Positions 1-64,000 of a DNA stretch of 64,000 nt are shown one piece after another (within the stretch, counting starts at the first letter, position 1; each line of letters begins with the position of its first letter). The position numbers and the translations under genes were made by a program. The notes below the pieces were generated by a model. That model was not told the origin of the DNA. It was given only the letters and a program-made list of their open reading frames with translations, and made no database searches. Origin of the DNA: Octopus sinensis (taxonomy: Eukaryota); assembly GCF_006345805.1 (NCBI RefSeq), contig NC_043009.1, positions 42,284,001 to 42,348,000 on the forward strand, read 5' to 3'.

Positions 1-592
1 TACAATGGACTTCTTTCAGTTTTTATCTCCAAATCAACTTAAAAGTCTGTCATCCACTTGAGTGAGACTCCAGTAGAATATACTTGCTTAAGGTACCACA
101 TAAAAAAATCGAACCCAGAAACATGTGGCTAGAGAGTAAACTTGGTGCTGGTATAGTATGTGATCAACATACATGTTTCTGGTATAGCTTGTGATCTACA
201 TTAAGTCAAATGGTATAGTTTGTGATCTACTCCAACTTTTTGATCTACATTTAAAATTTATCTATTTACTTGACTTCTGGTTGGTTTGGTATATAAACCA
301 AAACAACTTTTATGATTTACACACTTTTAGTCCTGAGCCTATCGAAAGAAGTCGTGATGAGAGCAAAAGAACTTTACATACAGGTTTTTCGAGATGAAGA
401 AGCTGCAATAGAATTTCTCTGATGCTATGAACTCATTTATGAACATGGAGATATTGATCCATCTCTAATTATAATTGCAAATTTATAGCAAAATTTTGAA
501 TGTAGATAACAAGCTAGTCTAGATTTAAGTTGCTGTAGATCACATGGTATGTAGATTACATACTACACCGGCACTGTAAACTTTTTATCACA

Positions 593-1390
593 TAGGTGCA
601 GGAGTGGCTGTGTGGTAAGTAGCTTGCTTACCAACCACATGGTTCCTGGCTCATTCCCACTGCATGGCACCTTGGGCAAGTGTCTTCTACTATAGCCTCA
701 GGCCGACCAAAGCCTTGTGAGTGGATTTGGTAGACAGAAACTGAAAGAAGCTCGTCGTATATATGTATTTATTTATATATACTCTTTTACTCTTTACTCT
801 TTTACTTGTTTCAGTCATTTGACTGTGGCCATGCTGGAGCACCGCCTTTAGTCGAGCAAATCGACCCCGGGACTTATTCTTTGTAAGCCCAGTACTTATT
901 CTATCAGTCTCTTTTGCCGAACCGCTAAGTGACGGGGACGTAAACACACCAGCATCGGTTGTCAAGCAATGCTAGGGGGACAAACACAGACACACAAACA
1001 TATACACACATACATATATATACATATATATACGACAGGCTTCTTTCAGTTTCCGTCTACCAAATCCACTCACAAGGCATTGGTCGGCCCGGGGCTATAG
1101 CAGAAGACACTTGCCCAAGATGCTACGCAGTGGGACTGAACCCGGAACCATATATATGTATATATACATGTATGTATGTTTGTGTTTCTGTGTTTGTCCC
1201 CCAACATCACTTGACAACCGATGCTGGTGTGTTTACGTCTCTGTAACTTAGTGGTTCGGCAAAAGAGACTGATAAAATAACTACTAGGCTTCCAAAGAAT
1301 AAGTCCTGTGGTCGATTTGCTCAACTAAAGGTGGTGCTCCAGCATGGCCACAGTCAAATGACTGAAACGAGTAAAAGAGTAAAAGAGAGT
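593..1390 (+). mobile_element. tRNA-derived SINE family A (CORE-like), with a second SINE-A nested antisense at ~781-1150
   Basis: A-box-like tggctgtgtgg, B-box-like segment, CORE-like ccttgggcaagtgtcttc, internal (TA)n/(TG)n spacer, (taaaagag)n tail. About 20 copies in the window. Confidence 0.85.
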
Positions 1391-1439
1391 ATATTTTTGT
1401 TTCTTAACTTGCTTGTTAACTTATTTAAAAATTATTATA

Positions 1440-2056
1440 ATCTTTTATTCTTTTAATCTTTTACTTATATCAGTTATTAGATTGTGGCCATGCTGGAGCA
1501 CTATCTTGAAGAATTTTAGTGGAATGAATTGAACCTGGTGCTTCCCTCTTTTTTAAGTCTCGTACTTATACTCTCACTCACTTTTGCTAAACCACTAAGT
1601 TACAGGGACATAAACACACCAACACCTGTTATCAATCAGTAGTGGAGGATAAACACACACACAACACATATACGACGGGCTTCTTTCAGTTTCCATCTAC
1701 TGAATCTCCTCTTAAGGTTTTAGTCAGCTCAAAGCTTACAGTAAAAGACACTTGATGAAGGTGACATGCAATGGGACTGAACTAGGAACCATCTGATTGA
1801 GAAGTAAACTTCTTATTTCTTTACTGCCCACAAGGGGCTAAACATAGAGGAGATGAACAAGGACAGACAAACGGAGAAAGTTGATTATATCGACCCCAGT
1901 GCATAAGTGGTACTTATTTAATCGACCCCGAAAGGATGAAAGGCAAAGTCGACCTCGGAGGAATTTGAACTCAGAACGTAGCAGCAGACGAAATACCGCT
2001 AAGCATTTTGCCCGGCATGCTAACGTTTTTTACCACACAACCATGCCTGCACCTAT
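1440..2056 (-). mobile_element. SINE-A interrupted by a SINE-B copy (~1813-2030)
   Basis: The SINE-A body stops at 1812 and its head resumes at 2031 (taccacacaaccatgcctgcacct). The intervening sequence matches SINE-B. Confidence 0.8.
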
Positions 2057-2144
2057 TATAAACAAATAGCAGCAGATTAAAAGAATAAAAGATTATAATA
2101 AATTTAAATAAGTTAACAAGGAAGTTAAGAAACAAAAATATACT

Positions 2145-2395
2145 CTCTTTTACTCTTTTACTCTTATGCTCTTTTGCTTGTTTCAGTCATTTGACTGAGG
2201 CCATACTGGAGCCCCACCTTTAGTCGAGTAAATCGACCCCGGGACTTATTCTATGGAAGCCTAGTACTTATTCTATTGGTCTCTTTTGCTAAACTGCTCG
2301 GTTACAGAGACGTAAACACACCAGCATCGGCTGTCATATGATGTTGGGGAGACAAACACAGACACACAAACATATACACATACATACATATATAT

Positions 2396-2439
<44 letters not shown>

Positions 2440-2606
2440 TACGACGGGCTTCTTTCAGTTTCCGTCTACCAAATCTACTCACAAGGCTTTGACCGGCCCG
2501 AGGCTATAGTAGAAGACACTTGCCCAAGGTGTCACACAGTAGGAATGACCTCAGAACCATGTGGTTGGTAAGCAAACTACTTACCACACAGCCATTCCTG
2601 TGCCTA
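2145..2606 (-). mobile_element. SINE-A, full length
   Basis: Head, CORE-like segment, (TA)n spacer and tail are all present. Confidence 0.85.
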
Positions 2607-3043
2607 TGTGATAAAAATTTTACGGTGCCGGTGTAGTATGTGATCTACAGCAACTTAAATCTAGACTAGCTTAGTGATGGAGATCAGACAGTGTAGCAAG
2701 TAGAGTCAAATTTATTGTGAAATTTGTGTTGATTGAAACTTCAAAATTTGTTTAATGACTGCTTTATTCCGCCCGGATAAGTCATTAGGTGAAAATCTTT
2801 TTGTCTCAAACAGATTTTTATTATGAATGACACAAGCATTATTGGATCAAAATAGCAATATTTGTATCATATTTAAAGCAGATACAACATTGAAAGCCTC
2901 ATAAGCTGTGGTATTCATCTTGAGATAGCTTCTATTATAATCGTTCAGTCACTGGTTGATTTTTGTCTGCTACTGATCTATTTCTGTGTTTTTTAACACT
3001 ATACATATTTAAGAGATGTTATTTCAAAACAAATAACATCTCT

Positions 3044-3087
<44 letters not shown>

Positions 3088-3329
3088 AAATTTATATAGA
3101 TAAGAATAAGATCGTTATTTAAATATCAATCTTATCAAGTGGCTCGCATGGGAATAAAAAACCTTCAAAGGTAATAATTATTATTAAAATTATTATTTAG
3201 GGTATCTAAGAGATATCACCACGTTGGAAACAGCAGCCAAAACTTGACTCTAAAACCACATTAAATGTTCATACAGCACCAGGAGAGAAGACAAAAAGAC
3301 AAAATTAACTAGCAAAAAATTACTGGATA

Positions 3330-3387
3330 ATTCCAGATCCCGGATTTCTGGCTCTGCATAAGAAATTCTTTGCCTCATCAGTGGAAT
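3330..3387 (-). ncRNA. Type-I hammerhead motif in a PLE pLTR-like fragment (~3095-3410)
   Basis: Minus strand: attcca-CTGATGA-ggc...gcc-a-GAAA-tccggga-TC-tggaat. 6-bp stem I and near-palindromic short stem III. Confidence 0.75.
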
Positions 3388-3569
3388 ATACAACACAGAT
3401 AGCACATAAATACAAATATATATATACAATAAAATATATATATATATATATCATATATATATACATATATATATATCTGTGTGTGTGTGTATGTGTGTGT
3501 TTTATATGCATCAATATGTGAGCATATATATGTATGTTATATATATATATTATTTGATGTTGATGACGT

Positions 3570-4174
3570 TGACAACGACCACAGTGATGACGATGATGAT
3601 GTTCATGGGGAAAATGACGATGTATTCTGTGCTTTGACATTTACATTTTGCAATAATGTAACTACATTCCTCAGCATTTGTCCTATGTTATGTTGTACCC
3701 GAATGTTTTGTGTATCTATGTTACCAAATGAAGCAACTATTGCTATCCTCAGCAGTTTCACCTCCACCTTCTCCTCCTTCTCCTGCTCATCATCGTCATC
3801 ATCATCATCATCAATATGATCATTATTAATATTTTCATTCACATTATTATGTACGTTTCATAGTTGTATTTAATGTTGCCCATTTTGTTGCAGTTGTGTG
3901 GTCATGTTTCTTTACAAATTCTTCGTCCATGTTCACAAACGAATCGTGTTTTTGTATGGAACAGATAAATAAAAAGATGTTATAATTGAAATATAAAGAT
4001 TGCAGATATTAATATTATACAAGAATATCTTGGGGTTTGTATTTCAAATACAATGTGTGTGTGTGTGTATACTTATCGTATATCAGGCCATATATTTTGT
4101 ATTAATATACGTCATATATATATATACATATATGCCTGTATGTGTGTGTATGTATGCGTATATATGTGTATATG

Positions 4175-4214
<40 letters not shown>

Positions 4215-4380
4215 GCATATACATTTATATACATTATATATTTTGTATTATTATTATTATATATAATATATATATATACATATATATATTGCATATATAT
4301 ACAGTGTGTGTATGTGTGTATAATATATATAACCTACTTATTATATCTGCATAACATATATAAATTTACATAGATATATT

Positions 4381-4460
<80 letters not shown>

Positions 4461-5442
4461 CACATATGTGTGTGTGTGTATAAAATAATAAATAGTTAGA
4501 TACTTATATACACACCCCCAAGCACACAGACAGAGAAAAAGAAAAAATGACAGAAAATAAAAGTAAGAAAAACAAAGATTAAGACATGGAAGAGTGTGTG
4601 TGGGTGTGTGTGTGGGTGTGCACGCGCATGTGTGTGTGCATGTGACATGCAGAAAGACGCACAAAACCAAATTCTCAATAAGCTTAAAACCTGACAAAAA
4701 AAATTTATTAGATTTCCACACACCCACAGAGACACACAAATCAAAATAAATAAAAAAGTGATGCATCAATATAGATATATAGATATATATATATATATAT
4801 ATATGTGTATATATATATATTTACTTAAAAGTGATGAATCGATATATATATATATATATAAGTATGTATATACTTATACACATGCATGCACATACACACA
4901 ATTTCTTTTATTAGAACTGTTATTATTCCTCTATTTTATTGCATCGGAACCATTCAATGGTAACTTTGGCTTTGAAAAATACTTTTCCTATGTAAAAGAG
5001 TGAGGCACATCCTCTTGTAATGTTTAGGCAAAGGGAATTATAGAGCGAAGGGCAATGCCTTTTATTTCTTTTTTTTTTTTTTTTTTTTTTTTACTTTTTT
5101 TTTTTTCTTTCTCATCCACAGCTAAGCTTCATGCACTTGATATTAAAAAAAAAATATAGAGGGGAGCAGATATGCAAAAAAAAAAAAAAAGAAAAAGAAA
5201 ACTGTAGCATTGAAAGTTAAATTTTAATCATAACTAATGATATTTATGGTCAGTAAATCTTTATAAAAGAACATGCAGAATGAGTTCTTAGGAATATAAA
5301 CATCCTACGCTCACTCTCTCTTTTTCTCTCTCTCTCTCACACACAAATATATATGCACAGGGGTATGATTATATAGAACATATATTATATATATTCCTAT
5401 ATGTATTTATATAATAAGTATTATATATATATATATATATAT

Positions 5443-5483
<41 letters not shown>

Positions 5484-5745
5484 ACACACACGTGTATGTT
5501 TACAGACAACCCCACACATTTCCCATACCACACAAAACCAAGAAACAACACCACATATCATATATATTCATAAATACAAAGTATTAAGAAAGATCTTGCT
5601 TTGTGAAAGAATATGCATGTACATAGATGTATATATATATATATATATATACAAAGATACATACATATATACATATATATACATATATATGTATATATAC
5701 ATTTAAATATATATATATGTTATGCATATATGTATGCATGTATTA
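3570..5745. repeat. Compound microsatellite field ((GAT)n, (TA)n, (TG)n, polyT); similar fields at 17.5-20.5, 42.0-42.3, 47.7-48.3, 56.8-58.3, 60.2-60.5 and 61.65-62.0 kb
   Basis: Directly visible. These tracts explain the YI/CV/HT/II-rich ORFs. Confidence 0.95.
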
Positions 5746-5994
5746 GAACCAGGCTTTGCTGTAGGGTTAAGAAATTGCTGTATAGTCAAGAGGTTCTAGG
5801 TTTGATCCCATTGCACAGCACCTTAAGGGGCATCTGTTTTCTGCTGAAGTATTTGGTTTAACAAATACTTTATGGCCTGGAAATCTTACATGGAAACTCC
5901 GGCAAAATGTCTGCTGGATATATATCTGTGCGTGTTCGTGTGTGTGTGTATGTGTGTGTGTGTATGTGTGTGTGTGTGTGTGTATGTGTGTGTG

Positions 5995-6235
5995 CGTGTG
6001 TGAAAATGTGTGGCCTGGTGTTTAAGGGTGTTGCATTCAAAATCATGAGATTGTGGGTTTGATTCTCACACTGGCTTTGCATTATGTTCTTAAGCAAACA
6101 CTTCATTTCATGTTGCTCCAATGGGTTACCCTACAAGGGAATACTCTTCCAGTTAGAGGAAATGTTGGTCTGCCCTACCCCTACCCAATGGAGTGGCATC
6201 GTTCAATAGCCAAAATTATGCAAAGCACATTATGA
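5995..6235 (+). mobile_element. Diverged tRNA-derived SINE family F
   Basis: Head similar to 51580 and 53358 (tggcctggtgtttaagggtg...ttgattctc...ttgagcaa.acact.catttcatgttgctcc). Confidence 0.55.
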
Positions 6236-6745
6236 CCCATGATGTATACCAACACCCAACAGTCTGATTGACACATTGTTTCTTGGTCTGGCCGTTGTCC
6301 GTGCAACATCGATATTCTTCCCTCTGTTTGTGATATCTTGTATCTCTGCCGTAAGGCTTCATTTCCACACACGTCACCTTAATTCAATTCATCCTTAGTC
6401 GAAAGACACCTGTTGTTATGTCCTGTTATTATTTTTATTGTATTTGTATTTGTGTAACATTCTCCGTTTTTTCCGTCCTTGTTTTTTGTATTCATTCGCT
6501 GCTTTCTTCCAAGGAATCTAATGCTCTTAGCTTAGTTTTTCCTTGGGGCTGGCCAGATTGGAGCAATCTCATGTATAATCAGCCGAAATTGCGAGGATAA
6601 TCCGGTGCATGATATATAATACTTATATAAATTTCGAATGACCTGTCCTTGTTTTCTTTGTATCGTCTATCTGGATATTTTGTTGTCCCATTTTTGTATC
6701 ACCTAGCTGACCGGATGTTTTGCGTTCTTGTCCCATTTTGTATAA
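6222..6745 (+). mobile_element. pLTR-like repeat, family X1, carrying the permuted hammerhead-like motif; partial second copy at 27985-28112
   Basis: Shares taatcagccgaaatt.cgaggat.atccggt and ttttgcgttcttgtccca with the 28 kb copy. T-rich 3' tract ends in (TA)n. Confidence 0.55.
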
Positions 6746-6764
6746 TATATATATATATCATACA

Positions 6765-7017
6765 AAACTGCTAAGTTACAGGGACGTAAACATACCAGCA
6801 TCGGTTGTCATGCGATGTTGGTGGGACAAACACAGACACACAAACACACACATACATATATATATAAATACATATATACGACGGGCTTCTTTCAGTTTCC
6901 GTCTACCAAATCCACTCACAAGGCTTTGCTCGGCCCGAGGCTATAGTAGAAGACACTTGTCCAAGGTGCCACGCAGTGGTACTGAACCTACTTACCACAC
7001 AGCCACTCCTACGCCTA
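6765..7017 (-). mobile_element. SINE-A, 3'-truncated
   Basis: Head and CORE-like segment match the other copies. Confidence 0.8.
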
Positions 7018-7107
7018 CTAAAAATAATAGTAATAATAATAATCCTTTCTATTATAGGCACAAGGCCTGAAACTTGGGGGAGGAGGAAATTGATTATATC
7101 AATCCCA

Positions 7108-8420
7108 GTATACATTGGGTCTCATATTAATTTTAAATACAGATATTCTGCACTCCTGAACTCATTTAAATATGAGGTTCATAGTAAATCCACGTCCCTA
7201 GCCAACCTCATATACCGTCTGATAAATAGGAAAATATCATATAGGATATCCTGGGCCATAATAGATTCTGGTGTCCCACATGTGAACACTGGGTGAAAGA
7301 AGCCCTCCAAATATTAATTCATGATTCACCACAATTACTCAATAAACAGTACAAAGCATTTTGTACATGTAAATATAAGTTCTATTATACCTTTATATTC
7401 TTCAATAGGTCCAAATGCAAGCAAAATCAACAGACATATCACTTGGTTATGTCGTTACAATATATGCACATTACAATATATGTCATTACAATATATGTCG
7501 TTACAATATACGTATCTTACAATATACGTACGTTTCTTCTCTTTCATCTATCAGCAGAAATAGCTTGGAAGCTAGCTAGCTGCAATAATCTTTTTTTAAA
7601 TTTTTAATCTATAATCTTTTAAATTTTTTTTTATCTTTTATCAAATTTAATTGTATCTTTTATCCTTAAGTTAAGCATCTGTTTTTAGCTATATTTTAGC
7701 TATCCTTACTGACCACAGAACTAAATATTATTTCTGACCACATCGATCCTAGAATTCATCTATTAAATTAATAGCAATAAATGCCTTCCTCCTCCACTTT
7801 ACCAAAACTTTAATGCCCGACCTCTCACCTCAAACCGATCCTAATGAAGCATAATCCTGGCATCTTATCTTTATCTTTATTTTTGATTTTTGATTTTGAT
7901 TTTATTTTACTTTCACCCTTATTCACTCTTTCCTGCACTTACCCCATTTCATTCTTTTCGCTCTTTATCCTCTCTCTTCTATTCGCTCACTCACAACCCA
8001 TATCTGTCTATCATGATGTCTGTCTTTCTCACTCTATATACCCACGTGGACCATTTTCACACTAGCCAAAAACTTAATTCTATTCCTTCAACATGAACGC
8101 AGCATTCAAAATACTGCCTAGGTATACTTGGGATTATACTTAAGGACCTATACCTTCATGGAAGTACGGACCAACCTCCATACCCTCTAGAAGAAGATGA
8201 GCTGTGAACTTTATTCTCCTGTCTGTATTCGTCTATCTACTGTTTTACTCATTTATAAACTAAATTCCCTGTTTAGAACTTTCATATATACTCACCTTGT
8301 CTCTGATGATGGAATACCAAATGTATGGAGATGCTAACCTATCACTCGGGATATCCTGGAAACAGCTGTAAGACATCCAATATTTAATTAATTAATTACT
8401 TCAAATTCAACTTTCCTGTA
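7108..8420 (+). mobile_element. 5'-truncated Penelope-like element: GIY-YIG endonuclease C-terminus plus pLTR
   Basis: Translates VYIG...FKYRY...NSF...STSLANLIYRL...YRISWAII...KEALQIL...LLNK...CTCKY, the PLE GIY-YIG C-terminal pattern. A hammerhead lies near the 3' end. Confidence 0.75.
8298..8375 (+). ncRNA. Type-I hammerhead with palindromic stem III
   Basis: tgtct-CTGATGA-(long imperfect stem II)-GAAA-cagctg-TA-agaca. Confidence 0.8.
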
Positions 8421-8444
8421 ATATATACATATGTATATATATAT

Positions 8445-8652
8445 GTTGATTCGCTAGCTTCTGCACGCATTTTTTTTCTCTTCTTGTTTCTCTCCGTGTT
8501 TCTTTTCTGTGTATCTTTCTGTTGAAGAGTGTAGGCTCGAAACATAAAAGACTTGTTTTATTTATATTCCTGAGCGCCATACTAATATAATTGTTTGTCT
8601 GTACTCCACCTGCCTTCGTCTTTTGTTTATTTTCATAAAGCTTCCCGTTATG
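8445..8652 (+). mobile_element. PLE pLTR-like fragment with variant minimal hammerhead (8515-8550); same family as 61800-61955
   Basis: cttt-CTGTTGA-a-gagt gtag gctc-GAAA-ca-TA-aaag. Downstream ttcctgagcg..atactaatata...ccacctg.cttcgtcttttgttt is shared with the 61.8 kb copy. Confidence 0.65.
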
Positions 8653-8885
8653 TATATATATAGGTATGTATGTATCTTAATATTAAACAAGAATACTGTT
8701 GACAGTGAATTCACTTAAACCAAATTTATTTACTGCTAAGTTATTTTGGTTATTCACATGTCGCTGAGCTGAACGAACTAAATTTTTAACTTGTATATAA
8801 GTCTGAACATTTGTATATGCACTGTGGATACGTTGTGTTCGTATGGTATGTACAGATGTTCATAATTATGTACTTATGGTTATGT

Positions 8886-8940
8886 CATACTGATGGTAAA
8901 GTGGTATTACATCACTAAACCAGAAATCGATCGATATATG
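8886..8940 (+). ncRNA. Decayed type-I hammerhead (3-nt core deletion)
   Basis: cata-CTGA[tga missing]-tggt...acca-GAAA-tcgatcga-TA-tatg. Confidence 0.65.
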
Positions 8941-9207
8941 GTTAAACTTCTACAAAAAATCTTTTTTGTTCCTTCCCTCGCTTTCAGCACGCGTATATGT
9001 GATGGATAAAGTAGTTTAGAGCCATTTGGCATCTTTTTCTAACATGTGGCATGACTTTGTAGTTGCCCTTATTATAATTTTACAATTATATATATATGTA
9101 AAATTATATACTCTGCATTAATTCTTAATAATTGGTTTTTACTTTTTTACATGCTAGCTATTCGATAAAATCGTATAGGAATTTTATCCTTGATATTAAT
9201 TCACACA

Positions 9208-9281
<74 letters not shown>

Positions 9282-11024
9282 ATCAAAGTATGGTGGTTTT
9301 GTTCACAGGTGATCTAAACGATTAAGTACGCTAGGTAAGTATTGTAATGGATTACTAGGGCTCGACGGTTATAGCCAAGACAGTAGTTATAGAGCCATTA
9401 CAGATTTCCGATGCAGCAGATATATAACTGTTTAAAGGACAACAGACATTAAGGCAAGACAAGCATCTCAAGTCGTATACACTATTAATATTGGAAAAAA
9501 TTCAAAGTCTTACGGATGTTTCTGTGATATATGTGAGAGTATACATCTATATTTTTATATGTGTATATACTTATGTATAAATGTGTGTATGTAGGGTGGG
9601 CTCTTCTATCATATATGATAGATGAGGGTTCCACAATATTTGCTGAACACCCTACATAAAGGATTTGTTTATAGGTAAAACGTTTGTGTTGTACATTAAC
9701 TCATTCTTCCTTCAAACTGGCATTGTCTGGACAGTTCCAGTGTATACTGTATATCGGGCATCAAAGTGATTGCCAAACAACAGAAAATGAAGTGTCTTGC
9801 TTAAGGACACAATGCACTAACTAGTCCAGGAATTGAAACCATGGTTTTACGATCATGAGCTCAAAACCCCATCCACTAGACTACATGCCTTCACTATATA
9901 CACACTCACACACACACACATACACACACATACACACACACACACACAACACACACACACACACACACACAAACGCACGCACACACACACACAAAATGAC
10001 CAAATGAAGGAAGAATTGTAACATTTAAAGCAACAGATTAAAGAATGAATATGATTTTGCTCTACACCATGTATTGAGTCCTTTATCCCCTTTTCCATTA
10101 TATTCAATGTGCATACATATGTAAGCACATAAGTGTTTATACATGCACACATTTAGTTACCAAGCTATCCCCCTGTACAACCAACTCCCTATCAGTCTGA
10201 CTGAATGTCTGTATGTCTGTCTGTCTGCCTCTACACTTTTATTCATTTGTTTTAATTCCTCTAAAAATAGCAATGAGAAATTATTCAGGAATGTCGTGTT
10301 AGAGAAGAGGAAGCAGGGTTTTTGTGGAAGAGTAATCGGAGATTAATTCTTTACAGTAAATTTTACTGAAAATAAATCACGGCCTGTGAGATTACTCATT
10401 GTTACTATGAGGCATGATGGGATAGGCATGGTGGTAGTGGTGGGGTGTAAAACAAGATACAAAAAAAATGCAAAAAAGTTTTTAAAAAAGGCCATAAGGT
10501 ATCAACTCCATTCCTTCCCCATCTCTACCTAATTCTGTATTTGTCTAAATTTTCAGATTCCCTTACATTTCCACCAATGAATTATTCCGTGTCCCAAATA
10601 ATTGTTGCATTTTTCATTTACTTCTTAATTTTACGTAAGTAGGCATCCTAAACTTGTCAGGAGTTTCTTGGTGAGAAAGAATGGTAAGTTGTGACATTTA
10701 TGGCATCCCCCTGGGGCATCTGAGACAATAAATAACGTGAAATAGCTGCAAATGATAAGTGAAATTGAATCAAGGGCTCATTTTGCCAAAAGCTTATCGT
10801 TTCTCTTGTATGGTACTCACTATAAACCCTTCTTTGGTGAAGACAGTCAATGCTTCTTTACTGCAATAGCTTCATATTGTGGCAGAAGAAATTCTATTGC
10901 ATACCTTAAATGGTATAATCACTGTCAAATAAAGACCAGGAAGGAATCAACAAATATTATTCCAAAAATGTGGTTGAAAAGAATTCAAAGACCTAAATTT
11001 CATTAACACTTCTGTTTAATTTCT

Positions 11025-11385
11025 TTATGGCTCTGTGGTTAAGAAGCTCATTTTGTAACCATATGATTTGAGTTCAGTCTCAGTGTGAGGTACGTTGGGC
11101 AAGTGTCTTCTACGATAGCTCTCAGCCAATCGATGCCTTGTAGGTGAATTTGGTTGAGGGAAATGGATTGAAAGGCTGTGGTGTAGATTTGTGAGTGTGT
11201 ATGTGTAGCTTTGTCCACTGCCACCACTTGACAACTGATGTTAGTTTGTTTGCATCCCAATGACTTAATGGTTCAATAATAGAGATCAACAGAATAATTA
11301 CGAGACTTAAAAATACTTAATTTGCCTAAGCAATTCCAGAAGGTGGCCCAGTATGGCCCCAGTTCAATAACTGAAAAAGGACAAA
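11025..11385 (+). mobile_element. Diverged SINE-A
   Basis: Head, ttgggcaagtgtcttctac and tail motif are recognisable. Confidence 0.7.
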
Positions 11386-12084
11386 ATATAATATATTTGT
11401 ATAAATATACATACATATATTTATATATATATATATATATATAATAATATATATATTAATATATATATATATCTTATATATATATATATATATATTTAAT
11501 ATAATAATATATGTACACGCACATTTATAAAATACACACATACACATCACTCATCATCATCAATATCCTCATCATCCTCAACCTACAGTTCCATTTAACT
11601 GAAGCTCAATTTCAATCTCTGGAGCTTTTAAGTGACAAAGTACAAGACTGCAACCTTGGATGAGATGCCAGTCCACTGCAGGGTCAACTCTCCCAGTTGT
11701 AGCTGGCATTAATTTTCAATCAAATCAATGTGAAATTAACAGCCATCACCACCACTATAGCCATAATCACTTTCACAACCACAACAATGATGACCACCAC
11801 TGGGAAGTGAAACTAGGTTACGTTTCTGAGTCCACTATGAGATTACAGCCAACTCTATTGTACTCATAAACTCTCTCCCTCACTCTCCCTCTCTCTCTCT
11901 CTCTCTCACACACACACCACAATGTGGTCTCATGTATAGAATGGTTGGTTGAGATACTTCTCGCTCACAAAACTTCTTTATATATTTTAGCCAAGACTGG
12001 GTCCTTGAGGACAGTATCAGAAGGCATCAGGAGCAATATAAAGGAAATCAGATTAAAGTGTTCAGTAGAGCTGTTACAAACGGT

Positions 12085-12470
12085 TTTGCTTATGCCTGTC
12101 TCCTCTCATAGCTCGTCCTCCTAGCGTTCATAATAGTTTTTCTATCGTCTTGGCTTAACGGCCCTCACTGTTTGTTTTTACTGTCTTGTTTTCACTGTCC
12201 TGTTCTTGTTGCCACTTTCACTTTATTTAATTTGCTTTGCAGGAAGGATTGTTTCAACAAAGTCACGTATTGTCCTTACCTTCGAAAACACGGAGTAGAT
12301 GAAACAGGGAAAACTGATGAAGGGGAATATTCTATATGTTGCATGTCTTGTTTCTCTGTTTTGTTTTTTACGTTGTTCGAAAAAAGTTCGTTTTCTATGT
12401 TTTTGTTTTTATGTTTTCGCTTCTCATTGTGTTCAAAGTATTTTTTATGTTGTGTACCCATATATGCATA
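12085..12470 (+). mobile_element. pLTR-like repeat, family X2, carrying the permuted hammerhead-like motif; second copy 61447-61646 (-)
   Basis: The two copies align closely (tgtccttaccttcgaa.ac.cggagta.atgaaacaggga.aactga.gaag.ggaatattc) and end at (TA)n. Confidence 0.6.
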
Positions 12471-12539
12471 TATATATATACATATATATGAAGGTATGTA
12501 CATATGTATGTATATATGCATATATTTATATATTATTTA

Positions 12540-12576
<37 letters not shown>

Positions 12577-13423
12577 TACATACATACATATATATGGCTG
12601 GCTTCTATCAGTTTCTGTCTACTAAATCCACACATAAGGCTCTGGTTAGATTGAGGCTATAGTAGAAGACATTTGCCAAAGGTGTCATGCAGTGGGACAG
12701 GATCCAGAACCATGTGCATCAGGGAGGAACAAACAGACACAAAGATGTACACACACACACACACACTTTTTGCTTTTACAGTTAGGTGTGTAACTATTAC
12801 TGTATGAGTGTACTCCAAGTAGATTTTTGTTATCCAATGGACTTCCAGTATAGTGGTTAGTATACAATGATACTTATAGTATATACCAAACACTATACTT
12901 AGCAGTGTTTCTAGTTATGATATACAGAGCATATATAGTGGGAAAATCATGATAAATACCACTAAGAATATTAGGATATTAGATCTCTATAACAGATTGC
13001 AATAAAGTGTTTCCCTGATGATCTATTGCAGTTAGGCATCCAAATCCACTTGGAATATCCAATGATAAGTTCCAAATAAGTATAATGGTGAAACATATGT
13101 AAGAGCCAAACATTTATAATAGTGTTTATCTTAATTTTGTATATATAATTATGAGAGGCTTCCATACAGTTTCTGTCAACCAAATTCACTGACAAGGCAT
13201 TGGTTGATCTGGAGCTATAGAAGATATTTGCTCAAGATACCATACAGTGAGACTGAACCCCAAACCACATATCTGCAAAGAGAACTTCTTAACCACAAAG
13301 CCATACCTATGCCTACATATATAATTTATATATATATATATAATTAATTAATAATATCAAGGTAATAAAAAATTTTAGAAATTTTTGCTGGCCTCATTGT
13401 TTGTATATTTAATCTATGGCGTC

Positions 13424-13496
13424 CCTGTTGATAATGACTTCGCCTGGTGAATAATAATTTTTATTTACTAAATTAAGTCAGAAACCATGGTCCAGG
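13424..13496 (+). ncRNA. Type-I hammerhead, U3-A8 core variant
   Basis: cctg-TTGATAA-tgactt...aagtca-GAAA-ccatgg-TC-cagg. Confidence 0.75.
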
Positions 13497-14104
13497 AATT
13501 AGTTGGTAAATGTTCTTATTTTTTGTTTCCTTCAAGAATTTATCCCTAATTAATGGTTTGGACTTTAACTGTTCTTTCTAGCGTAAAGGATTCCTATGAT
13601 GGAAGCCTCTTAATGTGTTTAATGTACACTGTATTATAATATATATAATATATATATATATATAATATATATTATATATATATAAGTAGTAGAAGATTAA
13701 ATTAACCCCAGTACATTCCTGATATTTTGTTCACTGGTATTAGAAGGATATTAATATAATGTCTCTTAAGGTAGGATAAAAACTCAGGATGTAAGAGTTC
13801 TTATATAAAATGCCATAAAGCACTTTAGTCAATCATATAACTATCTCTGTCGTTCCATCACCTAATAATTATGAATAAAACTGGTGAAGCCATGCAATCT
13901 CATATAAAGTTTCACCTCATCTAAATATTTTCATATTCATTTATGTATTTATTTATTTATTGTGACTATTTTGCTCATGATGTGAGCAGATAGGATTTTG
14001 GCCTTCATTACAGAAATAGTTAGTTAACCTGAAACTCAAAATTACTAAGCAAATGTATGTATTAAGGTGTATTTAGAAAGCCCTTACTTCTTTCTAATAC
14101 CTTA

Positions 14105-14380
14105 GCACCACCACTGCCACTGTCACCTCTACCACTCTAGAACCACCTCCCATCACCACCACAACTATCAACAGCACTACCACCTTCGCCACCACCACTA
14201 CCACCTTCACTACCACCACTACTACCACCTTCACCACCACCACCATTACAAAAACCACTATCACCAACTATTCCTTCACCACCTCCACCTCCACTGCCAA
14301 CCATTATAAGCATCACCACCACAACCAACAACAGTAAAAACATCTCTACCTCCAACACCACCACTTCTACAGCCAGCATT
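14105..14380. repeat. Imperfect (CCA)n low-complexity tract
   Basis: Visible ACC/CCA reiteration. Confidence 0.85.
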
Positions 14381-14629
14381 ACTTACCCTAGTGCTATGCA
14401 CCCCTTAATATCAGCAAATATGTGGTATGTACCCTGGTACGGTTTCTGAGTGGATATTTCAACTTGAACATTTATAGCTTTGTGTGTGGAATTAAAAAGC
14501 AATTAGAAATTGTTTATAGCTTTCTTATTCTCCAGCTAATGTTTCATGGAGTAAAAACTGGGAAATAGAAAAATAATAACAAATATTCTGCTACCGAAGA
14601 GTGTTGCCATTGTCATTATTAGCATGAGA

Positions 14630-15305
14630 CTGGAAGATTGGCCGAGTGGTTAGAACAGGGGACAAAATGCTCAGTAATATTTCTTCTAGTACTTTACATT
14701 CTAATTTCAAATCCTGCTGAGATCAACTTTACTTTTCAATCCTCCAGGGTCTATAAAACAGAAAAATGAGACTCAAGTACTGAAGTCGATGACAATGAGT
14801 AACCTGCACCATTTGAAACTGCTGGGTAGGCACTGGCAGGGCTGTGTAGTAAAGCAGCATACTTCTCAGTCATATGGTTTGGGGTTCAGTCCTATAGCAT
14901 GGCACCTGGGACGAGTGTCTTCTACTATAAGCCCCAGCTCAACTAAAGCTTTGTGAGCTGATTAGGTAGACAGAAAGTGAAAGAAGCCTATTCGGCATAT
15001 ATAAGCTTGCTTCCCAAACACATGATTCCAGGTTCAGTTCTACTGCATGGCACCTTGGCAAGTGTCTTTTACTATAGTCCCAGGCTGACCAAAACTTTGT
15101 GAGTGGATTTTGTAAATGGAAACTGAAAGAAACCCATCGTAGGCTGCAACAGGCTCCAATCTGATCTGGCAAAGTTTCTACAGTTAGATGCCCTTCCTAA
15201 TGCCAACCACTCCGAGAGTGTAGTGGGTGCTTTTTACATACGACTGGCATGGGAGCCAGACAGGAGGCACTGGCATCAACCATGTTCGGATGGTGCTTTT
15301 TTACA
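14630..15305. mobile_element. Cluster of diverged SINE fragments (SINE-B, two SINE-A heads, SINE-D tail)
   Basis: Family motifs at ~14630-14830, ~14825-14990, ~15003-15142 and ~15140-15305. Confidence 0.65.
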
Positions 15306-15324
15306 TGATATATATATATATATA

Positions 15325-16764
15325 TCATCATCATCATCATCATCGTTTAACGTCCGTTTTCCGCGCTAGCACGGGTTGGACGGTTTGACCGGGGTCTGGG
15401 GAGCCAGGGGCTGCCCCAGGCTCCAGTCTGATCGGGCAGTGTTTCTACAGCTGGATGCCCTTCCTAACGCCAACCACTCCGCGAGTGTAGTGGGTGCTTT
15501 TTACGTGCCACCTGCACAGGTGCCAGAGGGGTCTGGCATCGGCCACGATCGGTTATTGCCTTTTTTTCGTTGCATTGCGGCAGGGGGGAGGGTTCCGGCA
15601 GAGAGAAGAGAGGGAGAGAGAGTGGGGGGTGCATGTACTATAGGGGAGCACCAGTGGGGAAGGTTTTGGGTAAAGAGAAACGATGACAGGTAGGGTTGGT
15701 GGCAGGTTCTAGACAGAATGAAAAGTAGGAAGTAAAACGTAGGATATCACGAGTGGGGGAGGGGGCTGGAAGGAGATAACCGGTTGAGGCAGTGACACAT
15801 TTCAAAACAGGAGGAACATAAGATAACAGGTTAAGTGGGACGTTTGATGAGCTGCGGCGCTAGCTGCTTCTGTCCAGGGGGAGAGAGGCAGGGGTAAATA
15901 CATAGTGAGAAAGTATATTGAGGAGGAGGGGTAGGAGGAACAGACACACGTAGTGGTGGCGGTGGTAGAGGGGATATCCGGTGAGGATGGTGTAAACAGA
16001 GTGTTCTCCAGTATGGGTGGTGGGGGTGGGAGGGCGGGCGAACCGCGAATGGCGGGCTGCGAAGATTTTCATTGGGGACAGTAGTGATAAAGACTTAAGC
16101 AATCGGGGTTTGAAGAAATGAACAGAGTAACGAACGAATTAACTTGGTACCGAGGGGTTAAACAAATTAAAGGGATATATTTTAAGAACAAGCAGAATTA
16201 GTGAATAGATTCGAACATTAAGGGTTAGCGGCAAATGTATGTGTGTAGTACAAGAGTCGGAAGAAATGAAATGAGAATTCTTAGCTTGCTTGCTATGATC
16301 ATCGCTGTGTGGTCAAGAAGGGTGAATGAAAGAGAAGCACACGAGGTGATTATTTATATAGGTTCACCGGAAGTGGGTTGGAAAGACGGAAGTTTTGATT
16401 GAAGACAGGACAGTACAGTAATGGCGGAGGACGAACGAAATATCTTCATACCGAGGCATTTTTTAAAAATTAAAGAATTTTGAGGAGGAAAGATCACGCA
16501 GGTTAGCGAATGGCGGGCTGCGAAGATTTTGATTGGGGACAGTAGTGATAAAGACTTAAGCAATCGGGGTTTGAAGAAATGAACAGAGTAACGAACGAAT
16601 TAACTTGGTACCGAGGGGTTAAACAAATTAATGGGTTATATTTTAAGAACAAGCAGAATTAGTGAATAGATTCGAACATTTAAGGGTTAGCGGCAAATAT
16701 ATGTGTGTAGTACAAGAGTCGGAAGAAATAAAATGAGAATTCTTAGCTTGCTTGCTATGATCAT
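15325..16764 (-). mobile_element. Non-autonomous retroposon: tandem 5' monomers, GC-rich body, SINE-D/RTE-type tail ending in (GAT)n
   Basis: Direct repeats 16045-16302 and 16506-16764. Minus-strand 3' end ggttggcgttaggaagggcatccagctgtagaaa...aaccgtccaacccgtgctagc..ggacgttaaacgatgatgatg. CpGs are largely intact. Confidence 0.6.
16324..16374 (-). promoter_or_regulatory. Candidate Pol II core promoter (ETS site, TATA, Inr)
   Basis: Minus strand acttccgg-tgaacc-TATATAAA...TCATTC. TATAAA starts 31 nt upstream of the Inr A at 16327. Confidence 0.55.
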
Positions 16765-16902
16765 ATATTTATATACCGGAGTAAACACATAAATGTGAAA
16801 CAAGGTGGAAAAAGAGTACTCAAATACCAGTGGTAGAGTAATATGCTTTATTTAAAGCAGCAGTTGCTGTTTGTTGAATTTTCTGCTGCTTTAAATAAAG
16901 TA

Positions 16903-16955
<53 letters not shown>

Positions 16956-17014
16956 CTGCGTGTGTATCATTGTCAATTTTCTTTCTCTGTCTTCCCTTCT
17001 TGGACCTTTTCTAT

Positions 17015-17049
17015 ATTTCTGATGAAGAGCTCCGCTCGAAACATGAAAT
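17015..17049 (+). ncRNA. Decayed minimal hammerhead in a pLTR-like fragment (~16955-17150)
   Basis: attt-CTGATGA-a-gagc tcc gctc-GAAA-ca-TG-aaat. The cleavage triplet is mutated. Confidence 0.65.
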
Positions 17050-17160
17050 GCTCTTTCTTTTCTTTCCTTTCCTGAGTGTCCAATAACACAGTACATGTTC
17101 CACATTCTCACATTGTTTTTTCTTGCTTGTTCTTGTTGGGATTGCCTATATATATATATA

Positions 17161-17342
17161 TAGGTGGCATGTAAAAAGCACCCACTACACTCACGGAGTG
17201 GTTGGCGTTAGGAAGGGCATCCAGCTGTAGAAACATTGCCAGATAAAACTGGAGCCTGGTGCAGCCTTCTGGCTTCCCAGATCCCCGGTCGAACCGTACA
17301 ACCCATGCTAGCAGTGAGAATGGACGTTAAACGATGATGATA
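17161..17342 (+). mobile_element. SINE-D 3' part (ggaagggcatccagctgtagaaa domain and RTE-like tail)
   Basis: Matches 15325-15555 and 23340-23567; ends in gatgatga. Confidence 0.8.
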
Positions 17343-18050
17343 TAGATATATACATATGACAGGCTACTTTCAGTTTCTTTCTACCAAATCCACTAACAAG
17401 TCTTTGATTAGCTTGAGGCTATAGTAGTCTCAAGGTCTTAAGGTGCCACATAGTGGGACTGAACTCTGAATCATATGGTTGGGCAGCAAGAATCTTGCTA
17501 CAGAGCCACATACATACATAAATTTATAGGTGCCTGTGTATGTGTGCATGTGTGTTTTTGTGTGTGTATGCTTACATATATGTATGCATGTGTGTGCATA
17601 CATATATGTGTGTATGTGCATACATATATATGCATATGTGATTCCACTAAATGCCATTTAAGTCAAGGAATATTCATAATAGCCTTAGGCTATCCAATGA
17701 GACATTGGAGTGAAACTGGGGTAGATGAAAGCTGTGAGTTTGAACCTACAATTAGATCATGGTTTCAAACCAAACATCCTAACCACATAACCATGCTTAT
17801 AGCTAGATGCATGAGTGTGTCTGAGAGAATGTGTGCACTTGTAACTTGCATATATCTGTGTGTATGTATGTGTATGTGTGTGTATATGTGTGTGTATCTG
17901 TGTGGGAGGTTTTGCTTTATACCTGTATCGGTTTCACTCCCACACGAATAATTCTATAATTAATATGACTAATAACCATATTTTGGTTAGTAAAGTCTTT
18001 GGTTCACATTCTACCTGACTATGCATTACATTCATACATATTAGCGTGTA

Positions 18051-18102
<52 letters not shown>

Positions 18103-18168
18103 TGAGTTTAAGTATATATATATATATGTGTATATATATATATATATATACACACACATGAGTTTAAG

Positions 18169-18227
<59 letters not shown>

Positions 18228-18881
18228 GTATATGTGTGTGCATGTATTATACATATGTGCCTGTATATATGTGTGTGTGTGTGTATGTGTGTAAAGAAAT
18301 AATATATGTTATGCACACAGATATGATATTTATGCTTGCATTTTGAATGCAATGTTACGGGGAGGTAAAATAGAGAAGAAAATTGTGTGAGGGGCAGGAG
18401 CAGTGAAAATGTCTTGGCTGGATATTAATATGAATTTGTTGTCATGTGATAGTCATAAACATCGTATCACTTGTTATACAGACGAGATTTTAATCTCTGC
18501 ACCTCAATGAATTGCTATGCGTCTTAATAAAGCTTTTGCTATACAAATGCACACATACATATATATATTCATACACACACACATTATCACATATATATAT
18601 ATATATATACATACATATATGTGTGTGTATGTATGTATGTATACATACACATGTATTATGTATATGTGTGTGCGCATATTTATCATCTATATATATATAT
18701 CTTTGCCAGTCTATGTATTTATCTGTGCGTGTGAATGTGTGTGTGTGTGTGTGTCCGTGTGTGTGTGTGTATGTGTCTGTGTGTGTGAGTAAATATATGA
18801 GTGCTTTCGTATATGCTCTCAAATTTCTTATTTCTCTAAAGGTATGTGGGTGTATATGTATTATATATCAATTATCTGGTG

Positions 18882-18915
<34 letters not shown>

Positions 18916-18919
18916 AATT

Positions 18920-18987
<68 letters not shown>

Positions 18988-19140
18988 ACATACACACATA
19001 TATGCTGATACATATACATATAGGTATATATATACATACACACATATGCCTGTATATTCATATACATGCATAAACACATGCACACGCATACATTTGTGCA
19101 CGCGTATTCATATAGGCATATTACATTTGCTGGATATCCA

Positions 19141-19174
<34 letters not shown>

Positions 19175-20257
19175 ACACATGAGCATGAATGTATCTGTAT
19201 ATCAATATCAGCTCTTATGATTTTATACATGTATGCATAAATGTGCACCTATGTGTAACTTTTGTGTGCATGTGAGAGCATATGAGTATATTTATGTCAT
19301 TGTATACATATCTCTCCTTGCACATGCATACAAACGTTTTATCATCTTCCTCCTCCACCTCTTCATCATCCTCCTCCTCCTCCTCTTTATCATCATCACC
19401 ATCATCATCAGTTTTAATATTTGTATATACTTAGAGATGAATCGGTTAAGATAAAATTAGATACTGCCATAAATTTCGGGAGAGATGCTTAGGGAACCAC
19501 AGCTTTGATGCAAAAATAATAATTATTTCATTTGAATAAAGCCCGATATGAGAAGATTGTAGTTAAAGTTTTATAGCAGCATATTTAAATAATATATGTA
19601 GCAATGAAGAAACAGTAATAATGTCACATAAGACTTTGATAATAGCCATAAATAATCATTGAAAATATTGAGAAATATACCAGTAACAATAAATATATCA
19701 AATATTTCTTGTTCGTTTTTATCCATGGTCCATTATGATTATCATTATTATTATTATTATCGCTATTATTATTATTATTATTGCTTTATCTTTTTTCTAA
19801 ATGTTTTGTCGTTGATGTTGATATTCAATTATAATTATATAATTAAGCTGTAATACATGCTTATATATCTATGTAAGTATGTATGTATGTACGTATGTAT
19901 ATATGTATAATTCCACATGAGAAATTACTAAGCTTGGTGATTTATATTTATTTATTTATAAAAAAAAAGATAAAGATATTTGAGAAAGTTAAGAAAAATA
20001 TTAAATAGGAATATTGTATATTCAATAAAATATTATTGTAAATTTAATGTGTGTGGAAGGAAAATATTATTAATAAGAAAAATGAATAGAAATTAGAAAA
20101 ACAACAACAAATGTAAGTGTTAGTGTATGTGTGTACATATGCATATATGTGTGTATGTGTATATGTGTGTGTGTATATATGTATATATGTGTGTATATAT
20201 ATATATTCAGGAAATGCCTCAATAATTGCATTGCCTTTTATATTGTCATTTGTTTAG

Positions 20258-20301
<44 letters not shown>

Positions 20302-20441
20302 TAAATTATATATTCACTTGTAATAATTTCAATTTAATCAACACAAATTCCATATAATAAATGCATGAAGCACACTGCCCTGTTTTTTATACATATGTAG
20401 GAATATATATATTTATGCATGTATGTACCAATGTATATGTA

Positions 20442-20486
<45 letters not shown>

Positions 20487-21144
20487 AAATGTATGTATGC
20501 ATGTGTGTAACTGTATGTCAATGTATGCATGAATAAATTAACTCTGGGTTCATTTTCTAGGCCAGTATGTACTGGATAGGTCTGATAATAACTTTACCAC
20601 CAGAGATTTGTTCACAGACATGAGTGTGCATGCATGTGTATGAAACAGACAGACAGACTGAAAAGGACAAGGAGAGAGAGAGAGAGAGATACAGACAGAC
20701 AGAAAGGGGCAGAGAAACAGAGACAGACTGATAGAATATATTGTGTATTATATGTTTAATTACATGTTATGTTTTTGTGATTGTGTCTTTTATTTGGTCG
20801 AAGCAAACACTGGAATAAGCTCAGTGTTGATCTTGTTTCTAAAATAAATGTAATTATTATAATTCCTTAACTATACTTTGCTATACATTTGTGCAAATTC
20901 TTTTTGATAAGCCAAACAGTCACCAAAATCACTTTCGAAAATATGTTTCCTGCCATCTGATATCATGATCCACAGCATTTAGTTATGCTAAATTGCTTAT
21001 GGGTTCAAATCTCACTGAATTCTACTTTGGCAACTCCCAAAAAAACAGAGACTCTTGTAATAGTGATAGAAAAGTGGTTGAGAGGAGAGGACTTATTTGT
21101 CGGCCAGAATTTGGAAAATGTCTGTGAATGATTTTCTGCAAATC

Positions 21145-21304
21145 AGGTGCAGATGTGGCTGTGTGATAAGAAGCTTACTTCTCAACCACATAGCTCCAGG
21201 TTCAGTCCCATGCATGGCATTCTGGTCAAGTGTCTTCTACTATAGCTTCAGGCTGACCAAAGTTCTGTGATTGGATTTGATGGACAGTAACTGAAAGAAG
21301 CCTG

Positions 21305-21349
<45 letters not shown>

Positions 21350-21610
21350 TCTCTATATATATATGTATGGATGTATATATTTATGTGTGTGTCTTTGTGT
21401 CTGTGTTTGTCTCCCACCCGCCATTGTTTGACAACCGATGTCAGTGTGTTTGCATCTCCATAACCTAGCAGTTCAGCAAAAGAGATAGATAAAATAATTA
21501 CTTGGCTTACAAAGAATAAGTCCTTGGGGTCAATTTCTTCAACTAAAAATCCCTTAAGGTTATGCTCCAGCATGGCCGCAGTCAAATGACTGAAAAAAGT
21601 AAAAGAATAA
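21145..21610 (+). mobile_element. SINE-A, full length
   Basis: Head, (TA)n spacer and tail present. Confidence 0.85.
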
Positions 21611-21699
21611 ATCAGTCAAGTGACTTTCTTTGTATGCACTCTGGAAGAGAGCATGCATTCTATAGTTAAAATTCTAACAAAATATTTGTGTGTTTAAAG

Positions 21700-21979
21700 C
21701 AGGGGTTCCCAAAGTGGGCGATATTGCTCCCTTGGAGCGGTGGAAAAATCCAGGGGGGCATTGCAGAAAAGTGGGATGATATTGGGTTGGGAAAATTGGG
21801 GTGATAGATGTATAAAAAATATTTATAGGTTAATTAGGTTTAAGTTTTATTTGTGAAATTTGAATTTGCTGCAGAAAGAGGTCTATGTTTGTGATGATGA
21901 GTTTAGTGTGTGTGTAGGGGTACTGGGGATGTGTCCTGGGTGCCAAGGGAGCAGCAGCCTGAAAAGCTTGAGAATCCTG
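21700..21979. mobile_element. hAT-type MITE
   Basis: Imperfect TIRs caggggttcccaa / ttgagaatcctg, with a perfect 8-bp TSD gtttaaag at 21692-21699 and 21980-21987. Confidence 0.85.
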
Positions 21980-22109
21980 GTTTAAAGCCTAACTGGTCAT
22001 TTTTTGTCAACAAAAAAAAAAAACCCAGAAAACTATAGAAATTTATTTAGATCACTTAAAAACATGGAATTTGTACCATAATGCACATCATAAATATATC
22101 CTAAGATAT

Positions 22110-22502
22110 AGGCGCAGGAGTGGCTGTGTGGTAAGTAGCTTCTTTATCAACCACATGGCTCTGGGTTCAGTCCCACTGTGTGGCACCTTGGGCAAATGTC
22201 TTCTACTATAGCTTCGGGCTGACCGAAGCCTTGTGAGTGGATTTGATAGATGGAAACTGAAAGAAGCCCATTGTATATATATATGTGTGTGTGTGTGTGT
22301 TTATCCCTCCACTAATGCTTGACAACCAATGCTTGACAACCAATGCTGGTGTTTTTATGACCCCATAACTTAGCGGTTCGGCAAAAGAGACTGATAGAAT
22401 GAGTATTAGGCTTACAAAGAATAAGTCCTGGGTTCGATTTTTTCAACTAAAGATGGTGCTCCAGCATGGCCACAGTCTAACGACTGAAACAATTAAAAGA
22501 AT
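22110..22502 (+). mobile_element. SINE-A, full length
   Basis: Head aggcgcaggagtggctgtgtgg through the tail. Confidence 0.85.
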
Positions 22503-23339
22503 ATATTTACAAAAAAAAAATCCAAAGAAACACAGGGCTGTTACTGATCTGCAGATAGAACAGTAAATCCTGGATCTAATTTATGTTATAACTGACCAAC
22601 TTTGTTTTTGCTTTTAAATTTTGGTATGATTCTTAGTTCTTGAACCATTTCCACTATTTCCTTGTTTCTTCAAACTCAATTTCTGTTCTTCCTCAAATCT
22701 GGGCTACAGCAGCAAAACTTTTCTCCACTAGGTAGGATCATAAAAAGTAATAATAAAAAAAAATATAGGTTGGTTTCATTCCACAGTAAAAGGAAGCTTC
22801 ATATTGCCTTCAGATGAGCCTTGATATTCAAAGATCATCTCTGCTGTTTCATTTCATAACCCAATAATGGCCTCTGGCAATTAAGTCCTTAGTTCTTCTG
22901 TTTTGTGCACAAATTACATTATGGTGTTCCTCAGGCTGGGATCCCTTATAATGTTACTTTTTGTTGAAAGGTGACATGTAGAAATTTCAATAAAGAAAAA
23001 ATGGTTTGTGTTGATGTTTGTAACTGAATAAAACAATTTGATTCTCAGTAATTGTGTTTTGTTATAACAAACCAAATTACAAAACTAGCTGCTGGTTATC
23101 AACAACAAAGATGATTGATATCTTAATTATTCCCATTTCATTTTTTCACTTGTTTAAGCCATTGTACTGCAATCAAGCTGGGCATAACCTTGAAGAGTTT
23201 AGTGAACTAAATCGATCAGAGCACTTGAATTTGTTTTATTGGTTTGTGTTTTGCTGAACTGTTCATTATAGGGACACAAGCAAACCAGCACCATTTGTAA
23301 ATGTGATGGTGAGGTGACAAAGACACACATACACATATA

Positions 23340-23526
23340 ACGTGCTGCTGGTGCCACGTGAAAAGTACCAAGTACCGAGTACATTCTGTAAAGTGGTTGG
23401 CATTAGGAAAGGCATCCAGCCACAAAAATCATGTCTGAGTACACAATGGAACATGGTGTAGTCCTCTGGTTTGCCAGCTCTGGTCAGACCATCCAACACA
23501 TACTAGCATGGGAAACAGACATTATC

Positions 23527-23567
<41 letters not shown>
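23340..23567 (+). mobile_element. SINE-D 3' part with (GAT)n tail
   Basis: Diverged match to 17161-17342. Confidence 0.7.
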
Positions 23568-23569
23568 TG

Positions 23570-23997
23570 CTTCTATTTAGTTGACCATAACCAGTTGAGC
23601 ATGTCCCTTGGTGGCTAATGATGTGTGCATCTCTGATCATGAGCAGAAGTAGTGGGTGGGGGGCATCATAACCATGTGCCGAGAGAGATTCTTTGGAGTT
23701 TGAATAACTCATCTCTGGAAACCTGGGTGCTTCGTTCAACATCCCTTGAAAATAAAACTTATTCAGGAACCTTTTGAGTGGGTTGGGCTACTCGATCTGA
23801 AGAAAATTCTAACTAGGCCCCCCACCTGCAAGACCATCTGCTGTTTATCTTGATATGAGATCACCATGTCACACACATAGGGTTGTGATGCATGTGCCTG
23901 GTGTTCCCTTATCAGACAGGTAGTCAGGATGGGTATACTGGGCTTTGTATATTTGTACCCCTGTGTTGCTTTGATGGCATGTGCTACTCTCTCACTC
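23570..23997 (+). mobile_element. Non-coding repeat family E, ending at (TAA)n
   Basis: Reverse complement of the element at 48949-49788. 3' end ctctctcactc is followed by (AAT)n. Confidence 0.75.
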
Positions 23998-24001
23998 AAT
24001 A

Positions 24002-24067
<66 letters not shown>

Positions 24068-24069
<2 letters not shown>

Positions 24070-24264
24070 CCTTTCTACTAAAGGTACAAGGCCTGAAATT
24101 TGGGGGTTGGGAGAGGGCAAGCCAATTACGTCAAACCTTGTACTTGATTGGTACTTTATTTTGCTAAGCTTGAAAGGATGAGACGCAAGGTAGAACTTGA
24201 CAGCGTTTGAACTCAGTCTAAAGAGCCTTAAAAAATCTCAATAAGCATTTTTGTCCAACACGAA

Positions 24265-24295
<31 letters not shown>

Positions 24296-24318
24296 GTAGC
24301 AGCAGCATCAGCAGCATC

Positions 24319-24364
<46 letters not shown>

Positions 24365-24587
24365 AATAATAATAATGATATATGAGGACAGCAATTTTTG
24401 GGAAAGGGGTATCTCAATTGCATCCCCCCCCTCCAGTGTTCAACTGGTATTTGTTTCATCGCCCCCCCCCCGAAGGATGAAAGGCAAAAGCGAGCTCGGC
24501 GGAATTGGAACTCAGAACTTAAAGACAGCTGAACTGTCACCTAGCATTTTGCCTGGTGTACCAATGATTCTGGCAGCTCACTGCCTT
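24068..24587 (-). mobile_element. Two SINE-B copies separated by (GCA)n(GTA)n
   Basis: aaggatgaaaggcaaa..cga.ctcggcggaatt.gaactcagaac motif. Confidence 0.7.
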
Positions 24588-24597
24588 AATAATAAAG

Positions 24598-24636
<39 letters not shown>

Positions 24637-24679
24637 TTAAAATAATAATAATAATATAATAATAATAATAATAATAATA

Positions 24680-24743
<64 letters not shown>

Positions 24744-25029
24744 TATCCAGCAGGACAACTGAAAAATAACTTTAAAAGACTGGAATATCTACAATTTCCT
24801 ATGAGTATTTTGAATTTCTCTATCTACAGTTTTCGAACACATAAACGATCAGCTTTAAAACCTTTAATATCTACAACTTCTGTGAATATCTATCCTTTCC
24901 TTTTTCCCTGAGTATTCGAAAATGTAAACATCTTCTTTATTCCAAGAACACTACAGTTTTCTCTGTTCGGACAGACAAAAGGTAATCTCCAGTAAATTTT
25001 AAAACCTTAATATCTACAATTTCCTTTTC

Positions 25030-25409
25030 GTAATTATTGGAAAAGAGAGCAAATTATACTGGATCAAAGATATAGCATGCCCAGCTGACAAGGTATGCGA
25101 TAAGGAAGAAAGAAGGGTCGCGAGATAGAAAAGGTTACCTTGGGAGGTTAAGCAGTTGTGGTCGATGAAAAAGGTGGTAGTAGCACCAATAATTGTCGGA
25201 GCCCTGGGAACAGTGAGTAAAAATCTTGAGAAGTACATGGAACAAATATGGGCTGCAATAAGAGTGGAGCACTTGTAGAAGTTAGCACTGCTTGGAACTG
25301 CTTGAATACTCCGGAAGGTGTTAAAAAAATAAGAGGTGTTACTTTAGTTCACTGGTATTGAACAGCTGATACCGTAGTACATCTCCATCGTTAGAAGCTG
25401 TGCAAAGGC

Positions 25410-25410
<1 letters not shown>
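25030..25410 (+). mobile_element. R4/Dong-type non-LTR retrotransposon 3' fragment (decayed RLE endonuclease)
   Basis: Translates ..DIACPAD..WEVKQLWSMKKVVVAPIIVGALGTVSKNLEKY...ALLGTA*ILRKVL and runs directly into (TAA)n. Confidence 0.8.
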
Positions 25411-25496
<86 letters not shown>

Positions 25497-25497
<1 letters not shown>

Positions 25498-25972
25498 TGT
25501 CAATACATTGGGATATGCCAATACACACAGATAGAGAAATTAAGGCCAACAGACCATTTTTTGATATAGTTGTCAGAGATCATGAAGAGAAGAAATGCTT
25601 TTTAATTGATGTATCAATACCAGCAGATGACAACGTTTCTCTAAAAGAAATGGAGAAACTTTCAAAATACAAAGACCTGGAAACAGAGATAACTAGAATG
25701 TGGAATCTAAAAACAGAAACAATTCCTATCATAATAGGTGCATTAGGTATGATAAAAATATATTCAGACAAATACATAACAAAAAACACCAGGACTTACA
25801 AACACATATAACATTCAGAAAATTGCACTACTAGGCACTGCACACATCCTACGCAGAACACTTTCAATACAGTAACCATCAGAGCACCAAAACAAATCAC
25901 AACACATACCCAAGGCACACAGAGCTGCGCTCGGTAGTGAAGTGAAAGCACGCTATAAAAATAAAACTACTG
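25497..25972 (+). mobile_element. R4/Dong-type 3' fragment, copy 1 (PD-(D/E)xK RLE domain)
   Basis: WDMPIHTDREIKANRP..DIVV...LIDVSIPADDNVSLKEMEKLSKYKDL..EITRMW...IPIIIGALG, flanked by (TAA)n on both sides. Confidence 0.88.
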
Positions 25973-26003
25973 AATAATAATAATAAATAATAATAATAAT
26001 AAT

Positions 26004-26476
26004 ATGTCAATACATTGGGATATGCCAATACACACAGATAGAGAAATTAAGGCCAACAGACCATTTTTTGATATAGTTGTCAGAGATCATGAAGAGAAGA
26101 AATGCTTTTTAATTGATGTATCAATACCAGCAGATGACAACGTTTCTCTAAAAGAAATGGAGAAACTTTCAAAATACAAAGACCTGGAAACAGAGATAAC
26201 TAGAATGTGGAATCTAAAAACAGAAACAATTCCTATCATAATAGGTGCATTAGGTATGATAAAAATATATTCAGACAAATACATAACAAAAAACACCAGG
26301 ACTTACAAACACATATAACATTCAGAAAATTGCACTACTAGGCACTGCACACATCCTACGCAGAACACTTTCAATACAGTAACCATCAGAGCACCAAAAC
26401 AAATCACAACACATACCCAAGGCACACAGAGCTGCGCTCGGTAGTGAAGTGAAAGCACGCTATAAAAATAAAACTA

Positions 26477-26479
<3 letters not shown>
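26004..26479 (+). mobile_element. R4/Dong-type 3' fragment, copy 2 (tandem duplicate, period 507 bp)
   Basis: Sequence and ORF translation appear identical to copy 1. Confidence 0.88.
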
Positions 26480-26529
<50 letters not shown>

Positions 26530-26559
26530 TGATGATGATGATGACGATGATGATAATAA

Positions 26560-26773
26560 TACTTTCCATTACAGGCACAAGGCCTGAAGTTTTAGGGGAT
26601 GGGATTTTTCGATTGCATCGATCCTAGAATTTCTCTGGTACTTGATTTATCGACCCCGAAAAGATGAAAGGAAGAGTCGACCTCGTTGGAATTTAAACTC
26701 AGAACGTAGTGACTGCGTCACTGCGTAAGCATTTCGTCCAGTGTGCTAACGATTCTGCCCGCTCGCTGCCTTA
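26560..26773 (-). mobile_element. SINE-B
   Basis: Family motifs present. Confidence 0.75.
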
Positions 26774-27365
26774 ACAACTATAATAATAATTAACAGTTAG
26801 GAAGGGTTGGGTAGGGTTGATAATTGAGTTTCTTGTCTTTCTCTTTGATTCACAAGGCAATGAAGTAGGCCCTTCAGTTAGGATTTGCAACAATAGTACT
26901 CCACCCATTGGAAACCATAGACAAACATATGTGTAATGGAAAACCTTAAAACAAAAGGTTATAGCTGTAGGCTGACACTGTTTATTTAAAAATCTATTGT
27001 CATCTTAATTTATATTTTTTTGTGTTGTTCTCTCTCACTCCTGTTTCGTTCTTCACGTTTATGTTTTTCTTCATACTGTGCTCTCTCCCTCTCTCTTTCT
27101 CTCTCTCTCTCCTCTCTCTCTCTCTCTTCTCTCTCTCTGTCCTTCTCTCACTCGATGCCTTCAACTTTGTATGGTGTTGATATAACTGGAGAATTCATTT
27201 TTGCCTGTTTGATTTGACATTCTGAAAATAATGTTAATATACACACTTATACACATATACACAGATGTGTGAGCGAGTGGACATATGTTCGTTCACAGAC
27301 ACACACATACATATATATAGCATATATACATACATAAACACACACATATACACACATAAAGATGC

Positions 27366-27413
<48 letters not shown>

Positions 27414-27471
27414 CTGCATACACATGTACATACATTATAGTTGAAATTCACATTTACACACACTATATATT

Positions 27472-27502
<31 letters not shown>

Positions 27503-28888
27503 TGCTCATCTTTATGAATATGATATTTCGTGACTAGAATGTGAGAAAGCATAATTATGGAATCGCCTGCCCCACCTTGAAATTTACCATTAATTGTTAG
27601 AGTAGTCTTTTTATGTCATAATTGTATTTCATATAATACAGTAGGTATTCACAATGCTCATACATAATTACCATACAGATGCTCTCATGTACAAAGTCAT
27701 ATAAAGACAGATAATAATATATATACCTCTTTAAGAAAGAAAATATATATATTAACGAATGTATCTGTTTATATATCTATATGTGCATCTGCGTATATGT
27801 ATTCACAGATACGCATACAAGCATCACAAACATATAGTCAAAATGCATTGCAGTTTGGGCAAATATTTTCTACCAGAGCCTCTGTCAAGACAAAGCTTTT
27901 AATTTCCATCTGGTAAATGGAAATTAAAATACAGAAAACTGAAGGAAGCTTATATATATGTACATATATTAATATATATATATTAATCAAGATTAATCAG
28001 CCGAAATTACGAGGATGATCCGGTTCTTGATTGAAGGCTTCGAATGTCCCGTCCGTGTTTTTTGTATCGTCTTCTAAATGTTTTGCGTTCTTGTCCCAGT
28101 TTGTATTTTTTTACATATACATAAATATATAGCGGCGCCCGTACCCTTTTTGGTCTATATATATATATATATATAGATAGATATAGATATATATAGGAGC
28201 AAAACGCCCTCCCTCCCCGTCCAATGGACAGTGCTGAGTTGTCAAACATTTAAACCAAATTTTCTTAAAACAACTTGCCCGACTGTCCCATAGGCCTCAC
28301 ATTTGAGAAACACTGATTTAACCTAAATTTGAGACACCAAACAGGCCTGCTTTTTGTGCGCAAACTGCACGTGCATTTTTCTCACGTACGCGTAGTATCG
28401 ATCGCAACAGCTGATGTACTTGCGCGTACAGATGCATGTTCCCACGGCTTTATCGATCACATTCTCACCTAGAATCGATTTTTGTAATTTTTTCAAGACT
28501 TATACACGCCTTGATACCGTCGGGCAACAAAGATTTTGCTACAGAAGACCGAAAAGATTTTCCTTGCTAATTTTGGTACGCTGATTTCAAATCTATTATT
28601 AGATTTTTTTTCTATCACGTCTAGAATTCGTGTAAAATACAAATCATTAAGTAAAATATCCTTCCATGTCGAGATTTTGGATTTTTTTGTCTTAATGCCT
28701 GTAACATGAAACTTACTTTCCAATGTTAACGCTTTTTTTTGCAAAGTATATACAAATTTTAACGATTTTTGTCAATAAAATTTATCCCGAGTCGGTAACA
28801 CTGAATCAAGAACATCCGTGACAAGTAGAGCAGTTGGTAAAGACAGCAGTTCATCTGAAGATTCTGCTAGTGGTATAAAAATAAGGAA

Positions 28889-29103
28889 AGAGCGGCGAAC
28901 TGACAGAAACGTTAGCAGTATTTCGTCTGCCGCTACGTTCTGATTTCTAATTCCGCCGAGGTCGACTTTGCCTTTCATCCTTTCGGGGTCGATTAAATAA
29001 GTACCAGTTACGCACTGGGGGTCGATATAATCGACTTAATCCGTTTGTCTGTCCTTGTTTGTCCTCTCTGTGTTTAGCCCCTTGTGGGTAGTAAAGAAAT
29101 AGG
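28889..29103 (+). mobile_element. SINE-B inserted in the Chapaev element, 20-bp TSD
   Basis: ggtataaaaataaggaaaga at 28872-28891 and 29102-29121. Confidence 0.85.
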
Positions 29104-29163
29104 TATAAAAATAAGGAAAGATGGCGTATGTGTTCCAGATGCAACTAGTTCCTCACATTTTAA

Positions 29164-30105
29164 ATGACTTGGATGTTAAATGACTTGGTGCACAATTTGG
29201 AATTGCCAAAAGAAAAGGCAGAGTTGCTTGGTTCTAGACTTCAAGAATGGAATTTTCTCCAGCTAAACATCAAAGTTTTCCATTTCTGCCACCACCATTT
29301 GCAGTTTTCATCATTTTACTTACAGAAGGAAAACGTTTGCTTCTGCCACGATATCAGTGGCCTGATGGAAAGGATTGGCTTCTTCTATGATCCAAAAGAA
29401 TGGAGACTGTTCATTGACTCTAGTAAAGCTAGCCTTAAAGCTGCATTACTGCACAACAGCAATGAAAAACCTTCAATACTTGTAGCACATGCCACAGGCC
29501 TTAATGAGACTTATGAATCAATGGAACTGCTACTAGGATTTATTAAATATAAGGAACACATGTATAATATGTGTGGCGACCATCAAGTTGTATCATTACC
29601 TCTTTACCTGAAAAATACTCAGAACTTATTGACCCTTAGAAAGTGCATCTTCTACCACTTTACATAAAATTTGGCCTTATGAAAAATTTCGTGAAGGGTA
29701 TAGATTATCAAGGTAGTTTTTTCAATATTCAAATGATAAATTGAAAGGGATATTGACAGATACTGAGCTAGAAGCTGGAGTTTTCTCTAGGCTACAAATC
29801 CGCAGTGTCATCCACGACTCATCATTTCCATCTGATCTAAATGAGAATGAACAAGGAATGTGGACATCTTTTGTTGAAGTTGTCAAAAACTTTCTTGGCA
29901 ACCACAAAGCTGAAAACCACCATGAACTCGTAGAAAACATGCTTAAATTTTATTAAACAATGAGATGCAGAATATCTTTGAAAATGCATTTTTTACATTT
30001 TCATCTTGACTTCTCGGCCAATCTTGGGGCTGTGAGAGACGAGCGTATTAAGTGCTTCTACCAACAGATCTCAGTTATGGAAAATAGATACCAAGATAAT
30101 TTCAA
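29164..30105 (+). pseudogene. Chapaev3-type transposase pseudogene
   Basis: LNDLV..L.LPKEKAELLGSRLQEWN, WRLFIDSSKASLKAALLHN, CGD, PLYIKFGLMKNFVK, NFLGNHKAEN, SLKMHFLHFHLDF, QQISVMENRYQ. Frameshifts, stops and an internal deletion near 29600. Confidence 0.8.
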
Positions 30106-30445
30106 GCCAAACAAAGGAAGAGGAAACACCAAAGTTTCACTTAAGAAATGGAAGTTTCCTTTCCGTTGGTACAAAATACTAAGGCGCTCCGGGTGAACGG
30201 TTGAGTGCAGGGGTGGTAACTCTGCTAGTGGAATCCCGCTGTCTGTCTTAAGTCAGAATAAAAGCGTAAAGACTCCCTTGTTCATTAATTATTTAAGTTT
30301 GCTTAACATAAAACGTGACACAGAAAAGCAGTTTAGATGACTTTCGCAATAAAAGTGAGTGACAAAAAAAATGAAAAATAGGGGTTTTCGGTTACACAAA
30401 ATTTGGATGTGATAGAAAAATTTAGATATACCAACTAAACACTCA

Positions 30446-30712
30446 TAGGTGCAGGAGTGTCTATGGAACAGCAGAGAAGACAAGAACGACTACGAAAAAC
30501 ATGATTGGCCATCTAGAACTGAACATGTTGTTGGTAAACAAAATGAGAAATACCCAGAACTTACCAACCACATGGTTCTGGGTTCATTCCCACTGGGTGG
30601 CACCTTGGGCAAGTGTCTTCTACTATAGTCTCGGGCCGACCAAAGCCTTGTGAGTGGATTTGGTAGACGGAAACTGAAAGAAGCCCATCGTATATATGTA
30701 TGTATGTATATC

Positions 30713-30772
<60 letters not shown>

Positions 30773-30975
30773 AGTGTCTTTGTCCCCCACCATCGCTTGA
30801 CAACCGATGGTGGTGTGTTTACGTTCCCGTAACTTAGCGGTTCGGCAAAAGAGACCGATAGAATAAGTACTTGGCATCCAAAGAAGAAGTCCTGGGGTCG
30901 ATTTGCTCGACTAAAGGCGGTGCTCCTACATGGCCGCAGTCAAATTACTGAAACAAGTAAAAGAATAAAAGAATA
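30446..30975 (+). mobile_element. SINE-A inserted in the Chapaev element, head disrupted by a transposase-derived insert
   Basis: aggtgcaggagtg...[106 bp foreign]...ttaccaaccacatggttc, followed by the normal body and tail. Confidence 0.85.
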
Positions 30976-32114
30976 TAAGATCTGGAATTAGCATCAGAAA
31001 TTTGATAGGAATCAGTAGTTTACGTGTTTGTAACAAAAAAGAAAAGTTGAAATTTGTTGCCTTGCATAATGGTTCTATCCTGTATTATTTTATGATGGCA
31101 AGATAATCTCCAAGTCATTTAATGTAGTAGAACAAGTGATTCTTCAATTGTTCAACTTGTTGTGGTTTCCTTGAAACAATGTTTGCAATGGCCAGAAAAA
31201 TTTCCATGAATCAAATCAAATCAAATACCAACTAAACGCTCAGAGATAACACTCTCACTTCTTGATAAACGGAAGGACACACTGGATAACGTAGTCCTAA
31301 ATTAGAAACAAAAATAGGCGGTATGATTACCCCTAGAATGCTTTTGACTCTAAGTCTGTACTCTCTCTCTCACCCCAGGTGTCTTGCCTGTTTTACATGT
31401 ACTGGAAATCATAGCCCTCCATTTCAAACTCTGAATACTCATGGTTGGTGGGAAGGAGATGAGATACGACAATGGTTTTCTATTGCCTTCTGCTGGTTTA
31501 TTTACAATTTACCTTGGTACTCTCTTGCTCTCCCAAAATTACCTTTGAAGCAGATAATTCATTTCACTCTCAGGCAGAGGGACTGGATCACATGACATCA
31601 GAATATAGCCACACACTGGTGAAACTGTGCGGCACATGTCAGGGGATCAATCCGTTCTCTAAGTCTTGTGTGTCTTAGCCACTAGGAAATCTTTCTATTT
31701 TCATCTGACCTACAACTGGTGCCCTTTGACGGGTATCAGAACGGACTCGGTACTAATTGTGACTAACTGGTAACTCCATATTCTTCAAAACGCTTCAACT
31801 TCTTGGTTGACAGAAAATGTAAGATGACCGTCGTGTGTGTGTGTGTGTGTTTGTTCCCCCTCCACCGCTTGACAACCGGTGTCTGTGTGTTTATATCCCC
31901 TTAACTTAGTATTTCGGCAAAAGTGATCTATAGAAAAAGTATCAGGCTTTAAAACAACAAAAAAAGTACTGGGTTTGATTTTGATTCATTCTACTACAGT
32001 TCTTCAAGGCAGTGCCCCAGCATGGTCGCAGTCTAATGACTAAAACATGTAACAGATAAAATAAAAGATACAATATGATAGAAACCAAACAGTGGCAGCA
32101 GCAGCAACAGCAGT

Positions 32115-32534
32115 GGAGGCACAATGGCCCAGTGGTTAGGGCAGCGGACTCGCGGTCGGAGGATCGCGGTTTCGATTCCCAGACCGGGCGTTGTTTGTGT
32201 TTATTGAGGAAAAACACCTAAAGTTTCACGACGCTCCGACAGGGGGTGGTGGCGACCCCTGGTGTACCCTTTCGCTCTAACTTTCTCTCAGTCTTTCTTC
32301 CTGTTTCTTGTCCCCCGACTTCCTACGCAACCGCTGAGCCTGGATGCGCATTCATCCATCCGTCGATGCTTTCGGTGTCGGGGGTTGACCTGCTTTCTCT
32401 TCTGCGGGTCTTACGAATAGCAAAGGACCACGTTTCGGACTTCTCCCACTACAGATAATCCTGAGGCGCGATCTTGCGAGCTCTGGGACGAAGACCGTTT
32501 CGCTCAACAAACAAACAAACAAACAAACAAACAA
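32115..32534 (+). mobile_element. tRNA-derived SINE family C with (AAAC)n tail
   Basis: A box tggcccagtgg and B box ggtttcgattccc. Head and body are shared with 52811-53130. Confidence 0.8.
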
Positions 32535-32749
32535 GCAGTAACAGCAGCAGTGACAATTGTATTAAAGGTTTGTGAGTATGAGAAAAGGGTGTGAGGGTGG
32601 TTGCTTATGAGATTCAGATGACATCCTGTTATGTGACAACTTTACTCAGCAACACAAGACACTACTACCAGTTGTAATTAGACGCTAAGGTGATTATAAA
32701 TATAATGGTATCTCCCCTTGAATGTTGGCTGTCACGGAAACAAGTGTAT

Positions 32750-33461
32750 AACAGAAAAAAAGGGTGTTGATGAGTGAGAGGAAAATAGTGGTAGAAAGAC
32801 AGACATAGAGAAAAGGAGAAAGAGGGAAGTAATTAGAAAGGAAGGGCGGGTAGAGAGAGAGAGGTTGTGTAGTAAGAAAAAGAGATGATAGTGAGAGAGG
32901 GTAGAGAAAGAGGAGAGATACGTAGAGGAGAGAAGAGTGGTAGAATGCTGCGTGGGGATACAGAGAGGGAAGATAGAGAGAAGAGTGAGGGGAAAAGAGG
33001 GAAATTGTTAGAGAGAGGGGGAGATAGAGAGAGGAGTGAGACATAGAAGAGAAAAGAGGGAAATTGATAGAGAGAGGAGTGAGATATAGAGAGGAAAAGA
33101 GGGAAATTGTTAGAGAGAGAGGGGGAAAAGTGAGACAAAGGAAAAGAAGGGTAAAAGCAGTTTGAGTGCACGGACTATAGAGAGACACAGAGGACAAAAG
33201 TGTGATGGAAATAGTTAGAGTGAGGGGGTAAAAGAGGGTGGGATGAGACATATAGGAAAAGGGGGATATGAAATAGGAAGAGAAAGTGGGGTGTTGAGTG
33301 AGGGGTGAGACGGAGGAAAAAGGAGATATGGAAAGCGAGAAAGCGGAGTCGTACAGGAAAGGTGGGATATGAAAATAGCCAGAGTCGGGGTTAGACAGAA
33401 CATCATAAAAACGCATGAGAAAGAGATAGTTATCTATCTATCTATCTATCTTTCTATCTAT

Positions 33462-33521
<60 letters not shown>

Positions 33522-33551
33522 ATATCTATCGATCTATCTATCTATCTATCA

Positions 33552-33602
<51 letters not shown>

Positions 33603-33603
33603 G

Positions 33604-33675
<72 letters not shown>

Positions 33676-34400
33676 GAGAAAAGAGAAAGGGAGAAGGTAA
33701 ATGAATTGAGAAGGAAAACAATTTAGGAAGGAATAGGCAGACAAAATACGCCAGAAAGAGTGAGCAGACTTTGAGATGGAGGAGTGAATAAAAAAAAGAA
33801 AACAATGGAAAGAGAAGAGAGAGAAGAAGGCAGAAAGCCAACAAGAGAGAGGAGTGAGGAAGAGAGAGAGACGGTGAGGAAGAGATGGGGCGAGGGAGAA
33901 TGTAAAAGAGGAAGAGTAAGTATGAGAAGGGTTCAATTTTACAGAGATTTACTGTGTGGAGTGAGAAAGAGAATGATTGTGAGAGAAAGAGAGAAACAAA
34001 TGACAGACAGAGGAAGTTAATGTTGGGAAATATAGGAAAAAGAGAGAATATGGAAGAGGAAAGAGAGGAGAAAAGGTGTAATGAAGAAAAAAGAAAGAAG
34101 GAAACAAGAGAACAGGGAGACAGATAGACAAAAAGGAAGCAAAAGAGGAAACCAGGAAAAGGTCGAAGCGGAAGTAGAAAACTATGGCGTAATAAGTTAT
34201 GGAAGTTGATTGGATTTAGAGAAAACAGTTTATAAACAGAGAAAGGGGGAGGTGGGAAAGGGGGTAAAAGAAAAAAAGCGAATGATATTAGTAATAAGGA
34301 TAATGTAGGAAAAAAAGAAATGAGATGAAGGCCATCAGGGATAATGTCGTCAAAGAAAATCTGACTCTGAGAGAGAGAGAGGGGATGTGGAAGGAGGAGG
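32750..34400. repeat. Purine-rich (GA) low-complexity domain with a central (TATC)n microsatellite (33430-33675)
   Basis: Strong A/G strand bias and repeated gaaaagagggaaattgttagagag. Confidence 0.9.
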
Positions 34401-34409
34401 TAGAGGAAT

Positions 34410-35060
34410 CTGAGTTCCTCGAAATTCGTTCAGGTGTCCGACAGAGACGTGTTCTACCTACAACGCTCTCTCAACCATGATATCGGCTGGAACGTGAAGC
34501 GTGTTCTAGCAGGTTTCCTGTGCTTTGCTGCAGACAATGAGTTTTTTTTTTATTCATCGACTTTCACTTTGCTCCCTACATCGTGATAAACGGTGTAGTT
34601 CGTAGTGTCAAGGGATGAATTGATCTCACAGGATGGCCGGTTTATACATTCACTTTTACTGTAATTGAAGAAACGTTATTTTTAAAGACGCGAGCGGCCG
34701 ATTTGGCTCCTGCACTGAGCAGCCAAAAGCCACGTTATGCCACTGATGCAGTTATACAATATACCAATAAATGTCCCAGTATGTACCCGTCCAATATTAA
34801 CATGAAAATCAATGTCAACAAGACAAAGATTGTATCCACTGACATCTCGTCTTCTGGAAGTATCTCCGTCTACTCATTTTGTCCAAGAAATCTCCAAAAA
34901 GTCATGCAGTTTTGTAGAAACCTACTTGCCACAAACTGAGGTAAAGATGCGAGAGGAGTCCGGATCAGCGGTGCACGAGGTACATTCTACCGTTTTCAAA
35001 ATTGGCTTATCTTTAGGTCGGAGATGACTGCAGCCACGAAAATTCACATATATCGTCGTT
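34410..35060 (+). mobile_element. Old RTE-type LINE reverse-transcriptase remnant
   Basis: SGVRQRRVLPTTL (cf. GVRQGCVLAPTLF), MKINVNKTKI, and VRISGARGTF...TKIHIY, interrupted by other sequence. Confidence 0.55.
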
Positions 35061-36596
35061 TGTTACATGAAGTGACAAAATGTTTAAAATATTGCAAATG
35101 TTACATGTTACAGAGAAAATTGTATATTATTATTTGCTGCTAAGTCATCGAATGAATCTGAGTTTTCAAAGAAAAACAAAATAACATAATAATGAATTGC
35201 TTCAATACTTTCTGACACAACTAACTTACATTTTTTCTTTCTTTCTTTTTGCAATCCCTTTAGCATGAACCAAGGAATATGGTATTGACAGCAAACTCTA
35301 AGAAAATGTCTTTAATCTATGGGTACTTTTAGTATGAGTACACGAGGAAAAGAAAAATATGTATGTTTTCTACGGGAACTTGAGGGTAAAAATCAGATGA
35401 GAGACAAGATTTATAAGTTGTGGGAATAGGACTAATAAATATCAAAGTATAAATGAATGCGAAGATAAGAATGGAAAAAATAGAATGAGCTGAGATTGGA
35501 AGAAAAAGTTACAATAAATATTGTTATCTGTTCTTCGTTTTCTCTCTTTTTTTTTTTTTTTTGGTTATTTCATCAAATAAAGACATCTATAAAGAACTTT
35601 TTTTTCTTCTGGAAAGGGTTAAAAGCAAAGAGCTGCAAATCGAGGAAACTGAAACTTGGAGAAACAAATGAGAAAGTGATGAGATTGGGCTTCAGTCAAT
35701 TGTCTCTCTAACGTATGTGAAAATATTCGGTTTTTCTGAGAACGTCTCTTGTGTTTGTCAATGCTACCATTTCATTGCCGAGAAATAAACTACCCAATCA
35801 TGTAACACAGTCAGCAGAGAATTCAACGAAGCTTATTGATTGGCTGTTTAACCCAATTCAGATACGATCAATGCATAACAAGAACAATAGAACGAAATAC
35901 TATTGTCAACATTTAGATTTTTCTCCCTCACGTCTGACAGCACCAGGAAAATGCAATTTGCACAATTGCAATAACAAAAGATTGAAAAAATCCATAAAAG
36001 ACACATAAAGAATTCAAAATTGCAACACCAACAAATATATAACAAATACCTCTATGGCGAGATCTGATTTTTTTCTTCCTCTTCTTGTTTAAATATTTTA
36101 TTATATTTTATTATATTTTTGAAGAATTTTTTTTTTCAACTTGGTACAATTTATTGTCTTTCTCATTTTTCTTCTACTTTATCAGGATTTGTAAAAGTCA
36201 CTCTCCGTGGTATACCTCGAAATAAACAACTTAATAATAGCGAAGCAAGAAATATTACACTGAAACCAAAACTGAAGACGAGAAAAGAAGAAAAATGAAG
36301 AAACAAAGAAGCAAAAAAAAAAAAAAAAGAAGCAGAGGGAGCCAGAATGATTAAAAAAAAGTGTAGGGAGAAATGCAGAAAAGTGATAGAAAAATAAGGG
36401 AAAGGAGGAAGGAAAAATGATATTCTAACAGAAAACTTAAGAATAGTTGAAGCAAGTTGTGATGGTCAGAATCGATTAGAAGGGAGTGTCATCCTGGTAT
36501 TCACAAAGGGTCCCGTCACTGTTTTATATATTGGTTTCAAATTTTGGCACAAGGCCAGCAAGTTCTGGTAAGGAGCCCCACCCCACCTCAGTGCTC

Positions 36597-36633
<37 letters not shown>

Positions 36634-36907
36634 CATGCGTATGATTGTGTTTATATGTCTGTCTCTCATTGCTTGTTGGTTTGTTTACGTCAATCTTGTT
36701 GTTTTTACTTTGTTGATATCAAATTAGAAGGTAATAAGAACCAATTAATAATAATAGAATTTTCGAGAAAAAATAGTTGTTTTGAATTTTGCCAACTAAA
36801 TGGTTTTCATAATGTTTTTGTCTATATTTTGACTAAAACTTAGAATAAAGTACTAGTCAAATACTATCTCCATCTAATCAGCGATAACTCATACGGATTA
36901 TATTTTT

Positions 36908-36943
36908 GGATACATTTCAGTCTTATTCTAACCTCATCAATCC
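36908..36943 (-). ncRNA. Decayed minimal hammerhead
   Basis: Minus strand gga-TTGATGA-ggt...act-GAAA-tg-TA-tcc. Confidence 0.45.
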
Positions 36944-37436
36944 CAGATTTCAAATCACACTCTTCCGTCGTCAGAATAAAGGGCATTACTTGTTACTCTA
37001 CGCCTGAAAATAAAACGAAGTGGACTTAAGTTAATGCGTTTCCTCATATCTGATAAAAGAGCATTGATTTGAGATTAAATAGCAACAGAAAAAAACACCG
37101 ATGAATTCTAGTTTATCCCTGGTAGGCACCGCATTGAGTTTCAAAAGACAGAACATTTCACTTTCATTCACATAGTCTACATGGCCGTAAACATGAGTGT
37201 TTTGTTTTATATATGTGTGTGTGTATGTGTCTATGTGTGAGAATGAGTGTGTGAATGTTTATATATGAAGTAAAACCAACTATAGTATAATAAATATCAT
37301 TAAATACATATACTAATGTATAAACTTTGTGCATTTCCGGTGGCTGCAATGACGGAAAATACACAAAGCATATACATTAGTATAAATAAAATAATATATA
37401 TGTATATATACATACATATATGTGCATACATATATA

Positions 37437-37491
<55 letters not shown>

Positions 37492-37494
37492 GCA

Positions 37495-38218
37495 TATATG
37501 GATACAGGATGTTACAAAACGTAAACAACTTGAAATACGAAAACAACATGAAATGCGAGAGCAGCTTGGGTATGCGAACAACGTGAGAAATAAGTGGAAA
37601 ACAAGACAAGTAACATAAAGAACGACCCTTCATCAGTTGTTGCTGTTCATCTACTCCACATTTCGAGCAATCAATATGAGGCTTCGAAAAGCAGTTGCTC
37701 CTGTGAACCAAAATAAAATTTGGGATCTTGCGGAGGGTCAAAGTTGGTAGCAAAAACAGGACAGTGGAGACATACAACAAACCAAACGAAAACATACATA
37801 GAGTGCCGTTTGACCAGACGCGGTAAGGTAGCGAACGCTGGAGGAACATTCTTTGACAAGAGAAAAGATAGGAGAGGTGGCAGATGAGAATGCGTCTGGG
37901 CTGTGCGACAGATTGAAGGAAAAGAAAGATGATCACGTGAAGAAAAGATGGACGATGGTCACGTATGAGCAACGAGCGAGAGACTAAAGGAGGAAGAGGG
38001 AGAGAGAGACAGATAGAAAACGGTGAAGGGGAGAAAAAAGAATTAGAGAAAAGATGAGAGAGAAAAATGAAAGGGGAAGAAGGAGAGAAAAAAGAATTTG
38101 GGAAAGGAAGAGAGAGAAATCGAAAGGAGGAGAGAGAGAGAGAGAGAACGGTACATGGTAGAGTCGCATCAAAATTATTACGATAACTTACTCGGAAATG
38201 GATCCGTGGCATTCCATC
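37495..38218 (-). mobile_element. pLTR-like repeat, family X3, carrying the permuted hammerhead-like motif; second copy 40745-41013 (-)
   Basis: The two copies align over about 270 bp and are bounded by (TA)n. Confidence 0.6.
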
Positions 38219-38275
<57 letters not shown>

Positions 38276-38518
38276 ATATATATGAAAAAAACAAGTCAAA
38301 AATAGAAAATGCTAAAATAATTTTTATAGTGAACATTTCAGTACCGGTTTCGGTCATTTTGAGACCTTTCAACTGTAACGATTAAATAATTAAATTTAGA
38401 AAAATTAGAAGAAAAGTTTTTTTAAAAGAATATTTCTATAGTAGTGTTCAGATTTAAGTGGCATTCTGCCTTTCTCTGACTCCCTTGTTTGCACTTGTGT
38501 GTCGGAGGTCGTTGTGAG

Positions 38519-39853
38519 GCTAGAGAATCACGCCAACGAACTACCACACCGCATCAAAAAAGAATTTGTGATAGAAGGGGTCAAATTCATCCTGGAAAAT
38601 AACTTCTTCGCCTTCAATGACAACTTCTACCGACAAAAATCGGGGACTGCGATGGGTACACGAATGGCCCCTTCCTTTGCCAACCTAGTCATAGGATACC
38701 TAGAGATTAGTCTGTATCGTAAGGTTCTAGAAAGATATGGCAGCCCTTTCTCCATCTACATAGAAAACAACTGGAAGAGAATATCTAGATGACTGTTTCA
38801 TCCTTTGGCATAAAAATATAAAAAAAACTCATAGAATTCCAGAAAATTTTAAACGGACTGGACGAAACATCCAATTCACGATGGAATATAGCCAACAACA
38901 ACTCCCCTTCCTCGATATCCTCATTAAGAAAGCTAATAATATAATAGAGAAACAGACATATACTATAAGCCTACAGACTCTAAGCAATATCTTCCATTCA
39001 ATTCATGCCACCCCAGACACACCAGGATGAATATCCCCTTCAATCTAGCAAAAAGGATATGCACTATAGTCTCTAACGCAAACACCAGAGACACACGACT
39101 ACAAGAACTAAAAGATACCCTAATCACCAGGAACTATCCACCTTCACTTATTGACAAGTGCATTCAACGTGCCCTTCAACTTAACATCAAGGAACTGAGA
39201 CATCCCAAATCAAAGAAAAACTTACAACCAAAAGCCTTACCATACATCTCCACACACAACCCTCTCAATAACGAAGCCTTCGACACCATCCTCCACAACA
39301 TACCCCTCCTAAAAAAAGACCACAGAATGAAAACAATCCTCCAAACACACACGATCATAAAAAGCAAAAGACAGCCTAGATCCATGAAAAGTCTCCTTAC
39401 ACAAGCCCGAATTCACTCCTTAACACAGAAGCCGACAGTAAAAAAATGTGGAAGACCCAATTGCGGGATATGCGACTATCTAATTGAGGGATCAGAGTTC
39501 TCCTTCAAGCAGGGACAACGGTTTACAGTGAAAAGCAACTTCACATGTGCTTCGGAGAACCTAATTACTCCACTAACCTGCTCCGGGTGTCAAGAGCAGT
39601 ACATAGGCCAAACAAAAATGGTTTGCGTAAACGAATGGCCCTGCACAGATCCCAGATAAAAATCCCCAAAACAGAAAAATAGCTTTTAGCCAACACATAG
39701 ATACTTGCGCCAACAAAAAAACACCAAACTTCAGAATTTTCCCCCTCTCTACCAATTAGGGACGATACAACCTCGAGACAACGAATAAGTAAAGAAAATC
39801 TCTTTATTACAAAATACAAGCCACTTCTAAACGGGTCTACGACAAACAATTAA
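38519..39853 (+). pseudogene. PLE reverse transcriptase + GIY-YIG endonuclease, frameshifted
   Basis: FILENNFF.FND.FYRQKSGTAMGTRMAPSFANL, YLDD, LPFLDI, YYKPTDSKQYL.F.SCHP, CGRPNCGIC, FTC.S.NL...LTC.GC..QYIGQT. Confidence 0.92.
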
Positions 39854-40589
39854 TATACCTCAACTTTAGAATAAAAGAAAAAATATATATTATACACACA
39901 CAAATATTACACTCCATAGAATCCATTACTAATCAGCCCCTTCATAGCTATACTACACCCATTCATATTCCCCCTTCTCTGTTTTTTCTTCTTCTTCTTC
40001 TTCCTCTTCTTCTTCATCATCATCATTATCATCATCATCGTCGTCATCATCATCACCACCATCATCACCACCATCTTCTCCTTCTCCTCCTTTTCTTCTT
40101 CTTCTTCTTCTTCTTCATATCATCATATTCATCATCATCGTCGTCATAATCATCACCACCACCACCATCATCGTCATCTTCTCCTTCTCCTTCTTCTTCT
40201 TCTTCTTCTTCTTCTTCTTTCTTCTTCACTTCTCCACCCCCTACCCCTTAACTTTGTCACTAATGTTTTTTAGTATAACACCTACGCTAATTCTATAAAC
40301 AAGCCTGTCAATATAAATATTTCCTGAATTGAACTGAGACTGCCAGCGCCGCCACTGACCATTCAAAATACGACCATCAGGGCACTCCCAGATTCTCCCA
40401 TCCCCCTTTCCCCACCAGCCTTCTTCCTCTACTACCCTTCCAAGAACTCACAACGACCTCCGACACACAAGTGCAAACAAGGGAGTCAGAGAAAGGCAGA
40501 ATGCCACTTAAATCTGAACACTACTATAGAAATATTCTTTTAAAAAAACTTTTCTTCTAATTTTTCTAAATTTAATTATTTAATCGTTA

Positions 40590-40627
40590 CAGTTGAAAAG
40601 GTCTCAAAATGACCGAACCCGGTACTG
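40590..40627 (+). ncRNA. Minimal hammerhead of the PLE pLTR (U3-A8 variant); mirror copy at 38339-38375 (-)
   Basis: cag-TTGAAAA-ggtc tcaaaat gacc-GAA(C/A)-ccgg-TA-ctg. The right copy reads GAAC; the left copy reads GAAA but lacks one core A. Confidence 0.7.
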
Positions 40628-41086
40628 AAATGTTCACTATAAAATTATTTTAGCATTTTCTATTTTTGACTTGTTTTCACGATATATCAACTCGTGTGTT
40701 CCTTTTCACCCTTATACATATATATATTATATATATATATATGCATATATGAGTACAGGACGTCACTAAACGTAAACAGTATGAAATACGAAGTCAAACT
40801 TGGGTATTCGAATAACGAGAGAAACAAATCGAAAACAAGACAGGTAACATGAAGAATGACCCTTTATCAGTTGTTGCTGTTCATCTACTCCACATTTCGA
40901 GCAATTAACGACAATATGAGGCTTCGATAAACAGTTGCCCCCGCGAACCAAAATAAGATTTGGGATTTTTGCGGAGGGTCAAAGCTGGTAACAAAAAACG
41001 GGACAGTGGAGACTTAATAGAGATGATTTTATTTCATATGTAAATATATATATATACGCTCACACACATCTACATATACACATACA

Positions 41087-41760
41087 CTGTGTGGTACGAA
41101 GCTTGCTTCTCAACCTCATGGTTCTTGGTTCAATCCCAGTGCCTGACACCTTAGTCAAGTGTCTTCTGCTATAGCCTCTGGCCGACCAAACCCTTGTGAG
41201 TGTATTTGGTAGACGGAAACTGAAAGAAGCCCGTCGTTTATATGTGCTTGTGTGTATGTATGAGTGTGTGTGTGTGTGTGTTGTGTGTGTGTGTGTATTT
41301 GTGTGTTTCTGTTTGCCCCCACCATCGCTTGACAACCAGTGTTGGTGTGTTTACGTCTCTGTAACTAGACGGTTCGGCAAAACACACCGATGAAATAAGT
41401 ACTAGGCTTACAAAGAATAAGTTCTAGGGTCGATTTGTTCGACTAAAGGCGGTGCTGCAGCATGGTCGCAGTTAAATGACTGAAACAAATAAAAGAATAA
41501 AAGAGGGTGTGTGTGTGTGTGCGTGTGTAAGTGTTCTATCAGTATTTTTGCCGAACCGCTAACATACAAGGATGTAAACACACCAACACCGGTTGCCAAG
41601 CGATAGATGGTGGGGACAAACGAAGACAAAAACACACACAGATATATACATATATATAGGACGGGCTTCTTTCAGTTACTGTCTACCAAATCCACTCACA
41701 AGACTTTGGCCGGCCCGAGGCTATAGTAAAATATACTTGCTTAGGGTGCCATACAGTGGC
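41087..41760. mobile_element. Tail-to-tail inverted SINE-A pair (41087-41503 +, 41530-41760 -)
   Basis: Family motifs in opposite orientation, about 30 bp apart. Confidence 0.8.
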
Positions 41761-41918
41761 AATAACATAGACCAACTGCATAAACTAAGAGAAAACCCGT
41801 TGGAGGACTGGTGTTGAATAAGTACATATATAGATATCGTGGTAGCATTTCGGGAGCATGGAACACAACTGACCTGTCAATTTATTGAGAGTTTTTGTGT
41901 TTTGTTCTGTGTGTGTGT

Positions 41919-41972
<54 letters not shown>

Positions 41973-42930
41973 GCGACGACAGTGTTCATAATGGCAATCG
42001 TGTTTATTATAAAGCACTTAAGTTGCTGAAAATGGCGTGATTTCATATGAATTTATAATTATCTAGGAAACAGAACCTCGATAGAATATTTATATACACA
42101 CACATATATACATCTATATATGTGTATATATACACATATATATACAATATATATATACTTATATATAGATATATATATATATACATATATATATACATAT
42201 ACATATACATATATATACGTATATGTATATATGTATATATATATATATATATATACATATATATATACATGTAACGTGGAAGAGAAAAAAATCAAATAAT
42301 GGCCGTGCTGAGTATCGTTTCTAATTTTTTTCTAGCGTCCTGAATACCATTTCATTTAAATACAATTTTAATGCACCCTGTTGCTTTTTAAAATAATTGA
42401 CTAGGCATAAAATACTATATATTAGAGGAAAAAAAAGAAAAACAAACCTCCTCGACTCGATGCCAATTTCGAGTTAATTAACTGAAGTTTGAAATCGCAG
42501 CGAGGAACAGGGCCTGTCCGAATTTTCAATACTACTTCGTGACGCTCTTCATGCATTTGGTTTGGAGAGTGACAACAACACTGCCTCTATAATGATATCG
42601 ACCATCAGGCAAAGCTATGCACTGGGACTCTGCGAAAACAACTACAGCAAGCATATATTAGCGCTCGGTTTTTTTTTTATGCTTTAAAATAGCACTCATC
42701 GTGAAAGACATAGATTAAGAGTAAAAACCTTTGGAGAGAGAGATGTTATTTCAGTCCCTAGTTAGAACTGTTTTCACTTCATTTGCCATTTCCCCTTACT
42801 TGCCATTTCTCTCTTCTCAAATAGCATAGATCTATTAATTCAAAAAAGCAGATTTTGAAAGACAAATATAGTAACTTTATTCGAAAGGCTGCTTCCTCAT
42901 TTTTGTTCTATGCTACACTACATTCCAGTC

Positions 42931-43350
42931 TGTTCTTGGACTACATATTGTTCAATTCTTGGATTACATGGTGGTCCGCTTTGGATGATTTAGGGACTAT
43001 TCATCTATCAGGACATTCCTGGACGATATATTACTCCGTTCTTAGACAGTTCATAGATTACATATCAGTCCGTCCTTAGATGATCCAAGGACTACATATC
43101 GGTCAGCTCTTGGATGAGTCTTGGACTGCATATGAGTCAGTTCTTGGACATTTTTAAGATTACATGTTGGTATGTTCTTCGTTCATAGACAACATATGGC
43201 ATGTTTTTGGAGATTTCTTGGACTACATATTGCACAGCATTTGGTTAGTTCTTGAACTACTCATCGGTCCATTCTTTGATAGTTTTTGAACTACATAGTG
43301 ATCCGTTCTTGGCTGGTCCTTTGACAATATATCGGCTCGTTCTTATACAG
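42931..43350. repeat. Degenerate ~34-bp minisatellite, about 12 units
   Basis: Approximate consensus gttcttggactacatatcggtccgttcttggaca. Confidence 0.75.
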
Positions 43351-44162
43351 TTTTATCATATCAGTTTTTTTCCAAAAAGTTACCAACTCTTACCTTAAAC
43401 TTTGTCAATTCTTTGAGAAATGGTCACTGCGAGTGGTCTCTCACGCAGAACCTCTTAGAAAAATTTTGCAAAACGAAACAAAACCTGCTTCCTAGTCATC
43501 GGGGACAAACCCACTAGCACCTGAAAGGTATCTGAGTTTTCTTTATATTTTACGGTGAAGCCCGTCAGAATTTCATGGAACATTCTTCGGCACTGCATAC
43601 CCTGAACCGATGTACCAGCTGAACGCTCCATCTTACAGGCTCTACTATTATAACCCCTCGCCAAGCGTTATGATAAAGAATCGAAGGAATTGACTGGTGC
43701 TTTATTTATCAACCCCAAAAGGATCAACAACAAAATCGGCTTCAACGATATTTGAACGCAGAGCAGTGTATACAACAGAGGCAAATTCATTCTATTCAGT
43801 ACTGTAGCAACTCTGATAATTCCCTGCTTTATTTGAAAATCCACATCTATATCTGAAGAAAGTATAAATCTAAATGAAATTTCTGGTCAATCTCTTTTGG
43901 TATATGACCGATTGATATGCTGTTTATTTATTTATATTAGCTGATCTGTAATACTTGTTAATGTTGTTGCTATTTATCTCCAGGTTAGCACTGGCAGAGT
44001 AGACCCCTAGTCAAACACAGTCCACTCTTGACCATCCATTCTATTGTATGTCACTGTCAGTAACAGAAACAATTTGTAGAAAAAAGTTCAGGGTACTTTA
44101 AAGCTGTTTCCCTCGCTCCTAAAACCCAAAGTTAGAAAAGTGTGTGAACTAGAAACCATTAA

Positions 44163-44810
44163 GAAGAACAACAAACTTCCTGTGAGCGATGAAAAGTGGA
44201 ACGGCTATTGGGAGATGACTGAGACTTATCAGGGTTCCAGAGACTCTTTCCCATCCCAGTTATGAAAACAAACGGACATTTTAATGTGGTGTGAAAGAAA
44301 GAAAGTTGTAAATCTAGTTGAGTTAATGGTTCCCCATGAAGATAACATGGATGCCACACGGGTTCGAAAGATTGACCCTTATGCAAACCTCCTCGAGGAA
44401 TGTGAAGACACAAGAGGGAAAGCGGAGATTTTCCAATCGAAGTCGGATGTAGGGAGTTTGTTGGACACAGTGTGAGACGACTGTTGTTATCGTTAGACCT
44501 AACTCATCGTAAAGGTAATACCACCATGACCGATATCCAAACTACAGTGGATATGGCTAGACACTGGATTTGGTTAAAAGAAGACGATGAACGGTGGCTA
44601 GAAGTATATTGAGCTGTATTTAATAATCAGTTGATCTAGCCAGCGGGATCTCATATCAGTGAGGGGGCCTGTGCGCATTGATGCCGTCGAGAGGTAGGCT
44701 CCGAAACGGCGCGCATTTTCTCCTGATGTCCCCATACACATACTGGCATCCAGTATGCGGCGTTCTAGACTGGTAGCATTTGCATGTGCAAGTTGTTTGC
44801 ACAACGTCAG
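44163..44810 (+). mobile_element. HERO-type (RLE) non-LTR retrotransposon 3' fragment
   Basis: DILMWCERKKVVNLVELMVPHEDNM...RK...Y..L.EEC, then (frameshift) IEVGCREFVGHSV...HWIWLK...W, then a ~200-bp 3' UTR. Confidence 0.78.
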
Positions 44811-45240
44811 TTTGTAGAAAAAGAGCAGAGTACTTTAAAGCTCCTAAAACGCAAGGTTAGAAAAGTGTGTGAACCAGAAAACATTAACTTTCGTGAATAG
44901 GATAACGCTGTGCCTTACATAAGATATTAGGGTATTATTTGAGAGGATATGGTTGCTATTCCTGGGTAGAAGAACTACAGTGTATATATATATATATATA
45001 TTTTATATTATATATATATATTTGCACATATATATAAATATTACACACATACACATGTGTATGCATGTATACGCACACACACATATATATATATATGTAT
45101 AATATACACATGTATCATCTATCTATCTATCTATATATATTATATATATATATATATATACATATATTATATATATATTATATATATATATATATATTAT
45201 TATATATATATATTATATATATACATATATATTATATATA

Positions 45241-45442
45241 ATTCTTTCATTCTTTTACTTGTTTCAGTCACTAGACTGCGGCCATGCTGGGGCATTGCCT
45301 GAAGAATTTTAGTTGCATAAATCGACTCCAGTACTTTTATATTTTTTAAGTTTGGTACTTATTCTATCGGTCTGTTTAGCCGAACCGCTACATTACGGAG
45401 ATATAAACACACCAACACCGGTTCTCATGCAGTGGTTGGAAA

Positions 45443-45521
<79 letters not shown>

Positions 45522-45683
45522 ATATACACGACGGGCTTCTTTCAGTTTCCATCTACCAAATGCACTCACAAGGCTTTAGTCGTCCCGAGGCTATAGTAGA
45601 AAACACATGCTTATGCTTCCACGTAGTGGGACTGAACCAGGAAACACACATTCTTCTTTCCACACAGCCACGCCTGCGCCTAT
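45241..45683 (-). mobile_element. SINE-A
   Basis: Family motifs present. Confidence 0.8.
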
Positions 45684-47542
45684 ATACATATAATCAGCGT
45701 AATGTTAAGAATTTGCCATTAATTCCTGAAGTTTTTAATTGAATACAAAGAACTGCAAAAGTTTAGGTACCAAATACAAGCTCAGGAATCAATTGTGATT
45801 TTCGAGAACATTTGTAAACGGTATACTTAAAACCCAGTTCAAATGTCGTGAAATGAGTGAAAAACAATTATAAAATTACAAATATTTCTAAGTATACTTC
45901 AAGAATAATTACAATACTTGGAACTTGAGATCTTGAAATTAAGTGGATTATAAGCATCAGGGAGTAATTCAGAAATAACAAAACATACTGAGACGTGGTT
46001 CCGCCAAATACTTTAGGAGCAACGGGAGGTAAACAGGCGCCAATATACATGTTTGTACAACAACATACACTGTACGCGGTACTCCCTGCTAACCTACTGC
46101 TGGTTGATTCTTCACGCTTTTCTCTACGAAATGCTAGAATGGAATATTTGCAACATAAATGTTGTAGATGTGAATGATGGCTACAAGTGCTACCGAAAAA
46201 CATCACCAAAGCGTAGAAAATAGTATTTTGTCTAACTCTATATGTACTAATGTATTAAACACTTTGGAAATTATTAAAGGATTTTTAATGTGTATGCAAA
46301 AGTTGAATGGTGCTAGCTGTAATATTTTGCCGCAGAGAAACTTCTAAAAGACACCTGTATGCTAAAGAAACTTAATTTACTTAGAATATCATCGGCGGAT
46401 CGTCAGACACCGGTGTCTCAACTTGTTTTAGTCCCCTCAGTGACAAATACCAGCAGCCACTCTGCACAAATCTAAAATTTTTCATTCCGACGCAGAAATC
46501 ATGAAACAAAGTAAATATTGATTTCTGCGAAAGCTAGTCGAGCTAAAACTAAAAGTCTCGTAGCTTTAGGTCTGAAGCAACAACATTATAAGTTTCACTG
46601 TAGCATTGCCATAAAACACGCTCACCACGCACAGACACGCACACACACACACACACAAGCAAACACACACCACACACAACACATACAAAATTTAAATGGA
46701 TAACACTGTCCAAAACATGAATTGTATTGAGTACTTGTTTCCTCTTCGGTTAATAAATTAGATCATTTGCATACATATGCATATACAGTCCCTCACTCAC
46801 ACGTACGCTGATACATACATACGCGTGTGTGCGTGTGTGTGTGCATACATGTATGCGTGTGTGCACGATTGTGTATGTGCCTGCTTGTGCGTAAAATATC
46901 ATACCTTATGGCCTTCAGCACTCTTTTAATTATGCTCACACAAGAGATATAATTGAACACTTCATGCAAACAACATCTTACTCAAATACGAACTAGTTTT
47001 AAAAGATATAGATGTTCCTACACTCTGTATATATAATAGTATTTAGACGTTCAAACAAGACACAGATAGAGGGAGAAATTTAGTTATATTATACTCACGC
47101 ATTCATATATTTACTTGTACAAACATATTTACAAATACGCATTAGAATTCTTTTTGAAGAAACTTCTACAATCACATGCATATTTATGTGCACGTGGTGT
47201 CCTGTGGGATTAAATGTGATTTTTCGTCTAAAATTACTGATTTCGCTTCGTATCGTTTGATTTTTGTATGTTTTTGCATTTTGGATTTTGTTTTTTGTTT
47301 GTTGTTGTTTTTTTTCTTTCATAACTATTAAGGTATCGTCTTTAATTTACCTTCTTAACAAAACTGGATATCATTATTTTATTCCTCCTCCTATGTCATA
47401 CGGGAACTGCAATGTTGGGAGGGGGATAGGTTAGAGAAGGTGTAATGAGAGTGAGAGAAAAGATACAGAGAGAGAGAGAGAGGGGGAAGAGAGGCAGGGA
47501 GAAAAGAGATGGGTAGAAACAGGGCAAGTGTACGTGTGTGTG

Positions 47543-47583
<41 letters not shown>

Positions 47584-48038
47584 TCGTGTTCTGTTTCCTA
47601 AGTTATGTATCAATTTTATTCAGGCAATACATGCGTTTAAAAATATTTTTTATTAAATAAATTGTTTCAGGTTAAGAAACACACACGTATACACATACAC
47701 ACACACGCATATATACATACACGAACGCACGCACTTATACACTTAAACACGCATAAACTCACACGCACGTCCACATATGCCTACGTATATTTGCATGGTT
47801 AGCATATACATATATGTATATATATATATACACACACCCACATACATATTTACATGCATATATATATGTATGTATATACACACACATACACACATATATA
47901 TACATATATATGTATAGATAGATATGTATATATATGTATATATATATATACACACATATATAATGTTCGTTCACATCTATGAATACAGATACATATGTAT
48001 GTATATGTGTGTGTATGTATATATGTATGTGTGTGTGT

Positions 48039-48093
<55 letters not shown>

Positions 48094-48824
48094 ATATACA
48101 TATTTATATGTGTAGTGAAAACGCTTTTCTCCAGTATATATATATACAACACACACACACCACATATGTATGTATATATTTGTGATTTGTGTGTATGCAT
48201 GTATGTATCTATGCATTTCAACATGCATGTGGTTTGTGTGCAAGTATATGCAAGTATTTGTGTGTGTGGTGTGTGTGTGTGTGGTGTTTGTTTGTGTGTG
48301 TGTGTGTGTGTTGTGTGTGTGTGTGTGTGTTTGTGCAACATATTTCTGAAGAAATTTTAAGGAAAGATTTGCGAGAAAGACCGTTTCTTTTCTTTATATT
48401 TTTGTCTCTTTCCTTCACATTCACTGAAATATTTTTAAAACATTAGATATATTCTTTAAATTCAATTCTCCTTTTTTTTTTTTTTTTTTTTGCTTTATTT
48501 GTGAAAGAAGAAAAATAGATATTTACTTATTTATTTTCCAATAATAATTCTCAAACCGATAGACCTTTCAACCAATATCATATTACGACTGTTTTTAGTA
48601 CAGTAGTTGTAGCTATCCTAGTTGTTGTTGTGTCGTTAATATTGATGTAGTCCTTGCTGTTACTTCTGCAGTTGTTGGTGTTGTTGTTCTTGTTGTTCTT
48701 GTTCTTAATATTGCTGCTGACGTTGTTGTTGTTACTGTTGCTGCTGCTGCTGCTGCATTTTACAGATGCTAAAGATGACATCACTATCTTCGTAAAATAC
48801 TTTTTTTAACCTAAATTCTATTAC

Positions 48825-48869
<45 letters not shown>

Positions 48870-48873
48870 CATA

Positions 48874-48947
<74 letters not shown>

Positions 48948-48948
48948 C

Positions 48949-49787
48949 GAGTGAGAGAGCAGTGCATGCAATCAAACTGACACTGGGGTAAAATATACGA
49001 AGCCCAGTATACCCATCATGAATACCCGTCTGATAAGGGTACACCAGGCACATGCATCACAATCATATGTGCACAACATGTTGATCGCATATCAAGATAA
49101 ACAGCGCTTGATCTTGCAGGTGGGGCCCAGTTAGAATATTTTTCATGTCGAGTAGCCCATCCCGCTCAAAAAGTCCCTGAATAAGGGTTTTTTTTAAGGA
49201 TGTTGAACAAAACACCCATGTTTCCAGAGTTGAATTATTCAAACCCCAAAGAATCCCTCTCAACACATGGCTATGATGCTCCCCCACCACTTCTGCTCGT
49301 GATCAGAGATGCACATATTGTCAACCACTAAGGGACATGCTCAAATACAGTCGAAATTATTATCATCACCATCATTAAAGCTGTTACATGCTACATTAGT
49401 TAGCAGTCGTGTTGTCATGAAGTCTGGTGACAACAAGTCTCCTCAAATCTCAATGAATCTTTCTTGGGAATTCTACAGTATGTAGAATTGAATTTTTCCA
49501 TGTTTCCACAGGTGAATTATTCAAACCCCAAAGAATCCCGATCAACACATGGTTTCATGCTCCCCAACTACTTCTGCTCATGATCAGAGATGCACATATC
49601 GTCAGCCACTAAGGGACAGGCTCAACTGGTTAAGGTTAAACAACTGACAAGCAAATCTGTGGTATTGAACAGAATATTTGCTGTAGTCCATCTTTTATAC
49701 CGAGACAAAAGAATAGACATGATAACATTTCCAGTCAGTTAAGATGAGAAGCCATGAGAATCACTGCCTGGTACTGCATCAAGGTAT

Positions 49788-49788
<1 letters not shown>
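48949..49788 (-). mobile_element. Family E non-coding element between (TTA)n tracts, interrupted at 49345-49497
   Basis: Matches 23570-23997. A further 3'-end fragment lies at ~49887-49965. Confidence 0.75.
49357..49497 (-). mobile_element. Short R4/Dong-type 3' end
   Basis: Minus strand ..ILHTVEF..KIH..tgaggagacttgttgtcaccagact resembles a decayed LLGTARILRK C-terminus and UTR, followed by a (TGA/TAA)-like tail. Confidence 0.45.
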
Positions 49789-49849
<61 letters not shown>

Positions 49850-49965
49850 ATTACCATCATCATCATCATCATCCCTATTATTATTGAATGGGAGGGCAAT
49901 ACATACCATAAAAGTGACACAGGCGTAGAAATATACGAAGCCCAATTTACTCATCGTGACAACCC

Positions 49966-50024
<59 letters not shown>

Positions 50025-50034
50025 TATTACTTTT

Positions 50035-50305
50035 TTTTCTTCTTTCAAATTTGCTTCCATCTCTTGCCGAGTGTCTTCCCGACTCCTAGGGCAAAGAAAC
50101 TCATAGTATACATTGGTAGGCCATTAAACCAACTCAATAGTTCGTGTTCATTTTTTTTTTTTTTAAAGTTAAATTAAATACATGAGCAGCAACAGTTCTC
50201 ACATCGACAATGCTCTTCTCAATAATGTGATGTACCAGTTAAGACAATCTTTTGCACTTCTTGCAGGGATGGTAAGCCAGGGATCATTCTCATATAATTT
50301 CATTA
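50035..50305 (-). mobile_element. R4/Dong-type 3' fragment
   Basis: Minus strand MIPGLPSLQEVQKIVLTGTSH.LRRALSM*, then UTR, then (TAA)n. Confidence 0.75.
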
Positions 50306-50308
50306 TTA

Positions 50309-50346
<38 letters not shown>

Positions 50347-50610
50347 TATTATTATATTATTATTATCATATATATTATATTATCATTATTTGGACTGGAA
50401 TAGTAAATTGGTGGAATCGTTAGCACGCCGGACAAAATGCTTAGCGGTATTCCTTCAGGCCGTATGTTCTGAGCTCAAATTCCACCGAGGTCGACTTTGC
50501 CTTTCATCATTTCGGAGAACGATAAAATAATTACCAATATACACTGGGGATCAATGTAATCGACTGGTCCCCTCTCCCAAAATTTCAGTCCTGTGCCTTT
50601 AGTAGAAAGG

Positions 50611-50702
<92 letters not shown>

Positions 50703-50777
50703 ATTCATCATCATTTATATTATTATTATTATTATTATATTATTATTATATTATTATTATTATTATTATTATATAAC

Positions 50778-51522
50778 TGTTCAACATTTAGTAGTTTGTG
50801 GCAAATTTCTTCTGCATCACCTCCTACACTTCTGTGTTGCTTGGGTGTTTTCTTTTCTGTTGTTGAGAGTACGTAAACTCTTCCCAGTATTGTATTGTGT
50901 TAGCCTTTTTTTCTCATGAAGTATGGCACAGTCTTATGTTATATTACTGCTTCTATTGTGTTGAGTATGTAAGGCGTCAGTTATCTAGTTTGCTGGTGGA
51001 AGTTTATTTCACTGAATAATTACTGTATTGAGTGTGTCTTGTGTATGTGGGTCGTTATGTTTAGGTTGTATTATTGGATTGATGGTGTCTTGCGTAGGAT
51101 GTGGGCTGTTCCTAAAAGGGCTATTTTGGGGATAATGCGTAGTGTTGAGGATCCAAGTATAGCTTCTACGTTTTTGTTCATATGTTCTTTTATCATGCCC
51201 AACGCTCCAATTATTATTGGTATTGTTTTTATCTTCATACCTCACATCTTGAATACTTCAATTTCGAGGTTTTTATACTTCGATAATTTCTCCACTTCTT
51301 TTTTGACAATATTTTGATCAAAAGAGACTGCAATGTCTATCAGTAAGCAAGTGCTTTTTTTCCTAATCCTTGATTATTATTTCTGGGCGATTAGCTTTTT
51401 TTCTTTTTTGACGGTTTGAAACTGCATATTCCAAATAATTGTGGCCTGGCCGTTGTCTTCTTCCTTGTTTGGCACATGTTCATACCACCTATTTTCAGTT
51501 TTAATGTTGTAATGTTGGCATA
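50778..51522 (-). mobile_element. R4/Dong-type 3' fragment
   Basis: QHYNIKTENRWYEHVP...IIWN...IDIAV..DQNIVKKEVEKLSKYKNLEIEV...IPIIIGALGMI...IALLGTAHILRK; ends at (TAA)n. Confidence 0.85.
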
Positions 51523-51579
51523 GATGGTGGACTGGCAGAATTCCTAGCACGCCAGGCAAAATGCTTAGTGCTATTTTAC

Positions 51580-51862
51580 TGGCGCATGGCTTGGTCGTTA
51601 GGGTATTCGTGAGTTCGATTCTCGACGGCATGTTGTGTCTTTGAGCAAGATACTTTATTTCAAGATGTTCCAGTCCACTCAACAGGCAAAAGTAAGTAGG
51701 ATCCGTATTTCAAATGGGCCAGCCTTGTCACATTCTGTGACACTCTGAATCTCCCTGAGAACTACGTTAAGTGGAGCGCTCAGCCACTTGCACGTTAATT
51801 TCACAAGTAGGTTGTTCCGTTGATAGAATCAGCTGGAACCCTAATCGTCGTAACCGACGGAG
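51580..51862 (+). mobile_element. SINE family F
   Basis: tRNA-like head (gagttcgattctc) and ttgtgtctttgagcaagatacttt. Related heads at 53358 (+) and 9760-9893 (-). Confidence 0.7.
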
Positions 51863-52023
51863 AATCAGTTATTATTTATAAATGAAATCACATAAAAATT
51901 AAAACTGGTAAAATGCTGCTGTTTAGCACCCAAATCAAACTTCAGTCTATTAAAAAAAAAGCTGAAAAAATTTCCATCCATGACTATTGCATTTATTTCT
52001 ATATTTAGGCATATTTTGACCAA

Positions 52024-52196
52024 TAGGCGCGGGCTTGGCTGTAGTAAAATGTTTTCTTCGCAACAACATGGTTCTGGGTTCAGTCCCATGCGGGACACCT
52101 TGGGCAAGTGACTTCTGCTATAGTTTCGATCTCACTAGAGCATTGTGAGTGAATTTTGTACACGGAAACTGAAAGAAGTCCATCGAATATGTGTGA

Positions 52197-52255
<59 letters not shown>

Positions 52256-52460
52256 AGTTTGTTCCCCATCCTTGCTTGACAACCATTGTTGGCGTGTTTA
52301 CGCACCCGCAACTTGGCAATTCGGCAAGGTGGCCGACAGAATAAGTACCAGGCTTTACAAAAATATAAGTGCTAGGGTCGATTATTTCGACTAAAATTCT
52401 TCAGGGCACTGCTTCAGCGTGGCCACAGTCTAATGACTGAAACAAGAAAAATATAAAAGA
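52024..52460 (+). mobile_element. SINE-A with (GT)n spacer
   Basis: Family motifs present. Confidence 0.8.
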
Positions 52461-52810
52461 AAAGATAAAGAAAGAATATATTCGTGCATTCCTTTCTCAC
52501 CGTATGCTGGGATTTGAAAGACATCTCGTCTGAAGCTCTAATATTTGCCAGTCCTCCGCTCTGGTTTTGCACTTTTTATCGACCTCAGAAGCATGAAATT
52601 CGATGTTGACTTCATCGAGAAATAAACACGGAGTTGAGAGAGTCGTAATAAATACCACTTGGCATTTATTCTATCCAACTCTCTTATCGTCTCTATTAGT
52701 TTGCCCCTTTCTATGAACGTGCAATTTCACATATAACCATGGATATATACAAAAGTAGATATAACTAAACCCAGGGGCAAATAGTAACATTATGCTCACA
52801 TATAATCATA

Positions 52811-53130
52811 CACTGTGACCACACCATGATCACAGTGACCGACCAGGCTATCAGATGTTGCTACACATCGCTGGTCACAATGCGCTTCATATTGTTTCAG
52901 CCTTCAAATGACGCCACCCCGCTGGCTAAGCGAGCAGGCCAACAGACGAAAGAGTGAGAGAAAGTTGTGGCGAAAGAGTACAGCAAGGATCGCCAGCAAC
53001 CCCTGCCGGAACGTCATGGAACTTTAGGTGTTTTCGCTCAATAAACACTCACAACACCCGATCTGGGAATCGTAACTGCGATCCCTCAACCGCGAGTCAG
53101 CTGCCCTAACCACTGGGCCATTGCGCCTCC
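52811..53130 (-). mobile_element. SINE family C with an alternative 3' tail
   Basis: Head ggaggcgcaatggcccagtggttagggcagc as at 32115, but the tail is unrelated. Confidence 0.8.
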
Positions 53131-53585
53131 ACATAATCATACATATGTATGTATAAGTGAGTATACATGCCTTTATACTTACACAAATGTACATATATAT
53201 ACACACTTGCAATTAAGTGATCACAATGCACATACATTCATACACATATACACATAAACGCATATATGCACTAATAAAAGAATATAATCACACACATATA
53301 CTTATAACAGAGTAGACAAATGTATACACAAAAACCCAACCACACACATATATATGTCAAGGGCGCATGGCCAAGGGATTAGAATGTTGAACTCACGATT
53401 ACGAGATCCCGGTTTCAGTTCCTGGGCCAGGTAGCACCGTTGTGTTCTTGAACAAAACGCTTCGTCTTATGTTGCTCTGCGATCACATCTACACCTGACG
53501 TATGGTATACCGCCTTGTTCAAGCAACGTCGATTTGATGGAGCGAGTGAGCTAATGTGCAACATATACATTTCATTACTATAAAC

Positions 53586-53916
53586 CAGTGGTTCCCAAAC
53601 TTTTTCACGCTGCCACCCCATAGTTCTAAGGCCACATTCCTAGTGCCCCACCTCCACTTACCATCACAGACACAGACCACTTCTGCAGTAAATTCAAAAC
53701 AACAGTATTTCACAAATAAAGCATAACTCAATTAACCCTTTATTTGTTTTTTTTTGTTTTTTTACGTTTATTGTCCCGTTTTGGTCACCCCATTATCGGC
53801 GTCGATAAATTAAGTACCAGTGAAACAGTTGAATCGATGAAATCGTCTAGTCTCCTCCCCTCTGGACCTTTCCACCACCTCCAGTGCGGCGGTCCCGCCC
53901 ACTTTGGGAACCACTG
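53586..53916. mobile_element. hAT-type MITE
   Basis: Perfect 14-bp TIR cagtggttcccaaa / tttgggaaccactg, with an 8-bp TSD ctataaac on both sides. Confidence 0.92.
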
Positions 53917-54332
53917 CTATAAACGAATTATTTCTGTAGGTTGTTCTGCAAGAAATCGCAGAACCATCTTTCTCGACTCCGCGAGACTACAATTTAATTA
54001 CCCACACACACTTTCAAGCATTCGCGCGTGTGCGTGGTGTACATACATACGCTAGCAAGTACACAGATGTATGTGCATATATATAGTCACACATACGTAC
54101 TCATAATCACATACATGCACAAATAAGCACATGTACGTATAACTGGATACAGCCCATATATTTACACAAACATACATATATATACTGACGTGTATATACA
54201 CATACTCACCTTAATGTGAGCATACTTACACACTTCACATACAAACCTCTACATTTAATCACATTAATGTACCTATTAAAGGATTTCAAAGTATTACTGT
54301 TTAGTCTGACTTCATTATTACACTTATATATG

Positions 54333-55530
54333 AAGGCGGCGAGCTGGCAGAAACGTTAGCACGCCGGGCGAAATGCGTAGCCGTATTTCGTCTGCCGTTA
54401 CGTTCTGAGTTCAAATTCCGCCGAGGTCAACTTTGCCTTTCATCCTTTCGGGGTCGATTAAATAAGTACCAGTTATGCACTGGAGTCGATATAATCGACT
54501 TAATCCGTTTGTCTGTCCTTGTTTGTCCTCTCTATGTTTAGCCCCTTGTGGGTAGTAAAGAAATAGGTATTTCGTCTGCCGTTACGTTGTGAGTTCAAAT
54601 TCCGCCGAGGTCGACTTTGCCTTTCATCTTTTCGAGGTCGATAAATTAAGTACCAGTTGCGCACTGGGGTCGATGTAATCGATTTAATACCTGTGTCTGT
54701 CCTTGTTTGTCCCCTCTGTGTTTGGCCCCTTGTGGGTAATAAAGAAATACGTATTTCGTCCGCCGCTGCGTTCTGAGTTCAAATTCCGCCGAGGTCAACT
54801 TTGCCTTTCATCCTTTCGGGGTCGATAAATTAAGTACCAGTTGCGTACTGGGTCGATCTAATCGACTGACACCCCGCCAAAAGTAAAAAAATTTCGGGCC
54901 TCGTGCCTAGAATAGAAAAGATTATTGAACTCGATTTAAGGCGGCGAGCTGTCAGGAGCGTTAGCACACCGGGCAAAATAATTAGCGGCATTTAGCTTTC
55001 ATCCTTTCGGCGTCGATAAATTAAGTACCAGTGAAACAGTTGAATCGATGAAATCGTCTAGTCTCCTCCCCTCCCCTCAAATTTCAAGCCTTGTGCTTAT
55101 AATAGAAAGGATTATTAATTCCGATGTAAGGCAGTAGGTTAGCAGAATCGTTAGTGGCATCTTGTCCGTCTTTATATTCTGAGCTCAAATTCTGCCGAAG
55201 TCAGCTTTGCTTTTCATCCTTTCGGAGTCAATGAATTCACAACCAGTGAAACTCCGGGGTCAATGTAATCGACTTAACCCCTCCTGTAAAGTATTAGGCT
55301 TTGTGCCAAAATTTGAAACCAATATTAAAGATAATACCTTGAGGCGAGGCGTTAAAGCGGCATTTCGTTCATCTTTGAGTTCTGAGTTCAAATTCCGCCG
55401 AGGTCAGCTTTTCCGTTCATCCTTTCGAGGTTGATAAAACAAGTACCAATTGAGTACTGTGATAGATATAATCGATTTACCCCATCTCCCAAAATTGCTG
55501 GCCTTATGCCAGAATTTGAAACTAGTACTA
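54333..55530 (+). mobile_element. Head-to-tail array of about six SINE-B units
   Basis: Repeated gagttcaaattccgccgaggtc.actttgcctttcatcctttcggggtcgat.aa.taagtaccag. The first three units form a ~184-bp tandem module. Confidence 0.9.
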
Positions 55531-55662
55531 AACTGAGGAATTAAGTCTAACCTAAGTAGGCCAGGGTAGAATTTGAACACAGAACGGAAAGATTCCAAAC
55601 AGGCACAGTAATGCATCTCGTCTGAAATTGTCAAGGTTCTGCCATCCGCTTTTTATCGATGA

Positions 55663-56090
55663 CTAGCAGCATAGCCCGGCGTTGCCCGGGTATGTAAGAG
55701 CCCCTAGTAGGCAACGACTAATCCCAATCTAGTCCTTTTCCTCTAAGGAACGAAGGCGCATGTGTAGGTTGCAATGTCTTCTCTTCACTCGAATACTTCT
55801 GTGTATACGATGTTCCTAGCTGTCCCTAGCTGTCGAGTTGTGTCCCCTAGACAGAAAATGTGTTGCATATAAAAAGCTTAGATTCTCGACCCCATGTCGA
55901 ATTTATCGATTTTTTCAGAACTGGGGGAACTTTTCAAAATTTCCGCTGCGTTAGTTTTGAATTATGACATTGGGCTATGTGTGTGTCAAGTTTCATCAGA
56001 ATCGGTTGAAAGCCGTGGTTAGGGTGAGGGTACAACCTGACAGACACACAGACACACAGACAGACGAACTGCCGTTTATATATAGAGAGA
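55663..56090 (-). mobile_element. Non-autonomous Helitron
   Basis: Minus strand starts TC after an A and ends with the hairpin cccgggcaacgccggg, then CTAG, then T. No TSD; internal (GTCT/GT) repeat. Confidence 0.85.
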
Positions 56091-56838
56091 TAAAAAGCAA
56101 AATTGAACTAAATGCGAAAAGGTTTGGAACAATACTGTAAGACATTCTGATTCTGAACGTTGCTTTTACGTCTCTGTCAGTTCGCTCTCTCTCTCTCTCT
56201 CTCTCATACGTAGAGTCACGCACATGTACTTTTAAAAAGTCACACAAATACTGCCCACATTGTCACGCCAAAACAACATTGATGTGACACCGTGTGAATT
56301 CTATCCTAAACTAAAGAACTACAGCTTTAAAGAAACTCTGAGTTACATAATATTGTCTTCGACTGGAAACATTTGTTTTTCATTGAAATATTCTAGCATT
56401 TATAAATTTAGTCTTTCGTTCATTCTTCGTTTTTCTATTCAATTTTTCTCGGTTCTTTTCCCTTCTTGCAAACCCCTAAAGTATTCCTTAGATTTACTTT
56501 TAACATTTGTTGTTACTGCTGCTGCTACTACTACCGCTGCTATTCTCCTTCTTGCTATTATGAATAATTTTTTTTGTTTTCAGTGGCATTGTTATTGCCA
56601 TTCCAGTTGTTGTGATGGCTGTCATATTTGTTCATGTTCTCATTCTATATTTTTGACTTGGATTCCTTGTTGGCTATTATCATTGCCGTTGTTGTTGTTG
56701 CTGGTGTTGTTGCTATTGATGTTATGGCTGGTGATATTTTCGTTGTTCTATTGTTGTCATCATGTGTGCTGTGATAATTTCTGAAGTTTCTTTCCATTGT
56801 TATCGCTGCTGTATTGTTTGCTGTTTCCTTTATTATCG

Positions 56839-56881
<43 letters not shown>

Positions 56882-56977
56882 CAATCTATTATCATCGTTT
56901 GTGATATTAAAAAAACACGAAATTGTGTTGTTTTTCTTGCCATTGTCGAGGCAGTAGTTGCTGTCACAGTTGTGGAA

Positions 56978-57041
<64 letters not shown>

Positions 57042-57064
57042 TAAAAATAATAATAATAATAATG

Positions 57065-57095
<31 letters not shown>

Positions 57096-58126
57096 TAAAA
57101 TAATAATAATAATGATAAAAATAATAATAATAATGATAAAAATAATAATAATAATGATGATAATAAAAATAATAATAATGATGATGATGATGATGAGGAT
57201 AACGGTATTGCTATTATTTGTGCTATTGCAATTTGTGGTTTTTGCTATTATACAGTCTTATTGTCATCAACCTGTGATATGAAAAAACACGTTTGTTTTC
57301 CTTGCTGTTTGTTATTGTTGGTGAGTTTATTGTTCAAATTTACTGCGTTTGGTGTTGATAAATGTGTGTGAGCATGTATGTATGTATGTATTATGTATGT
57401 ATGCATGTATAAGCCTGTATAAAAGTTTCATTGTTGTATGTGTGTATGTGTGTGTGTTTGTGTGTGTGTTTTATATATTTTCTTTTTAATGTTTAATTTA
57501 GTGTCGTTTTTCTTTTACTTGGATCGTTTGTTTCTATTTAGAGAAGTAAACATACAAATATATTAAAATATTACGTTACAAAAGAAGCATGACAAAAATC
57601 TTTAAAGCAAGCAAGCAACCAATAAACAAACAAAAAATAAATACATAAATGTATATAAAATATCGGAGAAAAACTTGTTATAAACCACTTCGAAAAATCA
57701 ATCTAATTTTTATTATAAATTTATATATTTTTTAATTTATAAAAAAAATTCATTGTTAAATATTATATTTTTTAAAAATACAGAAAATATATTAATAAAA
57801 AATAAGGAGAATAATATCTGACTAAAATAAAAATTATTTAAAAAAAAATTCTGTAAATATTTTGCAGAGAAACTTAGAAGAATATAAGAATAGCTGTCTT
57901 TTAAACGTGGCTTCTGCTGTTGCAATTATAGAGGAAGGATAACAATAGCCAATGGTGAGGTCGGTGGATGGATGTGTCGGGGGTGATTTTGGTAGGTTTG
58001 CAGGGTTTAGAATTGAGAATGAATAAATATTAAATGAAATAATGATGATAATAATATAATAATAATAATAATAATATAATATAATAATGATAATGATAAT
58101 AATAATATAATAATAATAATATAATA

Positions 58127-58157
<31 letters not shown>

Positions 58158-58161
58158 AATA

Positions 58162-58198
<37 letters not shown>

Positions 58199-58998
58199 TG
58201 ATGATGATGATGATGATAATAATAATAACAGTGTTGATGATGGTGACGATGATGATGAGGATGATAAATGGAAGAAATCCATTCTTAGTTTTAATTGTTA
58301 TCATTGAAAAAAATAAACGTGAGCCATGTTTGAAGATGTCTTTATGATATTAATTTAGAGTCTATTCCGGGGGGAAATGACGAAAAACATTCGTCCCCCG
58401 TGGACCAGGAGTAGGGTGGTAAGCAAAACAACAAAGCTATGACAATTTGGATAATATTTCTCATTTTCTTTATATTTAGCTATTTCTGTCTTTCGATGTT
58501 TTCTATTTTGTCCTTCCCTCTTTCTTTCTTTCTTCACATGATAATTTATAATTAACAGTAAAAATGTGGATTTATAACACAGAAAGTATAAATTCAGAGG
58601 ATGAAACCAGAAAAAAAAAAAACGATAAGTAAAAGTAATTTTGGTGGTGTTTGACATCAGCTTGCAAAAGTACAAAGATAAACTAATTTTATTTTAAATG
58701 TAATAAAATACTAGCTGTACCCATTGAAATTCTAAATTCTAAACATCTTTGAAAACTTTAAAATTGCTGTACGTCTATAAAGAACTATGAAATACATAAA
58801 TATTTTGAAACTGTTTTTCTGCGTCGTTTGATTTTCGAGACAGCGTAAAGTCCGTCTATGTAGTTGGAGTTTTAGATGTGGATAATTTTGAAAACTATAT
58901 TCTTTGTTAGACACTTGCCATTATGTAGATTTTGTATTCTTATATTTTTATTTTGACGTCGAAACGTTAACATACTTAAAATTGAGTTACATATACAT

Positions 58999-59363
58999 AG
59001 GCGCAGGAGTGGCTGTGTGGTAAGTAGCTTGCCACTGCGTGGCATCTTGGGCAAGTGTCTTCTGCTATAGCCCCGGGCCGACCAATTTGGATTTGGTAGA
59101 CGGAAACTGAAAGAAGCCCGTCACATATATGTATATATATATATATATATGTATGTGTGTCTGTGTTTGTCCCCCAAGCATTGCTTGACAACCGATGCTG
59201 GTGTGTTTACGTCCCCGTCACTTAGCGGTTCGGCAAAAGAGATCGATAGAATAAGTACTGGGCTTACAAAAGAATAAGTCCCGGATTCGATTTGCTCGAC
59301 TAAAGGCGGTGCTCCAGCATGGCCGCAGTCAAGTGACTGAAACAAGTAAAAGAGTAAAAGAGT
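58999..59363 (+). mobile_element. SINE-A, young copy with internal deletions
   Basis: Near-consensus sequence with CpGs intact. Confidence 0.88.
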
Positions 59364-59676
59364 ATGTGTATAAGAAAATTACTTTATCACTACTCGTGAT
59401 TTTCTAATGGGACTATTTTATTAAAACTACTGAAAATTCTGTTAGTAATCTTTAAAATGGCATGAAATCGAAGACTTAATCTCTCTTTAATATTACTTTA
59501 TTACAATACGACTACTAATATAACTTTGCACTACGTTCTTATTTTTAAATCAGAGAAAATTGTATATAGCTGGATTTGGACGAACAATTTCAGTGAACAC
59601 TGTGAAGCGGATTCTAAAATTCTAAAACAATATATTAGTAATACGCATATAGCCCACCCACCACATACACACATTC

Positions 59677-60150
59677 TATTTCTTTACTGCCCACAAGGGG
59701 CTAAATATAGAGAGGACAAACAAGGACAGACAAACGGATTAAGTCGATTATATCAACCCCAGTGCGTAACTGGTACTTAATTAAGGCGGCGAGCTGGCAG
59801 AAACGTAGCACGCCGGGCGAAATGCTTAGCGGTATTTCGTCTGCGTTACGTTGTGAGTTCAAATTCCGCCGAGGTCGACTTTGCTTTTCATCCTTTTGGG
59901 GTCGATAAATTAAGTACCAGTCACGCACTGGGGTCGATGTAATCGACTTAATACCTATGTCTGTCCTTGTTTGTCCCCTCTGTGTTTAGCCCCTTGTGGG
60001 TAATAAAGAAATAGGTACTTAATTTATCGACCCGAAAGGATGAAAGGCAAAGTCGACCTCGGCGGAATTTGAACTCAGAACGTAACGACAGACGAAATAC
60101 GGCTACGCATTTACCCCAGCGTGCTAACGTTTCTGCCAGCTCGCCGCCTT
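59677..60150. mobile_element. SINE-B (+, 59783-60013) inserted antisense into SINE-B (-)
   Basis: TSD ggtacttaatt at 59772-59782 and 60014-60024. Confidence 0.88.
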
Positions 60151-60198
60151 TCATCACATATATATACATGCATATAGCTCTCTCTCTATATATATATA

Positions 60199-60236
<38 letters not shown>

Positions 60237-60259
60237 CATATATATATATATATATAAAT

Positions 60260-60403
<144 letters not shown>

Positions 60404-60446
60404 CGGCGTACGTACACTTTATTCTCTTATATGTAAGTACACATTT

Positions 60447-60512
<66 letters not shown>

Positions 60513-60514
<2 letters not shown>

Positions 60515-61087
60515 GACATGCAGGAAGTAAATAGACACCTTTAATTTTCAAAATCTTTTATTTGATATTAATTGGTTGAAGGAGAGGTTTTCTTCTAGCT
60601 GCTCGTCCATAATACCCAAGCTTATGCAGATGTGTAACACACGTTCTTGGACTAACTCCTAGCTGTTTTGCAATGTCAGAAGCCTTCGAACGGGGTTCGT
60701 TTTCCACAATTCTCTTCAAACAGCGAAGCTTCCTTTAAGAGGACCCAGGTCGGCCGGGACGAGAATCTGTTGATCATTTTCCTTGGCTTTTGAATTGCAC
60801 TGTAATTCTATTAACAGTAGCAAGAGGAATTTGAAGATTTTCGGCAATTTTTCCCTGGCTAAGATCATCCTCAGACTGCCCAACAATGCGGCCTCTTTGA
60901 AATTCTGACAGTTCTGCTGAATTTTTTTGTGTGTGGCATGGTTACTCTTCGCAAATGTTTAATATAATGGCACCTGGAATGAAAAAGAATAATTACATTG
61001 TAAATTCTCCACCGCTGAAAACATATTAAGACGCTTAGATCAGAAATTTTGAAAATTAGAGATGTCTATTTACTTCCTGCATGTCTG
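60513..61087 (-). mobile_element. Internally deleted Tc1-family transposon
   Basis: ~42-bp TIRs cagacatgcaggaagtaaatagaca..., TA-flanked. Minus strand from 60939 reads [20 protein letters not shown]...SRPGRP...ARRKPLL with two stops. The DDE domain is absent. Confidence 0.92.
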
Positions 61088-61216
61088 TATATATATATAT
61101 ATGTACACACATATATATATAATGCACTGCTCCGTGATAGAAAGAGCAACAAAAAAGTACTCCATCTAATGAGAGATAAATATTATTTATTTAAAGGACA
61201 CAATGCATGTCTTTAA

Positions 61217-61271
61217 GTGCTACTAATAGTTTCATATGTTGAGAAATATCTCAAACATATTCATCAGGCAC
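61217..61271 (-). ncRNA. Intact-looking type-I hammerhead in a pLTR-like fragment
   Basis: gtgc-CTGATGA-atatg tttgaga tatt tctcaa catat-GAAA-ctattag-TA-gcac. Confidence 0.82.
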
Positions 61272-61890
61272 AAACCACATATAACAAACTAAAAATACAC
61301 GTTATAGCAACAAACGACGTTACTACAGTTTTTAACCACTAAATCAGTGGTGATGTCGTTTCCTACGGAGCAGGCGTGATAAACATTACTGATGCATATA
61401 ATAATAAAAATAATATATAAATATATGCATATATACATATATGGGCATGCCTACATATATATGGGTACATGACATCATACAAACGTTGAACACAATGAGA
61501 AACGAAAACATAAAAACAAAAACATAGAAAACGAACTTTTTTCGAACAACGAAAATAACAGAGAAACAAGACAAGCAGCATAAAGAATATTCCACTTCTT
61601 CAGTTGTCCCTGTTTCATGTACTCCGCGTCTTCGAAGGTAAGGACATACATATGTATATATGAATGTATGCATGTATGTATGTATGTATGTATGTATGTA
61701 TGTGTGTATGTATGTATGTATGTATGTATGTATGCATGCATGCATGCATGCATGTATGTATGTATGTATGTATGTATGTATGTATGTATGTATGTATGTA
61801 GGGGAGAATTCACGAAAAAACAAAAGACGAAGACAGGTGGTGTAGAAAACAAACAGATATATTAGTATAACGCTCAGGAATTTAAAAAGT

Positions 61891-61926
61891 CTTTTACGTT
61901 TCGAGCCTACGCTCTTCCACAGAAAG
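61891..61926 (-). ncRNA. Variant minimal hammerhead (CUGUGGA core)
   Basis: cttt-CTGTGGA-a-gagc gtag gctc-GAAA-cg-TA-aaag. Confidence 0.6.
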
Positions 61927-62485
61927 GAACACAGAAAGAAACAAGGAGAGAAACAATTGTATGTATGTATGTATGTATGTATGTATGTATGTATGTATGT
62001 ATGTATGTATGTATGTATGTACGTATGTGCCGCATTTAATTTTAAAGTATTTATTTCCAGTCAAATGTCTTACGAATGATTTAAATAATATAAATGTTGC
62101 AATGAGCTTAATTTTATGTAGCTCCAGTCTACTAAAGCAAAAATGCATATCAGCCGATTATTGATGTAGCTTTTCCTCCCTCCACCTGTCACATTACCGA
62201 TATTCCCTTGGGTCAAAAGAAAGGTTCAAAGGGTGTCGGGTCGTAACTAAATAGGCGCTTAAAACAAATAAGGAAAACAAGGTATGTGTTATTAAGCGTT
62301 CATGTGTAATAAATTAGTACTTTGATTTTGTTCCATAGTCAACCTTAGCAGAATAATATAAAATGATATTGATTATTTATTATCAAGATTCACAGTAAGT
62401 ACACATATGATTAAATTAACTGACTTTGCATATAGCCGGGACCTATTTTATCGATTCCTGAAATTTATGCCCATTAAGATTCAAG

Positions 62486-63098
62486 CTCTTTTACTCTTTT
62501 ACTCTTGTTTCAGTCATTTGACTGTGGCCATGCTGGAGCACTGCCCTTAGTCGAACAAATCGACCCCATGACTTATTCTTTGTAAGCCTAGTACTTATTA
62601 TGTCGGTCACTTTTGCCGAACCGCCAGGTTACGGGGACGTAAACACACCAGCATCGGTTGTCAAGCGATGTTGGGGCGGGACAAACACAGACACACAATC
62701 ATACACACACACACACATACACACACACATATATATACATATATGTGACGGGCTTCTTTCAGTTTCCGTCTACTAAATCCATTCACAAGGCTTTGGTCGG
62801 CCTGAGGCTATAGTAGAAGATACCTACCTAAGGTGCCATGCACTGGGACTGAACCCGGAACCATGGGGTTCGTAAGCAAGCTACTTACCACACGGCCAGT
62901 CCTATCAATAATGGTTTCAAATTTTGGCACAAAGCTAGCAATTTCGGGAGGTGGGGTAAGTCGATTACATCGACCCCAGTATTCAGCCAGAAAGGCAAAG
63001 TTGACCTCGGAAGAATTTGAACTTAGAACGTTAAGTCGGACGAAATGCCGCTATGCATTTTCCCCGGCGTTCTAGCGATTCTGCCAGCGCGCTGCTTT
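62486..63098 (-). mobile_element. SINE-A (62486-62903) followed by SINE-B (62910-63098)
   Basis: Family motifs present. Confidence 0.82.
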
Positions 63099-63573
63099 AA
63101 TTCAAGTTATGAATATGAAGATATGTAACTTAGTTTTGAATGTCGTTTAGAAATTGTTACTAAGGAATATTTTTAGTTGAAGGATAGTATTGTATATCAT
63201 ATTACAATATACGACTAGTAATATCTCTGAAAACTAAGATATATTTGTTCTTCCATTTTGCGACTAATATCATCAATAATACTTACAAGGATGTGTTGGT
63301 GGAATGTTAGAATCGGTTAATACGTCAATATCACAATATTCTCTTACTCCTTTAATTTAAGATATGAAATCGTGTAAAATCTATAGCTATAAGTATTACA
63401 TTGACATTTTATTTATATGTAACATATTAGAACACTTTAGTTTGAATGTTTTCTGAACAAATTCTGAATAATCCAACTGGCAATTAAACAACCAAAACTA
63501 ATTTATTTTTCTGCTTCGTAGATATTTTTAAATATCTATCCTTTGTTATCAATTTAATCATTCTGTCTTGATA

Positions 63574-63641
<68 letters not shown>

Positions 63642-63818
63642 ATAATAAATATTAGGGAATAAATCCAAATTTACAGGGAAAAAATCAGATTTAGGATTAA
63701 ATCGATTTTATAGTAAAATATTATAAAATATTATTCGAGACAAAACCACTATTTTGCAAAACAAACAAGGAAAGACTTAATCAATACATAAAATTTTATA
63801 AATAGTCAAAAAAAACCG

Positions 63819-63859
63819 CCACTACAATCGTTCTTGTCTTGATCGACATCTTCAGGTGG
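63819..63859 (-). ncRNA. Minimal hammerhead, slightly decayed
   Basis: ccac-CTGAAGA-tgtc gatcaa gaca-AGAA-cgattg-TA-gtgg. Confidence 0.7.
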
Positions 63860-64000
63860 ACTTCCAATAAAGAATGAGTCCTGGGTCGATTTGTTCAACT
63901 AAAGGTGGTGCTACAGCATGGCCACAAACAAATCAGTGATGTTGTAGCAAGGACTCTATAATGAAATCTGTCAGAAGGAAACCCTTTCAGATTTCTCTGT

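Follow-up and report, generated by a model that had tools for sequence, protein, structure and literature searches.

A repeat in the genome of Octopus sinensis raises the question of whether the parts of a hammerhead ribozyme can be joined in an order that opens the catalytic core itself. The repeat family, X1, was found in a window of 64,000 nucleotides (NCBI RefSeq assembly GCF_006345805.1, contig NC_043009.1, positions 42,284,001 to 42,348,000 of the forward strand), within a TA-rich genome of 2.72 Gb. All coordinates below are those of the window unless a locus is named. The original prediction had described, at 6493-6640, the permuted helix order of two other families, X2 and X3, with different base pairs in every helix, and had read this as selection on RNA structure. 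With good confidence, we regard X1 as a non-coding TA repeat, likely mobilised by Naiad, with a hammerhead core in non-circular order, whose A9-G10.1 step is opened by two helices and which is predicted to cut itself after AUC. The most likely reading of the structure is that of an active hammerhead whose new wiring is linked to Naiad elements.

The X1 copy in question spans 6279-6743 on the plus strand, is 5'-truncated, and is followed by a TA run. It corresponds to positions 301-751 of the natural copy L005 at 87% (positions 1300-1764 of the query L001). Its parts all lie on the plus strand, and the pair counts given here were taken over 30 aligned X1 copies. An outer closing helix is formed by 6493-6498 with 6635-6640 (175/180 pairs kept). 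This pairing had been predicted as P0 and stands, but it is only the outer extension of a proximal closing helix, P0, with its 5' strand at 6503-6508 (170/180 pairs kept, and seen in the fold of the intact copy L010). In intact X1 copies the partner of this strand is the six bases directly 3' of CUGANGA, which are missing from the window copy. Hairpin H (6509-6546, arms 6509-6516 and 6539-6546, 237/240 pairs) abuts P0 and stem II without a gap.

The stem II 5' strand (6547-6552) starts with G10.1, is detached from CUGANGA, and pairs with 6579-6584 (177/180). The interaction helix Ix follows, with its 5' strand at 6553-6559 and its partner at 6599-6605 (201/210, and in the L010 fold). The hinge between Ix and stem III was placed at 6560-6562, facing 6593-6598, from the counts over the 30 copies and by inference. 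Positions 6563-6568 comprise the stem III 5' strand and the AUC triplet (stem III 6563-6566 with 6589-6592, 118/120 pairs; UC 6567-6568). The predicted cut falls after 6568, and the triplet is AUC in 30/30 aligned copies. The stem I strand 3' of the cut (6569-6574) pairs with 6607-6612. The stretch 6579-6592 holds the stem II 3' strand (6579-6584), GAAA (6585-6588), and the stem III 3' strand (6589-6592), with CGAAA in 28/30 copies. At 6599-6612, the Ix 3' strand (6599-6605) precedes the stem I strand that leads into the core (6607-6612), and the 13-nt linker covers 6593-6605.

The helices named in the original prediction, the UC, the GAAA, the linker, and the AT-rich overwrite were all found where it had placed them, and the pairings were maintained across copies; Ix and the proximal P0 had been overlooked. 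Alignment of X1 copies confirmed that AT-rich sequence at 6613-6634 has taken the place both of CUGANGA and of the proximal P0 strand. The window copy is therefore unable to form the core, and is a dead relic.

The state of the family was examined on the best 30 of 40 scored copies, with the window copy included. X1 is repetitive, with 3033 candidates in the genome, and the 40 scored copies showed 89-91% identity, the self-match apart. An exact 20-mer downstream of the motif had 785 genome matches, and its control had 0. CUGANGA was present directly after the second strand of stem I, where it had been suggested to look for it, in 21/30 aligned copies; eight others carried point changes, and the remaining one was the window copy. 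It was retained in 56/73 distinct X1 copies collected. The family thus shows the CUGANGA, GAAA, and UH core of a hammerhead, and stems I-III that covary between families.

Within X1, covariation was confined to stem I pairs 6 and 3. Among 73 copies, pair 6 was U-A in 23 and A-U in 22, with U-G (13) and A-G (10) mismatches and five other cases, while pair 3 was G-C in 4 copies. A compensatory change in stem I had been claimed from a U-A pair at position 4. That pair occurs in the window copy alone (1/73), and the changes seen at family level are those at pairs 6 and 3. The A-U subfamily at pair 6 is represented by a second X1 copy at 27987-28106 (+), which has a degenerate core. The original prediction had given this copy as 27985-28047; it is an X1 copy, but its true first base is 27987, just after the predicted cut, so that its 5' end lies exactly at the cut. 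No compensatory change was found in stem II among the 30 aligned copies, and the evidence for selection on structure is thus evidence between families.

The sequence order of the elements from 5' to 3' is P0a, H, IIa, Ix, IIIb, the UH cut, Ib, a short linker, IIb, GAAA, IIIa, Ix', Ia, CUGANGA, and P0b. In its nested fold, L010 forms a rod from P0, H, Ix, and III, and stems I and II are left as pseudoknots; the z-score of this fold was -1.2, with pseudoknots outside the model. No Rfam hammerhead was found in the window among 150 of 173 matches listed, which held only TA-repeat microRNA-like noise. Since Rfam misses the motif, invertebrate ribozyme counts are likely too low. The little covariation inside X1, the weak fold z-score, and the missing Rfam match would suit a chance pairing in a repeat misread as a ribozyme, a reading taken up again below.

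Two other readings were tried and rejected. In a canonical type I reading, with the bases after CUGANGA as stem II/III, stem I could not be formed and the A15.1-U16.1 pair was absent by eye. The closing motif was also considered as HDV-like, a reading that was dropped since every hammerhead element fits. As a separate observation, a minimal hammerhead motif in canonical order, with one additional A separating A9 from G10.1, lies at 17019-17050 (+), in another TA-flanked repeat, and a similar minimal motif follows a C-terminal GIY-YIG remnant in locus L070.

The same helix order with different base pairs was found in four further repeat families of the genome, X2, X3, X4, and X5. Alignments were made of 25 X2, 25 X3, and 20 X5 copies, and further subfamilies were reached with a wiring descriptor. 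In the window, the wiring occurs in X2 at 12222-12348 (+) and in X3 at 40840-40990 (-), both by family alignment and comparison. Family comparison alone placed a further X3 copy with this wiring at 37606-37749 (-) and an X2 copy at 61569-61646 (-), the 5' end of which lies about one base past the predicted cut on its 3' side. Sequence comparison shows X2 to be related to X3. X1 had been called unrelated in sequence, and no blastn match to X2 or X3 was found within the window; by eye, though, X1 shares flanking motifs with X5. A GIY-YIG-like remnant is also present at 39438-39617 (+), with a tblastn match to P0085 (E 2e-7), on the opposite strand to the nearby X3 copy.

Across 487 kb of loci that our own searches had enriched, the descriptor returned 56 split matches, 30 of them strict. 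On three shuffles of these loci it returned 0, 1, and 1 loose matches and no strict one. It misparsed some copies, for example L006, L040, and the X1b and X3 representatives, and found no clean P0/H in L230. Because the search was built to demand full pairing of each strand with its own partner, the proper control for the representatives is given by the shuffles.

Among seventeen non-identical representatives, the 5' strand had 12 distinct versions in stem II, 10 in stem I, and 10 in stem III, and only 30, 55, and 52 of the 272 cross-family strand combinations, in the same order of stems, paired fully. The G10.1-C11.1 pair was invariant in 18/18 representatives, while other helix positions took two to five pair types. 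P0a-H-IIa and CUGANGA-P0b were joined with gaps of 0-1 nt in 17/18. Stem II measured 5-6 bp, stem III 4-7 bp, and Ix about 5-11 bp, and the III/Ix break was always present. In a cross-family MAFFT alignment, the core alone stayed in register. A five-pair stem II could be formed from the bases after CUGANGA in 0/17 representatives, and its 5' strand must therefore come from upstream, as had been proposed. The idea of selection on RNA structure is likewise borne out by the constant order, the differing pairs, and these cross-family counts. Seven helices in one fixed order across families argue against chance pairing, and, on sequence comparison, the split-core fold is a real, conserved RNA structure.

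Among known ribozymes, the closest are the permuted hammerheads in the available text of Eckert 2023 (PMC10085705). The original prediction had named neither this relation nor the host element. That text derives six permutations from three uninterruptible blocks, reports the new types as absent from eukaryote genomes, gives SGC from metatranscriptomes only, and gives type-CSG from two metagenome sequences only. The wiring described here resembles types SGC and CSG in the cyclic order S-G-C, the short I-to-II linker, the interaction helix joining the other I/II strands, and the core. It differs from them in that block C (Ia-CUGANGA-IIa) is split at A9/G10.1 and closed by P0 and H, in that both strands link III to Ix, and in that the class sits in animal retroelements. 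X1 lies outside the six described types because an intact block C is absent and CUGANGA is not followed by stem II within 0-2 nt. The same source states that no insertion larger than 1-2 nt between CUGANGA and its stems is known, which makes activity of the split core an extrapolation. Core insertions of 1-2 nt only are likewise reported in the accessible part of Perreault 2011.

Other systems share single features with X1, as far as the available portions of their descriptions go. The PK hammerhead (Zhan 2024, PMC11300833) has an extra helix and a pseudoknotted stem II, but its A9 apparently continues into the G10.1-C11.1 stem, which is not so in the split core. The CChMVd (+) hammerhead tolerates one extra base at A9-G10.1 and keeps the circular order, whereas X1 has two helices there. 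Non-LTR retrozymes (bioRxiv 10.64898/2026.07.22.740005; Cervera and de la Pena 2020) are, like X1, non-autonomous, ribozyme-bearing units derived from Penelope-like elements (PLEs). They carry classical type I hammerheads in tandem arrays, in contrast to the roughly 750-bp, mostly dispersed, 5'-truncated X1 with its permuted split ribozyme. The accessible parts of PMC13725137, PMC10162972, PMC12192606, and the 2026 retrozyme preprint describe nothing like a split core. Neither a split-core nor a Naiad-associated permuted hammerhead was found in the text, figures apart, of a largely open literature, and an earlier description elsewhere is possible. We could not find the wiring described in the literature searched, and call it new in that sense.

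In the proposed mechanism, the predicted rod (P0, H, Ix, and III) would be the first state of the folding RNA. A bend at the III/Ix hinge would next bring the end loop of the rod (Ib, IIb) into pairing with the strands of the P0 multiloop (Ia, IIa). The two resulting pseudoknot helices, I and II, would assemble a normal core. From known hammerhead chemistry, G12 would serve as the base and the G8 2'-OH as the acid, and the part of the absent backbone link, keeping A9 next to G10.1, would be taken by P0 and H.

The required bend bears on the hinge. A kink-turn has a 3-nt bulge followed by tandem G-A/A-G pairs, and the X1 hinge (6560-6562 with 6593-6598) presumably follows this pattern. A sequence fit was seen in X1, X4, and X5, with different hinges in X2/X3 and most metagenome examples, and most hinges outside the three kink-turn-like families are asymmetric loops of 3-6 nt. 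The main structural rival is the same ribozyme acting as a dimer or in trans, for instance between tandem copies. Two rods would lie antiparallel, and the end loop of one would pair with the CUGANGA multiloop of the other, so that no III/Ix bend is needed. The X2/X3 hinge indeed reads like a loop-E-type motif, which is straight; one published Naiad has just a 1-nt bulge at this place by eye, and tandem copies are common. With stem III joined to Ix through both strands, a monomer would have to turn sharply, a geometric puzzle that the available text of Eckert 2023 shares. Against a dimer stand the asymmetric III/Ix break and short stem III in 18/18 parsed representatives, the kink-turn fit in the three families, and helix lengths that resemble those of CSG-1, which cleaves in vitro according to the same text. 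We consider the dimer unlikely, if worth keeping in view, and prefer the bent monomer.

How X1 spreads was inferred from the form of its copies. A full copy is about 750 bp long, inserted in TA, with TA runs at its flanks, and no conserved ORF was found in X1 loci. Copies are mostly dispersed and 5'-truncated, with some head-to-tail. Partial tandems were seen in L043, L053, L054, and L056, inverted truncated copies in L031, L039, L042, and L050, and a tail of about 30 bp past the TA run in L010, L012, L023, and L060. These hallmarks match the description of Penelope-like elements in the accessible part of Craig 2021 (PMC8557442), where Naiads show (TA)n insertion, partial tandems, inverted truncated copies, and a 30-40 bp tail. 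X1 differs from Naiad in having no ORF and no sequence link to the Naiad ORF. In tblastn searches with 46 long Naiad-type proteins, 0/150 X1 loci matched, and no ORF joining an N-terminal GIY-YIG to a reverse transcriptase (RT) was found in them; X2 (0/95 loci) and X5 (0/20) likewise gave no match. X3 matched in 4/95 loci, and in the two inspected the match was a neighbour outside the element. No relative was found among viral contigs. Mobilisation of X1 by a Naiad-type Penelope-like element is likely.

The coding link came from X4. A 21-mer from a published octopus Naiad had 167 exact genome matches and its reversed control 0, and the published 3' ends of Naiad_Obim and Naiad_Ovul carry the same wiring by eye (PMC8557442 supplement). 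Of 49 RT loci in the genome, 16 have the Naiad-linked X4 on the strand of the RT remnant, at a distance of 0.3-2.6 kb downstream, and none has it upstream or on the opposite strand. Full-length relatives of this RT showed an N-terminal GIY-YIG in 5/8 long proteins scanned. A Pfam scan of the 141-aa RT fragment returned no family; its relatives and its by-eye likeness to the published octopus Naiad suggest that it is Naiad-type. A broad protein alignment showed no usable pattern.

A metagenome scan gave 31 Naiad-type RT loci. In 12/31 the sense strand carried the strict split motif 3' of the RT, with 11 distinct motifs (L210 and L231 share one), and the antisense strand carried it in 0/31; 60 shuffles gave five single matches (mean 0.08). 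This contrast of sense and antisense, together with the representatives, refutes the chance reading, which retains a practically negligible probability. Six of the 12 carriers have a near-full ORF with an N-terminal nuclease motif (L211-L215, L222). In L222, a 1344-aa Naiad-type ORF (24-4055) extends about 380 aa beyond the RT match.

Seven of the 31 loci, in which the sequence past the RT match is shorter than 300 nt, have no motif. The other 24, with at least 300 nt, divide into 12 with and 12 without the split motif. Two of the latter, L220 (4620-4740) and L228 (2410-2525), are Naiad-type with long, C-terminally extended ORFs and carry, by eye, an apparent unsplit SGC hammerhead after the stop. 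The remaining ten (L203, L204, L206, L207, L208, L218, L224, L226, L227, and L232) reach 358-1434 nt past the RT match and gave neither a persuasive hammerhead nor an Rfam ribozyme; a ribozyme of another kind may be present, or the loci may be truncated. No Rfam hammerhead was matched at E<0.5 in the 20 metagenome loci searched, where again only TA-repeat microRNA-like noise appeared.

The published Naiads were read by eye in the PMC8557442 supplement among the matches listed, at places 26-53 of 62 for one core word and 5-12 for three others. The split form was seen in the Beroe element Naiad_Bfor, with a stem I of only 2-3 bp, and in three Acropora Naiads; it was also seen in four further entries, the names of which follow from file order alone. 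An unsplit CSG form was seen in at least six entries of the nematode block (File S5), namely Naiad-1, -2, and -3_Nbra and three more. The accessible part of Craig 2021 reports no canonical hammerhead in Naiads, only 'core' or 'half-core' matches.

Alternatively, the ribozyme could be real while X1 owes its mobility to a different PLE clade, one that targets TA and has its endonuclease at the C-terminus. X1, X2, and X5 have no coding link, remnants of C-terminal-endonuclease PLEs are also present in this genome, and one such GIY-YIG remnant with a minimal hammerhead-like motif adjoins an X3 copy, with a TA run between. Every coding locus found with the split wiring, however, is Naiad-type, and other PLE clades carry canonical type I hammerheads in a published table. 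We therefore hold mobilisation by another clade to be rather improbable and keep to Naiad. We also think it probable, with less assurance than for X1 itself, that Naiads across animal phyla are the natural home of non-circular hammerheads, and that a seventh wiring, with an active core clamped by two helices, cuts the element RNA in vivo, as the 5' ends of copies record. Cleavage would free the element RNA from read-through or tandem transcripts and define the template's 5' end, and the Naiad RT/endonuclease would then copy the released RNA into (TA)n.

The 5' ends of genomic copies were mapped because the copy at 27987 starts on the predicted cut. A total of 232 copies were chosen by downstream motif, in genome order, as the first listed: 90 X1 of 785, 72 X2 of 676, and 70 X3 of 444. 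Pooled 5' ends fell in 0..+19 of the predicted cut in 56/205 copies at risk, in -20..-1 in 16/149, and in +20..+39 in 19/224; further upstream the rate was 0.04-0.08 per 20 nt. The 20-nt window was picked after inspecting X1, and with it 0..+19 exceeded -20..-1 at p=3e-4 pooled (0.054, 0.007, and 0.10 per family). The pile-up is broad, with a mode at +11 (9 copies), 6/232 ends exactly at 0, and the best step at -8 to -2. Most ends lie at +5..+17, inside the Ib/IIb strands, and X1 has TA microhomology at +5..+8. A pile-up just 3' of the predicted cut fits in vivo cleavage and also RT stalling; stalling at stems I/II or the TA microhomology could contribute. In a separate observation, the head-to-head inverted X2/X3 pairs L336/L337, L347/L348, and L359/L360 have junctions at most about 15 nt from the predicted cut.

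These ends bear on a further rival, a non-catalytic signal of hammerhead descent that serves PLE protein binding or RT positioning, with 5' ends made by RT stalling. The excess at +5..+17 rather than at 0 favours it. So does the anole Poseidon PLE, in which the PAc hammerhead is dispensable for insertion in vitro and needs protein for cleavage, according to the accessible part of Frangione 2024; this makes the role in transposition less sure than the fold. On the other hand, no pile-up arises at hairpin H, which lies upstream and is stronger (hazard 0.04-0.07 in -80..-21). The catalytic bases, UH (H never G, as the search imposes), and G10.1-C11.1 are also kept in 17 unrelated sequences. A purely non-catalytic role thus appears quite improbable beside the active ribozyme.

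If the active reading is true, it overturns the uninterruptible CUGANGA block, on which the count of six possible permutations depends, and the claim that Naiads carry only partial hammerhead cores. Non-circular permutations would gain a biological setting in animal genomes, with hundreds to thousands of copies per family. The natural series of CSG in nematodes, SGC-like, and split forms would bear on how wirings interconvert, and, with copy ends piling up at the cut, the role of PLE ribozymes becomes open to a direct test.

Two further features of the window were recorded. A dispersed repeat of about 400 bp has at least ten copies at 70-90% identity, at 780-1150, 2150-2600, 21150-21610, 22110-22500, 30560-30980, 41090-41510, 45240-45650, 52040-52460, 59030-59365, and 62486-62900. 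At 25450-26510, a segment is duplicated in tandem with 98.7% identity and a period of about 505 bp.

What the first reader, a model, noticed from the sequence alone, without database searches (positions are those of the whole stretch)
12216..12327. Third family (X2) with the permuted hammerhead layout
Seen, + strand: tttcactt [P0] ... gaagg [II] ... tcacg-UA [III + site] - ttgtcctt [I] - ccttc [II'] - GAAA-a-cacgg [III'] - linker - agggaaaa [I'] - CUGAUGA - aggggaa [P0']. The copy at 61590-61646 (-) gives a full 7-bp stem I (tgtcctt/agggaca), CUGAAGA and agtggaa, which pairs with tttcact. Both copies have one extra nucleotide after GAA, and stem III is weak. Six copies from three families in 64 kb imply very many genome-wide (inference).
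Basis: partly seen in the sequence, partly recalled or inferred. Interest (0 to 1): 0.72.

Follow-up and report, generated by a model that had tools for sequence, protein, structure and literature searches.

The report
Worn copy of rewired hammerhead repeat
This stretch is a worn-out copy of a very abundant jumping repeat in an octopus-like genome whose original sequence carries every part of a hammerhead self-cutting RNA in a rearranged, split order that I found in no paper; the cutting itself is predicted, not shown.

Summary
They lie in a 5'-truncated, decayed copy (12087-12545) of a non-coding repeat, X2, with a unit of about 732 nt and thousands of copies.

Stem III becomes 6 bp, stem I 6-8 bp, and GAAA is canonical.

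Four relatives show the same layout:
- sister family Y, with two copies in this window;
- young family Z;
- variant W;
- the 3' end of the published octopus Naiad retrotransposon consensus.

The strand order is site, then GAAA, then CUGANGA. The 5' strand of stem II lies upstream and is joined to CUGANGA through two extra helices (P0 and a hairpin, Px) in a four-way junction with no unpaired bases. A further helix (Pt) ties stems I and II together.

The helices differ between families by many changes on both strands that keep pairing.

Against this reading:
- Rfam gives no match.
- No intact X2 copy exists, and the window copy is dead.
- Insertion 5' ends do not pile up at the predicted cut.
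- No usable RNA reads were available.

The closest thing in print is the type-SGC/CSG permuted hammerheads of Eckert et al. 2023, which assume an unbroken CUGANGA block. Earlier notes of this scan reported the same design on other DNA of this genome.

The parts
12087..12545 (+). X2 repeat, copy A: 5'-truncated unit ending in an AT-rich microsatellite tail
   Evidence: 29 genomic copies align over this span. Many extend further 5'. The unit is about 732 nt.
12216..12221 (+). Remnant of the P0 5' strand (tttcac; family UUCACCCU). A deletion of about 21 nt follows directly; it removed the end of P0a and the 5' strand of hairpin Px.
   Evidence: Alignment; family majority.
12236..12242 (+). Px 3' strand, decayed (tttgcag; family UUUGCGG). 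Its partner strand is deleted in this copy.
12243..12247 (+). Stem II 5' strand GAAGG (positions 10.1-10.5). It lies upstream of the cleavage-site strand and is not adjacent to CUGAUGA.
   Evidence: Pairs 5/5 with ccttc. It covaries with II' in family Y (GAGC/GCUC) and in the Naiad 3' end (GACAC/GUGUC).
12249..12255 (+). Pt 5' strand (ttgtttc; family CUGUUUC), the helix that ties the far ends of stems I and II together
   Evidence: 7/7 pairs with GAAACAG in the majority. The Naiad 3' end has CGGAU/AUCCG at the same place.
12263..12269 (+). Stem III 5' strand plus site: tcacgt-a (family UCGCGU-A). The predicted cut lies between 12269 and 12270.
12270..12277 (+). Stem I 5' strand ttgtcc(tt)
12279..12283 (+). 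Stem II 3' strand ccttc
12284..12293 (+). GAAA box with one extra A, then the stem III 3' strand: gaaa-a-cacgg (family GAA-ACGCGG)
   Evidence: By my eye count, 43 of the first 100 of 338 genomic matches have the canonical GAAACGCGG.
12294..12307 (+). Linker agtagat plus Pt 3' strand gaaacag. The linker AGUAGAUGAA is conserved in X2, Y, Z and W.
12308..12313 (+). Stem I 3' strand ggaaaa (family GGACAA). The C-to-A change breaks one pair.
12314..12320 (+). CUGAUGA core box
12321..12327 (+). P0 3' strand aggggaa, directly after CUGAUGA
61435..61646 (-). X2 copy B. It begins within one base of the predicted cut (tgtcctt...) next to an (ATAC)n microsatellite. It reads GAAGA in place of GAAA, CUGAAGA, and agtggaa.
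37589..37760 (-). Copy of sister family Y with the same layout and CUGAUGA intact. It carries matching deletions in both strands of stem I.
40823..40997 (-). Second copy of family Y, with the core decayed to CUGAUAA

Best explanation
The stretch is a dead, 5'-truncated copy of a non-coding retroelement family (X2) whose ancestral sequence folds, by comparative evidence, into a hammerhead-type core with rearranged strands, and that core is predicted, not shown, to cut its own RNA after GUA (window 12269|12270).

**Shown by the calls.**
- The family majority has all conserved hammerhead core bases: CUGAUGA, GAAA, A15.1-U16.1, H17 = A, and G10.1-C11.1.
- Stems I, II and III sit next to those bases.
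- The order along the RNA is: stem II 5' strand, site strand, GAAA strand, CUGAUGA strand.
- CUGAUGA runs straight into helix P0.
- The other strand of P0 runs straight into hairpin Px.
- Px runs straight into the stem II 5' strand.
- The core strand is therefore broken between A9 and G10.1 by a four-way junction with no unpaired bases.
- A sixth helix, Pt, joins the far ends of stems I and II.

**Inferred.**
- Stem II likely stacks under the core as in ordinary hammerheads, and P0 likely stacks on Px.
- In unit-length or tandem transcripts the RNA would cut itself.
- The monomers would likely be ligated into circles and copied by a Naiad-type reverse transcriptase primed in (TA)n targets, as proposed for animal retrozymes.
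- That would explain the fixed 3' ends, the variable 5' ends and the partial tandems.
For: 1. **Family majority.** In X2 (n=65 copies) all helices pair: I 6/6, II 5/5, III 6/6, Px 7/7, Pt 7/7, P0 5/7. Slid registers give 1-5 pairs.
2. **Junction geometry.** Gaps are zero at all four junction corners in X2, Y and Z.
3. **Same layout, different helix sequences.**
   - Y: n=33.
   - Z: near-identical young copies; the pattern matches 1218 places.
   - W.
   - The last ~170 nt of the published Naiad_Obim consensus: I CUGCCC/GGGCAG, II GACAC/GUGUC, III AUGGU/ACCAU, Pt CGGAU/AUCCG, read. Its CUGAUGA block matches 724 places in this genome.
4. **Compensating changes.** Pair positions changed on both sides and still paired, against broken: X2/Z 7 vs 1, Y/Z 9 vs 1, X2/Y 4 vs 2.
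5. **Counts on 71 copies.** 91.9% of cells are paired, against 40-56% when partners are slid. The covariation score is 0.158, against at most 0.079.
6. **Stem II partner.** The sequence directly after CUGAUGA pairs poorly with II' (A.C, G.U, G.U, G-C, G-C in X2; worse in Y). The upstream strand covaries with II'.
7. **Canonical GAAA.** GAAACGCGG is the commonest variant: 43 of the first 100 of 338 matches, by my eye count.
8. **Structural precedent.** Eckert et al. 2023 showed experimentally that non-circularly permuted hammerheads cleave. They also describe a short I-II linker and a helix tying stems I and II, both of which are seen here.
Against: - **No cleavage evidence of any kind.**
- **Rfam.** No hammerhead match at gathering score over the whole window, among the 150 matches listed at E up to 10 (135 lower-scoring ones were not shown), or in a 301-nt local search. 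This is expected for a permuted order but is still a blank.
- **No intact X2 copy.** 0 of 65 sampled copies keep the full motif. The 63-nt majority core has 0 exact matches and 3 one-mismatch matches in the genome.
- **5' ends are not enriched at the predicted cut.**
  - X2: 1 of 23 copies truncated within -60..+40 starts there.
  - Z: at most 1 of the first 100 of 1218 matches has foreign sequence upstream of the cut.
  - Naiad-type: 1 of 5 breakpoints among 20 loci.
- **Folding energy.** Pseudoknot-free folding of an intact Z copy is no more stable than shuffles (z = -0.49). It pairs the stem II 5' strand with a nearby CUUC instead, although it does recover P0 and Px.
- **Untested chemistry.** A break of the backbone between A9 and G10.1, next to a known metal site (recalled), has not been tested in any hammerhead that I found.
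- **Relatedness.** The five families are related, so the compensating changes are a limited number of events on a small tree. Some are CpG decay on both strands.
Confidence: 0.68

Rival explanations
1. A conserved structured RNA module of these retroelements that does not self-cleave. It could, for example, be a 3' recognition or priming structure for the Naiad reverse transcriptase, with the hammerhead-like boxes kept for another reason or as a relic of a former ribozyme.
For: - The module sits about 290 nt from the constant 3' end of insertions.
- It is at the 3' end of the Naiad consensus.
- There is no footprint of cutting in insertion ends.
- The core strand is interrupted at a place that Eckert et al. 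took to be uninterruptible.
Against: - Every conserved hammerhead core base is kept in five families, while the helices around them change freely.
- G10.1-C11.1, A15.1-U16.1 and H17 other than G are kept as well.
Confidence: 0.17
2. An ordinary type-SGC hammerhead in the sense of Eckert et al. Stem II would form directly between the bases after CUGAUGA (AGGGG) and CCUUC. P0, Px and the upstream GAAGG would be an alternative, inactive fold or a switch.
For: - AGGGG can pair with CCUUC through two G-C and two G.U pairs in X2, Z and W.
- Competing pairings exist. The minimum-energy fold of Z pairs the upstream GAAGG elsewhere.
Against: - The direct pairing starts with an A.C mismatch at 10.1-11.1.
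- It fails in Y (AGGGU against GCUC) and in the Naiad 3' end (UGGAG against GUGUC).
- The upstream strand changes together with II' in both of those.
Confidence: 0.06
3. Chance resemblance: short boxes (CUGANGA, GAAA, UA) and short complementary runs inside an abundant repeat, picked out by eye.
For: - CTGANGA occurs 27 times in the window, about the chance rate.
- The window copy fails a relaxed descriptor that shuffles pass 0.73 times per window.
- The folding energy is unremarkable.
Against: - The strict descriptor gave 0 hits in 30 shuffles of the window.
- Five families keep the layout with different helix sequences and zero-base junction corners.
Confidence: 0.04

Closest known systems
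Type-SGC and type-CSG non-circularly permuted hammerhead ribozymes (HRIMA-1 and variants; Eckert, Friedrich, Weinberg and Weinberg 2023, PMC10085705). I read the outline, sections 13 and 15, section 18 part 1, and passages.
   Same: - Hammerhead core boxes and stems I-III in an order that no circular permutation gives.
- Site strand, then GAAA strand, then CUGANGA strand, as in type SGC.
- A short linker from stem I to stem II.
- An extra helix that ties stems I and II together.
- A pseudoknotted fold.
   Different: - Here the CUGANGA block is not followed by its stem II strand. That strand lies upstream and is joined through two extra helices in a four-way junction. Read from P0, the order is a circular permutation of type CSG with an insertion inside block C.
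- Eckert et al. assume the blocks cannot be interrupted.
- Their examples come from metatranscriptomes, metagenomes and RefSeq and were shown to cleave. These are in animal retroelements and are untested.
Animal non-LTR retrozymes and the type I hammerheads of Penelope-like elements (Cervera and de la Pena 2020, PMC7229834, search listing and abstract only; bioRxiv 10.64898/2026.07.22.740005, passages).
   Same: - Non-coding units of a few hundred nucleotides, dispersed and in short tandems.
- One hammerhead-type motif per unit.
- Apparently dependent on a Penelope-like element.
   Different: - Those carry canonical or minimal type I hammerheads that standard descriptors find.
- X2, Y and Z carry the permuted split form, which Rfam and such descriptors miss.
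- Units here are longer: about 732 and 857 nt.
Naiad Penelope-like elements (Craig, Yushenova, Rodriguez and Arkhipova 2021, PMC8557442). I read passages, the supplementary metadata rows, and the 3' end of one consensus.
   Same: - (TA)n insertion preference.
- The published octopus Naiad consensus ends with the same rewired layout.
   Different: - X2 has no EN-RT ORF and is not itself a Naiad.
- The paper reports that Naiads lack canonical hammerheads. It only flags 'HHR_core' or 'HHR_half_core' strings; two cephalopod Naiads are flagged half_core, and Naiad_Obim is not flagged.

Membership tests
Hammerhead ribozyme (core definition) | Conserved core bases C3 U4 G5 A6 N7 G8 A9, G12 A13 A14, A15.1-U16.1, and H17 not G | tested here: met
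   Met in the majorities of X2 and Y, in the commonest Z string, in W, and in the Naiad 3' end. The window copy has CUGAUGA and UA but GAAAA in place of GAAA.
Hammerhead ribozyme (core definition) | Stems I, II and III flank the core boxes and are supported by covariation | tested here: met
   The helices are fully paired. Changes on both sides that keep pairing are seen between families. The Naiad 3' end has different sequences in all three stems.
Hammerhead ribozyme (core definition) | Match to a curated hammerhead covariance model (Rfam) | tested here: not met
   No hammerhead hit (150 of 285 matches listed) or 5. The models encode only types I-III.
Hammerhead ribozyme (core definition) | Site-specific self-cleavage | not testable with these tools
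   Only assembled contigs of runs whose RNA status is a guess were available.
Type-SGC hammerhead (Eckert et al. 2023) | Blocks in the order S, G, C | tested here: met
   The site strand, GAAA strand and CUGANGA strand come in that order.
Type-SGC hammerhead (Eckert et al. 2023) | Block C unbroken: CUGANGA directly followed by the stem II strand that pairs with block G | tested here: not met
   The bases after CUGANGA pair with an upstream strand (P0). The stem II partner that covaries lies upstream of block S.
Type-SGC hammerhead (Eckert et al. 2023) | A short linker from stem I to stem II, and a helix joining their other sides | tested here: met
   The linker is 3 nt in X2, 6 in Y, 5 in Z and 2 in the Naiad end. 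Pt helix: CUGUUUC/GAAACAG in X2, CUGUU/AACAG in Y, CGGAU/AUCCG in the Naiad end.
Animal non-LTR retrozyme | Non-coding unit in dispersed and tandem copies | tested here: met
   - X2: unit positions 1-192 repeat positions 733-946, and arrays reach about 2.6 units.
- Z: 14 of 30 loci hold two cores 834-862 nt apart.
- No consistent ORFs.
Animal non-LTR retrozyme | Type I hammerhead in each unit | tested here: not met
   The strand order is not type I, and Rfam finds none.
Animal non-LTR retrozyme | Circular RNA of unit length | not testable with these tools
   One 862-nt contig spans one Z unit. That fits collapsed tandem DNA equally well.
Naiad Penelope-like element | ORF with an N-terminal GIY-YIG endonuclease and a C-terminal reverse transcriptase | tested here: not met
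   No such ORF lies in or beside X2 units. The X2, Y or Z copies found near GIY-YIG hits are separate insertions.

The most novel reading that the evidence does not exclude
A new hammerhead architecture is the working ribozyme of Naiad retrotransposons, which were reported to lack one, and of thousands of non-autonomous octopus repeats. Its strands are non-circularly permuted and its catalytic strand is split by a four-way junction. It cuts in vivo and yields unit-length, probably circular, RNA templates.
Probability: 0.5. Interest if true: 0.88.

Novelty: new variant of a known kind. Interest (0 to 1): 0.8.

Why it matters
- **A new hammerhead topology.** If the fold cleaves, the hammerhead core tolerates both a scrambled strand order and a break of its catalytic strand between A9 and G10.1. 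That widens what a hammerhead search has to look for, because current descriptors and Rfam models are blind to it.
[quoted passage not shown] Their apparent lack of a hammerhead has been used in arguments about what the ribozyme does for Penelope-like elements.
- **Retrozymes.** It would add a class of retrozyme-like repeats with thousands of copies in a cephalopod genome.
- **Ready test material.** The near-identical natural Z copies can be used for a direct bench test.

Tried and rejected
- **Rfam.** Searched at gathering score and at E up to 10 on the window, and on 301 nt around the site. No hammerhead was found.
- **My own site/GAAA/CUGANGA descriptor.** The window copies fail it. Only 4 hits came up in 30 loci, because most copies are decayed.
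- **Other hammerhead readings of the window stretch** (type I, II, III, discontinuous, opposite strand). I rejected these by inspecting: no stem II hairpin follows CUGAUGA, and there is no CUGANGA on the other strand of the element.
- **Walking upstream for an ORF**. This led to the finding that the upstream sequence is the same unit again, in partial tandem.
- **A 5-kb spaced pair of copies** (L031). It is a segmental duplication without large ORFs.
- **A 908-aa ORF beside two X2 fragments.** It has no Pfam family at E up to 0.01, and no link to X2 was shown.
- **GIY-YIG search** (5029 first-look candidates, 20 loci fetched). The X2 and Z copies near them are separate insertions.
- **RNA evidence.** No RNA holder was listed. 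All 23 runs are kept as contigs and their RNA status is guessed. The laid contigs of four runs cover and bridge the Z cut site and show no pile-up of ends. This says nothing either way.
- **Linker motif in the Naiad supplement.** AGTAGATGAA gave one hit, in a GC-rich sequence with no resemblance to the module, which I took as chance, so the Naiad module shares design but not that sequence.
- **The count of structure pairs.** Run without stem II positions 3-5 and without Pt, because MAFFT misaligns them between X2 and Y.
- **Kink-turn.** The kink-turn proposed in earlier scan notes was not examined.

Full report
**Observation.** The second copy on the minus strand near 61600 reads as described.

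The motifs alone are not remarkable:
- CTGANGA occurs 27 times on the two strands of the window. My arithmetic for equal base frequencies gives about 31.
- No Rfam family of any hammerhead type matches. This holds at gathering score, among the 150 matches listed at E up to 10 (135 weaker ones were not shown), and in a sensitive search of 301 nt around the site.
- My strict descriptor for the order site strand, GAAA strand, CUGANGA strand found nothing in the window and nothing in 30 shuffles.
- A relaxed version still found nothing in the window, against a mean of 0.73 per shuffle.

So the window copy, taken alone, does not pass as a ribozyme.

**What the stretch belongs to.** The window lies in a 2.72-Gb animal genome.
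- A 225-nt query gave 4760 first-look candidates. The 40 that were scored are 88-93% identical.
- Two anchored patterns gave 338 and 354 exact matches, with 0 in reversed controls.
- Copy A spans 12087-12545 and ends in an AT-rich microsatellite.
- Other copies run further 5' by varying amounts.
- Walking upstream showed that the further sequence is the same unit again. Positions 1-192 of my 999-nt reference repeat positions 733-946, and some loci hold about 2.6 units in tandem. The unit is therefore about 732 nt.
- I saw no consistent ORF.
- Copy B (61435-61646, minus strand) is 5'-truncated.

**The family sequence.** The majority of 65 copies repairs what looked weak in the window copy.
- Stem III is UCGCGU/ACGCGG, including A15.1-U16.1.
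- Stem I is UUGUCC/GGACAA, extendable to 8 bp.
- The GAAA box is canonical. By my eye count, 43 of the first 100 of the 338 listed matches read GAAACGCGG, 17 have one A fewer and 6 one A more.

Relative to the majority, the window copy carries:
- a deletion of about 21 nt after 12221;
- one extra A in GAAA;
- CpG-type changes in both strands of stem III and in the hairpin strand;
- a C-to-A change in stem I.

No sampled copy is intact (0 of 65). The 63-nt majority core has no exact match and three one-mismatch matches in the genome. X2 is an old, dead family.

**The layout.** After earlier notes of this scan pointed me to Eckert et al. 2023, I read that paper's sections on non-circular permutations and tested the split-core idea on my own material.

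In the X2 majority the order is:
- P0a (UUCACCCU)
- hairpin Px (CCGCAAA ... UUUGCGG)
- stem II 5' strand (GAAGG)
- Pt 5' strand (CUGUUUC)
- stem III 5' strand, then U-A and the predicted cut
- stem I 5' strand
- 3 nt
- stem II 3' strand (CCUUC)
- GAA
- stem III 3' strand
- AGUAGAU
- Pt 3' strand (GAAACAG)
- stem I 3' strand
- CUGAUGA
- P0b (AGGGGAA)

There are no bases between P0a and Px, between Px and stem II, between stem II' and GAAA, or between CUGAUGA and P0b.

The strand that ordinary hammerheads have as CUGANGA-plus-stem-II is thus cut between A9 and G10.1. It is rejoined by a perfectly paired four-way junction made of the core/stem II stack, P0 and Px. G10.1-C11.1 is kept.

Pt links the far ends of stems I and II. 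Eckert et al. describe a helix with this role, and a short I-to-II linker, for type SGC.

**Comparative test.** Four relatives show the same layout with other helix sequences.
- **Family Y.** It has two copies in this window (37589-37760 and 40823-40997, minus strand) and 3412 first-look candidates. Its helices are stem I UUGUCG/CGACAA, stem II GAGC/GCUC, stem III CCUCAU/AUGUGG (a sub-group has the perfect AUGAGG), and P0 GACCCU/AGGGUC.
- **Family Z.** I found it beside a GIY-YIG hit. It is young: the 40 scored matches are 97-100% identical (the query itself at 100%), and the pattern matches 1218 places. Its helices are site GUC, stem I UCGCU/AGCGA, stem III UAUACGU/ACGUUUA, Px CUGCGAAAA/UUUUCGCAG and P0 CCCCU/AGGGG. 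Its unit is about 857 nt, and 14 of 30 loci hold two cores 834-862 nt apart.
- **Variant W.** It combines a Z-like stem I with an X2-like stem III.
- **The published Naiad_Obim consensus.** I read its last ~170 nt in the supplement of Craig et al. 2021. It has II GACAC/GUGUC, Pt CGGAU/AUCCG, III AUGGU/ACCAU, site GUA, I CUGCCC/GGGCAG, GAAA, CUGAUGA, and a hairpin directly before stem II. Its P0 is weaker. Its CUGAUGA block matches 724 places in this genome within two mismatches, with 0 in controls. Of the 20 fetched loci, 15 carry the whole module and 5 are broken or truncated inside it.

Counts:
- Each helix is fully or nearly fully paired in each family, while slid registers are not.
- Positions changed on both sides that keep pairing, against those that break it: 7 vs 1 (X2/Z), 9 vs 1 (Y/Z), 4 vs 2 (X2/Y).
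- On the alignment of 71 X2 and Y copies, 91.9% of cells pair, against 40-56% for slid partners. The covariation score is 0.158, against at most 0.079. Stem II positions 3-5 and Pt were left out there because MAFFT misaligns them.
- The families are related, so these are a modest number of events. Some both-side changes in single copies are CpG decay on both strands.

**Which stem II.** The bases right after CUGANGA could pair with the stem II 3' strand only poorly. In X2 the pairs are A.C, G.U, G.U, G-C, G-C, and it is worse in Y and in the Naiad end. The upstream strand changes together with II' in Y and in the Naiad end. I therefore prefer the split-core reading over a plain type-SGC reading.

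**Evidence against, and blanks.**
- Cleavage is untested.
- Insertion 5' ends do not pile up at the predicted cut:
  - in X2, 1 of 23 copies truncated between -60 and +40 starts there, and that one is window copy B;
  - in Z, 95 of the first 100 of 1218 matches have the family's own 7 bases upstream, 4 differ by one or two changes or an inserted base, and 1 has other sequence;
  - among 20 Naiad-type loci, 1 of 5 breakpoints is at the cut.

It is compatible with religated (circular) or uncut templates.
- Pseudoknot-free folding of an intact Z module recovers P0 and Px. It is no more stable than shuffles (z = -0.49), and it pairs the upstream stem II strand with a nearby CUUC.
- Sequencing runs were available only as contigs with guessed RNA status. 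They bridge the cut site and show no ends.

**Mechanism proposed.**
- Shown: the conserved boxes, the helices, their adjacency and their covariation.
- Inferred:
  - The fold forms the usual hammerhead active site, with stem II stacked under the G12-A9 and A13-G8 pairs (recalled from hammerhead structures) and P0 stacked on Px.
  - It cuts after H17.
  - Unit-length RNAs are religated and reverse-transcribed by a Naiad enzyme primed in (TA)n, as proposed for animal retrozymes.
- This would account for the constant 3' ends in TA-rich sequence, the variable 5' ends, the partial tandems and the (TA)n targets that Craig et al. list for cephalopod Naiads.

**What is in print.** The searches were:
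- hammerhead with non-circular, permutation, retrotransposon;
- 'type-SGC' (one paper);
- hammerhead ribozyme, octopus, retrozyme;
- Naiad, hammerhead, Penelope-like;
- hammerhead, four-way junction, permuted;
- hammerhead ribozyme, four-stem junction.

None returned a paper that describes a hammerhead with an interrupted CUGANGA-stem II block, or a non-circularly permuted hammerhead in an animal retroelement.
- Craig et al. state that Naiads lack canonical hammerheads and only flag core strings.
- The 2026 preprint on animal retrozymes deals with type I motifs.
- The library lacks most subscription journals, and bioRxiv supplements are closed.

**Verdict.** The window copy is a relic. Earlier notes of this scan reported the same design on other pieces of this genome. 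I checked its main points independently here and disagree on the 5'-end footprint.

Noticed in passing
L132-L160 (for example L136:1440-1592): Family Z is a young, near-identical repeat. The 40 scored matches are 97-100% identical (the query itself at 100%), and its pattern matches 1218 places. It has an intact rewired hammerhead layout and a GUC site, and often sits in tandem pairs about 857 nt apart. It is the natural material for a bench test.
   Followed up: partly
L176, around 1400-1500 in the oriented sequence: One Naiad-type copy joins a stretch of the Naiad 5' region directly to the ribozyme module within one base of the predicted cut. This could be a template switch from the end of a cleaved RNA. 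It is a single case.
   Followed up: no
L109:4269-6992 (+): A 908-aa open frame with no Pfam family at E up to 0.01 lies 1.2 kb downstream of two X2 fragments.
   Followed up: partly
window 38367-38518 and 40447-40598: A perfect 152-nt inverted repeat (100% complementary) with 1928 nt between the arms. One arm lies close to the Y copy at 40823-40997.
   Followed up: no
window, e.g. 30655-30737, 59088-59170, 41201-41283: Another abundant repeat, with 13 copies of an 83-nt segment in the window, contains GACGGAAACTGAAAGAAGCCCGTCGTATATAT. That is a 5-bp stem around GAAA and a CUGAAAGA string.
   Followed up: no
runs X1-X19: Runs labelled with four different organism codes hold 45-77% of the sampled 31-letter words of a Z unit. 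Near-identical Z sequence therefore occurs under several species labels.
   Followed up: no
window 37636 region (-) compared with the Y majority: The Y copy at 37589-37760 lacks about six bases in the stem I 5' strand region and one to two bases in the 3' strand. The shortened strands still pair: UUG(A)UUGC/GCAACAA.
   Followed up: partly
whole window: At E up to 10, Rfam lists many miRNA-family matches (mir-297, mir-3149, mir-1277, mir-466), all below gathering score. They fall on TA/TG microsatellites and look like low-complexity artefacts.
   Followed up: no
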